From: Rhina ancylostomus
Taxonomy: Eukaryota
Direction of reading: 5' to 3'
NCBI GenBank assembly: GCA_030265395.1
Contig: JARFYF010000104.1
Span: forward strand, 79,560,013-79,624,012
DNA length: 64,000 bases
How positions within the stretch are numbered: position 1 is the first letter of the stretch; the number at the start of each line of letters is the position of its first letter. A program made the position numbers and the translations under genes. Positions 1 through 64,000 of this stretch are shown here, in pieces. The notes under the pieces are model-generated. The model was not told where the DNA came from and ran no database searches. It was given only the letters and a program-made list of their open reading frames with translations.

Positions 1-1933
1 AAGGTCAGGTTTATATAGTCTTCAATTACCATCATATCAGTAAGAACAAAGCAATGCTGGAGTTGCACTTTCACTAAGATCGGTGAGGTTGGGATCAAAG
101 CTCCTGACAATAACCTGAGTAATTGACAAATCAGAGTACTAAGCCATACTGTCAAAGTACAAATCTGAGCTATGGTATCCTAAATTAAAACTTCAATGAC
201 AGTTACAGGTCCAAGTACCTGAAAATCATCCTCCTTGCATCATAGTGACTAGGGTTAAGTGCGTTATAGTGACTAAAATCAATGGAACTGAATTTGAAAG
301 GAAGATAGATTGTGCAGTTGCTACTAAAAGCTCTGCTCCGTCTACCAACTAGGAATGAACTTTTATACACCTGGAAATAATCCTTCCCTCTTAATAAGAC
401 ATGCAGACCAACTTTTGGGACCTCATTTATTATTATGCTTATAGTGCCATTCCTCATCTTCAGGCACTTAATGGAAGAGACTGGAAATGGCTTTGAAGGA
501 TGAGTTTAAGTTGCTTTCGGTTGAGGAGGAGAACTTTGGACTAATTCTTCTTAGTGCAAGGGGTTAAGAGTCTTAACAGCAATCAGAATGACAATGGTAG
601 GTACACAAATGCTGCCATCTTACAGGACAGCAGATTAGTGCCTGATGGAGTCACTTGCTGTCACTGTCCTGGGATAGTGTCTCATCAAATCCAGCCACTA
701 TTTTGGAGGTCAGATTGTTGGAATGCGGCATCACTCAGTAAGTCTCTTTGTTTTCTACCTTAAAACAATGAGACCAACAGTTTTGCGATAGCAGCAATAT
801 GAGCATGCAACATAGCAAACCCTGAAACACACACTGCTGAATACTGCAGGGCTCCTTCAGAGATTCAAATTTCCACTGTAGCACCCAGATGCTGGATGGC
901 TTCTGTTTGTGTTCCAGCAGAAACTGAGACTTTAGTCAGCAGAGGGTATATTATGGTGTGCTCATGCAATTCCCCCAACTAAGATGCTTTCAGGTTAAGA
1001 TTGGCTTTAACTGGCACCTGCCACAGACACAATGGAGTCCTAGTGATAATATGCCCATNNNNNNNNNNAGTGCTGGTTACATCCCATTATAATAAGGTGG
1101 TAGCACATGTCATGAACTGTCTGTACTGAAAGAACAGGTGTAAATTAATTGTTCTTTGCTATTCTTGCATCCATTTAGAGAATTATCCACTTTGGCACCC
1201 ATAATATTTTTACAATAGCTTTTAAGGATGAAGTGGTTTAACAAATCCATACTTTGTGCAGTCTTAATTTTAAAGAATGCTTGGTAGGGAGCAATACTTT
1301 CCATTTAGAAAACAGTTTTTCTTCNNNNNNNNNNNNNNNNNNNNNNNNNNNNNNNNNNNNNNNNNNNNNNNNNNNNNNNNNNNNNNNNNNNNNNNNNNNN
1401 NNNNNNNNNNNNNNNNNNNNNNNNNNNNNNNNNNNNNNNNNNNNNNNNNNNNNNNNNNNNNNNNNNNNNNNNNNNNNNNNNNNNNNNNNNNNNNNNNNNN
1501 NNNNNNNNNNNNNNNNNNNNNNNNNNNNNNNNNNNNNNNNNNNNNNNNNNNNNNNNNNNNNNNNNNNNNNNNNNNNNNNNNNNNNNNNNNNNNNNNNNNN
1601 NNNNNNNNNNNNNNNNNNNNNNNNNNNNNNNNNNNNNNNNNNNNNNNNNNNNNNNNNNNNNNNNNNNNNNNNNNNNNNNNNNNNNNNNNNNNNNNNNNNN
1701 NNNNNNNNNNNNNNNNNNNNNNNNNNNNNNNNNNNNNNNNNNNNNNNNNNNNNNNNNNNNNNNNNNNNNNNNNNNNNNNNNNNNNNNNNNNNNNNNNNNN
1801 NNNNNNNNNNGATGGGAAATAATACTTTAATAAACAGAATGGAAGATATTATTATCAATGAAGGAAAACAATAATGGGTAAAAATTCAAAATTATTTCTT
1901 CAGAAATAAAAAGATGTTAGGTGTACTAACTAC

Positions 1934-3100
1934 AAGACCATAAGATCTAGGGGCAGGTTTAGGTCATTTGGCCCATTGAATCTGCTCTACCATTCAATCA
2001 TAGCTGATTTTTCTTTCAACCCCATTCTCCCACCTTTTCCCTGTAAACCTTCACCCACTTACCAATCAAGAACCAATGATTCTCTGCCTTAAATACACCC
2101 AATGACTTGGCCTCCATAGTCCTCTGTGGCAACAAATGCCACTGATCCACCATTCTCTGGCTGAAGAAATTCCTCCCCATTTCAGTTTTAAAAGGATATC
2201 CTTTAATTCTGCAGTTGTGCCCTTGAATCTTAGACTCTCGTACTATAATGGAAACATCCTCTCCACGTCCACTCAGTATCTGATAGGTTTCAGTGAGAAT
2301 CCCCCCCTCATCCTTCCAAACTCCACTGAGTACAGGCCCACAGACATCAAATGCTCCTCATACCTCAAACCTTTCATTCCTGGGACCTTGTGAACCTCCT
2401 CTAGACCTTCCCCAGGGTCAGCACATCTTTCCTTAGATACTGGACACAAAATTGCTCACAATATTTCAAATGCAGTCTGGCCAATGCCTTATAAAGCCTT
2501 GCTTCCATGTTCTAGTCCTCTCAAAATGAATGGCAACATTGCATTTGCCTTCTTTACTACCGAATCAAGTTAACCTTAAGGGAATCCTGAACTGGGACTC
2601 CCAAGTCCCTTTGCACCTCCAATTTCTGAACTGTCTCCCCATTGAGAAAATAGTTTACACCTTTATTCTTCCTACCTAAGTGCACAACCCCACACTTCCC
2701 TACACTGTATTCCATCTGGCACTCCTTTGCCCATTCTGCCAGCCTGTCCAACCAGGCTCCCTGCCTCTGTGACACGACCTGTCGCTTCACCTATCTTGGT
2801 ATCGTCTGCAAACCTGGCCACAATGTCATCAGAATCATGAACGCATAAAGTGAAAAGTTGCAGTCTGAACACTGACCCCTGCGGAACTCCACTAGTCACT
2901 GGCAGCCATCCTGAGAAGGACTCTTGGATCCCCACTGTCTGACTTCTGCCAGTCAGCCAATCTTCTATCCATGCTGGTTGCCCCTTGTTTAACAGCCTTA
3001 TGTGCAGCACCTTGTCAAATGCCTTCTGAAAATCCAAGTACGTAACATTCACTGACTCTCTTTTGTCTAACCTGCTTGTTACCTCCTCAAAGAATTCTAA
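1934..3100 (-). mobile_element. CR1-type LINE, 3' part with degenerate RT
   Basis: ORFs 2672-3052 and 2557-2790 show YLDFQKAFDKV, SGVPQGSV, FADDTK and QRDLGV motifs. Typical CR1 3' tail near 1934-2030. Confidence 0.9.
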
Positions 3101-4073
3101 CAGAACAAAGAATTCTCATGAATTCTTTATTTCATTAGGGATTAATGACTGGAGTTATATTTTTTACTGAATTGTATTAGTAAGAATACGGCCATGAGCA
3201 AGTGCAAGATATGAAGCCAACAGTTTACAATAATAAGCCTATTAAGCTTCATTGAGAAATGCCATCTTTGCTAAGAGCTGATATGATAACTATTTACAAT
3301 ACTGACAATAGCAGTTGGAAGTTAAGCTGAATTTAGTAATTAAATGGGCAATAAATTAATGATGGGTCATTATAATCACTCTGTTGAGTAGATAATTAGT
3401 TAATGATTGAGGCATGCAAGAGAAATACACGTGATAATGATCAATGTTACTGGCAAACAGCCGGCACAAGGCACAATTGGGGTGAGAGGGTTTTTTTCTA
3501 AAACTGCTGTAATAGAAAAATATAAAGACTGTGTGGGAGGTCCAGATCCATATCAGGTTCAGCCTGATATGAATGCAACCTATGATCTAAAACCTCAATC
3601 TGCTGCAGATTGAAAGGCTCAAGGCTATTGGGCTAAATCCTAGTGGGACGTAGTATGGGGGAGGGATGAGGAAACAGCATTTGTCCAGTGGTGAGTCAGC
3701 ATTTTTATGGAGGTAATATGAGTCATGGGCTTCAAAGATGGATGATTAGACCGCTCACAATTACAAATGGGAAGAGCATGTGCCATGTACAATTTACCGA
3801 TATGCATGTCAAAACTTAACCTATGGTCAAAAGTAGCTGCTTCACAATTCACGTATTTTCTGCTGCATGAATGTCGAACAACAGCTCAGGTTATTCCCAT
3901 CCCTTGACTTTTCTCTACCAATTGGTCATCTAAACTACAAGTGGGGAGTTGCTCCTGAAAATGGCCCCAGCTGACCAAGTCTTTATAACTGCGCTGGAAT
4001 AATAGTTGGAAGCATGTAACATCAAATAAAAAAAGGTAAAGGTTTCTGGAGAGACCTTACTTGTATTTAGCCA

Positions 4074-4103
4074 TGCAGTATCACTAGTTGCAGTATCACT
4101 AGT
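4074..4103. repeat. 15-bp tandem duplication
   Basis: tgcagtatcactagt x2. Confidence 0.85.
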
Positions 4104-5507
4104 TACAGCACCACAATGACATTTTCTTTGCAATCTCTATCTGTGACTAAGTTTTTATACAGTACTTCAAAAATAACATGCATTTTCATAAAATTATTAA
4201 AACACCAGATTAGTACTATGTCCTTCAATATGGAAGATAATATTAATAAGATGAATCACTTAGAGATCAATGAGATAGATGTTCGTAAGAGGCTAAGAGA
4301 ACTCATAACCAATGATGGAACCAACGATGGCGGATGGCGCTACTTAATTTTAGGTGCTAGAAGTACAGAGGGATATAATCACACTGACAAAATGTAACAA
4401 AACTGGAAACATGCTGAAATGACATTCCTTTCAGAAAAGGTAACGATTAAACCAGCAGTCTCCAGACCAATCTATGTTGCATTAGCAATTTGCAAATAGT
4501 GAATCAGAAGTACACGAGATTCACCCCCTGAAAATATTTACTGAAATTGAGATTTATGGGAAATTAACCTGTATTAATTTTCAAAACAAGAGTATGATGG
4601 ACAGATTTAAGAATGGTTTCAATTGCTACAAACTATCAGGAAACACACCTTTTTTTTGTGATAAGGACTATATTTCCAGGAATGAATGCCTTGAATGGCT
4701 TACTTTCAGCAGTAACATCAGCTTAGAGGATTTGTAAATAAAATTGGGAGAAGAACTGAAGTAAAAGGTTTGACTTAAGTTAAACAAAAAAATTACACAA
4801 GGATTTCCATAAATAAGATTTTGCCTTAGTGCACCACCACTAGTAAGATTTGTGATCTTACAATCAATAATGAAAAAATTAAGTTGGTTAGCTTTCCAGT
4901 CAAAACGACAAAGTTGCAGATCAGGAAATTTCATTAGGGTTTCTTCCCCAAATTCAAAGTTAGCCACAGAGAAAGGTCTGATTTATGTAAAGCAATCAAT
5001 TACAAAAAAGGGGAGAATTAATGTTGCTCCCCAGAAAAATGGGGGAATTCGTGTTGATCAACAGGTAAAATTTAAATTTCCTAAAGGAATGCAATTGTGG
5101 TAATGTCCTTATGCCTGGTAGAATGACTATAACTCTTTGTTAGTAGATCGATGTTATGTTACGAGCCAGGTTAAGGAAATGGAATTTGTTTCTTCCTCCT
5201 CAGGCAGTGGTAAAAAATGTTTCAGGAACAGGACTCTATGAAAATGCTAAATCAAACTTGCATTATTTCACTTCTCAGAGCTTTATGAGGCCAGGAATTT
5301 CTTCAGAACTTCATAGCTCCTTTGGAATATTCTAGGCCAGGTATCCTTGCTCAGCAGCATGGTGGAGCAGGAGAATATCAAAATAATGCTTCTAACCAAT
5401 CTTAATCTAGTGGGTTGAGGCTTGACTTCAGTTTCATTTTCTCACAACGTTACAAGGTTAACAGCTGAAACAGTAAAGAGCAGTTAACAGATGACAGGCT
5501 TGATTAC

Positions 5508-5572
5508 CGGTGGCTGTGGGCAAGATGAATGGATCCCTCAGGAAAAGCAGCACTGGCTGGTGGGATAGTTTG
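5508..5572 (-). CDS. SNX24: SNX24 internal coding exon (exon 6 equivalent)
   Basis: gacctttccag|C AAA CTA TCC CAC CAG CCA GTG CTG CTT TTC CTG AGG GAT CCA TTC ATC TTG CCC ACA GCC ACC G|gtaatc. 65 nt, phase 2/1, KLSHQPVLLFLRDPFILPTAT; human has KLSHQPVLLFLRDPYVLPAAS. Confidence 0.93.
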
Positions 5573-7062
5573 CTGGAAAGGTCAAGGACAAGAATATCAG
5601 TATCCTGAAACTGCAAACATCAAGTAGTGTACAACATATACCAAATTGTTTTCAAACCACAATATAATGAACTGTGAAAGAATAAAGAGCAGTCAGGAAC
5701 AGATCATTACATTTCACTATGGTCTCTAAAAGTGTAATTTGGTGAACATGTTCATCTTATAGTTTGAAGTGTAAGTAACATTATTCTGCCATATCACGAC
5801 GAACATTGTCATTGTTTGTATAGGAATTAACAAACATTGAATCAAGTGGCTTTTTAACATTAATTTAACAATCAACATGTTTCTTAAATAAATAACATCT
5901 GCAAAATATTATCCATGAGCATTCAATTAGACCAAGCTGAGAAATTCATCTCTGGTTACCAGTGCTAAAGGCATGCCAGAATTTTGTCAACTGATTGTAA
6001 TCATCTTTGAATAATTAACTCCATAGAATGGATGAGGTCAGTACAAATGGCGGCGGATTTTCTTGCACTCATTTACCATTCAAGCCAGAGCCAACCCCCA
6101 TTCATCACCATCCACCCTTTCCTACCCCTGTTTCTCCGACTCTGACTGATATTTATTGACACTTCATCTTGGAACCTGATAAGATGACTGGATGTCACTA
6201 ACCGATTCTAACTGAAAGAGGAATTTGTCATTAGAACAATTCTCAAGTTTATAATGAGAATAAAATATATGTATTTTTTCAATAGATTTGTGCATGTCAA
6301 AAATTACAGGCTTGCAGAGTGTTTTTCAAAAAGGTACCTCTAATATATATGAAATAGTATGCAAGGTGAATCCAGAATATTACCTCAAAGTAAATATAGG
6401 CAATGGGATCAAAGAGCACATATGAAGAGTAAACCTTAAAAAAAAATGGCAAAATGTCTCCAATAAGGGGAGGTAAATACCGATACAATTTAATGCACTG
6501 GAATACTCAAAATGTGATTGGAGATTACTAGTGCTCGATGAATGGATTTCAGTGGACCAGATGACCTTTTCTTATCCTTGTCGATTTTAAGTTCTTTTAA
6601 CAGCAATCCAAGTCAGAGCAGAGGCGTGGACAATAGTTGTATAAATGTGGTTTACATTTCTTTGAACCGCAATCTAATAGAGATGCTTTAAATGATAAAG
6701 GCATTCATTGGGAAACAACTTAGACTGCTGGTGAATCCAGAATAAGGACCATGTTATAACTCTCCACTTAAATCCATTGCCCCATTTAATAGGATCTGAA
6801 ATGAGGAGAGATATCTGGCTAGTGAAAATATTACTTTGATCAGATCCAAGAGAATGAAATACCAAAGATGCCAGATTGCCAAATCTCCAGTAATAACTCA
6901 GAGGTAATTAACCATTGTGGATCAAAAGAATCTGATGTTAATTACAGGATCTGTTGATCTAGTGGTCAGCAATGTGTCATTACCTTGCCACTGACCGTAA
7001 ATTCTAAACGATTCTCTCTTTTAGACAGATTGTATCTCTATACATTTAGACAGGGGACCTAC

Positions 7063-7095
7063 CTGAATTCTTCAGATTCATAGTCTTCAATGGAG
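7063..7095 (-). CDS. SNX24: SNX24 33-nt micro-exon (exon 5 equivalent)
   Basis: ttttattttag|C TCC ATT GAA GAC TAT GAA TCT GAA GAA TTC AG|gtaggt. Phase 2/2, (G)SIEDYESEEF(S); corresponds to human SFDETESEESS. Too short for the ORF track. Confidence 0.9.
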
Positions 7096-8404
7096 CTAAA
7101 ATAAAAATTATTTTGACACATTAGTATCTTACATTTTATTTGTCCAGTATTTATTTTATAGAGATATAACAAATTATGATTTGTCAGTTATTCAACTTTT
7201 TGTCCGACAAATGCTTTCATTTCACATCTTCAAGGCAGAACACCTTCCTATTGATCACATGTAAATAATTACTGAATTTCATAGAAATGTAAGGGATTAC
7301 AATATCGGGGAGCTGTCAAAGTCCCAGCTGCCTGAGAAAGAGCTATGGCAACAGATCCCACCTTACAGCTCTCAGACCACATTCTCATACATTATGGGAT
7401 TTCAATTATGCATGAAAGTTCCTGCCAATGCACTGAAGGTTTCTGCCTCAACCACCCTTTCATGCAATGAGCACCAATCCTAAACATTCCCTTGGGTGAC
7501 AAATATTTTTCCTAACTCGGCTCTAATCCTTCAGACTCCTATATAGATGGTCCATTCCCTTCACTCACTGTTGGTGGCTGGACTTCCCGCCAACTGCACC
7601 ATGTAGAATTTTAAACTGGCAGTGTTGGGGATTTGGGAGCAAGGTCGGGTGTGAGGGGTGGGTGGGAATTTGTGCAGGATATAGGTAACCCAAACTTCAC
7701 AGAACTTCAGTGAAGGGACAGTAGTGTTTGAAAAGCTGAATCTGGAGACATGGACCAGACGGGTGGTGGTAGTCAACACATTTTTTTAAGGGGAAATTAT
7801 CTAAAGTAAAAGGTGGCATAAAACTAAGAGGGAATCATGTGGCAATGGGATTAGTTTTTTTATTTCCCTAGCAAAGAGCTTGCACAGGGAGACCACTTTA
7901 TCCAATTTAATTTTTTTACTGTTGCCCAGTTCATGTTGGGTGATATTATATTGTTTTATGGGACGCAATGCAGGTTGTTGTGGCTGTCAATTTAGGCATA
8001 TCCATGAACACATCTAGTGGACTTTGTTAACTGGTCTAGCAAAAGCTAAATGCATGAATTGTTTAATTCCCAGTACCTAAAACTCAAGAGATTTCAAACT
8101 TGTTTCTTGGAAATCTAGGGCATAAAAGTTGGTACTATAGCACTTATTGTTTAGGTGAGCAGGTGCCAAGTTATTTCCAAGGACAGAGAATAAAGAGGTA
8201 TGCTCTCAGGAGAAAACCAGTCCACCCAGGGTGTTTACTGAGGAATTCTCCCACCTGAACCTCAGCAACAAATGATGTGCGAGTCACTGGCTTCAATAAG
8301 CAAGTCCCCAATGAAATATGCCAGCCAGCTGAAACTTCAATGCAGGGCATTAACACCAATGTGCTTTTATGCATTGGGCTTCTTCTGGGTTGGAGCTAGC
8401 CATC

Positions 8405-8735
8405 CACTGTTACATAAGAGAGGACATCAATGTGGTTGACTCTTAACTGCCCTCTGAAATGGCCTAGCGAGCCATTCAGTTGTAATAAACCATTAGAAAG
8501 TCCAAGGAAATAAAACCAGACAGATCACCTGGAATTGACCTTGGCACTGGAATGACAATGGCAAAAACTGCCCTTCTTCCCAACATCTGTAACTTCCTAC
8601 TTAACAGCATTATGGAATGCTCAAAGACTGCAGTGGTTTAAGAAAACAGCTCACCACCTTCTCACAGGCAGTTAGGGATGAGTGATTAAATGTTGGCTTA
8701 GCCTGCGAAGCCCACATCCTTTTAATGAATAAAAG
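8405..8735 (+). mobile_element. SINE/LINE fragment ending in a common chondrichthyan 3' tail
   Basis: Tail 'cagctcaccaccttctc...agggatg...aaatgttggc..gcccacatcc...gaataaaa' recurs at ~15100-15250, in reverse at ~12375-12520, and degenerately at ~51550-51630. Confidence 0.6.
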
Positions 8736-8919
8736 AAAAAGTGCTGTGGTAGAATCTATGGGGAGATTAAAATGAGATGAATGTAGGATTAGTGCAAGTG
8801 GGTGCTCGATGGTCAGCATAAACTCAGTGGGCCAAAGCGCATTTCCATACTTTATGACTTTCTGACCACATGAGCATATTGCTGTCAAAAACATTTTTAA
8901 CTGCTTTTTAAACATTCTC

Positions 8920-9115
8920 TCCATGCGTCCACGTGGATTTCCTCTGGGTGCTCCGGTTTCCCCCCAACATTTCAAAAACATACAAGTTGGGAGTTGTGGG
9001 CATGTTATGTTGATGCCGGAAGAGAGGTGACACTTGCAGGCTGCCCCCAGCTCATTCTCAGTAACGCAAAATGACGCACTGTGTGTTTCGATGTACATGT
9101 GACTAATAAATATCT
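8920..9115 (+). mobile_element. V-SINE (HE1-like), partial
   Basis: V-domain core 'ggatttcctctgggtgctccggtttccccca'. Tail 'gtacatgtgactaataaa' is shared with the copy at 27740. Confidence 0.8.
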
Positions 9116-9483
9116 TATAATATTTCTAATAACAGTGTTAAAATTGATTTAAATTAAAACATTAAAAACATATATTTGAAACATATTTAAGTGACAGAAA
9201 CTCAATAGGGACATTATGATTCAATAAATTAAAACAAAACACTAATCCAGTTTGATGACCTCATTTAAATAAAGCCATAGACCTGAGGAACCAGGTGCAA
9301 AGTGTTTCCATCTCCTCAGCTCAGCATGACTGAGTTTCTGCTCCTTGAGTTGAGCAGTGAAGTGGGAAGTTGGATGTGCTGACATGTCTTCGGCACATTA
9401 CTAACTCTTGCACTGCAATTAAATACAGAACATTTTGCCTCTGCTGTTAGAGATGGCTATTTTAAAGTAAGTCTGCAACTTAC

Positions 9484-9578
9484 CCACAACTTTCAATTTT
9501 TGGCAGAGAAGGAAGATGACGAATATTAAGAAAGTCCAAGAATATCTTCGGCAGTTCCTCATTTTCAATCAGAATTGT
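9484..9578 (-). CDS. SNX24: SNX24 internal coding exon (exon 4 equivalent), PX domain C-terminal end
   Basis: gtcttttcacag|ACA ATT CTG...AGT TGT GG|gtaagt. 95 nt, phase 0/2, TILIENEELPKIFLDFLNIRHLPSLPKIESC(G); matches recalled human AVILENEELPKLFLDFLNVRHLPSLPKAESCG. Confidence 0.95.
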
Positions 9579-10309
9579 CTGTGAAAAGACATACAAATTA
9601 ACAACAGTGCATTCAAAACATACTGAAGTAGAATTTTTATGTCTGCACATGAAAACATTGCTATTGGTATTGGGTGGTACTGGTATTGGTTTATTATTGT
9701 TACATTTACTGAGATACAGTACAAAGCTTTTGTTTGCATGCCATTCTACGCCAATGAGCCAGCCAAACAGTGGAAAAAGAAATGCATTTAGTTTAGAACA
9801 AAATAACTGATCTATAAGGTTTATAACATTACTTCTTGAGACATGGGCTTCATTAGCAAGGCAAGCATTATGGATTATCCCTGGCAGGTCATCATGTGAG
9901 CTGCAGCACCCTGGAAACATTGGGGGAACAATGGATCAACATTCTTGTGCTTCCTGAGAGAGACCAGCTGACATTACCACACCTGTACTTGGATGGGAAG
10001 CCACCAGGGAATACTGGATGCAGTGAGTTGCTGCCTGGGGAAACAAATGATCAAACCAACGGTCTGAATTCAATAATTAGTTGCAGTATCTATGCTTAAC
10101 AAAAGTTATGAATCAAGTGAGAATGGAGTTGTATATTGGGTTTAATCTGCTGGTGCATCTTCTTTTCCAAAGACATTAGCAAAACTCAGCTGGTTCACTA
10201 AGAGATCAATTACTGCATCTTCCTTATGAGTTTGTGCATTTCCTATTGTAATAAGACAAGGATTCACAAATGAGCATGGAGTTTATATAATAAACTGATT
10301 ATGGACAAA

Positions 10310-10640
10310 TAAGAGAGAGTTCATTCCTACCTCTCTCCTGAATGGCAAACCCCTTAGCTTGAGACTATAATTACAGGTTCTACATAACCTAGCCAAAGGA
10401 AACATTATCATCGTATCTACCTTAACAAGCCCTGTAATGATCTTGAATGCTTCAATGAAAGCAACTCTCATTCTTCTAAACTCCAGAGTATAATTTAGTT
10501 TGCATAATCTCTCCTCATACAACAAACCCTTCATCCCAGGAATCCAGTGAACTATTGCAGATTCCTACTGTTGCAAGTACACCCTTCCTTAGGTAGGCAG
10601 ATCAGATCAGTACAGAATGTTCCAGGTGTGGTTTCACCTA
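10310..10640 (-). mobile_element. CR1-type LINE 3' fragment
   Basis: ORF 10283-10534 (MKGLLYEERL...LEFRRMR...FKIITGL) is the CR1 ORF2 C-terminus. Confidence 0.8.
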
Positions 10641-10909
10641 TACATTGAGGCAATTCATAAATCTGTTTTGTTAGTGTGCTTCATTGATCTACATCATGCT
10701 GGACATTTCACGTACATCACAAATTACAGTGCTATGACAGATATAAAAATTACTGCAGGTCATAAGCACATTCAAGCACAGGAACAACAAGGTGTTGGCT
10801 AGCATGGATCAAATACTAAACACAGATTACCAAGCATAATTGTGTTTATTACGCAGAGGAGACAGAAGGTAATGGAGAAAAAGATTGTTGGATTGCATCA
10901 GGGACACAA

Positions 10910-11160
10910 TACAGGCAGTCCCCGGGTTAAGCAGCGTCCTGTTCCTGAAAACTGTCCGTAAGACGATTTCTCCATAAGGCAGAAATGTTGTGTTTTCTAT
11001 AGCTACTGATATCGTATCACTTGCTGCAGTTCATTTCATTGAATAATCAGCCTAACACTACCCATAATTAAACTAATGGAATATATATGGTATCCAGACA
11101 TTAATTAAACATATTATTATTGCTAGCTTTAAAATGCATGGGAGCATTTGTGTAAAGTCC
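10910..11160 (+). mobile_element. Tc1/mariner Tigger-like element, left end
   Basis: TA followed by CAGGCAGTCCCCGGGTTA resembles a Tigger terminal repeat. The matching right TIR was not seen and may lie in the gap from 11161. Confidence 0.4.
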
Positions 11161-12374
11161 NNNNNNNNNNNNNNNNNNNNNNNNNNNNNNNNNNNNNNNG
11201 TAAGCACCCATACTCCAAAGTAACAGAGATGGCAGTCCTAGTACTTTCAAATGTGGCAGAGCAGAAATCACGAGTTCTGCTGTAAACTTGCTGGGGAAAT
11301 CACTGAAAGAGTAATTCCAGTAAGTACTAGCATTGGTTTCAGTACATCCCTGGCATCTGCATGGGATTGGGGGGGTGGGGTGATGAGGGGTAGGATCACA
11401 CAGGCAGAGAGAAGTGAAAACAGTGACTTGAAACCAGTTGAAAGGCAACTGAAAACCCTTTGTGAGGTTCGATTAAAATTGCAGCTTCTGCAGTGTTTGT
11501 AGATCTTTCACGCTATAAAGTGTGGCTCTGGACCCCAACAATTTGCTGGATTCAGTACAAACTAACTGTGAATAGTGGAAAATTTCACGGGGAAAGCCGC
11601 CCTGCTACCCCTGCCTTTTTGTGACATAAAAAAGGCTTGCATGGGGCAAAAACAAGTATCTACATGTTTCAGACTCCAGTGGAAATCATCCTCAGCAATA
11701 ACTTCACTGGACAGGCGGGGACATAAGGGAGGAGAGAAGGAAGCCTAACGTATTCCAGCACTGACCTCCTCTGTAAATGACTGCATCTAGAAGAAAATCA
11801 CTTCATTTGATTGCTGTACAGTATGAAGTCTATTTGGGGGGTGGGGTCTTTCCCCCAAATACTCAATGTCTACCATTTTTCAAAAAAAAGGAGTAAACGG
11901 ATATATTAAAAATATATTTTGACAGCACTTTTCAGGTGATAAATAAACCTTTGCCTCAAATGGCAGAAGTGACTCAACCTTCAGCTGAGGCACTAAAACA
12001 TATTGAGGATTTTGTTACTGCCATGCTCTAATTATATTCAGAACTTGTGGTTTATGTGAATTCCATTTTCCAGGTATTAAAACTTGTTCTGAATACTTAT
12101 CAAAGTTTTTGCTTGACATCTTTATTCACAGTATAAGAAAGATAAACAATNNNATTTAGTTGCACTCACAAACATGATAGCAAACCTGCACGATTTATCA
12201 GAATTCCATCTGGTACCATGCACAATGGAAACAGATTGAAAACGTAATTATAGTTTGGTTAAAGCTTCAGTCATTTCAACAGATGCTGCATTTAATTAGA
12301 CAACAAATATCTAAATTCCTCAACAGTCAAAGATTTATTTTATTCCATCAGTTAACTGCAGGTTTGAGTGTTGT

Positions 12375-12860
12375 GCATTTTTTATTAGGGATGTGGATGT
12401 TTCTGGCAAGCTGGCATGAAATGCCCAAACAACTACCCTTGAGAAAATGGTGGTGAGCCACTACAGTCTTTATGGTGCTGCTGGGTAGGGAATTCCAGGA
12501 TCTCAAACCTGTGATAATGAAGGACAAGGTGATGTGCCACCGAGAGGTGAAACTGCAGGTGCTGGTGTAACAACACACGTTGCCTTTGATTTTCTAAGTG
12601 ATAGAGTTTGAGAGTCTAGAAGGTTGAGAAAGCATTCTATCGTACTCCTGACTCGTGCTTTGCAATGTTGCTGTTATGAGGCGAGACATTTGCTAAAGGG
12701 TACACAGCCTCTGATAAAATCTTGTAGCCACACTATTTATGTGGTAGGTTCAGTTGAATTCTTGGTCGATGGTGATGCCCAGGATGTTGACGGTGGGGGC
12801 CTGAGAAACAATAATTCTGTTGTCTCTCTCACTTCATGAGCTGGTTGCTGCCTGGAACTT
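12375..12860 (-). mobile_element. LINE 3' fragment (same tail family as 8405-8735)
   Basis: Reverse complement of the shared tail plus upstream 'TGLRSWNSLPS'-like coding remnant. Confidence 0.65.
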
Positions 12861-15029
12861 GAAACTACTTTGTTCCTAAACTTCTTTGCCACAGTTGCGA
12901 TAACTTTGTTAAATTCTTTCCTTCATTATATAATCGACTTCCTCAAGATTGCAATGCACATAATGTGACAGAAGCAGAGAGAGAATAATGCTGCAATAAA
13001 AGTCCATGATGAGCAGTGCAGCATGGCAAACCTTTTAACCCTCATTGAAAAATATTATGTACAGAACAACAAATTGCTCTAATGGTAGAGTGTGGATAAT
13101 GAGACCACACATGAAATAGAAAACGGCAAATGGAAAACATGCTCAACATGCTTGATCTACTTGATCTAAAATGCCAAAAGTTATCACAAGCAACCATTAT
13201 TATAAGATAAAGGCAAAGTACTATAGATGCTGGAAATCTTAAAACACAATTTTAAAATTGCAGGAACTGCTTGGCAGGTAAAGTAGCACCTCTATCAATG
13301 TTATTGTTATCAAGCTCACAGAGTCATCAATTTGAATTTGTAATTCTGTTCCTCTCTTCATAGATCCCGCCTGACCTGTTGGGTGTTTTCAGCAATTTTT
13401 AAATTTAATTCTAAAATCTTTCCTTGAACAGAAAATTGGCCCATTATTATCTGGTCAGCTTTGTTTTCATGAGGTTTATTTCTGGGTCCTCCGCTGTTTT
13501 TGCCCGCATTTTACCCCAGGATCAGTTTTGCTGACTGCTGTTAGAATTTGCATCTCAATCAGCCCTTTCCTTGGCTAAATGTAGTTGAGGCTTTTCAGTC
13601 ATTGACTTTTCTGTGTGACTATTGGAAGAAATTTATATATCGTAAAATATATGCCTAGAAAAGATACCTTGATTTTTTAAAAAACTAATGTTTGTATAGA
13701 ATCTGGACCTCGATTCGTCAAGCGACCACAACTCATGGAAGAATTTTGACAGTGAACTTTCACAGGCTGTTCAACAATCGAATTTGTAGCAGAACTCTCA
13801 TTTGATGTCTATGCTCAGGAGAGATCTCTAATTAACAATTACTGCCTAGAAAGTGAACTTTAGGCATTTTGCTATGCTAATTGGATGCTGCTTATGGTGT
13901 TAACACCAAATTGAAGGTCACACAAAAAGAATCAGGGAATTGGGGCATCCCTGCTTTAAGATATAATTATCACAATTGGGTCCCCTTTAAGCGCATTGAA
14001 GCCTGACCTGTATGTTTTACAGACAATGCTTCTTGCTGGATGGGTAGGTGCCACATCACATGTGGGAAGTGGATAAGCACTTTTAAAGAGATCTCTCCAT
14101 GGCAGGAATCATGGAAATGAAAGCAGGTGATGGGTGGGGGAAAGGACACAGGATATGGTAAGGTGCATGGATCTCCCGGGGAGACTCCCTAACTCAATAG
14201 ATGGAAAGGGCTGATTGCATGCCCCATGGCAGAGAGGGGCCCCCATCCTGTGTAAGTAACAACACAAGGCCAATAGATGTAGTGTTCTGCATGCTGCAGT
14301 TAGCAGTTCATAGATCTCTAGATTTTCATGGAAGTCTGATGCTAATGATATTTTAAAATAAAATTTACAGGGCATGCTTTTTCACATACAAAACTGATGC
14401 TCCAAGAGGAACATTCCAATTCATATGTGGTTTACCACTTCCAGTACTTATGATGTACACCTCACTTTATTCTAAGTCTAAGTTGTGACCCCCGCAATAC
14501 AATTTCTGTTAAGTAATTAAAACAGGTCAAGCACATTGAGGACGTCATCGTACTTATCAAAAATGACAGGGAAAAAAACACTTGCATTAGGATGAATCAT
14601 GATATGAAGTGTTAGGTCTAGTTTCCCAATAGGCTAGACTTCAGCAGGAAGTGGGCACCAAAATTTCAAAACAGGTGCAAAACTCTTCTTCTGTGTAAGT
14701 ACGTATATAAAATTGGCACAAACAGGTCCAGTTTCTGGACATAAGTGTAAGAAAGCAGCTTGACCTTCTGATTACTAGATCATTGGAGCAGAACATCTAT
14801 GCAGCATCTGTACTGGTACTCAAACTGAAGCAAGCCATTCTAATACTGACATGGCATCAAACTTGGTTCCTTGTTCAGAATACTTCGTGGGCTATTGGCT
14901 GGCTCTTCAAACCATCTTTACGGTCTTGAATTAACTGTTTTGTTGAGTCAGTGTCAAACAGCTGAAAGAAGACTTGGACACAGCAACAGCACCTCCTAAA
15001 CTTGTAAATGCCACCATCAGGAAGGACCA

Positions 15030-15250
15030 GGAGATCACACACAATCCTGATTGGAAAATACATTACATTTCTTTACTGTCACTAGGTCTACAGCCTGGAA
15101 CTCTCTACCCAACAGCACTGTGGAAGTACCTCCAGCAAAAGAAGTACAGTGGATTAAGCTTACTATGATTTTCTCAAGGGCAGTTTGAGATGGCAATAAA
15201 TGTTGGCTTTGCCAGCAACACCCAGATCTTGAAAAATGAATTAAAAAAAA
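15030..15250 (+). mobile_element. LINE 3' fragment (same tail family)
   Basis: 'ctggaactctctacccaacagcactgtgg...ttctcaagggcag...gcaataaatgttggc'. Confidence 0.6.
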
Positions 15251-18039
15251 TTAATTTGCTATAACGTCAATCTACTTTACCTCATTAAGAATAACAAAAT
15301 GTAGAAATGGTAGCTTTCTTTCATGCATTGAGATGATGGAAAAGTAACAGCAAGTAAACATACAGTTCTTCTCCCTCTTCTTATATGAGGATGGGTTGTT
15401 ATTTTATTTTCAGGAGTGTAACCTCATTCATCATGGCAATGAAGATAAAGTGTAGCCAGTGTGTGTTCAGGGATTTACTTTGGGTCATTAATGCGGGATT
15501 TAAGGAATGTTAACAAGGTGGGCTGTTTGTTAAGCTTGACAGATCAGCTTACAATGCACTGGTCACATACTCCATCTGTACTCAAATGACATTGAGATGG
15601 TATAAGGATTGTTGTCCCCTGCCTAATACAAAGAAAAAAATTTGTCAATGAGACCACCACTCTCTTTTGCATACTTGAAGTGCTGCAGAGCAGTAACTTT
15701 TGGTAACTTGAGCAGGTGAAATTGATGTTTACCATGTATTAGGGTTAATACATTTTAATAAACTTCAATAGATTACTTCCCTTGGTGAAGTTTTATTAAT
15801 ATTGTTGCACATAACCATATATTTTTCATCAAATACTTGTGCCACATAGCAGTGAACGTAACTGACTAGTTCAGTCATATATTCACCATCTCCCCAACGG
15901 ATGAACATCTTGCAGAAATAGCTTAACATGGACGTGTCACTGAAGTAAATTTTACATCAGCTTCATTTTAGTGCAGTATTCCAATCAGACCTATTGTCCA
16001 AATGCATAAAAAACGCAAGGAATCAAAACCTTTCCATGATTGTTGCTTCAATTACTCATATTATAGAAAATGCATTCTCTAAGGATTCCCCATTCCTAGT
16101 TAGTAATGAAACAATTGTAATATTCTGATTCACACATTCACAAAGACATTTTCGATTAAAAATAACTAAATCTAAAATGTATCATTATTTAAAAAAAAAT
16201 CACCAAGCTGGGGGGACTTCTCTCCAGGGTCGAATCAACTCCTGCAAATTCAGAAGATCAGCAGTAAACCTGTTTATGCATCTATCTGGGGCTCCTACCG
16301 ATTTTCCGTAGTTACAGTGGCTAATCAGGAGAATCGCCATGGAAGGATTCAATGCAAGTATTTACTAAAGGACTGCCATTCCTTGCAGGGAATTCTGTAA
16401 GATCAAAACAGGTGTTCTCACAGCATCTGAATTTCAGAATAAAACATAAGTGAAATCCCAGTAAATGATTCAATTTTTAAGAATTTCTAGTGTTCAAATC
16501 CATTAAGGTGTGCAATGTTATACTTTATGCACAGTCTGCAATATTTTAGAAGAGAATGTTGGTGGTGGTAGGGCAGGCTCAGGGCGAGTGGCAAGTAATA
16601 CGGAGGTCATGAAACAAAGGAAATGAAATTTAAATGTTAATCAGTGTCATCCAAACACCCTCAAGAAAGTGTAATCCTTCAGGATATAAAACAGAGAGTG
16701 AAGAAAATCAACTTTTACCAATGAAAGCCTCATTATTTTGGACATCATCAGATCTGTTGATCCAAATTACTACTCGAGATCTATCACAACATAACACAGA
16801 TATAATCTTATAAAAAACACATTAAATTTGGAAACACTAGAAAAAATGTCGACTGTTATGCATAAAACCCAATTAAGTGCATGCAATGTGTTTTAAAAAT
16901 AAATCTCTGCAATTCTAAGAAAGGGATAAAAGAAAAGGGTGCAAGCAAAGAATATTGATTCTTGTTCCTCTCCCCCACAATAGCCTTAATGTTGTCATAT
17001 TGATCTTTTTTTTTCCCTGTACTGTTGCTCCTGAAAGCTCCAAATTTTTAAGAATCAGCCTCTTAACTCTCCTCTCCCTGTGGAAGTCCCTGATCACTTG
17101 CACATGTCCCATCCCTGACATTCTGTATATCTAATTGTCAGATTTCTTTTCTGTTTCAGTGAGTAAAATGCAGTCACCATATTACAGAGGGACTTGTTCT
17201 GGCTTAACCTCAGCTAGATGCCATCATGCGGGAGAAAATACGTTAAAATATCACAGGATAACTCTGTCCGACAAGGCAGAGGCATAAACAGTGTAATGAT
17301 TTCCCTCGAGTTTCACTGCAAGAGAATTGTCACTAAAGTCAACATAAATGGTGACAGATCTTCACTGAGGACACTGGGAAATCGAATGCTGGCATTATAT
17401 TTAGGCTCAGGCCTTTTCATCAGCCAATTATAACACCAAACATCTTACTGAAAACTTGGACAAGACAACTCCAGTAACCTTCTGAGGATAAAACAAATAT
17501 CAGCACTTCAGGACTAAAACTTCAGTGCAAAACAGTTTTTAATATCTGGAGTAACAACATCCATTCATCATCACACAAATCTTTTCAAGTTGCAGAAAGG
17601 TAGCAACTCAAGATGTAAATATTATCTGAGACCAGGTAAGATAATGCTTCTGTAAAAAATACCAAAGCAATTCACCCAATATATGTGAATTATTTTATCA
17701 TGAAAGCTTCTGTGACTACTTCAATAAATGTTAATTGAAAATTGTATCAAGAGATACAGAATTGAGCAGTTCTTAAGAACATTGTTATGCAAGCAAATAC
17801 AGCAGCTTCCAGTAGACTCACTGGAAGGTACTCACAGTAAGGTAACTTATCAATCTGACTAGCTAACCTAGAAAACATTTTAGATCAGAGTGAATTTTCA
17901 GAGTGTTTCATCAATATGGTCAGAGTAGAGAGTTCATAATTACATTCACATCTTTCTAAACACTATTTAAGAAACTTTAAGATATATTTATGATCTAACC
18001 ACTTAAAGCAGTGTGGAGAAACACAGGGGTCAACAATTG

Positions 18040-18960
18040 TAACACAAACTTTGTTTTATATAGTTACTCTAACATAATGAAATGTCCCAAGGCACTTAAT
18101 ATAAATGCTATCAAACAAATTTTTAACAAAAAAATTGTGCCAAACCACAGAAAGAATATTAGAACTGATTATCAAAAATTTGACCAAAGAGGTGGGTTTT
18201 AAGAATAATCTTAAAGGAGGAGAGAAAGATACAGAATTTGTTAGGCAGGAATCTGGATCGTGGGGCCAAGATAACTGAAATGGAGAGATTAAAAGCAGGA
18301 ATGCATAAAGGCCAAAAGGAGATAAACACAGATCTAGAAGGTTCATACAGCTGGAAGTGGTTGCAAAGATGGGGGTGATGGAGGGGGTTCCTGGGAGATT
18401 TGGAGGGTGGTGGCAGGAAATGTGGCAATGGCAGAACCCTTAAAAAAAGGATGATTTTAAAACTGAAGTATTGTTAAAATGAGAACCAGTGAAGATTATT
18501 GACCACAAGTAATGATCAGACTTGGGATTAAAGTGTGGCAGCAGTTTTGAAGAACATAGGTTTAGGTAGGGTGGAGCGCACAGGGAAAGCACTGAAATAG
18601 TCAGATCTGGACATAACAAAGGTATGGATGAAGGTTTCAACAGCAGATGCGCTGAGAAAGGAGACCTTCAGGCCAAGGGGGAAATAGCCTCGATGACAGT
18701 ATATATGTGGTCAATTACTCAGTTCTGTGACAAACACAACTTTAAGATTATGATCCATCTGGCTCAGCTCCATATAATTTCCTGGGATGGGAATAATGGG
18801 CAGGGAGCTGAGTTTATGATGATAGCCAACAAACAATGGCTTTGGTCTTCTGCAAGAAACCTCTGCTCAATAATAGTGGATGTCAGATAAATAGTGTGAC
18901 AAATAGGAGTTAGTGGAGTCATCAAGAGAGGTAATGGTAAGACAAAGCTGATTGCTTTCG
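18040..18960 (-). mobile_element. L2-like LINE 3' fragment, old
   Basis: Degenerate 'FKxxLKTHLF' C-terminal motif in ORF 18159-18428 and an L2-like tail near 18045-18100. Confidence 0.6.
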
Positions 18961-20684
18961 GTATATGTGGAACATGGAACCTACGGTTATAAACATAAAT
19001 ATATACCCACACAATACATTGAGATAGACATATACTATACCTTTCCTTTTATTTTTTCCTTTATTGTTAAAGCACAGTATCCAGATTGTAGAACAACTGA
19101 AAAAAACTTTCACCTAGTAAATCCATCAGATATAAAAGAAACCAGACACCTAAAGGGATGCCACATCCATAGGTTAAGTTAATGCATTGNNNNNNNNNNN
19201 NNNNNNNNNNNNNNNNNNNNNNNNNNNNNNNNNNNNNNNNNNNNNNNNNNNNNNNNNNNNNNNNNNNNNNNNNNNNNNNNNNNNNNNNNATGCATTGTTT
19301 CCCATCATCATTTCTGTCACTGTGAAATTATTTCCACATTGAAGAATGTTCAACTATGCAATGAGTTTCCACGATTTTTGTCTTAGTGATATTTTCTTCA
19401 CATCAAAAACAAGGGATCAGAGAAAGCTCCTGAGATTACTGCTGACATTCCCATTGAAACTAATTACTCTAAACATCAGGTGCCTTGTCCAAGTCAGAAC
19501 CGAATACTGCAGTTGGCATGGGGAATTCAATGTACTTGGGGTTAATGCACTTGTTTCTGTGCTGCTTTCTTCAATCTTTGAAGTCCACGAATATACTAAT
19601 TACATCATTTGCAAAAGAAGATTTCTGTACAATCTTTCTGTTCACAGATAGCACTCAATGCTAACTTTACCAGTTGCATAAAATTGATTTGAATACAAAT
19701 AATACCATATAATTAAACATCACAGAAAAATGAACTACCTCAAGATGCTTTGAGGGAAAAAAATCACAACTCATTGTGACATTAAAACTAAATGCAATTT
19801 TAAAATACATTTCAGTTGAATATTTCATAAATTTCAGCTTGCAGATGTATTGCTGCAGACTGTGGAGAGATGAAGCATGTTACTGTAATTTACCTTGAGC
19901 AGAAAGCTCAAGAACAACTGAAAAGTGGAAACCGATATCAGAACTGATCTCTGGCTGAACCACCCAATACAAGTTGCTATAGGACCCACCTGGAAGGACT
20001 CCATCAAGGGACTTACCCTATCTACCTATGTGCTGACTTGCATTTACCAGACAGGCCTTGACAAGAGCTCAACATTGACCACCATTGATAACTTGCCTGA
20101 AAATGGGAGATCTTGTCAAGGCCTGTTCAGCAAGTGCGTAATAAACATGAGCTCTGATCCTTTGTCCTCATTTTCTGGATAAAAGGCACCAGATGTGAAT
20201 TTTTTGCATTACCTCCCAGGTGGTTGAACCTGTGGATGGACTAATGTGATGTGCATACACAAGTGTTTCAGACCTGTGGACTTGATTTGCCGTTGTGACG
20301 CTGCATAATTTACCCCACCGATGGATGTGATCTTTAGTAGAGCGCATCTTTCCTTGTGAGATATTTCCTTATGACATTGAAGGAGGCCTTTCATACTGTG
20401 TCTATGCTTAGAGCATTCCCAGACTTATCCTCCAAATCAAGTGCCTGCTGACTCTCCTGCCACTAACTTACCCTAAGGCAACAAAGAAAAGGATTTTCTC
20501 AATAAGGCTCAAAATGGATCAGGCTTTCATGACATTGTAAAAGCCACCGAGTGTGTCCAGACGTAGCATGAAGTATTGAAAGAGGCTTGAGGATAGATGT
20601 TGTTACATCTTGGAAAGAATCAGAGCAGAGATACCGAATTGATTCCACCCCTACCCTCACCCCACTGCGCCAGATATACACTTA

Positions 20685-20865
20685 CTTTGAACCCAACATG
20701 GTCAAGACAGATCAACTGGTCATTTATATTGGAGCTGCAAATGGGACCTTGCTGTGTGCAACTTGGCTGCCATGTTTAACTAACAAACTGACAAGATTGC
20801 AAAATTAATTCATTATTAAGTATAATGGGATTTAAGGCACTTTATACATGCAAGCTCATTCTTTC
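20685..20865 (+). mobile_element. Deu-type SINE (SacSINE1/AmnSINE1-related), 3' part
   Basis: 'ctggtcatttat...gggaccttgctgtgtgcaacttggctgcc...ggcactttatacatgcaag' matches the recalled 3' half. Confidence 0.55.
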
Positions 20866-21907
20866 CGCATACAAACGTAAATATATACACATATATTAAA
20901 ACTCTTAGATTTATATGCACTTCCTGTCATTGTTTCTTCCATACATAAGAAACAGCTGATGTACTTCCAAAGCCTCAAGCTGATACATGAATTTCTTCAA
21001 TCTAAACAGAGTAGAGTTCTAAAGAATCGGTGATTTAGACAATTTGAACTATGTTTGTAAGAGTGTTAAAATAACAAGCATTATTATAAAGTCAGCTCCA
21101 TTGAGGAAATGCCATCAAGGCCTCTTTAAAGAATTGCCACAATTGGATGCAAAGATTTGCAAAGATAAGGTGAGGAGCAGGGTACTCAATTCTCCCTTAC
21201 AAACAGAAGAAAAAAATTGAAATGAACATGCCCAGCTGTGAGCTGCTCCATGACTACAGGAAGAAATCAATACCAGCTGAATGCCATCTGCTTGGGGCAG
21301 CAAAATAGTACCGATAGTATGACCCATGCATCTTTTCTTATTGAAAGGTTTTTTGTGCGTGTAAACAGTTCAACCTCACTTCATCCACATGATGCTCATT
21401 TACCAGTTTAAAATCAATAAAATATGCAAAACAAGGGGAAAAAACGAATTTGGAGAGTGGCCCTGATGCCAAAGTGATTGTTAATCAATGTCCTCGCTCA
21501 GTTGCTCAGCAAGATACATTTTTGATTTTGAGAAATCAAGGTGCTATTAAACAGGACTTGAATCTGAAAATATTATGTTTAAGCAGTTTCAGAATTTCAA
21601 AGTATTTCAATAACACTTTAAAAATAAAACACCTATAAAATCCTCTCTAAAATATGGTGTCTCATCCTTCAAAAAAGTTTGCAACAGTGAGCACTTTCTC
21701 ACCTCAAATAACTTTTTATTTAGTTGGAGTGGAAGAAAAGGGAAGCCATTTGCTGTGTCCATGAATTCCATTAATAATCTGCAGAACCATTGATTCTTGT
21801 TCTTGGAATGTACATGGAGTAGTGAGCAGCTTTGAATTCAGTGTCAGTCACTTGAAGACATTTTTCAGCTTTATCCTTTGTGATTCCTACATCCCAATTG
21901 TTGTGCG

Positions 21908-22107
21908 TGGAAGCAAAGGGGTAGCCGACATTTTGGATCGAGACCCTGTATCAGGATTGAGAGTGTACACTCTCAGTCCTGATGCAGGGTATTTTTCCGA
22001 AATGTCAACTACCCCTTTGCCTCCACAGAGGCTGTCTGACTGGCTGAGTTCCTCCAGCAGTTTGTTTTTATTCCAGATGTCAGTATCTGCAGTATCTTGT
22101 GTCTCCA
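21908..22107. mobile_element. Palindromic Penelope-type non-autonomous element
   Basis: ~120-bp imperfect palindrome 21908-22027 centred on gagagtgt|acactctc, followed by the 'ctgagttcctccagcag' family motif. Confidence 0.7.
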
Positions 22108-22233
22108 GTTGTGATGTCTGGCTACCTTCTATCCTTTGGCTCAAAAGAAGTTAGTGCAGACAGGCCAGAAAGAATCCAATTGCCATTTATAAAAGAACAA
22201 AAGCCTTATTGCAATTGTAATGACCTCATTCTG

Positions 22234-22760
22234 TGCTGTTAATTCTCTGTATTTAAGGAAGGATGTGCTGGCCTTGGAGAGGGTCCAGAAAAGGTACACA
22301 AGAATGATCCCAAGAATGAAGGGCTTAACATTTGAGGAGCAATTGATGTCTCTGGGCCTGTACCTGATGGAGTTCAGAAGGATGACAGTGGATCTCATTG
22401 AAACCTACCAGATACTGAAAAGCCTGGATAGAGCAGATGTGGAGAGGATGTTTCTATTAGGAAGACAGTCTAGGATCAGAGGGCACAGCCTCAGAATAAA
22501 GGAACATCCCTTTAAAACTGAGATGAGGAGGAATTTCTTTGGCCAAAGGGTGGTGAATCTGTGGAATTCATTGCCACAGAGGGCTGTGGAGGCCAAGTCA
22601 TTGGGTGTATTTGAGACAGAGATTGATAGCTTCTTGATTGATTAAGGGTTACGGGGAGAAGGCGGAACAATAGGGTTGAAAAAAATCAGCCATGATTGAA
22701 TGGCAGAGCAGACTCAATGGGCTGAATGGCCTAATTCTTCTCCTAGATCTATGGTCTTAT
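22234..22760 (+). mobile_element. CR1-type LINE 3' end, relatively young
   Basis: Open ORF 22220-22645 (LRKDVLALERVQKRYTRMIP...RRNFFGQRVVNLWNSLPQ) followed by the CR1 3' UTR. Confidence 0.9.
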
Positions 22761-22954
22761 GAATATGCAGGGGATGGAGGGATATGGATCATGTGCAGGC
22801 AGAAGAGATTGAGTTTAATTTGGCATCATGTTCAGCACAGACATGCTGGTCCAAAGGGCCTGTTCCTCTGCTGTACTGTTCTACATTCTAGTTCAGTTTT
22901 TATCTATACGTTTCAATTTTCCTGATTTGAAAGGGCAGATTACAAAAATAGTAA

Positions 22955-23240
22955 GGACGGCTTCTATCTCACTGTCATAAGACTCTTGAATGGACCTCTT
23001 GTACGTTGAAGGTGAACTCTTGACCCCACAATCTACCTCGACGTGGCTCTTGCGCCTCATTGTCTACCTGTGCTGCACTTTCTCTGTAACTATAACACTA
23101 CATTCTGCATTCTGTTACTGCTTTTCCCTTGTACTATCTCAGAGTACTTGTGTTTTTGAAATGACCTGTATGGATGGCTTGCAAGATTAAGTTTTTCCAC
23201 TGTATCTCGGTACATGTGACAATAATAAACCAATACCAAC
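22955..23240 (+). mobile_element. Rex1/Babar-like LINE 3' tail
   Basis: Same tail as 37290-37553 and 58700-58990 ('gtacatgtgacaataataaaccaat'). Confidence 0.75.
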
Positions 23241-25959
23241 CTTGAAGTAAATGTACCTCCATATCAGGGAGAAATGTTTATAGAGCCTGCAGCTACAACC
23301 TGCATAATATCTGAGAATCCAGCCACTGTCCTTCAGCATCTAGAAGCAAGGCAAGTGGGAAATATGGAGTGCAATTTACACAATCTCCTGGGGTAGCACA
23401 CACTGGGGTCCATCTTTATCACCAAAAGTAAGCAGTTTTAAAGAAAAACAAAGGACTGCAGATGTTGAAATCTAGATGAAAAACACGATGATGCTGGAGG
23501 CAGGCCAGGCAGTTTTAAATCAGGTGGCAAGTTAAGATGTGAAGCCCTCAAACCTAACCCCAAACTCTTTTGAACTCACCCACTTCTAGTTTTAAAGGAA
23601 GCAAAAAGGAAACCGACCAAACTCATTTGAGAAGTGATTTGCTCTTTGAACTACTTTAATGAGGCTGAAAACCTGAGATTTTAACTGAACTTCGAGATTT
23701 GACACTGGTCCACTTACGATCGCCCTTCACACTGTTCCCACGTTTCTACCTCACTGCTATTTCTAGGAGGCGACTGCTGCAGGGAAATACACGCTTTTGC
23801 AGTACTACTTGTCTGCTATGAAAAGCACACAAGTAGAAAAGTTAGATCCATTGTTCCCTCAGCTTGCATTCATGATTCTAAGTCAAAATTTCTGTTTATG
23901 AAGTAATTTCACTGATCTTATTGCAGTATAAACAGACTATAAATGATCTCTAATGGATTATTCTCTCCAGGTTTATCTGCCACATAATCATAAATTTCAA
24001 AACTATTTCTTACCAAAAACATTTACAAACTAGAATTGACCTTCTAGGTCACCCTGGACTGTAAGTTATTCTGTAGGGAAATATCCAGCTGCCTCCACCC
24101 AGTTGTATGGCCAAGAATAGAAAAAGCAACCAAAAAAAACTAACTAGAGAAATAGCAAATTAAGTCTCATTATGTGCCGCACCACAACTTCCAAATCGTC
24201 TTAAAAATAACTTATTCACATTTCAGTTCCGAAATTCTAAAATGAGAAAATGAATACTTCCCCAAGGATTCCTATACTTTTCCCTTGGTTCTCTCAAAGA
24301 CACTCAGGCACAGCTATCATATCTACTAAAAGCTCTCTTTGGAACCTTTCACTACTATTACTCAGCTTCTCTGCACATTTTCAAGTTGCTAGACATTTTT
24401 CTTGCTGATTCAGGGATGTCCACAATTCTTTATGGAGAACACAGAAATAGATTTAAATCTGAACCAATAGCACAAGTGGATAAAGTCCTGCAAACAGACA
24501 GCAACCACAAATCACTTAAACGATCGTAATAATAGTGCTAATGTTATTGTCAGGCAACTAGAGAAGAGACAGGACCTCAAAAGAGTGAACAAGGGAGTCA
24601 TTTTACAGGCACGGACACTCAGGGACCAAGGCGTAAGCAGCCACAAAAGAAGGTGAATCTACATTAAAATGCATTCTCGTATGATCAGAAATCAGGTTCT
24701 TAACCTTTTGTGGCAACAGGAACCTTCAACATGTGGAAAATAAGAAACCTGCCTAACTTCAGAGGATGTGAATAAATAATTTTGAGTATTAACTGCTAAC
24801 AAGAGTAAATAAATAAGAGGCAGCACAGACAAATATATAAAGAGGTGGAAGAGCTCGTTTCAGTGGTAAGTAGAAAACTACATAATTGGCTACATCAACA
24901 TGAGAAAACTGAAACCAACATGGTAGCTGGTAATTGGTTTATTATTGAAAGAGATACAGTGAAAAGCTTTGCTTTGCATACTATCCAGACAGATCCTTTT
25001 GAACATAAGCTCATTGAGGTAGTACCAAAAGAAAGACTATAGCAGTATATCATGCTACAGTTACGGAGGATGTGCAGTGCAGGTAGTCAAATAAGATGCA
25101 AATTCACAAATCACTACTCAAAAATGTGAGAATAAAATAGTGCAAAAAAGTAAAAAACACAAAATTATTTTTTTCAACTCTGTGTCTTGACATATGCTCC
25201 ACATCACGGAAAATCAAGATACAGTCTGTTTTCTAGGAATGCAACCACCATCCCCTGGAATGTGGGGATCACTTGTGTAGTTTAAGAAGTAACTTCTGAT
25301 TTAGAACAAAACTTTTTGGAAGATGCTGATTTATTGCATGATACTAGTGATTCATTTGTTTGTATTGCTGACAAAACATGCACACACACATCTGCTCTAT
25401 TTCCAACCTAAAATTAGCACTATTTCTTGCAAACAGATAACATTTCATTTATTTCCCAATTTTTATTCATTAGTGTTCTTAATGAAATTGAGGATTTAAT
25501 GCTGAATTACAATTGTATTTGTGCCATAACTTTGCGTTCGATCAAGACCCTGATTGAGTTGGTACCAGCACATTTCATACAGAACTTTGAACAGCCATCA
25601 GAAAGATGAAACTCGCTTGATTGATTTAAGCAAAAGTCAAACCCGTTGTTTAGCAGCAGAGATATTAGCAAAGTCCTTTTGCATAATTTTACTCTGGAGA
25701 TTATTAGGTCTGAATATAAAACAGGATTAATATGTTAGATAATAGGATTATGTTGATCTACCAGCCTCACTCTACCTGTTGTCTGTGCAGCTTCTGGTAA
25801 TATTTGTGGAATTTATATGCTTCNNNNNNNNNNNNNNNNNNNNNNNNNNNNNNNNNNNNNNNNNNNNNNNNNNNNGATTACCTGTTCCTCACCATCAGTA
25901 TACTAATAACAGTGGAATATCTTTGTGTCCATCACTATAACATATTCTTCGTGTCATTT

Positions 25960-26088
25960 AAATAGTGAAAAACTGTGGAAAGCTGCAGCACAAAAGAATT
26001 TAGGGGTTCTTGTACATGAAACAGAGTAATGAAGTACATGAAGGCCACTGTAATATTGGCCCATTTCAAGAGGGTTGGAGGGTAAGGA
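25960..26088 (+). mobile_element. CR1 fragment (5' piece of the element continuing at 26953)
   Basis: Degenerate 'QKNLGVLVHE...ISRGLE' coding. Confidence 0.55.
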
Positions 26089-26089
26089 A

Positions 26090-26945
26090 TAGGCCCCTTA
26101 AGTCTACCCTAACATTTAATATGATCATGGCTGATCTGCCCCCAGCCTCAATACTTCTTCTGTGAATATCCTTCAATTCCCCAATATTTTAAACATTTAT
26201 CTGCCTCTGCTTTCAATACCTCCACTGATCTAGGCTTGACAACCCATCTGCTTATAGAAATGCAGAGACTCATCACCCTCGGTGAGAAGAAATTCCAATG
26301 CATCTCAGTTTTAAAAGAGTGTCTGCTTACCTTGTAACAATGGTCCACTTGTTTGAGACTCTCCTACTAGTGAAAATATTGTCTCTACTCTGTCAGGTGC
26401 CCTTAGGACCTTGCATATTTCAGTAAGATCACTTCTCATTTTTCTAAGTTCCAAAGAATATATATCTAACGATTTTTTTAGCCATTCTTGATAAGACAAT
26501 CTTCTCATCCTAGATGAGTGAATGTCTTCTAGAGATTGCCTCCATTGTTAGTGTATCCTTTCTTAAATAAGGAGACCAAAATAGTATAGTACTCCAGGTG
26601 ATGCCTCACCAACAACCAGTATAATTGCCCCTACGTCTGAATTTAAATCTCTTTGCAATAAATGCCAGCATCCCAACTGCCTTCCTAACTACCTGTTGCA
26701 CCTATATGCTAGTTTTTTGCATTTCAAGCACCAGGGCACCTAGATTCCTCTGTATTCTACTTACTTTCGATCTCTCTCCATTTAGGTAATAGTCTGCTTT
26801 TTGATTCCTTTTACATGTGCATGACTTCGCACATCCCTACACTGAACTCCATTTTTGTTCACTCACTTAACCTACCTATATCCTGTTGCAGAGTTCAAAT
26901 ATTCTCATTGTAGCATGTCCTCCCTAATTTAGTGTCATCAGCTAA
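26090..26945 (-). mobile_element. CR1-type LINE 3' fragment
   Basis: ORFs 26148-26348 and 26311-26508 carry CR1 C-terminal motifs (SLELRKMRSDL, FKTEMHWNFFS). ADDTK-like 'gctgatgacactaaa' at ~26930. Confidence 0.85.
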
Positions 26946-26952
26946 CTTTGAA

Positions 26953-27470
26953 TTCTTACTGCAACTGTACAAGGCACTAGTGAGACCATATCCAGAGGAC
27001 AGTGAACAATTTTGGACTCCTATTTAAGGTTCATAGGTGGCTCACTCGGATGATCCCAGTTATGGAGGAGCTGTCCTATGTAGAATAGTTAAACAGATTG
27101 GAATCCTACACATTGGGGTTTAGATGGATATGAGGCGATCTTACTGAAACATATACTGAGAAGATGTCTTCTCATAGGAGAGTCCAGAACCAGAGGGCAT
27201 GCTCTCAAGACAAGGTGTCACCCATTTAAGACTGAGATGGGGAAGAATCTCTTCTCTCAGAGGCTTGGATTGTTGATGTCCTTATCACAGAGAACTGTGA
27301 GGGCAGAGCTCTGGTGTACATTTAAGGCTGAGGTAGATAGATTTCTAATCAGCAAGGGAATTATAGGTTATGGAGAAAGGACAGGAAAACAGACAAGGAA
27401 TTTCAGATCAGCCCTGATCCTAGTGAATGGTGATGGAGACTTGAGAGGCTGCTGTTCCTACCTCTTATAG
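26953..27470 (+). mobile_element. CR1-type LINE 3' fragment
   Basis: 'LLQLYKALVRP' coding at the start, 'FKTEMGKNLFSQR' and the 3' tail. Confidence 0.85.
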
Positions 27471-27740
27471 TCAGGTGATCTTTGCACACTGTCTGTTCAT
27501 TCTTACTGAGAAATTTTTATTTATGCAATCTGCTCTATGGCTATACTTCCTCCTTCTTGATGTTAACAAAGTGTCAAATATTGTCTGAACTGCTGCTATG
27601 ACAAAGATAAAGTAAAACAAAGAAGAAACAGCAATTAACAGCTTATGTNNNNNNNNNNNNNNNNNNNNNNNNNNNNNNNNNNNNNNNNNNNNNNNNNNNN
27701 NNNNNNNNNNNNNNNNNNNNNNNNNNNNNNNNNNNNGTTG

Positions 27741-27930
27741 CACATAAGATTTCTTTATTAGTTACATGTACATCAAAACACACTGTGAAATGCGTCTTTG
27801 TGTGGAACGTTCTGGGGGCAGCCCGCAAGTGTCGCCACACTTTCGGCGCTAACATAGTTTTCCCACAACTTCCTAACCCGTACATCTTTGGAATGTGGGA
27901 GGAAACCGGAGCACCCGGAGGAAACCATAT
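27741..27930 (-). mobile_element. V-SINE (HE1-like), 3' part
   Basis: 'gtgggaggaaaccggagcacccggaggaaacc' is the reverse complement of the V-domain core; tail matches 8920-9115. Confidence 0.85.
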
Positions 27931-30149
27931 GTGCATTGGCACATACTGAAGAAACCAATGTTAATCCATACAGATAATTATGGGAAGATGTCAGAAAAGG
28001 TAGAGTGGTGATTGTGTGCAATTTCAATTATCTGGCAATAAAGCGAGGCATTGAGAGGAAGAAATATATTTACAGAGGGAGCTGGAGACACTTACTGATA
28101 CAGCATGCAAGTCAGAGCCCTAGATCAAGTGTCATGTCCTATTTAGCAGTAAATCAGAATTGATCTACAAATGCGAAGTGATGCTTCTTTTAGGAAAAAG
28201 TGATCATATTATCATTTTGCATCCATTACTGAAGGTAAGTGCCAGCAGTTAAAGAAACTAACAAAGGAAGAACTAGTAAAGGTGAATAGAGATGGTCTAT
28301 TTGAAGTGAAAGCTTTGTGGCAATAATTTTAGATACATTATGTTTAAATACATGTGACTATTATCACAATTTAGAATGTAAAAAAATAAAATGAATTGAA
28401 CACTTCTGTCACATTAAAAGAACAAAAGGTAAGCAAGAGTAATTAAATTGAGTATAACAGATAAACTGATTGATGCAGTTACAAGGTAGGCAATCAAGAT
28501 CATCACAATTAGAAAGGCAATTTAGCTTACTGTATAGTCATAGAAAGGTACAGAAACAGGCCCTTCAGCCCACCAAGACTGTGCTGACCATCAACCACCC
28601 ATTTACACTAATCTTACCTTAATTCTCTTTTTTATTTTTCCTGTATTCTCATTAACTCGCATCCCCCACCCAGTCATCCTGAATGAGGTTCACCTGAACC
28701 AACCAATTTCAGAATCCAGTTCCTAAATAATTCTAAAGTTTTCATCTGTATTCTTTCTGGCTGAATCTATGATACATATAAACAAACCTAAGGTACCAAG
28801 CAGGTGGATGATATCTGGATTTCCCAGATCTGGATGTCTTTTAATGCTGCAAATGCACAGTCAGCACTTTAAAGAAGTTCTAGGCATTTCTGGTGGTAAG
28901 TATGAATGGAACTTTTTCTAGCTGTACCCTGTAATTGTTCTTCTGATTCCACTTCCGGGTAGTAAATCCTCCCCAATAGTGCCACAGCTAAAGGCAACCT
29001 CTTCTTATATTCCAATGTTCTGGCACAACCGTTCCACAGACCAAAGTAATCCAATACCAAATTTAGAAGTTCTCTTCTAACTCCACTATAGAGAGGGTAT
29101 GTAAACCAATTTGCCAACACTATTAAAACACTTACTTTCCTCTCTCAGCAATGCAACAAGACTTCTACTCACCTGCTATATAAAATATGCTTCATCCCAA
29201 CTTCATATAGATTTTAATCTCCAAGACGGGACAACACATACTTGATAATCATCATGACTAATAATTTACAATTTTATAAAGCTATGAATAAAATAATATT
29301 AGTGGAAATTGAAAACAGTGCTAACACATCCACAATGCTTTGAAATTGGACTGTATTTGGCCCCATTATAGCATTTAAATATTCCAGCTGTACACACAAA
29401 ACTGGAGGGTTATGTCAAATCATATTGGACAAGACATAAAATGAAGTGTGTATGTGGAATCATCAAAGCCAATAACTTACAATTCTGTAACAATATAAAT
29501 ACAGGATAAAATAACAGTGAAACTTGAACCAGCTCATATTTCTATAATGCATTGAGCATATTTTGCTCAATATAACATATGGATACTGTAACTGTTGACT
29601 GTACAAACAGTAGGATTGTGCCAAATACTATGTCCAAGGACATAAATTTATCAAGTGGTGCAGGCCTGTAGTTTAACTAGTTTGTGCTCCACCGATTCAC
29701 TGGCACTTTTGTAAGTCCTCTAGTTTGGTTTCAGGCAGTTCAGACAATTGCCAAGAGTGGGATGGAATCATCAACCAGGGAATGGGTTTGTGATGTGGCA
29801 TATACAATGAATTTGGCAGTCTCAATCTTTAGGAAATTTCTGTTCCTATAATATTGGACAAGCAGTCTGACAATGTGAAGGCTGTGGAAGGGTCGAGAAA
29901 ATTGGGGATGAAATAAAGCTGGGGGTTTGCAGATAACAATGCCAAGGGGCAGCATATGGATGAGAAATAGTACGTGACCAATGATAGCTCCTTAAGAACA
30001 GCAGAGGTAATGGTGCATCTGCAGGGGAAGAAGCCCATCGTGGGTGATTTGCTGACTACAAACGAATAAAGAAAATTGGAAACAGGGAGGTATGACCTAA
30101 TTCAGTTGAAGATCATGGAATGTGAGATCAACCATGTCAANNNNNNNNN

Positions 30150-30450
30150 NTTTCATTTCACTGGAGCTCTTTACGTTGTATTGCAGGAGAAGAGGTTCAG
30201 ATAGATTAAACAGAACAAGGAGAGAATGATTACATATGTTACGGTTGCATAAAAAGTTTTCAGTGACTTTAATGAGAACCATTTTGGCATAGTGGCAGTA
30301 CCAGCAAGCTGAACAAGTTGTTCTATGAAAGATTAGCAAAAATTTGGAAGGCTACAAATTTATTCAAAGAAATTGGAGAGGTAAAAGAGATCAGAAATGG
30401 GGCAGTGGTTAATAAAAAGAGGACAGATTTTGAGTGGGGTGATGAGGGTA
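30150..30450 (-). mobile_element. L2-like RT fragment
   Basis: ORF 30097-30339 'VLIKVTENFL...SLLVLFNLS' resembles L2 RT 'ALxKVTNDLL...SxLxLLDLS'. Confidence 0.5.
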
Positions 30451-30526
30451 GATTTAATATGCACTAATGTACAATTACAATTTTGAGGTATGAATGAACC
30501 AAGTATGCAGCATAAATACTCTGACT

Positions 30527-30575
30527 GATATGCCAGCATTAAATGGATATGCCGGCATTAAATGGATATGCTGGC
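30527..30575. repeat. 19-bp tandem repeat, ~2.5 copies
   Basis: gatatgcc(a/g)gcattaaatg repeated. Confidence 0.85.
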
Positions 30576-31183
30576 GATCCTTAAAGGCTCAAAAGAATGG
30601 TGTGTAACCTTTTTATATTTAAAATGTGTAATAATTCTACTAAATTCTGCCCTACATATTGCTTTGTACCAGTTCATAAACTAATACTCATATGGGCTGG
30701 GGGTTGAGGGCAGAGAGCTAGGCATTAATACTTTATGTTAGTGCAGTGACTTGACATCTTTGTAAACAATGGGTAAGCACTTTAGTTTTATACATTCAAC
30801 TTTGTTGTGTTGTAGTGCAGAAGTGCCTTCCACACCAAGTGGCCTGGATATTAATCTGGAGGTGGCATTCAACTAGGAAACACATCAACTAAGTAGAATG
30901 GAATCTGCAATCAGAACAGAAGTGAATCAATTACTTTTGTCTTCCAGTTTCTCCCCCCACAAGTAGCTGTGCAGCAGCTTTATCCATAGTGATATGATGC
31001 AAAATCAGCTGAATTCAAATGGTTCACAAATGAATGTTGCAGTTCAGGGAGAATGGCAGCTATGGAACAAGGACAGCTCCAGTTTTAATGATGCATTGGT
31101 GGAGGAAGAGGAGGAGATGGTTTACATTTTGCATTAACAATGGAAGGAAGAAATCAGTTGCTCTCATTGAGAAAATTAGCAGT

Positions 31184-31248
31184 AGTAATGGAATACAATA
31201 TAGAAAAGACTATTGAATCCAGGTAATGGATACAATATAGAAAAGACT
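31184..31248. repeat. Short tandem duplication, ~38-bp period
   Basis: 'gtaatgg(a)atacaatatagaaaagact' occurs twice. Confidence 0.8.
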
Positions 31249-33639
31249 GCATCACCTGGTCAAGAAAAGTGATTGCACACTGATCCAATTATATTGCATG
31301 TTTTAAACTTCTCAATCAGCCTTGATAAATGTTCTCCATCACCTCGTTCATTACCATCATTCATCTTTCAGCCTTGTTCATTGTCACTTTCTACACATTT
31401 CATCACCTACTAATTAACCTTTACCCCACCCTTATGCAAAATAATTCAAATATCTCGTAGTCAATCTCAGAGAAAGCACTGCATCCCAGTGAAAATCTTC
31501 CCTTTGGTCACTGGTTTACTTTTGTGACCCCCTGTAAGAGAGCTTGCAGGCTGCAAAGGAGAGGAAAAGGTGGCCACAGATAGTACAGCTTACAGAGGAA
31601 GATGACTGGGGGATAGGTAAGATCTCTCTTAGTCTGAGTTGAAGAAACAGGTGGCTGATGAAAAAATTTTAACTACCTTTGATAATATGTTCTTCTGTGA
31701 TAGAACTATTTGAAGACTGAATAATGGTCTTTTTTTTCCTAAAGACTATAACTTCTACCACGATGGAACCAAATCTTTATTATTGTCCTCCAAGGCCTTT
31801 ATGCAAACAGCAAATGTTGGAGGACATTCAACCTGACAAATTCTTCTCAAGAGACAAGCTGCAGTAAGCAGGCTTCTATTCCAATAGGACATTACTCGCC
31901 TGAATTTCTGAACAAGCTCAACTCCGTTTACTTGGTAGGTTTCTCAAAACCTGGGAAACCTACCAGTTCAAGTAAAATTTAGAAGCAAGTTAAAATCTGT
32001 TCACAAGTATTTTATTAACATGCCATAAGGATATTTACTATACCTCAACATAAGTTCATATTCAATTAAAAAATCCCTTATTTAGCTGAAAATGAACCTG
32101 TTAAACTTCGAAGTGCCATTGGTAGAACCAGGTTGGGCTCATGAAGCAAAATAATTTTCATTTTGTACTTGCTCCCACCCTTTATTGGGATCTATAAGTA
32201 TTAGCACAGTTTTACATTTGTAAAGCAAAAGCACAATATTCTACAGTTCCATTTCAGCAAGTTCTTTTTTAGTTGTTGTCTATGGGTACAAATCTTTATT
32301 TTGTCAGTTCTTTAAATTGAGTACATTTATTTTGCCCTCAGTCATAGAATACATGGTTTTGATAGAAATGACTTTAAAAAATATATACTACCAAGACCCA
32401 GGATACTTTGTAAAGTCAGAAATTTTTACTGCATGCACATTTGGCTGTACTGAATCAGGTACTAATCTGGAGGGATTTTCTTGCCTCTTATTAGATTTTC
32501 TACACCTCAGCCATAAGTGATAAATGTACTGCTGAATTCAATGTCAAGTTAATCAATGCTGCCAAAGTTTTGTTGACCAAATGGCAATCCATAAAACAAG
32601 CAGCATTTCCGCAGCCTTGTGACAGCTCCGTCTAAAGAAGGGGATGAAGTTCGGAGCCTTCTCGGTTGGTAAGCAGATTCTGAACAGCTGTCAAAAAAAA
32701 GGCTACTTGTTTAGATCCCATGCATGTCTGAAGGATTGTTTAAGAATCTGCAGTCACTGAAATGAATCCAGTTTGATGGTTAAAATGCTGGCAAATCGAT
32801 AACTTCACAGATGATGAACTCTTGTCAAACAAAACATGTAGTAGCGTTAAGGCAGAATGCTACAGATTTATGCGTGGAGTGTCTGTTTTTCTACGAGTTA
32901 CTGCTCCCACGCCTTTAAACTAACAGACGCAGGGAGAAAATTGAAGTAAACCTTATATGCTCTCCCATTTGCTGTCATTCAGAACAGCTGGCAGGAAAGT
33001 CGAAACATGAGCAACCCTCTAAACAAACTGCCGTCACACTTTCAGAAGCAATTATAGTCTTATGAAATATGAATTGCAATTGATTTTTTCTTACTGGGGT
33101 TGTCCCATTACATGTTTTATGCACCCCAGGCATTTACTTAGACAGTAATCTGACACATTTTTACTAGAAGAGGTGAAAAATACAATCTTTGCGCAATCTT
33201 ATTTTGTCTTCAGTGAACAGACACGTAAAGCACCCAGAGATGTGCTTTGATAAAGACACCAAACACTACAATTATTGTAAATAAATAATCAAACTTGTTT
33301 GCTGAACACTGATTAACCTTTTTCATGCCAATGACAAATGAGCATGATCAGAATTCAAGACTGCATTCACCACTGCCATCTAGCACTAGATTCTCCATCT
33401 TGTAGTGCATTCATTCTGCTAATAGAGTGGAAATGGGAAACTGTTAGAAATTAGTATACTTAATTTAAAAATAGTTATGAGAACATTTTCAAGCCTTGTT
33501 AAGTACTTTATTCAGAGGCTTAACACGTGGTAAAACCATTTCCAGCTTTATTAACCAAATTAAAACTGCACCAGATTTTGCTCTTAGAATACTTTTTAAA
33601 ATAAAAAGAATAAACTAATTATTCCATTCTTTAGTCCCA

Positions 33640-33940
33640 TCGATAGCTTCAGATGCTACCTTGAAGATTTTTTGCAGCAATGACATGCAGCTGAGATGAC
33701 TGATTTCCAACCATTTTTTTATGCTCCAACTATAACTCCAGGCACAGGACTTTTATTTTTACTTCAGGATCCCCAGTAACTTCAAGTTTACCAGGGCTCT
33801 TTGGTGCCACAATCAATTAAACGCTACCTCAATGTAAAAGGAAATTATTTTTAACTCATCTCTGGAATTTAGCTCATGTCCCTGTTTGGAATAGAACTTT
33901 ACTGAAGTGTGAAGCTGAGTGGTTCTTGTGAAACTGAGAA
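33640..33940 (-). mobile_element. Old LINE RT fragment
   Basis: Reverse complement resembles 'LDIxxAFDxVWHQxAL' coding. Confidence 0.45.
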
Positions 33941-34669
33941 AAAGCTTTCAAGATGAGAAAATGAGCACTTTGTTTTTGCTGAGATCTGAAAGATCCAAAA
34001 GCTTTAACCTAAGATTTGTGATTCAGGAGGAATACAAAAAGAGAAGTTTCAGTGAGACTGTTGGGCAAGAAGGATTAAGTCTTGATCACTAAAGGTAGAG
34101 GGAAAAGTTGGTTTTGTTCTCCAAGCTCCTCATTGTGTCCACTCAATTGCTGTAATATGTGCTCTCACTAGCTTCTCTGATGTTGCATAAAATGCGTATA
34201 ACATTTTGAAGAGCCTAGAAGATTAAATAGGAAAAAACTTGTGTCACTTTGTAAAGGGTCAGAAACCAAGGAGTATAGGCTTAAAGTAGGAAGATTAGAG
34301 GGGCGATGAGGTTTTCATCAGGAGCGTGGTAGGGGTCTGGAATTTGCTGTCCAAAAGGGTGGTAGAGGCAGAAACCCTAGAGGGAGACTGAGCAGTCATC
34401 AAATGAAGGATAGGAGACAGCCGAGTGAAAGGATAAGCAATGCCTCAGTGCATGTGGTCAGTGGAAATGGACGTGGAACGAAACGACTGAGGGCCACATT
34501 TTTCACATAACCTGCAGCTCAAATTATCCTTTCACCACTATGTCATGCACCTTTTCCTTTACCAGCAATTAAATAAAGGTAGCAAAACGTGGAAGAAGAT
34601 AGAGAATTATGGGAGAGGGGAAAAAGAGGTAGCTGCAGAGGAAAGGGATATGGAGATTGGAGTGTTGAA

Positions 34670-35545
34670 GAGGCATTGGAAGGATGCTTTTCTGACTGGA
34701 AGTCTTTGACTAGTGCTATACCACAGCGATCAGTACTGGGACCCTCATTGTTTGTGACATGTATCAATGCTTGGATGCAAACGTAAGAGGCATGATAAGT
34801 AAGTTTGCAGATGACATGAAAGCTGGTGGTGTTATGCATAGCTAGGAAGGCTGTGTAAGGCTACAGCAGGATATAGATCAGATGGAAAGTTGGACAGAGC
34901 GAAGGCAGATAGAATTTTATCCTGACAAGTGGTAGGCCATGCATTTTGGGAAGTCAAATATGGGCTGTACATATACAGTAAATGGTCGGGCACTTAGGAA
35001 AGCTGATGAACAGAGGGACCTTGGGGTTCAAGTTCATAGTTTCCTGAAAGTGGCAACACAGATAAATCGTGTGGTGAAGAAGGTACATGGCAAGCTTGCC
35101 TTCACAGGCCAGGACATAGAATATAAAAGTTGGGATATTATGTCGCAACTTTAGAAAACACTGGTTAGGCTGCACTTGCAGTATTGTATGCAGTTCTGGT
35201 CACATTATTGGAAGGATATGGTTGGACCTGATGAGAGGTTTCAACCCAAAATGTCGACTGTCCATTTCCCTCCATAGATGCTGCCTGACCCTCCAAGTTC
35301 CTCCAATATCTTGTGTGTTGTTTGAAGGACTTCAGTTATGGGGAGTGACTGGAATTTGTTGCCAGAGGAGGCGGTAGAGTCAGATACAATCACTAAGTTT
35401 AAGAAGCATTCAGACAGGCACTTAAAGAGGCAAGGATCCAGGCCTAGTGTGGGCTAATGGGATTAATGTAGATGAGCCAAGAGGTCGGCATTGATGTGGT
35501 GGGATAAAGGGCCTATTTCAGTGCTGTAGAATTCTATGACTCCTA
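34670..35545 (+). mobile_element. CR1-type LINE RT/3' fragment, interrupted at ~35225-35320
   Basis: SDWKSLTSAIPQRSVLGP, KFADDMK, MHFGKSN and QRDLGVQVH motifs; CR1 tail 'ctgtagaattctatgact'. Confidence 0.9.
35227..35320 (+). mobile_element. Penelope-type fold-back element fragment with decayed hammerhead-like core
   Basis: 'ctgatgagaggtttcaacccaaaatgtcgactg...tccatagatgctgcctgacc'. Confidence 0.65.
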
Positions 35546-36733
35546 CCTTCAAGTCCAAATCACTGATACATTTTTAAAAGGTTAGGGATCTAGCACTGAA
35601 CCCTGCAGGACAAAGTGCCTGCAGCTTTGTAACACTACTGTAACACTAAAAACCTGAGCCACTTTTGAATCCAATCTTGATATTTTCCATGGAGTCCCAA
35701 GAGCTTTTACTTTTCTTATCAGTCTATGACTTTCAATCTTGTCAAATAATTTTCTATAATCTATTCATACCACATCATATACACAATACCCAAGTTTCCG
35801 GTTACATCCAGGGCCAACAGAAAACACCAAGACCAGCAAGACAGAAGGAATATTTTCTCTCTTATCATGTACAGTGGCATGGGATACATAATATTTTTGT
35901 ATTATGTTTCTGGTACTGGTTCTAACAGCTAGAAAAGATTAGATTTATGGAGCACCTCGAGTGGAGTATAGAAATACATTTCCTTATGAAGGAGATTATA
36001 ATAATCTTAAAAGGGATCACATATCTGCACCAAGCTGACATTAGTTAATTGGGAAAAATGGAAGCCAAAAGCCATTCTACTTCTCTTTCCTGCAAAACTG
36101 TATTCTGAGACACAATTATGATCTGATGTGTATTTATGAAGGAGATGTATACAAAAATCGAATGAAATACATATAAACATGACAAGTTGAATTTAAATAC
36201 TGAACAACTTCTTAGATATATGCATGTTTAAGGTCATTGGGCTACAGTAATTAATTTCTCAACGAACAATGTAGTGCTAGAGGGTATGTCATGTAGAGTT
36301 AGCCCATTGGAATAATTTGATATAAGTGAAATGCTTTTTAGTTTGGTTTCTCTATGCTCTTTATGGAATCATCATAGGCACTGTATCCAACGATACGAGT
36401 TAAGATCTGTGGAAAGCTAGCAATACCATATTTGATTTGCGAGCATCCACAAGTTTCTAAAATTCCGTAATACTAATATTTCCCAATGAAAATATCTTCC
36501 TTTATGCATAAAATAATGATGATGATTGTGCTTCTTTAAAAAGTTGCCTTGCACCTTACTTGGAAAATAAATGGACCATAATAGATATTTAAAAGGATAC
36601 TCCTGATTACTCTGGATAAACAAATCTGAAATGTGCCACTGCAATATTCAGTTAAGATGAGAAGATGACGGATGTTTGGTGACCAGATGAGAATCACGCT
36701 TCCCATTCAGTGGAATTTGTATCACTACTAGTA

Positions 36734-37553
36734 CTCCAAATGAGCTCAATGCATTCAATGTAAGTTTTGCACAGAAAGGGATTGAAATATCACCCTCGCA
36801 GCCTCCAATGCACTTGAACCCAGTCACCATTGCAGATGTAAGATTAGGCTTCCGGAGAGTGAACCCGCTGAAGGCATCTGGCCTGGATGGTGTTCCCAGT
36901 CATGTCCTTAGATCCTGCGCAGATCAGCTGGCGGGGTATTTGCAGACATTTTTAACCTCTCCCTGCTTCAGTTTGAGGTTCCCGCCTGCTTTAAGATGAC
37001 CATTATCATAAAAGAATCCTATCCAGATGCATCATGGCTTGGTATTGCAACTGCTCTGCCAGGGACTGCAAGAAACTGCAGAGTTGTGGACACAGCCCAG
37101 CGCATCATGGAATCCAACTTTCCCTGGACACTGACTCTGTCTACACTTCTCGCTACCTCAGTAAAGCAGCCAGCAAAATCAAAGACCCTACCCACCCTGG
37201 ACATTCTCTCTTCTCCCCACTTCCATCACGCAGAAGATACAAAAGACTGAATATGCACGTACCACCAGGGTCAAGGACAGCTTTTTTCCCCGCCGTCATA
37301 GAACTATTGAACAGTTCCCTAATACGATAAGATGGACTCTTGACCTCACAATCTACCTGGTTATGATCTTGCACCTTATTGTCTACCTGCACTGCACTTT
37401 ATCTGCAGTGTAACACTTTATTCTGCACTTTGTTGTTGTTTTACCTTGTTCTACCTCAATGCACTGTGTAATGAATTGATCTGTATGGACGATATGCAAG
37501 ACGTTTTCCACTGTACCTCGGTACAAGTGACAATAATAAACCAATTTACCAAT
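36734..37553 (+). mobile_element. Rex1/Babar-like LINE, internally deleted
   Basis: 'ELNAF', 'RVNPLKASGLDGVPSHVLRSCADQLAG' and 'KAASKIKDPTHPGHSLFSPLPSRRRY' motifs, then the 3' tail. Confidence 0.85.
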
Positions 37554-37569
37554 GTGCCTTGTTTTCTAG

Positions 37570-37973
37570 GAAAACGCAAAGGTTTTGAATTCAACTTATC
37601 ATTGCAACAAGGCTATGGAATTTATAAGATATCGCAAGCAAGTAACTGCACTGCCGAGGAAAGTAAGTCTCTGTCTTACCAGAACCTCACTGCTCACCAA
37701 ACCGACGGATGCAAATTTCTCCCTGCGGGGACGGAGGGAATTCTAGGCAATGCCCCAATCGAGATCAGCACCACCGCTCCGCTGGACAGCTCCCCGCGGG
37801 CTCCACCTGTCCAGGGCACGGATCCGCGCAAAGTCAGTGAGCAGGACGCTGGAAAATCGCTCGCCGGCTCTACAGACGGCACAGAAGGCAAACTGGTGCA
37901 GGAGGAAGGGCGCAAACCAGAACTTGTGGATTGGGAATGGTGCCGGAGTAAGTCAGAAAGGACTCCCAGACAG
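37570..37973 (+). CDS. Putative coding exon of an unidentified gene nested antisense in the SNX24 intron
   Basis: Acceptor ccttgttttctag|GA at 37569/70 and consensus donor CAG|GTGAGT at 37973/74. 404 nt stop-free within ORF 37446-38000; GC/CpG-rich relative to flanks; no repeat similarity recognised. Confidence 0.45.
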
Positions 37974-38126
37974 GTGAGTGCACTCAGAAGGAAAAGGTGA
38001 GTGCAAACCATATCCACATGGGCTCCGTACAGTGAAATCCAATCCCCAGGGAAACTCCTTATTAACATCACAAGTGTTAGTTGAGGTTGAATTTGTTTAT
38101 TGACAATTTTAAGGGAGTGGTCACCA

Positions 38127-38503
38127 TAGAACACAGAGCATAACAGAACAGTACAGGCCCTTCAGCCCACAATGTTGTGCCGGTATTTTACCCTACTCTA
38201 AGATCTATCTAACCCTTCCCTCCCACATCGCCCACCATTTCTCTGTCATTCATGTGGCTATCTAAGATTCTCTTAAACGTTCCTAATGTATCTGCCCCCA
38301 CAACCTCTGCTGGAAGTATGTTCCACTCTGTGTAAAAAAAACTGACATCCCCCTTATACATTCCGCCAATCACCTTAAAATTATGCCCCCTCGTGTTAGC
38401 CATTGTCATTCTGGGAAAAAGCTGCTGACTGTCCACTCGATCTGTGCCTCTTATCATCTTGTACACCTCTATCAAGTCACCTCTCATCCTCCTTCACTCC
38501 AAA
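38127..38503 (-). mobile_element. CR1-type LINE 3' end, running into a gap
   Basis: ORF 38209-38487 MRGDLIEVYKMIRG...TRGHNFKV; simple-repeat tail 'catagaacacagagcataacag'. Confidence 0.9.
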
Positions 38504-40759
38504 NNNNNNNNNNNNNNNNNNNNNNNNNNNNNNNNNNNNNNNNNNNNNNNNNNNNNNNNNNNNNNNNNNNNNNNNNNNNNNNNNNNNNNNNNNNNNNNNN
38601 NNNTAGGAAGAATGTTGATGTTGAGAAATGAATCATTGTAACCAAGATTTGAATTTCAACATCTGAATGAAATTTTAAATCTTGTTAGCCCTTGTACTCA
38701 GCCACCCAATGCCAGTATCAACTATTCTCAAGTCAGATATAGCTGCAGAGTTGAACTCCCTTTGCCCTATGCTTTACTTCAACTGTATCGCAGTAACCCC
38801 TAATGCATTGAGCTATATTTTTCACTTTCTGTGCTAAGGCTTCTCTAAGATTGCCAGTTTAATGCTGAATTAGAATATTTTTCTTTTGCTGTTGCCCAAA
38901 ACCAGTGAGAAATAATGCATAAGCATCCACAGAGAAAATTATAATACATTCCTCTTGATTCTGAGAATAAGGATCAAGAATCTTGATTAATTGTATATTA
39001 AGTAAAAATACTTTTATAATAAGTCATAACAGGATTTTTACACTTTACAAGATTTTACAATACTAACCCCTGAAGTGTAAAGAGATTTTCTTCTCTTTGA
39101 CTTCTCAGATTGCCAGTTCATATCAATTAATTATTAATTTTACATGATGCACAGTGCCTAACTGGAAAATCAAGTTTCTCTCTACCCCAGCGTGGGCAGA
39201 TAGCTAAGTTAATTAATGTTCAGATTCAGTCAGCAGAATCAGGAATTGCAAATTTAATTTCACTAAATAATTTGTAACCTGTAAACTCTGGAGATCAATG
39301 CTGTTTCTCCACTTTGATTCTCTCACTAATTCTCTATCCTCCAGTTCATATTAATTCCCAGACCTTGTTAATTATTTTGCAGCTATTTAGCCATTTAAAA
39401 AAAATGTAATTCCATTGCAGGGTCCATTACCAGTATGACCCTGCCTCTGCCAGAAACCCTCAGCAGATTAAGGGCTCTGACTGGAGCCCATTCATTTTCA
39501 GTCCAAGTCTAATTACTGCAGTCTGCCTTCTAACAGGTACCTCTGCTATCTTGCATTTGAGTTCTGTGGTTGCTTCAGAGGACAAATACAAAAGATTAAT
39601 TGTTTGCTTTGTTTCATCTCTGGAGAACCGAAGGCGCTTAATCAAGAAAAATAATTCCTTCCAGTGTTGACGTGGTGACTTGACCAGACTATAATTGCAG
39701 AAAGCAGAAGTACTGAGGTGCATTTCGTAAGTGTAATTTCTTTTTAGCTGGATTGTATCTTCAATACATGTGAAACAAATTTTAAAAAAATTTTGGAAAA
39801 TTGATGAGTCTATTAACATTTCTCTCAGCAAGTAATCTGGTTGTTGGATGTTTTTAAATTCTGATTGATAATGTTGGGCTGTACTGTCATTTGTAATGTC
39901 TGATAGTTCACAAATCCAATCAAGGAGACAATAGTAAAAAGCATCTCCAAATTGTTCTTAATTGCAAGAGCACAGGCAGTGGTAAATGCTGCGATACCTC
40001 CAATTAAAAAGAACCTCCTTTCTACTGAGAGCCATTAGTCCACATTTCACTGATCTGATAAGCAAGTCATCAAATGGTGAAACAGATTAATTGCATTCAA
40101 TTAATTGTAGAATAACTGAAGGTCAAACAGAGCTTAACAATAACAAATGCAAATAGAATAGTAACTGCACAATGAACTCTAAACTTGATTGAGTCGAGTA
40201 CATATAGAATAATGAGTGGCCATGGTGGAGTCACAGAGGTTTAATAGCGCACGTGTGTTGATTCTACTAATAGTTTGGTTAGCTGCTGCTAGAAATACAT
40301 TACAGAATCACATAGAACGTGCAGCTGATGAAAAGGGCACGGTCCAACTGGCTTGCTGGTTATAGTGTTATAAAAACTCAACCATATTTCACAAAAAAAA
40401 CTAATGTAGGCTGAAATGATAAGTCAAATCAATATACAAGAANNNNNNNNNNNNNNNNNNNNNNNNNNNNNNNNNNNNNNNNNNNNNNNNNNNNNNNNNN
40501 NNNNNNNNNNNNNNNNNNNNNNNNNNNNNNNNNNNNNNNNNNAAATCAATATACAAGAAAAACAAATAAGGATATTTTAAGCCTTTCTGCTACGCGTTAT
40601 TCTGCCTACCTTACTGACTTCGCTGTCCACCTCACTTCTGACCAGCTGATCAAACACTGAAAAATATAGAAAGTTATTTTGTTTTTAAGCTTTTGTAAAA
40701 TTTAAGCTGCACTAAAAAATTTCCAATTTTATAAATTGAAATTAGATTCACTACTGTTA

Positions 40760-42060
40760 AGGACATGAGAAACAGGAAGAGAAGGTCAATTGGCCCCTTG
40801 AGTCTGCTCTGCCATTCAATAAGATTGTGACCAATCCAATCTTAGCCTCTATACTACTTTTCCCACTCTCTCCCCATACCTGTTAGTTCCCTTGTTTAAA
40901 ATGTCTTCTAATCTCCACCTTGAATATTTTCAACGACCCTGCCTCTGTGGTTCCCTATGCTAAAGAATTTCAAAAACTCGTGACCATCTGTGAATAGAAA
41001 TTCCTTGTCATCTTAGAGGCAGCTTCATATTCTGAAACTAACATCCCTTAGTCCTAGTTCCCACCAGGGAGGACACAATTATATAAATAGACCACCAGGC
41101 CTCTCAAGCCTGCCCTGGCGTTCAATATGATCATTGCTGATCTTTGCTAGCTTTAACTCTTCCTCTGTGCCAGTTCCCCATAACTCTCAATTCCTCAATA
41201 TTTCAAATATTTATCCATCTCCACTTTATGTACATCTAATGATCTAACCTGCACCCACCCTTGAGAGCCAAGAATTCCAGAGATTCACTACCCTCTGAGA
41301 GAAGGAACTCCTACACGTGTCAGTTTTGAATGACCAGTCCTTTATTTTGCAGTTATGTTCCCTTATTTGTGACTCTCCCACCAGTGAAGACACTGGAACA
41401 TCTACCCTGCCAAGTCCTCACATTCTTCTAAACTCCAAGGAATATAGACCAAAACTGGTTCGCATTTCTTGATAGGACAATCCTCTCATCCCAGAACATG
41501 GTGAACCTCCTCTGAACTGCCTCCAATGCTACCATATCCTTTTTTNNNNNNNNNNTCCTCTCAGCATTCACCTTGTCCATCCCCCTCAAATTGTTTTAAA
41601 TGTTTCAATAAGGTCACCTCTCATTCTTCTAAAATTCAATGAGTGTAGGCTCAACCTTTCTTCATGTGTCAACCTCTTCATCCTGAAATCAATCTAGGGA
41701 ACCCTCTCTGCACTGTCTCCAATGCAAGTATATCATTCCCTAAATAAAGAAATCAAAGTAGTATGAAATACTTCAAATGTTTTCTCACCAATGCCCTGTG
41801 AAGTTATATCAAAATAGCCCTACTTTTATGTGCAATACTCCTTGCAATAAGATCCAACATCCTATTACTTTTCCTAATTGCTTTCAGCAACTGCATGCTA
41901 ACTTTGTGAAGTATATGCATGAGAAGTCCAGATCCCTCTGTGCCACAACATTTCGAAGTTTCATGCCACTTAAGTAATAATTTGCTTTATTATTCTTTCT
42001 TCCAAAGTGAAAACCTCACATTTTCACACAGTATATTCCATTTGCCAACTTCTTGCCCAC
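40760..42060 (-). mobile_element. Two nested CR1-type LINE fragments
   Basis: Two 3' tails (~40765 and ~41080). The outer element resumes at ~41540 with 'aggtcacctctcattcttcta' (reverse of RRMRGDL coding). Confidence 0.75.
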
Positions 42061-43124
42061 CAGGTTATCCCAGCCATTTTCCCTTTGGTTCTGTGTTTTT
42101 CCCCACAAATTCCATCCCACCTTTCTTGTCCGAATAACCTAACTCACTTATTATGTCTTTTAGTTCACATCTGTAAATGAATGACCAAAGTAATTGCAGA
42201 ACACATGCCTGAAATGTACATTAATTTGATCAAAAAACGTTTACAGGAATAAAGATTATGAAGACAAAAATGGGTTAGCACCTTGGGGAAATTACAATTC
42301 ATGATAGACCAGGGCTATTGTTTCCAAGGCAGGCAGTGTACCTGCACCAGAGCTAAAACCACTTAATTTACAGCACAATTCAGCAGGGTGCCAATATCAT
42401 GAGTCTATCATACCTGAAAACTGGCCTGTACTTCTTAATGTGAGCTGCACTGTGACAGGAACAAATACTGTAAAGCATTCTATAACCCAGTCTACTTGAA
42501 GCATTGTAACATTAAATTACGTAGGGAGCTCAAGATTTCCTGACGTAGCACTGAAGTACTTGGTGAAGGAGTTAAGAGCGAAGACCAGCAAGACAGTCAA
42601 ATCTTGCAATGGCAGTGGATACAGTGAGATGGAGCAGTCAGCACTATGAGTCAAGTATTGAATATTAGGATGCGCTGCCCTCAAGGCATCTTCAAATGCC
42701 AAACCCCACCAAGAACATCAACATCAGGAAGTATTCAATGCACCATTCTCCCATCACACACCTGACAATTTCCACCCCTCAGGACTCTTGCCCAACATTC
42801 AGAAGTTCACTTCACTCTCACAAACTTGGCACGGATGCAAGCCTAATACCCACATCCTTCACTTTTCACATACTGATTTCTGTGGCGATCAGATTCAGGT
42901 GGCACAACCTGGCATCGTGGCACCAAGCACATAATGTAGCACTTACTGATACATTTTCTTCTCTCTTGGAATGACAAAGTGGCACATACCACACACACAT
43001 GACTGGTGGGGCCAAGCATGACTAAATTACTAAATCCCGGTGGAAGATATTATAACATAGTCATTAGAGAGGATATTATGAATCCATGGCCAAGGGTGAT
43101 GCTGAAAACACACAGGACACACAA

Positions 43125-43297
43125 GATATTCTCCAGATGCTGGAATCTGGAGCAAAACACATAAAATGCTGGAGGAACTCAGCAGGTTAGGCAGCATCTA
43201 TGGAGAGAAATAAACAGTTGACCAGTCCTGATGAAGGGTCTCGAACCGAAATGTAGATTGTTTGTTTCCCTCCATAGATGCTGCCTGACCTGCTGAG
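43125..43297. mobile_element. Penelope-type fold-back element with hammerhead-like core
   Basis: Inverted arms 43178-43217 and 43258-43297 enclose CAGTC-CTGATGA-AGGGTCTCGAACC-GAAA-TGTA-GATTG. Confidence 0.75.
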
Positions 43298-44609
43298 GAT
43301 GATGCTATGCTCAAATCTGATCTTCCTCCTTCTCACATTTCACTTCCTTCTCAGCTCAAATGCTGAGTCTGTGTGGCAGCTAGAAGTTAATCGGAGGCAG
43401 GATCTCCACTGTAAGCCACCGTCATGACCAATGAGATGTCACTTCAACTGCTCCTGACCGCCCTTGTGGAGCAGCGGAGAGCAAACCATAAGTTATGGCA
43501 ACAATTTCCAGCTGTTGCCTAGAAGGAACACATAACAAACGAGTTGATGGTAATGGTGACCCTGAAACTCCAGGCAATGTACTCTTTATCCTGCACTGTT
43601 GGAGGTGAGGCAGGTACGATGTGCTTATTAACTGCAAGAGTTTTACATACTGTTACTGACTGGGGTTTAGGCTGGAGAATTAGGACACAAAGTCCCTGGA
43701 TGGAAATGAACCCCTCTCCTCTTCCTCTGATCCTCCCTCTTCTGACTCTCCATTCTGCTCCTTTATCTAGAGATATTGCACTCCAAGGATAATGCCTACT
43801 TATGCCCCATTACTGGAAGCAATTAGTTCATCCAGATGTCTTAATCAGGAAAAAGAACTTCAAGAACAGACATGCCATTTCTTATAAACAGTAGCATCTT
43901 TAAAGAACTCTAGAAGGCACTAAGTACTGTACTTACAGAGCCACAGTTAAAGTAGTAAATAAAACAAGCAATGACATGGAAAGTGGTTGATGATCCTTTT
44001 AAATACAGTGTGAGAAAAGTCACACCTACCTTTCAATGATTGTTCAACCACACAAGGTTGAGAGAGCATAAAATATTTTTTTATTATCTGGCTCCATAGA
44101 CTTTGCTGTATCCAGTGCCATCAGCAATTCCTAGATATCTCATGGAGTGAATCAAATTGGCTGAAGATTTTTTAATGTTGTGGTGGTAGGATCTCAGAAG
44201 GAAACATAGATAGCTCACATCCTTAGCAATAAGGCATCTGGAGCTACACTTACCTCAAGCAGTGGACATTGCTACAGAACCACAGTGGTACCTGTAATGC
44301 CCCCAAGCCCTATGCCAGAGTCACAATTTGTGGGCTCACATCCTTGTGCTATTACTTATACCTTTCTCCTTCACTTCCCTCACCTGTTCCCCACTCTGTA
44401 TTCCTTTGATTGTGACTTTACCACCTTCTTTCCTGCTTGGTCGGTGATACAGCAGGACAAGGAATGTAGGTGCCATGTTTTGGGGCAATGGAGACTGATG
44501 GCTCTCAGTTGTTCAGTTTCCACTCCTTCCATATAAACTTGTGCGATTCCACACCGCAGCACAACTTTACCTCATTTTCTTTTGTCAGTTATGTTTCAGC
44601 TGCTAATGT

Positions 44610-44820
44610 TCTTATCTCTGAGTCAGAATCATCACGGTCCATGTCCCAATCTAGGAACTCCACGCACCCAGTACTATTCTGAGGGAGTGCTGCACCTTCG
44701 GAAGTGCAGTCTGTCAGATGAGATGTTAAACCAAGCCCCCATTTGCTCCTTCAGCTGGTCATAAAGATATCATTACACCACTTCAAATACAAGTGGAATT
44801 GTGTTGAGTGCAAATTGGTT
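44610..44820 (+). mobile_element. Deu-domain SINE (SacSINE1/AmnSINE1-related)
   Basis: 'ctgagggagtgctgcacc...gtctgtcagatgagatgttaaaccaagcccc' matches the recalled Deu domain. Confidence 0.7.
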
Positions 44821-45059
44821 GCTATTTAGATAAAAATGCTCTCGTTCTTCCATTCCACATCTTTCTTTATGAATACCAATGATTACGATCACAGCAGATG
44901 TGAGAAATCACCAATTAACTCCTCACAAAACAGGTGAATAATTTAGTTCGTTAAAATGATCGATCTATCCCTGCCTCTGATACCAAGTACTAGTTTTACC
45001 TGCCAGTTTATTGCACTTTGCTATTCACTGAATGCTAAACAAACTTGCATATACAATGA

Positions 45060-45320
45060 AACACATAGGATTCTGAGAGAGATTGATAAGGTGGATGTTG
45101 AGCAGATGTTTCCTCTAGTGGACTTATTCTAAAACTGGGGAAGACAGCTTCAGAATATGGAGTTGCCCATTTAAGATGGAGATAATGAGAAATTTCCACT
45201 CTCAGGGGGCTGTGAATCTTTGAAATTCTTTAATCAAAGAAAGCTGAGGAGGTGGAGTTATTGAAAATATTCAAGGAGCAGACTGACATACACTTGAACT
45301 GCAAGGAAGTCAAAGGGTAT
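45060..45320 (+). mobile_element. CR1 3' fragment
   Basis: 'gataaggtggatgttgagcagatgtttcct...cccatttaagatggagataatgagaaatttc'. Confidence 0.75.
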
Positions 45321-48300
45321 GGGGGTGGCAGAGGGGTTAGTGGGAACACCGGAAAGTGGTGATGGTGCCAAGAATGGAGCAATGATCAGGCATCCACTAG
45401 ACTCCCATGAGGCATGCAAATTTAGTGGCATGTAGAATCTCGTCAATGCACTAATGATGTAAGATGCCACTTTGGACAATCATTCTTAATGATGGAGGCA
45501 TAAAAACTACTTTCTACTGTTGTCCTATGATATAAATGATTTCATATGCAGTTTTCTCAGACTACACTGCTTGTTCTTTGACAGTTCTGTCCACCTTTGT
45601 CTTGTTCATATTTCAGCTGTGACTTGTATTTTTAATGAAACATTGAAATTACCTAAACAAATCTTGAAATTGGTCTCTTGATAAACACATCACTTACAAA
45701 ACTTTATGTGCAAATTTAGATGTTTGTAATTTTCATTAATTGTCAGTTTGTTTGCCATAGACTTGCATAGTCATTGACCTTGCAGTTTGCTTGTTGGTAT
45801 AGTGATACTAAAAGGCGCTTAAATAATTGTGTAACAAGATGCACAGAAAAAAGTAAACATGATAAACTAAATTCTAGTTGATTTGATTATTTTTTGAAAA
45901 GTGAACCGATTAGGAAGTTTGAAAATAGAGAAAGTATGTCATAATAGACACAAAACTGTCCTAAAATAATGTTTCTAATTATGCAAGGGAAATGTTATAA
46001 CTAGTAAAGCAGTTAAAAGGAGGTGCAGATAAAACTCTTTGCATTTCCATACAATGAAGGACTCAACAAAACCTTAAGAAGTTTTCCATATGTGGAGAGA
46101 TCATCAAACAGCTAGCAGCATGAAAAATGAGATACTGCTACATTTACAGAATGATTTGCATACTTTTTAATCTGAAATCAGTTTTAAATAATTGATGCAA
46201 AGATACTGACCACAACAAAAAGATGGAGATATATCCATTCCAAATACCTACTCATAATAAAAAGTACATATGAGGTACTCGGTTGTGTTAGCAGATGAAT
46301 GCACAGTACAAATCAATAATCCTGCTGTTAAAGTAGTTTAATCATATGGCATCTGGAGTACTGTATAGACTGCAAATAATAAGGAAATCACTGTCCTTGA
46401 GAAGGTACAAANNNNNNNNNNNNNNNNNNNNNNNNNNNNNNNNNNNNNNNNNNNNNNNNNNNNNNNNNNNNNNNNNNNNNNNNNNNNNNNNNNNNNNNNN
46501 NNNNNNNNNNNAGGCAAGCAAAATTAGTCACAGAGTCATAGTTATACAGCATGGAAACAGGCCCTTCATGTTGGCCAAGGTACCTTCCTGAGCAAGTCCT
46601 AATTACCTGCACTTGACCCATATCCCTCTAAACCTTTCCTATTAATGAACCTGTCCAGTTGCTTTTTAATTTTTAAATTGGACTGGTGTTTAAAAAAAAA
46701 TAAAATTGTTCCAGATTATAAAAGAGATTGACAAAGCTCATGAAAAAATTTGACCTTTCACTACAGGGCACGACAACCTCAATCTCCAGCCCCTTGCCCT
46801 GACCCATCAACTCCCCACACTCTAAGGTCCTCAGCAGCCAATCATAACACAATCCCCACAAATACTGACCGTACCAGATCCCACAAGTTGTCAATATCCC
46901 CAATTGCTGCCCTGTCCCTCACCACCCCATGTCACTGGAACCAGCACGATCTCTGGCATTGCCACCTTCAGTTTCATGTGCTGTTGAATATTGTAGTGAC
47001 AGATACTTAAACAAAATCTTCACTGGCCTTCTTAATGGGAAGACTGAATAGTCAATATTTTTATTTTGGGAAAAGGGGCTGAAAGAGAGCAGTGAGTGAG
47101 TTTCAGATATGATCAAAATACAATGTCACTTTTAGATCTAATGGCTTTATACCATTGGTGTTTTTGGTCCACATTAGCCCTCACTTTCTATGGTGTCATC
47201 CCTTCTCAATTTCTTAAGCACACTAGCCTAACCACATAATTCTGCACATACCCCCTAAATTTCCAAGTCTGTAAGATTTCTGAACATACTTGCGGCAAAT
47301 TCTTCATTTCATCACTACTGTTACATGTGCCTTCTTCTCCCAATGTTCAAACACCTTCCCTTGTTTGAAATAGAACTCCCAGTACAGCCAAATTAAAATT
47401 AATTAAATTAGATTTAAATTTCTGTTTTCTGGAGTACCTTCCAGTACCTTATGACACCAAAATCTTCGAATAGGTGATCAAAACTTTAAAAAAGTTGCTT
47501 CTTTTGCTGATTAAGGAGGGTATCTGCATGAAAATCTCTTAGAATGGAAGCACAATTGCAACTTGGATGCAAGGTTCTCCTATTTGTTCACCCACCACAC
47601 AATGCTCTGCAACCCCGTGGTCTACCAAACCTGCTTCCTTCAGAGTCCCATCTATTTTGCTACGATCTTCAATGCTTCCACTGCACCCCCCATAAACTAT
47701 CTGCTATAACCCTTTCTACTTCCCCTAGATTACCTTTTATTTCCATTAACAGTCCTTTTACCTTACATCATCACATTTTCCATTTCATAATTGCTGCCTT
47801 CCCTTTGCTTCTCCCTCTGTCCAGCCCCACCCAAACATTCCCTTATTCCTGGCTTTAAAAACTGGTAATTAATAATATTTTTAATGTAATAACAAGATGA
47901 TTGATTTGAAACATTGATCATTTCTTACGTTACAGATGTTGCGTGATCTGCTAAGTGTTTTACAGCATGTTCAGGCGTCTCACATTGCTTCTGCTTATTC
48001 TGGATGGAGTCAGAGCAACACAATAAACAGCAGTACTGATCTGTAATCTCAAGGTTTTGCACACCCAGCAAGAACTTTCCTAAATTTTCCTCCACCTTCA
48101 GTCTCACACCAATTTTAATTTAAAGTTGATAACATAAGGAGATAAACATGTGAAAAATGATTGTGATAAAGGGGGCCAGTCTGAACGACCAGAGCATGCA
48201 GGGAGTGTGTAGATTTCACAAGGTTTGCCTGCCATTGAAAACTGGTCCAATTCTCTCTGTTTTCTTGTCAGCCTTGGCCACAAAGTATTAAGTCTGGGTG

Positions 48301-51269
48301 GTTTTATTAATATACCAATTGAGAAATGGTAAACAACTGTGGATTAATTCTTGACAAGCTTAAATTGGGTGTATTAAGTATGGATTTAATTTGCCACCAT
48401 GTAAAAATACTGGCACAGCTGTGGAGAAGTGTGGGACCATACGATTCAACTTTCTCAGTTAGAGAGTAACATAGGAATGGAATCAAATAAAATACGGATG
48501 AAATGAAAATATCATCTAAATAAAATCAGAAATAATGTGTTCAACATTCAGTATTGTGCAAAATGAGCCAAGAGATACCTCCTGAAAAATAATTGTATTA
48601 GCTTGAAGCATCTGAAATATTCAGTAATCTTAGCCAAGAATAATAGTTGTTCTTGAAACATATTTGTTGCAAATTACTAAAATTACTGAACCTCTTGTGG
48701 ATTGCTTTACATAATTACACATCAGATCTGTTGGATCTGATTTAACGCAAGCAAATTCTGTCAAAAGAAACAAATTTGACACACATTGGAATAGCTTATT
48801 TTGCAATGAGACACATTTTGAAATGTCTTATTCCCTTGAAAGATAAAATTTGCTTGGGAAGATAACAATATAGATTTCCAAAATAAAAGTAAGTGATTTA
48901 GAATCGTAGTTCTACAATAACAGATATGAATGGGAATGAGGAATCTCTCCAACAATTTTGCTTTATATGTATCAAAAAATGGATTACAGTCAATACAGCA
49001 CAGGTAAAGCAAGCCATCTAACTCATAAATCTGTGAATTCAGCAATGTGTTATATATAAAATGATTGCTGAGCTGGGGGTTCAGAGGCTATTTTTCAAAA
49101 CTATGTCACTTTCAAAAAAAATATATGATTTTACCACCATGCATGACAGGTAAAGAAAGATGTGTCTGGAGATGAAAGAACTGAAGTAGTTCCTACCACC
49201 TGCACTTCTGAATTCAAATTAAAAAACACTATGACAATTGAATGGAGAGTTTTGCCACTGGAGGGAAAATTGCTGGGGTTCACTTAGGCCATTACCAAAA
49301 GCCAGAAGACACAATGGGATCTGAAACCAGCAGATAGAAACAATGATGGATTTAAGTTATTAGCACAAAGGAAAATGATGGATGGTATTCTGCTTTTCTT
49401 AATCTACATCATCATCTAGATCTACCTAAAGATACTTTTGGTACTAATAAACTTAGTTAATGCCCAGATAAAATCAGAGTAATCCGACTGTAGGCTGCAT
49501 CCATATCGATCAATAAAATCACTTGTACCACGGAAAGCACAGTTACTTGCTGACAGTACCAGTCATTAATATTGTTTAACAGCACTAAGTCGACAATCAG
49601 AGGAAGAGCGATTTTAAGCACTTTTCGCCTTTCAACACTTTTGTCTTTGTAATAGGTTTGTAAATACTATGGTAATGACTTCAATTTACAATGATTACTG
49701 TTGAATTAGAGGTAATTACTATCTACAAAGTATTTTTGAGTGTTAAAAATGTGGTTTTAGACATTGCTTTAAATTGAAACTTTAGTTGGATTCAAGAACT
49801 TAGTAAATCAAACTTCCAGAAATATTTAATCACACCATTTATTTTCATGCATTATTTTTGCAATTTCGTGATGAAAATACATAATCAATTAAAATGTTTT
49901 ATTTAAAATACTAAAAACACTGTTTTCAGTCATGCTATTTCCTCTTCGAATTGCTACAGAAAAGAACAGTAATCAAGTTTTTGATCTTCTGAATATATAA
50001 GTATACACCTGCCAGTTCTCAGAATTATGTGATCAAAACAGTTACTAGCAAGGATTCAAGAGTGTTATTTAATGTCTTTTCTCATTCCTATATTCCCACC
50101 ACAAAAGAAAACATATTGGACCAAAATGTTCTGGTTCTGGCTTGCCGGTTCCAAAGGGAACTGCCAGCATACGGCCATTCACACTGAATTACATCCCAGA
50201 CTTATGTCGACCAGTGCAAGTCCAGGACTTATTGAGTGGCAGATGCTACCACACCTGTCATTTCCCTCCTTTATTTGACTCTCCGGAATTCCCTAACATT
50301 ACTCAGATCCTGCATTTGGTCACACCTGGCAAAGGATTGGTGGCCTCTTTCATTTAAATGGGGATTCTTGCTGATTTTGTTTAAAATGAGGCTATTGTTC
50401 TAAGGCACTTTATTTAAAAAATAATTTAAAACTTGCAAAAACTTAATTGTACTCATAGGCTTGACGAAAGGTAAAACTTTGCCTGTAAGTTTGCCTCTGC
50501 CCCATTGCTGCCATATCTCACACTCGTTTGATGAAAGCACATTTCAAATGAAGCCTTATGCCATTAAAATATCTTTTACATAATCAGCAAATTATATATT
50601 TTAAATGAACCAAACTGGTATATGGCAAGGCTGACACACAGGGTAGTCAACAGAGTAGCAACTAACTTCTAACATTTTCTGGTTTACCCATGGCCTCGCC
50701 CGTTCCTACATTTGTTGTCTCCTACAAGCTCAGATCTTTATCTCCTCTAGTTCAGACCTGTTGCACACTGCTGATTTTATTTGCTCCACCACTGGCGGTA
50801 ATACCTCCAGCTGTCTGCTCAACCTCAGGAATGCCTTTCCAAATCCTCCCTGCCATTCCTTTTCCCTTAGCACACCCCTTAAACCCCCCCCCCCAATTAC
50901 CCTAATTTACTCAGGGTAATTTTGTTGACTATGCACTTATGAAACACTTTGGAGCCTTTTATGTTAAAAATGCTCCATAAAATGCAAGTTGTTGCTACGC
51001 TGCACACCCTTTGTACCAGAAATAGTTCCTTAAAAGACCTCTTTTAAAAGACCTCTTCTGCAATATAGCAGAAGTGGAAAAAAGCAAAATGACTAATATA
51101 AACAGTTACACAGGACCTTCAAAAAAATAGAGAGATGAGAATAGCATTTCTATAGGATATTGCCATGGGATAATTATTGAAAATATTGCCAGTAAGAAGG
51201 TAAATCTCTCTCAGTATTTTATGTTGGTACAGCAGCAGGGCCATACAGGGTTTCATTCAGGGTTTGGTA

Positions 51270-51630
51270 GCAGAGTGGTTGTTACTTGACCAGTGTTCTG
51301 AGGCTGGAATCATCAATCTGGAGAACAGTTTGAATCCCATTATTACAACTGGGGAACTGAAATTCACATAATGAATCTGGAAAGAAAGCACTGCTGTCAG
51401 TAATAATCACCACCGGAAACTACCTGATTATCATAGAAAATTAACTGATTCACCGATATCATTACTTCAGGGAAGGTCTCCTATTCATAGCTGGTATGAC
51501 CCTCACGTGATATCAGAAACACCAATGTGGTTGACTGTCCATTACCTCAAGTCAGGGATAATTAATGATGGACAATGAATGCTGATGTTGTCAGTAATGT
51601 ACACATTTTGCAAACAAATTTTTAAAAAAT
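51270..51630 (+). mobile_element. Old SINE sharing its body with 8405-8470 and the common 3' tail
   Basis: tRNA-like head 'gcagagtggtt...tttgaatccca'; 'accaatgtggttgact' is shared with 8426-8442. Confidence 0.5.
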
Positions 51631-52194
51631 AGGTTAACTTTTTACTCAATTCCTAATTCTTTTATAGGTCCCAGTTAAAGCTTTTAGTCAATTATTTTAC
51701 AATTCAGCTTCATCACAGCAGTCAGTTTATTAGTATAAAATAAATATAGGTCATCCAGGAGATATTTTATCATTTTGGGCATTATTAAAGAAGCAGGAGC
51801 TGCCATTCTCTTTTGCAGTGCAAGTCATCCAGAATTTTTCTTGGATGACTTCATTACTTAGCCAGCCAAAGATCTGCATATCAGACAAACTATACTTTTT
51901 TTTAGATAAATCATGATAACACCAACCATGGACAATTAAATAGTGAAACATTTTTATGGCAACATACTGACTTGAATAACAGTATGAAACAATATAGAGT
52001 CCATTAATAAAAAGAGAGCTTTACATTCACTAGTGTACTTCTGACTGTTCTCAGATGGGACTACCATTCTGATCATAGGTACCTTACATCTCTGAATATA
52101 TATACCTTCACATCTGAATCATTTATATTTCAATGGATTATTATTTTTTGTTTTAAATTTTTAAATTTTAAGTTAATTTTTTTAATTTAAATTT

Positions 52195-52423
52195 TACTTA
52201 CAGCATGGTAACAGGCCCTTCTGGCCCAACGAGTCTGCACCACCCATTTTAAGCCCCACATTAACCTACCCGTATGTCTTTAGAATGTGGGAGGAAACCA
52301 GAGCACCCGGAGNNNNNNNNNNGGGAGAACGTACAAACTCCTCACAGACAGTGACGGGAATTGAACACCGATTGCTGGTGTTGTAATAGCATTGCGCTAA
52401 CTGTTATGCTACCATGCCGCCCC
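52195..52423 (-). mobile_element. V-SINE, near full length
   Basis: Reverse complement starts GGGCGGCATGGTAGCATAACAGTTAGC (tRNA-derived head), has B-box-like GTTCAATTCC and the V-domain core. Confidence 0.85.
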
Positions 52424-53018
52424 TAATAAATAAACCATTTACTTTTTAAAATAAAAATGACAAAATTATCAAGATCAAGGTTTTATCTGCCTTTCATACT
52501 TGCAAAGAACCGCCATAACTGATCACCAGTGAGGAGTCCCAAAAATAATTCTGTACAAGAGCAAAGGCATTGTGTAATAATAGCAATATGGCAATAAGCT
52601 TCTAACAGATCAGAAAGGAATACTTTTTTCTATAACAGTGTACATTGTAAGTCTAAGTGGACCCACACTCTCTTACTGCTATGACAGTGACAGAAATGGG
52701 CCATTATCTTTGTGTAGTCTGTATGTCAGAATTCTTGGCATCAACACTCTGCGATGTGAAGTGCCCTGTGATCTGATAGATCGATATTTCATAGCAGAAT
52801 TCAAAAGGTGTGTGACAGTATGACAGAATAAAGCTGAAATATGTATTGAGGGTTGAAACCTATGATGTATTTAACAGGCTAAATATCGTTGAGGGCAACT
52901 CAGCGTAAAAGCTCATTTACACATGCTAGAAAGGAACTCCCATTGCAGCACACACTTACGCAACCTTGATTTATGAGGCGAGATGCTTCCTCAAAACAAA
53001 AACATTTTGTAAGTTTAC

Positions 53019-53123
53019 CTGGAGGTAGGCTTCCAAACCATGACGTCGCTGTTCTAACACTTTAGGTACCCAGTTCCTCACGTGCTTTGAAGGCATTTCA
53101 GGCGCTTTGATGCTTTTCTTCAG
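53019..53123 (-). CDS. SNX24: SNX24 internal coding exon (exon 3 equivalent), PX domain
   Basis: ttcttctgaaaag|CTG AAG AAA...CTC CAG|gtaaac. 105 nt, phase 0/0, LKKSIKAPEMPSKHVRNWVPKVLEQRRHGLEAYLQ (PX proline loop and the RRxGLExYLQ helix). Confidence 0.96.
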
Positions 53124-55222
53124 CTTTTCAGAAGAAATTGAGTCATAATTAACAAAAATCAAAGCCAATTTGATACTTGTCAACACACCAGTCTAATATA
53201 CTTCTTCCTATTTAGTTAATAGGTTTTGCAGAATAACGTAAGCAAATTACCTAATAGAGGATTTTTTCCCCCACAGCACAAATAGGAAGTTAAATGTAGG
53301 TGGATTTTTCTAGATCAGCTGCAATTGCAGAAAGTGAGTTGTTCACTTTGACCAATTTCCGGTCAGCTTTCAGTCATCTGCTATTTTACGACATGTCATG
53401 CTTAAATTCAAACCAGTTTGATGATTTTAAAAAAGGTATTTCAAAAGCAGACAGAAGATAAGCCAGAAGCAAAGCAACAGTGGTACTGATGGTTTAAATT
53501 AATCTTCAAAGTGCCTTGGCAAAGTTATCACAAAAAAGCTTGACATAAAGAACAAATAAAATAAGGGGAATTTATGATAACAGCAAAGAAATAGTTGTAA
53601 CACTGAAAGCCAATAGTTGGGGTACAGTGAAGATTTTCAGATTGGCAAGATGCGATGAATGGTATTTCACAGGGCCCATTGTTTGTTTCATACTTCAGGT
53701 ATATAAAGTGCAGCTGAATTCAGGAATTGAAAGGAAACAGTATTAAAGCATGCCAAAAGCACGAAATTAGAAAGCTTAACATATGCTGAAATTAATAAAG
53801 GAAAGCAGGATAAAAAAAGCTAATGGTGAATATACTGTAGAGAAATATTACATGATCCATTCTGTGATTGAGAAAGGGGAAACACTTAAAAATGTTAAGA
53901 CCAAAACAAAAGAGGCACACGAGGTTTGTGGTGTGCAAGTACGATGGTAACAAAGGAAAGTTGTGACATCCTCTATCTCAGCCATCACCACCCAATTTCC
54001 ACTTGCAAAAATCCACCCCAATGTTTCAGCAAATTGCTGTGCATTTTTTGGCTGATAAAATGGACAGACTTTCTGTTTTTCATCACTTGAAGTGTGCTGT
54101 AAAAAGATGCAAGATTGTTTGATTGGCAGTTGTTAAAACTCAAAACATACATTCCAACCACGCTTACCCCCAACTTTCTATTCACAATTATTTCAGCACT
54201 GCATGTCCTTAAGAAATGTGAAATACTGGAATTGGTGCCTCAAAAACAAAGAGTAGTCCACTGGGGATTGAATAGTGCACATCTTTCAACTTTGACATCA
54301 GGGTTCAAATCCAGCCCTGATGAGTGAATTAAATTGCATTTTCTTTGCCAGCTACAAAGGCCTAACAGAATTTATACAGTGCCTAGTGGAAAAGGTTCAC
54401 AGAACAAAATTAACCACAATTTGACACAAACTGTAAATCATAAACTTTGATAATGTAGGAAGAATTTATAAAGATGCAGTAATGGGTTCTCAGCTGAGGT
54501 TGTGGTTAAGACACATTGCTGGGGTTTTGAAGAGGAAATACTCCCCTGCAAGCTGTTTATTTGACTATTTCAAGGGTTCTATCTGTGCTTACCGTGACTA
54601 GGAGCGAGAAAAATTAAAGTATAGAATACCTCTAAGGAATAAATTTAAGCCAACTCTGATTATACAGTACTACCAACTGACAAAACTGTGCAAAATACTT
54701 TCAACAGTGGGGGGTTTCCATCCCTGCTGTGCGATGAGTAAATCTGACTGCCTTAACAAGGTAGCAGAGATAGTAGATCTTCAAAAATATGGTTCTGTGC
54801 AGCATAGTGTATAAACGGCTGTATTGTGCAGTGATTAATTGGGACTATGGCCAACCAAAGTGTTACAAATGTTGTACTCAGCATCAGCTCAGAAAACAGC
54901 ATTTGTGAACAATATTTTGTTGCAGAATCCTTCCATCAACAGCGGTCAAGGAGTCATCATTGCAGCTGCTTTATTCTATGATAGTACTGCCAGGTGAGTA
55001 ATGAACTCTTCAGATGAATGGAGGCAAATTCAAGACAATTCAAGCTTCCAGCAAAACCTGGCTGCTTACAAAGGTAAATACTCTAAGGATGTCCCTTCAG
55101 CTGATGATTAACAATCCCACTTGTTCTGTGGACCTATAGCAGTAACCTACAGCGAGTAGATATTGGGTTGGGCAGAGTTTGGGTGGGGGTGGTGGAAGAT
55201 GTGGAGTAATGAAAGAAATTAC

Positions 55223-55306
55223 CTTTTTATGCAGTGCATGAAATTCACTGTACCGTTTCTCTACAAAGTGCTTCCTTCCACTCATGAGTACTTCAATTTT
55301 AAATAC
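55223..55306 (-). CDS. SNX24: Sorting nexin 24, internal coding exon (equivalent to human exon 2), PX domain N-terminal part
   Basis: Minus strand reads tttttttgtag|GTA TTT AAA...CAT AAA AAG|gtaatt. 84 nt, phase 0/0, translating to [28 protein letters not shown]. Contains the PX-domain RYSEF motif and nearly matches recalled human SNX24; SNX22 is much more divergent here. Confidence 0.96.
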
Positions 55307-58002
55307 CTACAAAAAAAACAATTAAAAACATGTTAAATAAAACTGAACAATAAAAAAGTCTTCAATGACACATAATGAAGCACTGACTCACGATAACATT
55401 GACAAAAGCTCAATTACCAAGTTTATTCAACAGAAATTATAGTTTTATTTATTTTTAAACTTTGTCAGCTTTGGCACACTGGCAAATCAGTGAAAATTAG
55501 CTTAGAATTAAACTGCCTAACCAACCTTAGACAGAAAAAAAGGTTAGAAATGTGAATTTAGAAGTGAATAAAAATTAATTTTGTCACTTAAGAAACATTT
55601 TTCCATTCTTTCTTTCAGATGATCAACCTGCAATGCAACAACATTTTTGTATATTTGAGATTTCTAACACTTATAGTTTGCTTCAAATTAGCTTACAGAG
55701 CACAGAGCTAGGACGTAAGTTTACAATTTTGTGGTTCTATGCAAAAAACACAGATACTGTTAAGATAACAGAAACCATTAAGACCTTACAAGTATTGCAG
55801 AGGTATGAAACCACTCCTGCTGCAAGCTAATTTTCTTCTAACCTACACATATATTAATTTAAAAAAAATCTCAGCTGGAAATTTTCAATCTGTTGTAGCA
55901 CAATGAAGGATAGCAAAAGTTCACTTCCATTACAAGACAAATATGACAGGTTCTATTGCTTTCACTGGCCTGCGGAAGGTCAAAAGGCCAGAATATCAAG
56001 CCTCTGGGTGTGCTAATTAATACCCTGCACAGTGTCACTGCCTGAATCTAGGGTCACTGAATTCGTCTGGAAAATGGATGATAAAGAACATAGGAGAAAG
56101 CAGCCATCAAAGCACAGGTACTCAGTACCGGAGCTACAAAATGAATAGCACACATCTTTATTTTGAAAAAGATTTAGAAATAGGATTCAAGTATTTTTGT
56201 TTTTCAGCAAAGAAACATTTAGAGACCAAGGGGAAACAGTTCAAGCAGATGAATAACTTGATCCACTTTATCTCTTACACAATAGCAATTGTTTTGACTA
56301 ATATTTTATAACAGCATTAAAAGCCATTATATTTCAATAAAAAAGTCTGGAACATGCAAAAAGAAAATACAGAAATTACAAATAAAAGATAAGTTTGAAC
56401 ACTTCATCATACATACAAAAATCAGCTGTAGAAATACAAAATGGATTTAAAATAACAAAATGTTAAAAATATTTTAAGTACAAATGGCTTGCCATTTACA
56501 TTAATGCTCTTTGTATTTTTGTTGTTTAATTACACTTACTTGTGGTCTAAATTTAAATCTCCCAACAATAAGAAATACAGAAGATCTTGGTTTATTTTTG
56601 AGTTCTATGAGCCACCTGCACATTTAGTTAGAATCTAACAAAGCCCAACTTAGAGAATTCCTCAATTTTTAAAAGTAAAATTTTTCTAAAAGTTTCAGCA
56701 AATTAGTGCTGTAGAAGTAAATTGTTGGTGAAGCACAAACTAAGTAGTTTAGCTTGCTCCTTCCAAAGTAAAATAAAAAAAATCACAAGCCATTCCCAAG
56801 ATACTTAAGAGGATGAGATCACCAGCATTCTGTGCAAAGTATATGATCATGAAAGTATACATTAAGGAATCTGAAAAACAACAATTATACATTCCTTCAT
56901 AAAAAACATCTGTAATCTGCTCCATCAGATTTTATCCAACCTATATGTTCTCCAGAGAAATGGTATATTGGCATAATTTTTGATCCTGTTCAGAGGTGAG
57001 GCTCATCAGTCCCACTGATCAGTGGAGAAGTGGACTGCAGAAGATGAGCAACATCTTGTAAATTCCTATCCATTTGGTTTGTTAGTTTCATCAAAGTGCT
57101 GACAAAATGTTTGGATGGCTGACAGTTAAATTTCCACAAAAGCTACTAAAACTAGCAATGCAAGCCCTACTCTGCAGAAGCCCATTTGAAGCTGGCAATA
57201 AGATCTGTTGAAGAGTGAGGATGGCATGCCAAATGACATCAGGCAGGAGGAAAGCAGCCAGGTTTAGAATTTTGGTGCAAAATTCCTGAGCAAGCCTCCA
57301 ATATCTGTTATTAGCTCATTGGATGAGAAAGAGAGATTTCTTTTCATAGTTGGATTCCTGAAGTCTTCATCTCTGTTCTGCAGGTAAGGAGGAGATGACC
57401 CCTATGACCACATGGGATACCTCTGTTCTCTACTCGCATCTGTTCAGGAGCTATTTTAGTCAGGAAACGTTCTGAAACATTCCCTGATCTAGCTATAGTA
57501 CCAATCTCCATCTGGTATTTGGAATGGTCAAAGCAGTTGATGATACCTCCTCAAGAGGATTCCCCTCCTCCACAATGCATTCTTCTGTGGAAGAGTTCAA
57601 GGACCAAAGTTGGGATGTCATGAGCAGGCTGCACAGTAGTGGGCAACAGCTCATAGCAGATCACAACGTTCAAAAACTGGCTGGATCTGCTATGAGGTAC
57701 ACTAAGGAAGCATCCTCTGCAGATAAGCATCAATTCAGTTCTCCATTACAGACTGCTCTAGAGGGGTCACTAATGTTGGGAACTTGCTGCTTCAACGAGG
57801 AGAGAACTATACTGTTATATTGCCTCCCCGGCCTCCCATTGTGCTATGCACCATTTTCTGTTGCAGATAAGAGTTAAACGCTGCAAATGTGAAAAGAGTT
57901 GAGGTGATTCATTCTTGGTACACAGTCAAACAGAGAATCTACATAAAAGCACAGCTGTTTACAGGTTACCCAAGACTTTAATCAGGTTATCTATCATCTG
58001 CA

Positions 58003-58172
58003 AGAGACCACAGATGCTGGAACCTGGAACAAAAAACAAACTGCTGCAGCAACCCAACAGGTCGAACAGCATCAGGACTGATGCAGGGTCTCAAGCTAAT
58101 CATCGACAATTCCTTACCCCTCCCACAGATGTTGCTCGACCTGCTGAATTCCTCCAGCAGTCTGCTTTTTGC
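58003..58172. mobile_element. Penelope-type fold-back element
   Basis: 'cagatgctggaacctggaac...ctgatgcagggtctc...gacctgctgaattcctccagcag', with inverted arms. Confidence 0.7.
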
Positions 58173-58177
58173 TATCT

Positions 58178-58330
58178 ATTCATTTACGTCATTGCGTTTT
58201 GCAGAATCTGTTTGCATTTAATTGCCATACTTCCCACAATAATGAGTACATTTCAGAACTACTTCATTGGCTGTGAAGTTGGGATATTGAGACCATGAAA
58301 AATAGTTTATAATTACAAGTATTTTCTTTC
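58178..58330 (+). mobile_element. Deu-type SINE 3' part
   Basis: 'tacatttcagaactacttcattggctgtgaag...gggatattgagaccatgaaa'. Confidence 0.55.
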
Positions 58331-58599
58331 TTCGGCAGGTTTTGAATGGAAAGTAAGTGGCCGGGATGAGAAGGGAGGAAACCATCGGGGGATTCGTTTC
58401 ACAATAGCCATTTTGTGACAATAGAGACTGCTGTGAAGGCAACAAAATGGGAAAGTGATCTGTGTATTGAGGATGAGGAGTGGCGTCATTTGCCACTGTG
58501 ATACAGGGAAGGGAATGATTCATTGTTAGGCTTGTGAGTGGAGAGCAATATTACCTAGTGGTTTTGAGAGATGATTGAACGAGGATACCTACTCAAAGC

Positions 58600-58992
58600 A
58601 GGCAGCATAATCAAAGCCCCCACCCACCCAGGTCATTCTCTCCTCTCCTCTTCCATCAGGTAGAAGATACAGGAGCCTGAGGGCACGTACCACCAGGCTT
58701 AAGGACAGCTTCTAAGCTACTGTGATAAGACTATTGAACGGTTCCCTTGTACGATGAGATGGACTCTAACCTTATGATCTATCTTGTTGCGACCTTGCAC
58801 CTTATTGCACTGCACCTTCTCTGTAGCTGTGACACTTTATACTGTTATTGCTTTTACCTATACTACCTCAATGCACTCTGTACTAACTCAATGTAACTAC
58901 ACTGTGTAATGAATTGACCTGTACGATCAGTATGCAAGACAAGTTTTTCACTGTGCCTTGGTACAAGTGACAATAATAAGCCAATATACCAA
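58600..58992 (+). mobile_element. Rex1/Babar-like LINE 3' end
   Basis: Colinear with 37165-37553 (IIKAPTHPGHSL...PSGRRYRSL, TTRLKDSF). Confidence 0.85.
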
Positions 58993-59029
58993 ATACTTCT
59001 CCCTGGTCATTAAAACATTTCCTGCACAT

Positions 59030-59177
59030 GTCTTGGAGTTCACCATCTCAGCAACCGCTCTCCAGGCCGAGAAATGATCCACTTTGGATTACTTATTTCC
59101 ACTGGTGAGAAGCCGAAGTCTCTTGTTTTCACCAAGTTTTCTAGTGAAGCATTGGAGAATTTCAGATTTGCTCTTGC
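59030..59177 (-). mobile_element. Harbinger-associated Myb/SANT-like ORF relic
   Basis: Reverse complement gives 'RANLKFSNASLENLVK' and, after a frameshift, 'AWRAVAEMVNS', a MSANTD/NAIF1-type pattern. Confidence 0.4.
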
Positions 59178-59409
59178 ACAACAATGAATATTTTAGGAAT
59201 AAAAGGTAACAACAGTAGAATACATGCAACTGTTAAGAATCACATTCCCTCTTTAAATGAGCCTTTGGAGGCCACTGGAATGTACATCCTAGAAGCAGGG
59301 AACTGTTCATTCCCAACATATCAAGCATGAATTAAATTTAAAGAGAGATCACGAGCTAAACTTCTGGATGAAAGGGTTTGTTTTACTAAGGTACATCTGA
59401 ACAGGTTGG

Positions 59410-59810
59410 CCTTATACCCACTGGGAGGTCAGAAGAATGAGAGGTGATCTCATTGAAACGCAAGATTCTGGGTGGGAGGGGGGAAGCTTTATAGGGTTAA
59501 TGCTGAGGAGGTTTTTTCCTTTATGGGGAAAACTAGACCTAATTCCAGAATAAGGAATTGCCCATTTGAGATGGAAATGACAACAAGCTCTTTTTCCTTC
59601 CTCTGAGGGTTTAAATCTTTCGAATTCTCTACACGAAACGGCTGCTGAACATATTCTAAAACAGATTTTTGGCATCAAGCTTCATGGAAAATCAAGTGCT
59701 ACCGGGATCAGGTAGAAAAGTGGAGTTGAGACCAAGATCAGATAAACCATAGTTTTATTGACTGGCAGAGAAGACCTGAGAGACTGTAGGACTCACTCTG
59801 CTCCCGTGTC
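59410..59810 (+). mobile_element. CR1 3' fragment
   Basis: 'agaagaatgagaggtgatctcattgaaac' (RRMRGDLIE) plus tail. Confidence 0.8.
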
Positions 59811-61044
59811 CTTGTGATGCTATAGGCTGAGCCGGCAAACAAGTTTTGCATTTGTCCCATCCTCATTTGCTGCAACTAATTCAGAGTTAAAATCCATTTC
59901 ATTGTTTAACTTAAATGGAATAACAGAATTTTAAACAAATAGTGCACCACTTATTTTAGCACTCATTTCTGAATTAATCTAACACATCAATGACATTATA
60001 AAGATATTGAGTTCGACACACAATAACCCTAGATATACTCCCATGCCTGCAGACATTTTATTAATATTTTAAACACATTTGCTGAGAACTTTGAGTAAAT
60101 GGACAAGAACCACATTTAAACCTCAGTCACTAAGTATACATTTAAAGTTTCTTTCTCTTGTATGTATGATCTTACGTTTGTCAAATCCTACCCTATCCAT
60201 TTAATCTGTTCACTTCTGTCATGGTGTTATTAATCCTCCTTGCACTCGACATCGAGTAACAAAGCTTGGGCTTGGATAAAGGATATGTTACCAGAAATTA
60301 ACTCCACAATATCAATTACAAATAGTTTATTAAACAACTAGAATGGTCCTGCAAAATGTCTCCAATCACTTTCTTCCACCCCCTCCCACAACCACAGTAA
60401 TTCTGGCTTAGGCTCAATCCACTTTATTAACCATCTTCAGTTGTACTGCCGCAGCAGTGATCAATCCAATGAAAGCAAAATTCAGTGATCTTAAAAATCC
60501 CATTAAAATAAAAGACAAACTTCTAATGATTGACTGAAAATTGAATAAAATCATAATCTTTAATTTGAAGTATAGATGCAGTTATGTGGCACCTCAAAAT
60601 ACAAAATGATAAATTTATATGGACTGCAGCTCTTTTTCCCCTCACTTCCCTTCCCTCCTCAATACACAAAGGGGCTTCATACCGACAAGTAGGTTTTTAG
60701 ATCCGCTCCACTCAAGAGATTACCAGGGATCAGCTATTCTTTGATGGCACTGCTGATGTCTCCTATTATTTTACAGATGAATACAAGAAAGCTCATAACC
60801 AACTCTTATTCACTCATTATCCCTGAACAAACTGACCTATACTGGCTCTTGAATATCACCACTTTAAAATTCTCAGCCTTGTTCTAATTCCTCCATTGCC
60901 TTTTCCCTTCTCCTCTTTAAACGATTAAAGATTCCTGCAGTCCTCCAATTCTGGCCTCTTTTAATGTCATCCTTAAAACCACTCTATATATTGGTCCAAG
61001 CATTTTATCATATGTCCAGGGCTTATGTGATTCCAAGGCTCTTC

Positions 61045-61820
61045 TATAAGAACATAAAATAAAAATGAGAAGAAATGAAGGCCATTCAGCCCTTTCTCCT
61101 TGCCCCACCATTCAATGTGGCCAATTTATTTACCTTTGCACCACCTCCCTAAACTCAGATCCCTTGATTCCCTTAATATTCAAAGATTCTTTCATGTCTG
61201 TTTTGCATATACTCAGTTACTGAGCCTCCAAAGCCCTCTTGGGTAGAGAATTCTTTCTAGACCTGTTATTTCCCACTTTTACCAGCAGATTTTTCTTAAT
61301 ATAATCTTCTGTGAAACCAGTCCTGAAATATTTATTTCATTGCCATATCCTTAATCCCTAATATAATTTCTCATCTTTTCCTTTGTAAAGGGCCCATGAA
61401 ACTTTGCCTAATCTTTTTCTTTTTACTTATCTATAGAAGCCTTTCCAGTTGGTGCTTATGTTTCTTGCTGGGTTACTGTTGTATTCTGCTTTCCCTTTCC
61501 TTATCATCTCTTTTGCTGAATTCTGAGACTATTCCAATCCTTAGGCTCACTGGGCTTTTGGCAATATTATAACCCCTTTTCCTTTCATCAATTACTAGCA
61601 AGTTTTTTTTGTTTGATATGTTTGGACCACTTTTCCTACATGCTTTATGTCCCTTAAAAGGATATGTAGTTGTTATAACCTTTAAATGTTAATTCTTTAA
61701 GCATGAGCTGCTTCTTGTCTACGGTCATACTTTTTGATGTTGTTTCCTAATACACCATTGCCAACTTAACATCTTATATCTTCATCGTTTGTTTTGCTTA
61801 GATTTAAGACCCAGGTTTCA
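61045..61820 (-). mobile_element. CR1 fragments (3' tail and upstream ORF2 remnants)
   Basis: 'ataagaacataa...ggccattcagccc' tail followed by degenerate pyrimidine-rich CR1 antisense sequence. Confidence 0.6.
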
Positions 61821-63223
61821 GTGCTTGAAGTTAATGAGAAATGTTAATAACTCCTCCAACTGCAGCTTGTGCAGAATTGGCTTCCAGTACTAACCTCCAT
61901 CATATTCACTTAGATAATTCAACAAAATGCGGCTTAGGTAGCATCTGAAGAATAACAAGAGTAACATAAATAAGATCTAGGAAACTGGCTATTACCAAGT
62001 CATTATCACTCGATTTCTGTCTTTTTTAAAGAAGAACTCATTTCCTGTACTTTTACATATATTGTGAAAATAATAAATCCATTTATATAGTGTCATTATA
62101 GAAACATTGATACACCATGGGGATATTCCTTTACTGTCTTATCGTACATCAAAGGTATATCCCCATTTATTCTCTGCCTACAATCAGAATCCAAGAATCC
62201 TTAACCTTATCCAAAGTCATGCATGAAATGTCAGATGAAGGCCCTCAGGTATAAGTTAGAGTCCAGAATGGACAGCAACACAGTATGAATCACTGTCATT
62301 CCAAAATGTAGGATCAGCAGTTCCAAACCTCTTCTATGTGGACATCCAAAAACGGAAAAAAGCTGTTCCAAGAGATTTAGTATTGATTTTTTTCTGAACA
62401 AAGAGACTTTCTCTGGTTACATGATACATCATAATCAGGTAATTTGTACTAGTGTTTCACCAGCTGAAGAATACCACACTCAAAAAATATGTTGACTTGC
62501 AAAAAAGTGCAGAATTTTTCAGAGAGGATTTTAACAAAAACAGAAAAACCTTTCCTGAAAAGATCAAATGTCAGCTTTTTTGTTGGAACTATTATTGTGC
62601 AATATGTTACAGCATAGTACAATATTCTAATCAATCAGCATTGACCTCTTACCTCCCACACCTCCTCCTAGGGTTGTATATAATTAGAAGCAATGTGCTC
62701 TCTAAAGTGAATTGGTCTTACTGTACTGTATCTGGTTTAAAAAAAATTACACTTCCAATCAAAAATCAATAGGATCTTGACCCAACATACACAGACATCC
62801 TAAACAGTGCCAAGAAAAACCAATTAAATAGAAAGACTGCCTGAATGAGACAGTAAAACAAATCTAAAATACATCATAACTGGAAGATATTGTATAACTA
62901 AAGCAACACCAAAACAGAAATGGTATCTCCAATCGTTTCAATTTTAAAAAAATTCTCCACCATGGATGAATTTACTCCTAACACCACCATCACTCCCCAG
63001 TAAAAACACCCACTGCCACCACCTCCCAATTTATGAAAACTATTGGAGAATTTTTTTTGTCTCATTGGTCAGTTTATGTTAATGGACATTCAAACACCCA
63101 ACATTATGAAAAAAAGAAACAGACAGAACAAAATGAAGGAGTTTATAATAGAATTAAACAGAATCAAAGTGAAATGGTGAAAGTAAATTAGAAGCAGTGA
63201 TAACAAACAACTAAAAATCCAAA

Positions 63224-63312
63224 ATATTTCCAAATATTACCCTTTTAACAGCATACAGCAATGGGTCATATTTCCAAATATAACCCTTTTAACAACACAC
63301 AATAATGGGTCA
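63224..63312. repeat. 44-bp tandem duplication
   Basis: 'atatttccaaatat(t/a)acccttttaaca..a.aca..aatgggtc' x2. Confidence 0.85.
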
Positions 63313-63635
63313 GATATCAATTTTTGTACACAACTAAAAAGACCAAGGATAGGGTCAGAAGACCTCTACCACAAGAACAAAGCACATTTTAAACAAAGTG
63401 ATTTCTTCTCACAAATGTAGGCCACAGTTTACACAGCTATACAATATGCAGCTAGATAAGAGGAAAACTGCGGAAATATGAAATGTATTATGAAGAGAAA
63501 AGTATATATTTTTTTACTTGACCGAAGACCAGGAAAAGAANNNNNNNNNNACAGCTTCATAAAAATTATTTGTCAAAAAATTGAATTAATTTACATCCAC
63601 ATTTTTGTGCAAATCAAACACAGATGGAATTAAAA

Positions 63636-63850
63636 CCTGCTGGAGGAGCTCAGCAGATCAGGCAGCATCTGTGGAGGGAGATGAATAGTCGACGTTTTGG
63701 GTTGAAACCCTTCATCTGGCTTCATCAGTCCAGATGAAGAGTCTTACATCAACTGTCCACCTCCCTCCGGAGATGCTGCCTGACCCGCTAAGTTCCTGCA
63801 GCAGTTTGCTTTTTGCTCCAGATTCCAGTATCTACAGTCCTTTGAGTATC
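63636..63850. mobile_element. Penelope-type fold-back element with two inverted decayed hammerhead-like cores
   Basis: Arms 'ctgctggaggagctcagcagatcaggcagcatct' and 'agatgctgcctgacccgctaagttcctgcagcag'. Minus-strand core CCAGATGAAGGGTTTCAACCCAAAACGTCGACT. Confidence 0.7.
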
Positions 63851-64000
63851 CCTAAATCAAGTTAACCTAGAGTCAGATTATCTTAGTTATTAATTCTGTG
63901 CAAAATGGTGCCTATTTGGCTACTGGATTGGGTACCTCCGTTTATTCTGTTAGCAAGGTTTATGTGTACCTAATGACATTAGCTTTCACACAATTCCAAC

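What the first reader, a model, noticed from the sequence alone, without database searches (positions are those of the whole stretch)
37570..37973. Candidate coding exon of an unidentified gene nested antisense inside the 43-kb SNX24 intron
Seen: a 404-nt stop-free plus-strand segment bounded by a pyrimidine-rich acceptor (ccttgttttctag) and a consensus donor (CAG|GTGAGT). It is visibly more GC- and CpG-rich than the CpG-depleted surroundings and sits between two LINEs without resembling either. It translates (phase 1 to 0) to KRKGFEFNLSLQQGYGIYKISQASNCTAEESKSLSYQNL...ELVDWEWCRSKSERTPRQ: a low-complexity linker ending in an aromatic/basic motif next to the donor. I do not recognise the protein. 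Inference: one exon of a nested antisense gene, or a CpG-island-like element. An alternative acceptor (tcttaccag, 37682) keeps the same frame.
Basis: partly seen in the sequence, partly recalled or inferred. Interest (0 to 1): 0.7.

Follow-up and report, generated by a model that had tools for sequence, protein, structure and literature searches.

The report
Misplaced GPR149 exon in ray assembly
The stretch is a real coding exon, the third exon of the known receptor gene GPR149, whose other three exons lie on a different chromosome-scale sequence, so its place inside the SNX24 intron is most likely a genome-assembly error rather than a new nested gene.

Summary
The exon is real but not new. 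37570-37973 encodes residues 378-512 of GPR149 (90% identical to sawfish GPR149). In this genome GPR149 exons 1, 2 and 4 lie on another chromosome-scale contig, C94, beside DHX36. Exon 3 is missing there, and 20,943 of the 44,709 bases between exons 2 and 4 are N. The window's exon fits that hole exactly: the splice phases match, and the four exons add up to 702 codons, the length of the sawfish protein. It breaks 0 of 33 invariant columns and is the only copy found. It lies on an island between a LINE with a one-off internal join and a second LINE that ends at a 100-N gap; both repeat types are 10-17 times denser at C94. In 14 of 14 sharks and rays compared, GPR149 and SNX24 lie on different contigs. 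Best reading: an assembly misjoin (0.87). A real LINE-embedded duplicate (0.08) or a real move (0.03) is not excluded. The scan earlier noted a similar case elsewhere in this genome (e1-9902338, not tested here).

The parts
37570..37973 (+). GPR149 exon 3, 404 nt, phase 1 to phase 0; residues 378-512 of the 702-aa protein, in the intracellular C-terminal tail
37554..37569 (+). Pyrimidine tract and AG acceptor of exon 3
   Evidence: sequence; the phase matches the exon 2 donor on C94
37974..38125 (+). GT donor and first 152 nt of non-repeat GPR149 intron 3
   Evidence: one contig of run X1 covers 37527-38171 with 0 differences
36735..37009 (+). 5' piece of a LINE (RT region), tied by one contig in each run to the unique DNA on its left
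   Evidence: (contigs over 36200-36930)
37007..37553 (+). 3' piece of the same LINE family. About 860 nt present in a fuller copy (L031) are missing at the join, which has a 3-nt overlap and was found once in the genome
   Evidence: Pfam RVT_1 and PF09004 on sister copy L035; the label Rex1/Babar-like is recalled, from no call
38126..38503 (-). 3' end of a second LINE family, cut off by the gap
   Evidence: tblastn E 2e-15 to the LINE frame at 22193-22642; the label CR1-like is recalled
38504..38603 (.). 100-N assembly gap; its flanks do not overlap
53019..53123 (-). SNX24 exon 3 (host gene, upstream end of the intron)
9484..9578 (-). SNX24 exon 4 (host gene, downstream end of the intron; ends approximate)

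Best explanation
The segment is exon 3 of the orphan receptor gene GPR149, and it most likely belongs between exons 2 and 4 on contig C94, having probably been put into the SNX24 intron on C104 by an assembly error. Shown: its identity, the matching splice phases, the hole in the C94 gene, the single copy found, and the repeat-and-gap borders. Inferred: a piece of about 1.5 kb (LINE 3' end, exon, second LINE) was used to fill a gap inside a related LINE copy in the SNX24 intron, joined on the left within the LINE and left open with 100 N on the right. In the animal the exon would be spliced in cis into an ordinary 702-aa GPR149 and supply the first half of its long cytoplasmic tail.
For: Identity: all named rows among the 120 listed hits (of 436) are GPR149 except two hypothetical proteins and two rabbit models labelled DHX36; best hit 90%. 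Home locus: exons 1, 2 and 4 on C94 at 89%, 97% and 98% identity to sawfish, with DHX36 exons 51-122 kb downstream on the same strand. Fit: exon 2 donor phase 1, this exon 1 to 0, exon 4 acceptor phase 0; 939+193+404+573 nt = 702 codons plus stop; skipping the exon would shift the frame. Room at home: 20,943 of 44,709 bases are N. Single copy: 1 match by DNA; 1 significant match among 5 candidates by protein. Constraint: 0 of 33 invariant columns broken, and the lineage-specific changes (9:4 against sawfish) match the other exons (23:12, Fisher p=1.0). In a related organism (run X2) the exon contig has 9 differences and 0 gaps in 418 nt, against 33 and 4 gaps in 731 nt of flank (p=0.049). Provenance of the flanks: BLAST hits per 100 kb to the left LINE 3' piece are 29.5 at C94 against 2.8 at C104, and to the right repeat 15.9 against 0.9. 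Weak hints only: one X1 contig spans the exon with no other letters, at depth 6.12 against 6.5 for the left flank (the tool says depth is no copy number, and X1 may be the assembly's own sample). Relatives: GPR149 and SNX24 come from contigs of different length in 14 of 14 sharks and rays (three species with ambiguous rows dropped). Size: the filler 37010-38603 is 1594 nt, and the missing LINE middle plus a 3' end would be about 1410 nt.
Against: No read or contig was seen that ties the exon to C94, and I could not assign it to a particular C94 gap. The left join at 37007-37010 has only a 3-nt overlap and occurs once in the genome. That looks like a biological deletion or template switch more than a k-mer misjoin, so the assembler's switch would have to lie there as a gap merge or elsewhere within 36931-37526. 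The exon sits inside an ungapped 8.35-kb contig (30151-38503). The lineage shows twice as many derived changes as sawfish over the whole gene (32:16, p=0.03), which could mean relaxed selection; I had no control gene. Some C94 N runs could be withheld stretches rather than gaps; the tool does not tell them apart. An earlier, unchecked note on a similar case in this genome leaned slightly towards a real duplicate.
Confidence: 0.87

Rival explanations
1. A real duplicate: a break inside the SNX24-intron LINE was repaired from the related LINE in GPR149 intron 2 and copied exon 3 along with it. The working original is hidden in one of the C94 gaps, and the window's copy is an orphan, antisense to SNX24 and most likely unused.
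For: One-off LINE join with a 3-nt overlap. Such microhomology-guided gap filling is described for DNA transposons in animals, including between chromosomes (PMC8277862, section 8). The C94 gaps are large enough to hide the original. A similar anatomy was noted elsewhere in this genome (e1-9902338, unchecked).
Against: No second allele or copy shows in X1 over the exon, and its contig depth is like that of the single-copy flank (weak). The exon is no more changed than the other exons and breaks no invariant column. The paper reports a bias to nearby, same-chromosome templates and deals with DNA transposons, not LINEs. No target-site duplication of 8 nt or more was found between the left flank and the right side of the gap.
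Confidence: 0.08
2. A real move: exon 3 left the GPR149 locus and now lies on another chromosome, so the gene is either recently dead or is put together by trans-splicing.
For: Taken at face value the assembly shows this. Only one copy was found. The gene shows 32:16 derived changes against sawfish.
Against: All four exons are intact, with splice sites and 98% identity in exon 4, which is unlike a dead gene. No cut-and-paste element borders the exon. Half of the home interval is unsequenced. Full-length one-contig models exist in the relatives.
Confidence: 0.03
3. One reading: one exon of a separate, unidentified gene nested antisense in SNX24, or a CpG-island-like element.
For: Position and strand in the assembly; raised GC and CpG.
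Against: The peptide is GPR149 over its whole length. No other GPR149 exon lies in 224 kb of C104. Coding sequence accounts for the CpG content (inference).
Confidence: 0.02

Closest known systems
GPR149 of Pristis pectinata (XP_051874607.1, P0001) and other vertebrates
   Same: 90% identical over all 134 residues. The exon borders fall where the C94 exons 2 and 4 end and begin, and the total length is 702 aa. DHX36 is the neighbour of the C94 locus, as in human (recalled) and as implied by a rabbit GPR149-DHX36 fusion model (P0072).
   Different: Only the assembled position of exon 3, on another contig and inside SNX24 intron 3.
Mis-joins in short-read vertebrate assemblies (bioRxiv 10.1101/2020.05.22.110833)
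   Same: A repeat-bounded small piece next to a gap, in a gap-rich assembly (14 N runs in the window; 65,984 contigs). The paper counts about 5,000-8,000 mis-joins in short-read assemblies of a hummingbird (passages read).
   Different: That this assembly is short-read based is my inference from its gaps. The misjoin itself was not shown with spanning reads.
Single-copy Pack-TIRs formed by transposition-independent gap filling (PMC8277862)
   Same: Foreign genic DNA inside a transposon copy, with short microhomology at a join.
   Different: The element here is a LINE and not a terminal-inverted-repeat transposon. No parental copy is visible, the element does not resume on the right, and the source is on another chromosome.

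Membership tests
GPR149 orthologue, exon 3 | Full-length sequence match to GPR149 above any other protein | tested here: met
   90% to sawfish, 38-77% to the other listed vertebrates, 99-100% query cover in 119 of 120 listed rows
GPR149 orthologue, exon 3 | Splice phases and length complete the reading frame with exons 1, 2 and 4 | tested here: met
   phase 1 to 0; 702 codons in all
GPR149 orthologue, exon 3 | Conserved motifs intact | tested here: met
   0 of 33 columns invariant in 14 chondrichthyan proteins are broken
GPR149 orthologue, exon 3 | Lies in cis between exons 2 and 4, next to DHX36 | tested here: inconclusive
   Not so in the assembly, but 47% of that interval is N and no spanning read was available
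GPR149 orthologue, exon 3 | Spliced into GPR149 mRNA in this species | not testable with these tools
   No RNA data were laid; see Tried and rejected
Nested antisense gene in SNX24 intron | Further exons of the same gene within the host intron, on the same strand | tested here: not met
   six GPR149 proteins find only exon 3 in 224 kb of C104
Nested antisense gene in SNX24 intron | Same arrangement in relatives | tested here: not met
Transposon-captured duplicate (Pack-element type) | A second, parental copy exists | tested here: inconclusive
   One copy in the assembly and no variant contig in X1; the parent could be in a gap
Transposon-captured duplicate (Pack-element type) | The same element resumes beyond the captured DNA, with a target-site duplication | tested here: inconclusive
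   The right side is a different repeat and then a 100-N gap; no shared word of 8 nt or more
Interspersed repeat | High copy number | tested here: not met
   one match; depth about 6 over the exon against 10^5-10^6 summed over the flanking repeats

The most novel reading that the evidence does not exclude
The placement is real: LINE copies in this ray genome capture intact exons of unrelated genes across chromosomes by LINE-to-LINE repair, leaving GPR149 exon 3 (and perhaps the liprin exon noted elsewhere in this genome) inside other genes' introns. In the extreme form it is the only copy, and GPR149 is assembled by trans-splicing.
Probability: 0.1. Interest if true: 0.55.

Novelty: already known. 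Interest (0 to 1): 0.08.

Why it matters
As it most likely stands, it matters only as a correction: an annotation of this assembly would call GPR149 frameshifted or lost and might invent a nested gene in SNX24, and other lone exons between repeats in this assembly deserve the same suspicion. If the placement were real, it would be a case of exon capture between chromosomes through LINE copies in a cartilaginous fish.

Tried and rejected
RNA: no RNA holder was listed for 37560-37985, which says nothing for or against expression. Linkage: contigs of runs X1 and X2 were laid on 36200-38800 only. No listed piece spans from the unique left flank to the exon or across the gap; the pieces shown within 36931-37526 are at most 124 nt and differ from the window. 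The tool warns that a hole proves nothing, so this is not counted as evidence. One X2 contig runs 113 letters left of 38604; its letters were not shown. Contiguity over the rest of the intron was not tested. Pfam gave no family for the exon peptide or for sawfish GPR149; the precomputed PF28498 and PF28499 labels were not reproduced with the local library. I looked for the home gap on C94 by comparing the edges of the 11 gaps listed (9 lie between exons 2 and 4): none overlaps the island at near identity. The 1872-N gap at 103740972-103742843 has the right repeat types on both sides, but they are different copies. 10 of 24 100-N gaps have overlapping flanks and the one at 38504 does not; this does not discriminate. 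The alternative acceptor at 37682 was rejected on phase. My recalled idea of another enzyme gene nested in the SNX24 intron was not tested, as no domain scan of the whole intron was done. The scan's earlier notes hold no GPR149 look-alike. No structure was predicted, as it would not bear on the question. I make no claim about what is or is not in print: two paper searches were run, neither aimed at GPR149 in rays, and no supplements were read.

Full report
Observation. It has 53.7% GC and CpG o/e 0.76, against 37.7% and 0.22 for the window. It has one match in the 2.2-Gb genome by DNA and one significant match among 5 candidates by protein. SNX24 exons on the minus strand at 53019-53123 and about 9484-9578 enclose it, and SNX2 lies upstream, so the window is the SNX2-SNX24 locus. 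The proposed alternative acceptor at 37682 is out of phase with the main one.

Identity. The peptide found 436 proteins among 737 candidates. Of the 120 listed, the named ones are GPR149, apart from two hypothetical proteins and two rabbit models labelled DHX36. The best is Pristis pectinata GPR149 at 90%, residues 378-512. GPR149 is an orphan class A receptor with a conserved C-terminal domain of about 360 residues without homology to other proteins, and mouse exon 1 encodes the first six transmembrane helices (PMC10822134, passages read). This exon therefore encodes the first half of the tail, which likely explains why it looked like an unrecognisable linker.

The rest of the gene. A search of the genome with sawfish GPR149 gave four places: exons 1, 2 and 4 on C94 (103,767,229-103,768,170; about 103,763,900-103,764,100; 103,718,619-103,719,191, minus strand) and exon 3 only in this window, on C104. 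DHX36 exons follow on C94 at 103.597-103.667 Mb, so C94 is the orthologous site. Exon 2 ends in phase 1, the window's exon runs from phase 1 to phase 0, and exon 4 starts in phase 0. The lengths 939+193+404+573 give 702 codons plus a stop, the length of the sawfish protein. Without this exon the C94 gene would be frameshifted. Between exons 2 and 4, 20,943 of 44,709 bases are N. No other GPR149 exon lies in 224 kb of C104.

Is the exon under constraint? Against 14 chondrichthyan proteins it breaks 0 of 33 invariant columns. Changes derived in this lineage against sawfish are 9:4 in exon 3 and 23:12 in the other three exons (p=1.0). The whole gene shows 32:16 (p=0.03), for which I had no control gene. 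In run X2, from a related organism, one contig covers 37634-38051 with 9 differences and no gaps, against 33 differences and 4 gaps in 731 nt of flank (p=0.049). About a dozen of the flank differences cluster in 25 nt, so this test is generous. Only 4 of the 9 differences were listed; of the 3 in the exon two are silent and one is Ile to Val.

The borders. On the left is a LINE in two pieces, 36735-37009 and 37007-37553. A fuller copy (L031) has about 860 nt between them, and a sister copy carries Pfam RVT_1 and PF09004. The join overlaps by 3 nt and was found once in the genome. Of 39 other scored copies, 38 match mainly one side of it and one spans it at 77%. On the right is the 3' end of another LINE in reverse (38126-38503), cut by a 100-N gap. 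In both runs one contig ties the unique left flank to the 5' LINE piece (36200-36930), and in X1 one contig ties the exon to the adjoining ends of both repeats (37527-38171, 0 differences, depth 6.12 against 6.5). Depth there is no copy number and X1 may be the assembly's own sample, so this is only a weak hint at a single copy. The two repeats that touch the exon are 10 and 17 times denser in 44 kb of sequenced C94 than in 217 kb of C104, and C94 is richer in GC (43.7% against 38.6%). The island therefore looks like C94 DNA.

Relatives. Cetorhinus, Mobula hypostoma and Hemitrygon were dropped because their SNX24 rows are shared between species. For 11 of the 14 the exon 3 region was seen in the protein; the other three are cluster members at 90% identity.

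Mechanism. The most likely account is that a piece of about 1.5 kb that belongs in a C94 gap was used to fill a gap inside a related LINE in the SNX24 intron. The filler with its gap (1594 nt) is close to what the missing LINE middle and 3' end would need (about 1410 nt). This step is inferred: no spanning read shows it, and the short, one-off join could equally be a biological deletion or template switch. Mis-joins number in the thousands in short-read vertebrate assemblies (bioRxiv 10.1101/2020.05.22.110833, passages read); that this assembly is of that kind is my inference from its gaps. The main rival is a real duplicate made by gap-filling repair, as described for DNA transposons (PMC8277862, abstract and section 8 read).

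Verdict. This is a real exon of a known gene, GPR149 exon 3, and its nesting in SNX24 is most likely an assembly artefact (0.87). Interest 0.08; novelty: already known. The family labels Rex1/Babar and CR1, and the human gene order GPR149-DHX36, are recalled and come from no call.

Noticed in passing
window 39463-39957, minus strand: A stop-free frame of 165 codons in DNA of about 35% GC, on the SNX24 strand and just right of the gap; long for such AT-rich DNA. No Pfam family; no homology search was run.
   Followed up: partly
G000:C94:103719192-103763900 (L006-L011): The GPR149 exon 2 to exon 4 interval is 47% N, with five runs of 1.9-4.7 kb. An annotation of this assembly would show GPR149 as frameshifted.
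   Followed up: yes
window and flanks, 100-N gaps: 10 of 24 100-N gaps have flanks that overlap by 6-70 nt, so the run often marks a zero or negative gap.
   Followed up: partly
window 36585-36609: Run X2 shows about a dozen substitutions and two small indels within 25 nt, probably one complex mutation.
   Followed up: no
P0072 and P0039; P0140, P0192, P0195: Public protein models fuse or mislabel neighbouring genes: rabbit GPR149 with DHX36, and SNX2 with SNX24 in Xenopus and sturgeon. They are likely annotation read-throughs and were useful as synteny markers.
   Followed up: partly
GPR149, all four exons: This lineage has twice as many derived amino-acid changes as Pristis (32:16, p=0.03), either a slow sawfish lineage or mildly relaxed selection; no control gene was tested.
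   Followed up: no
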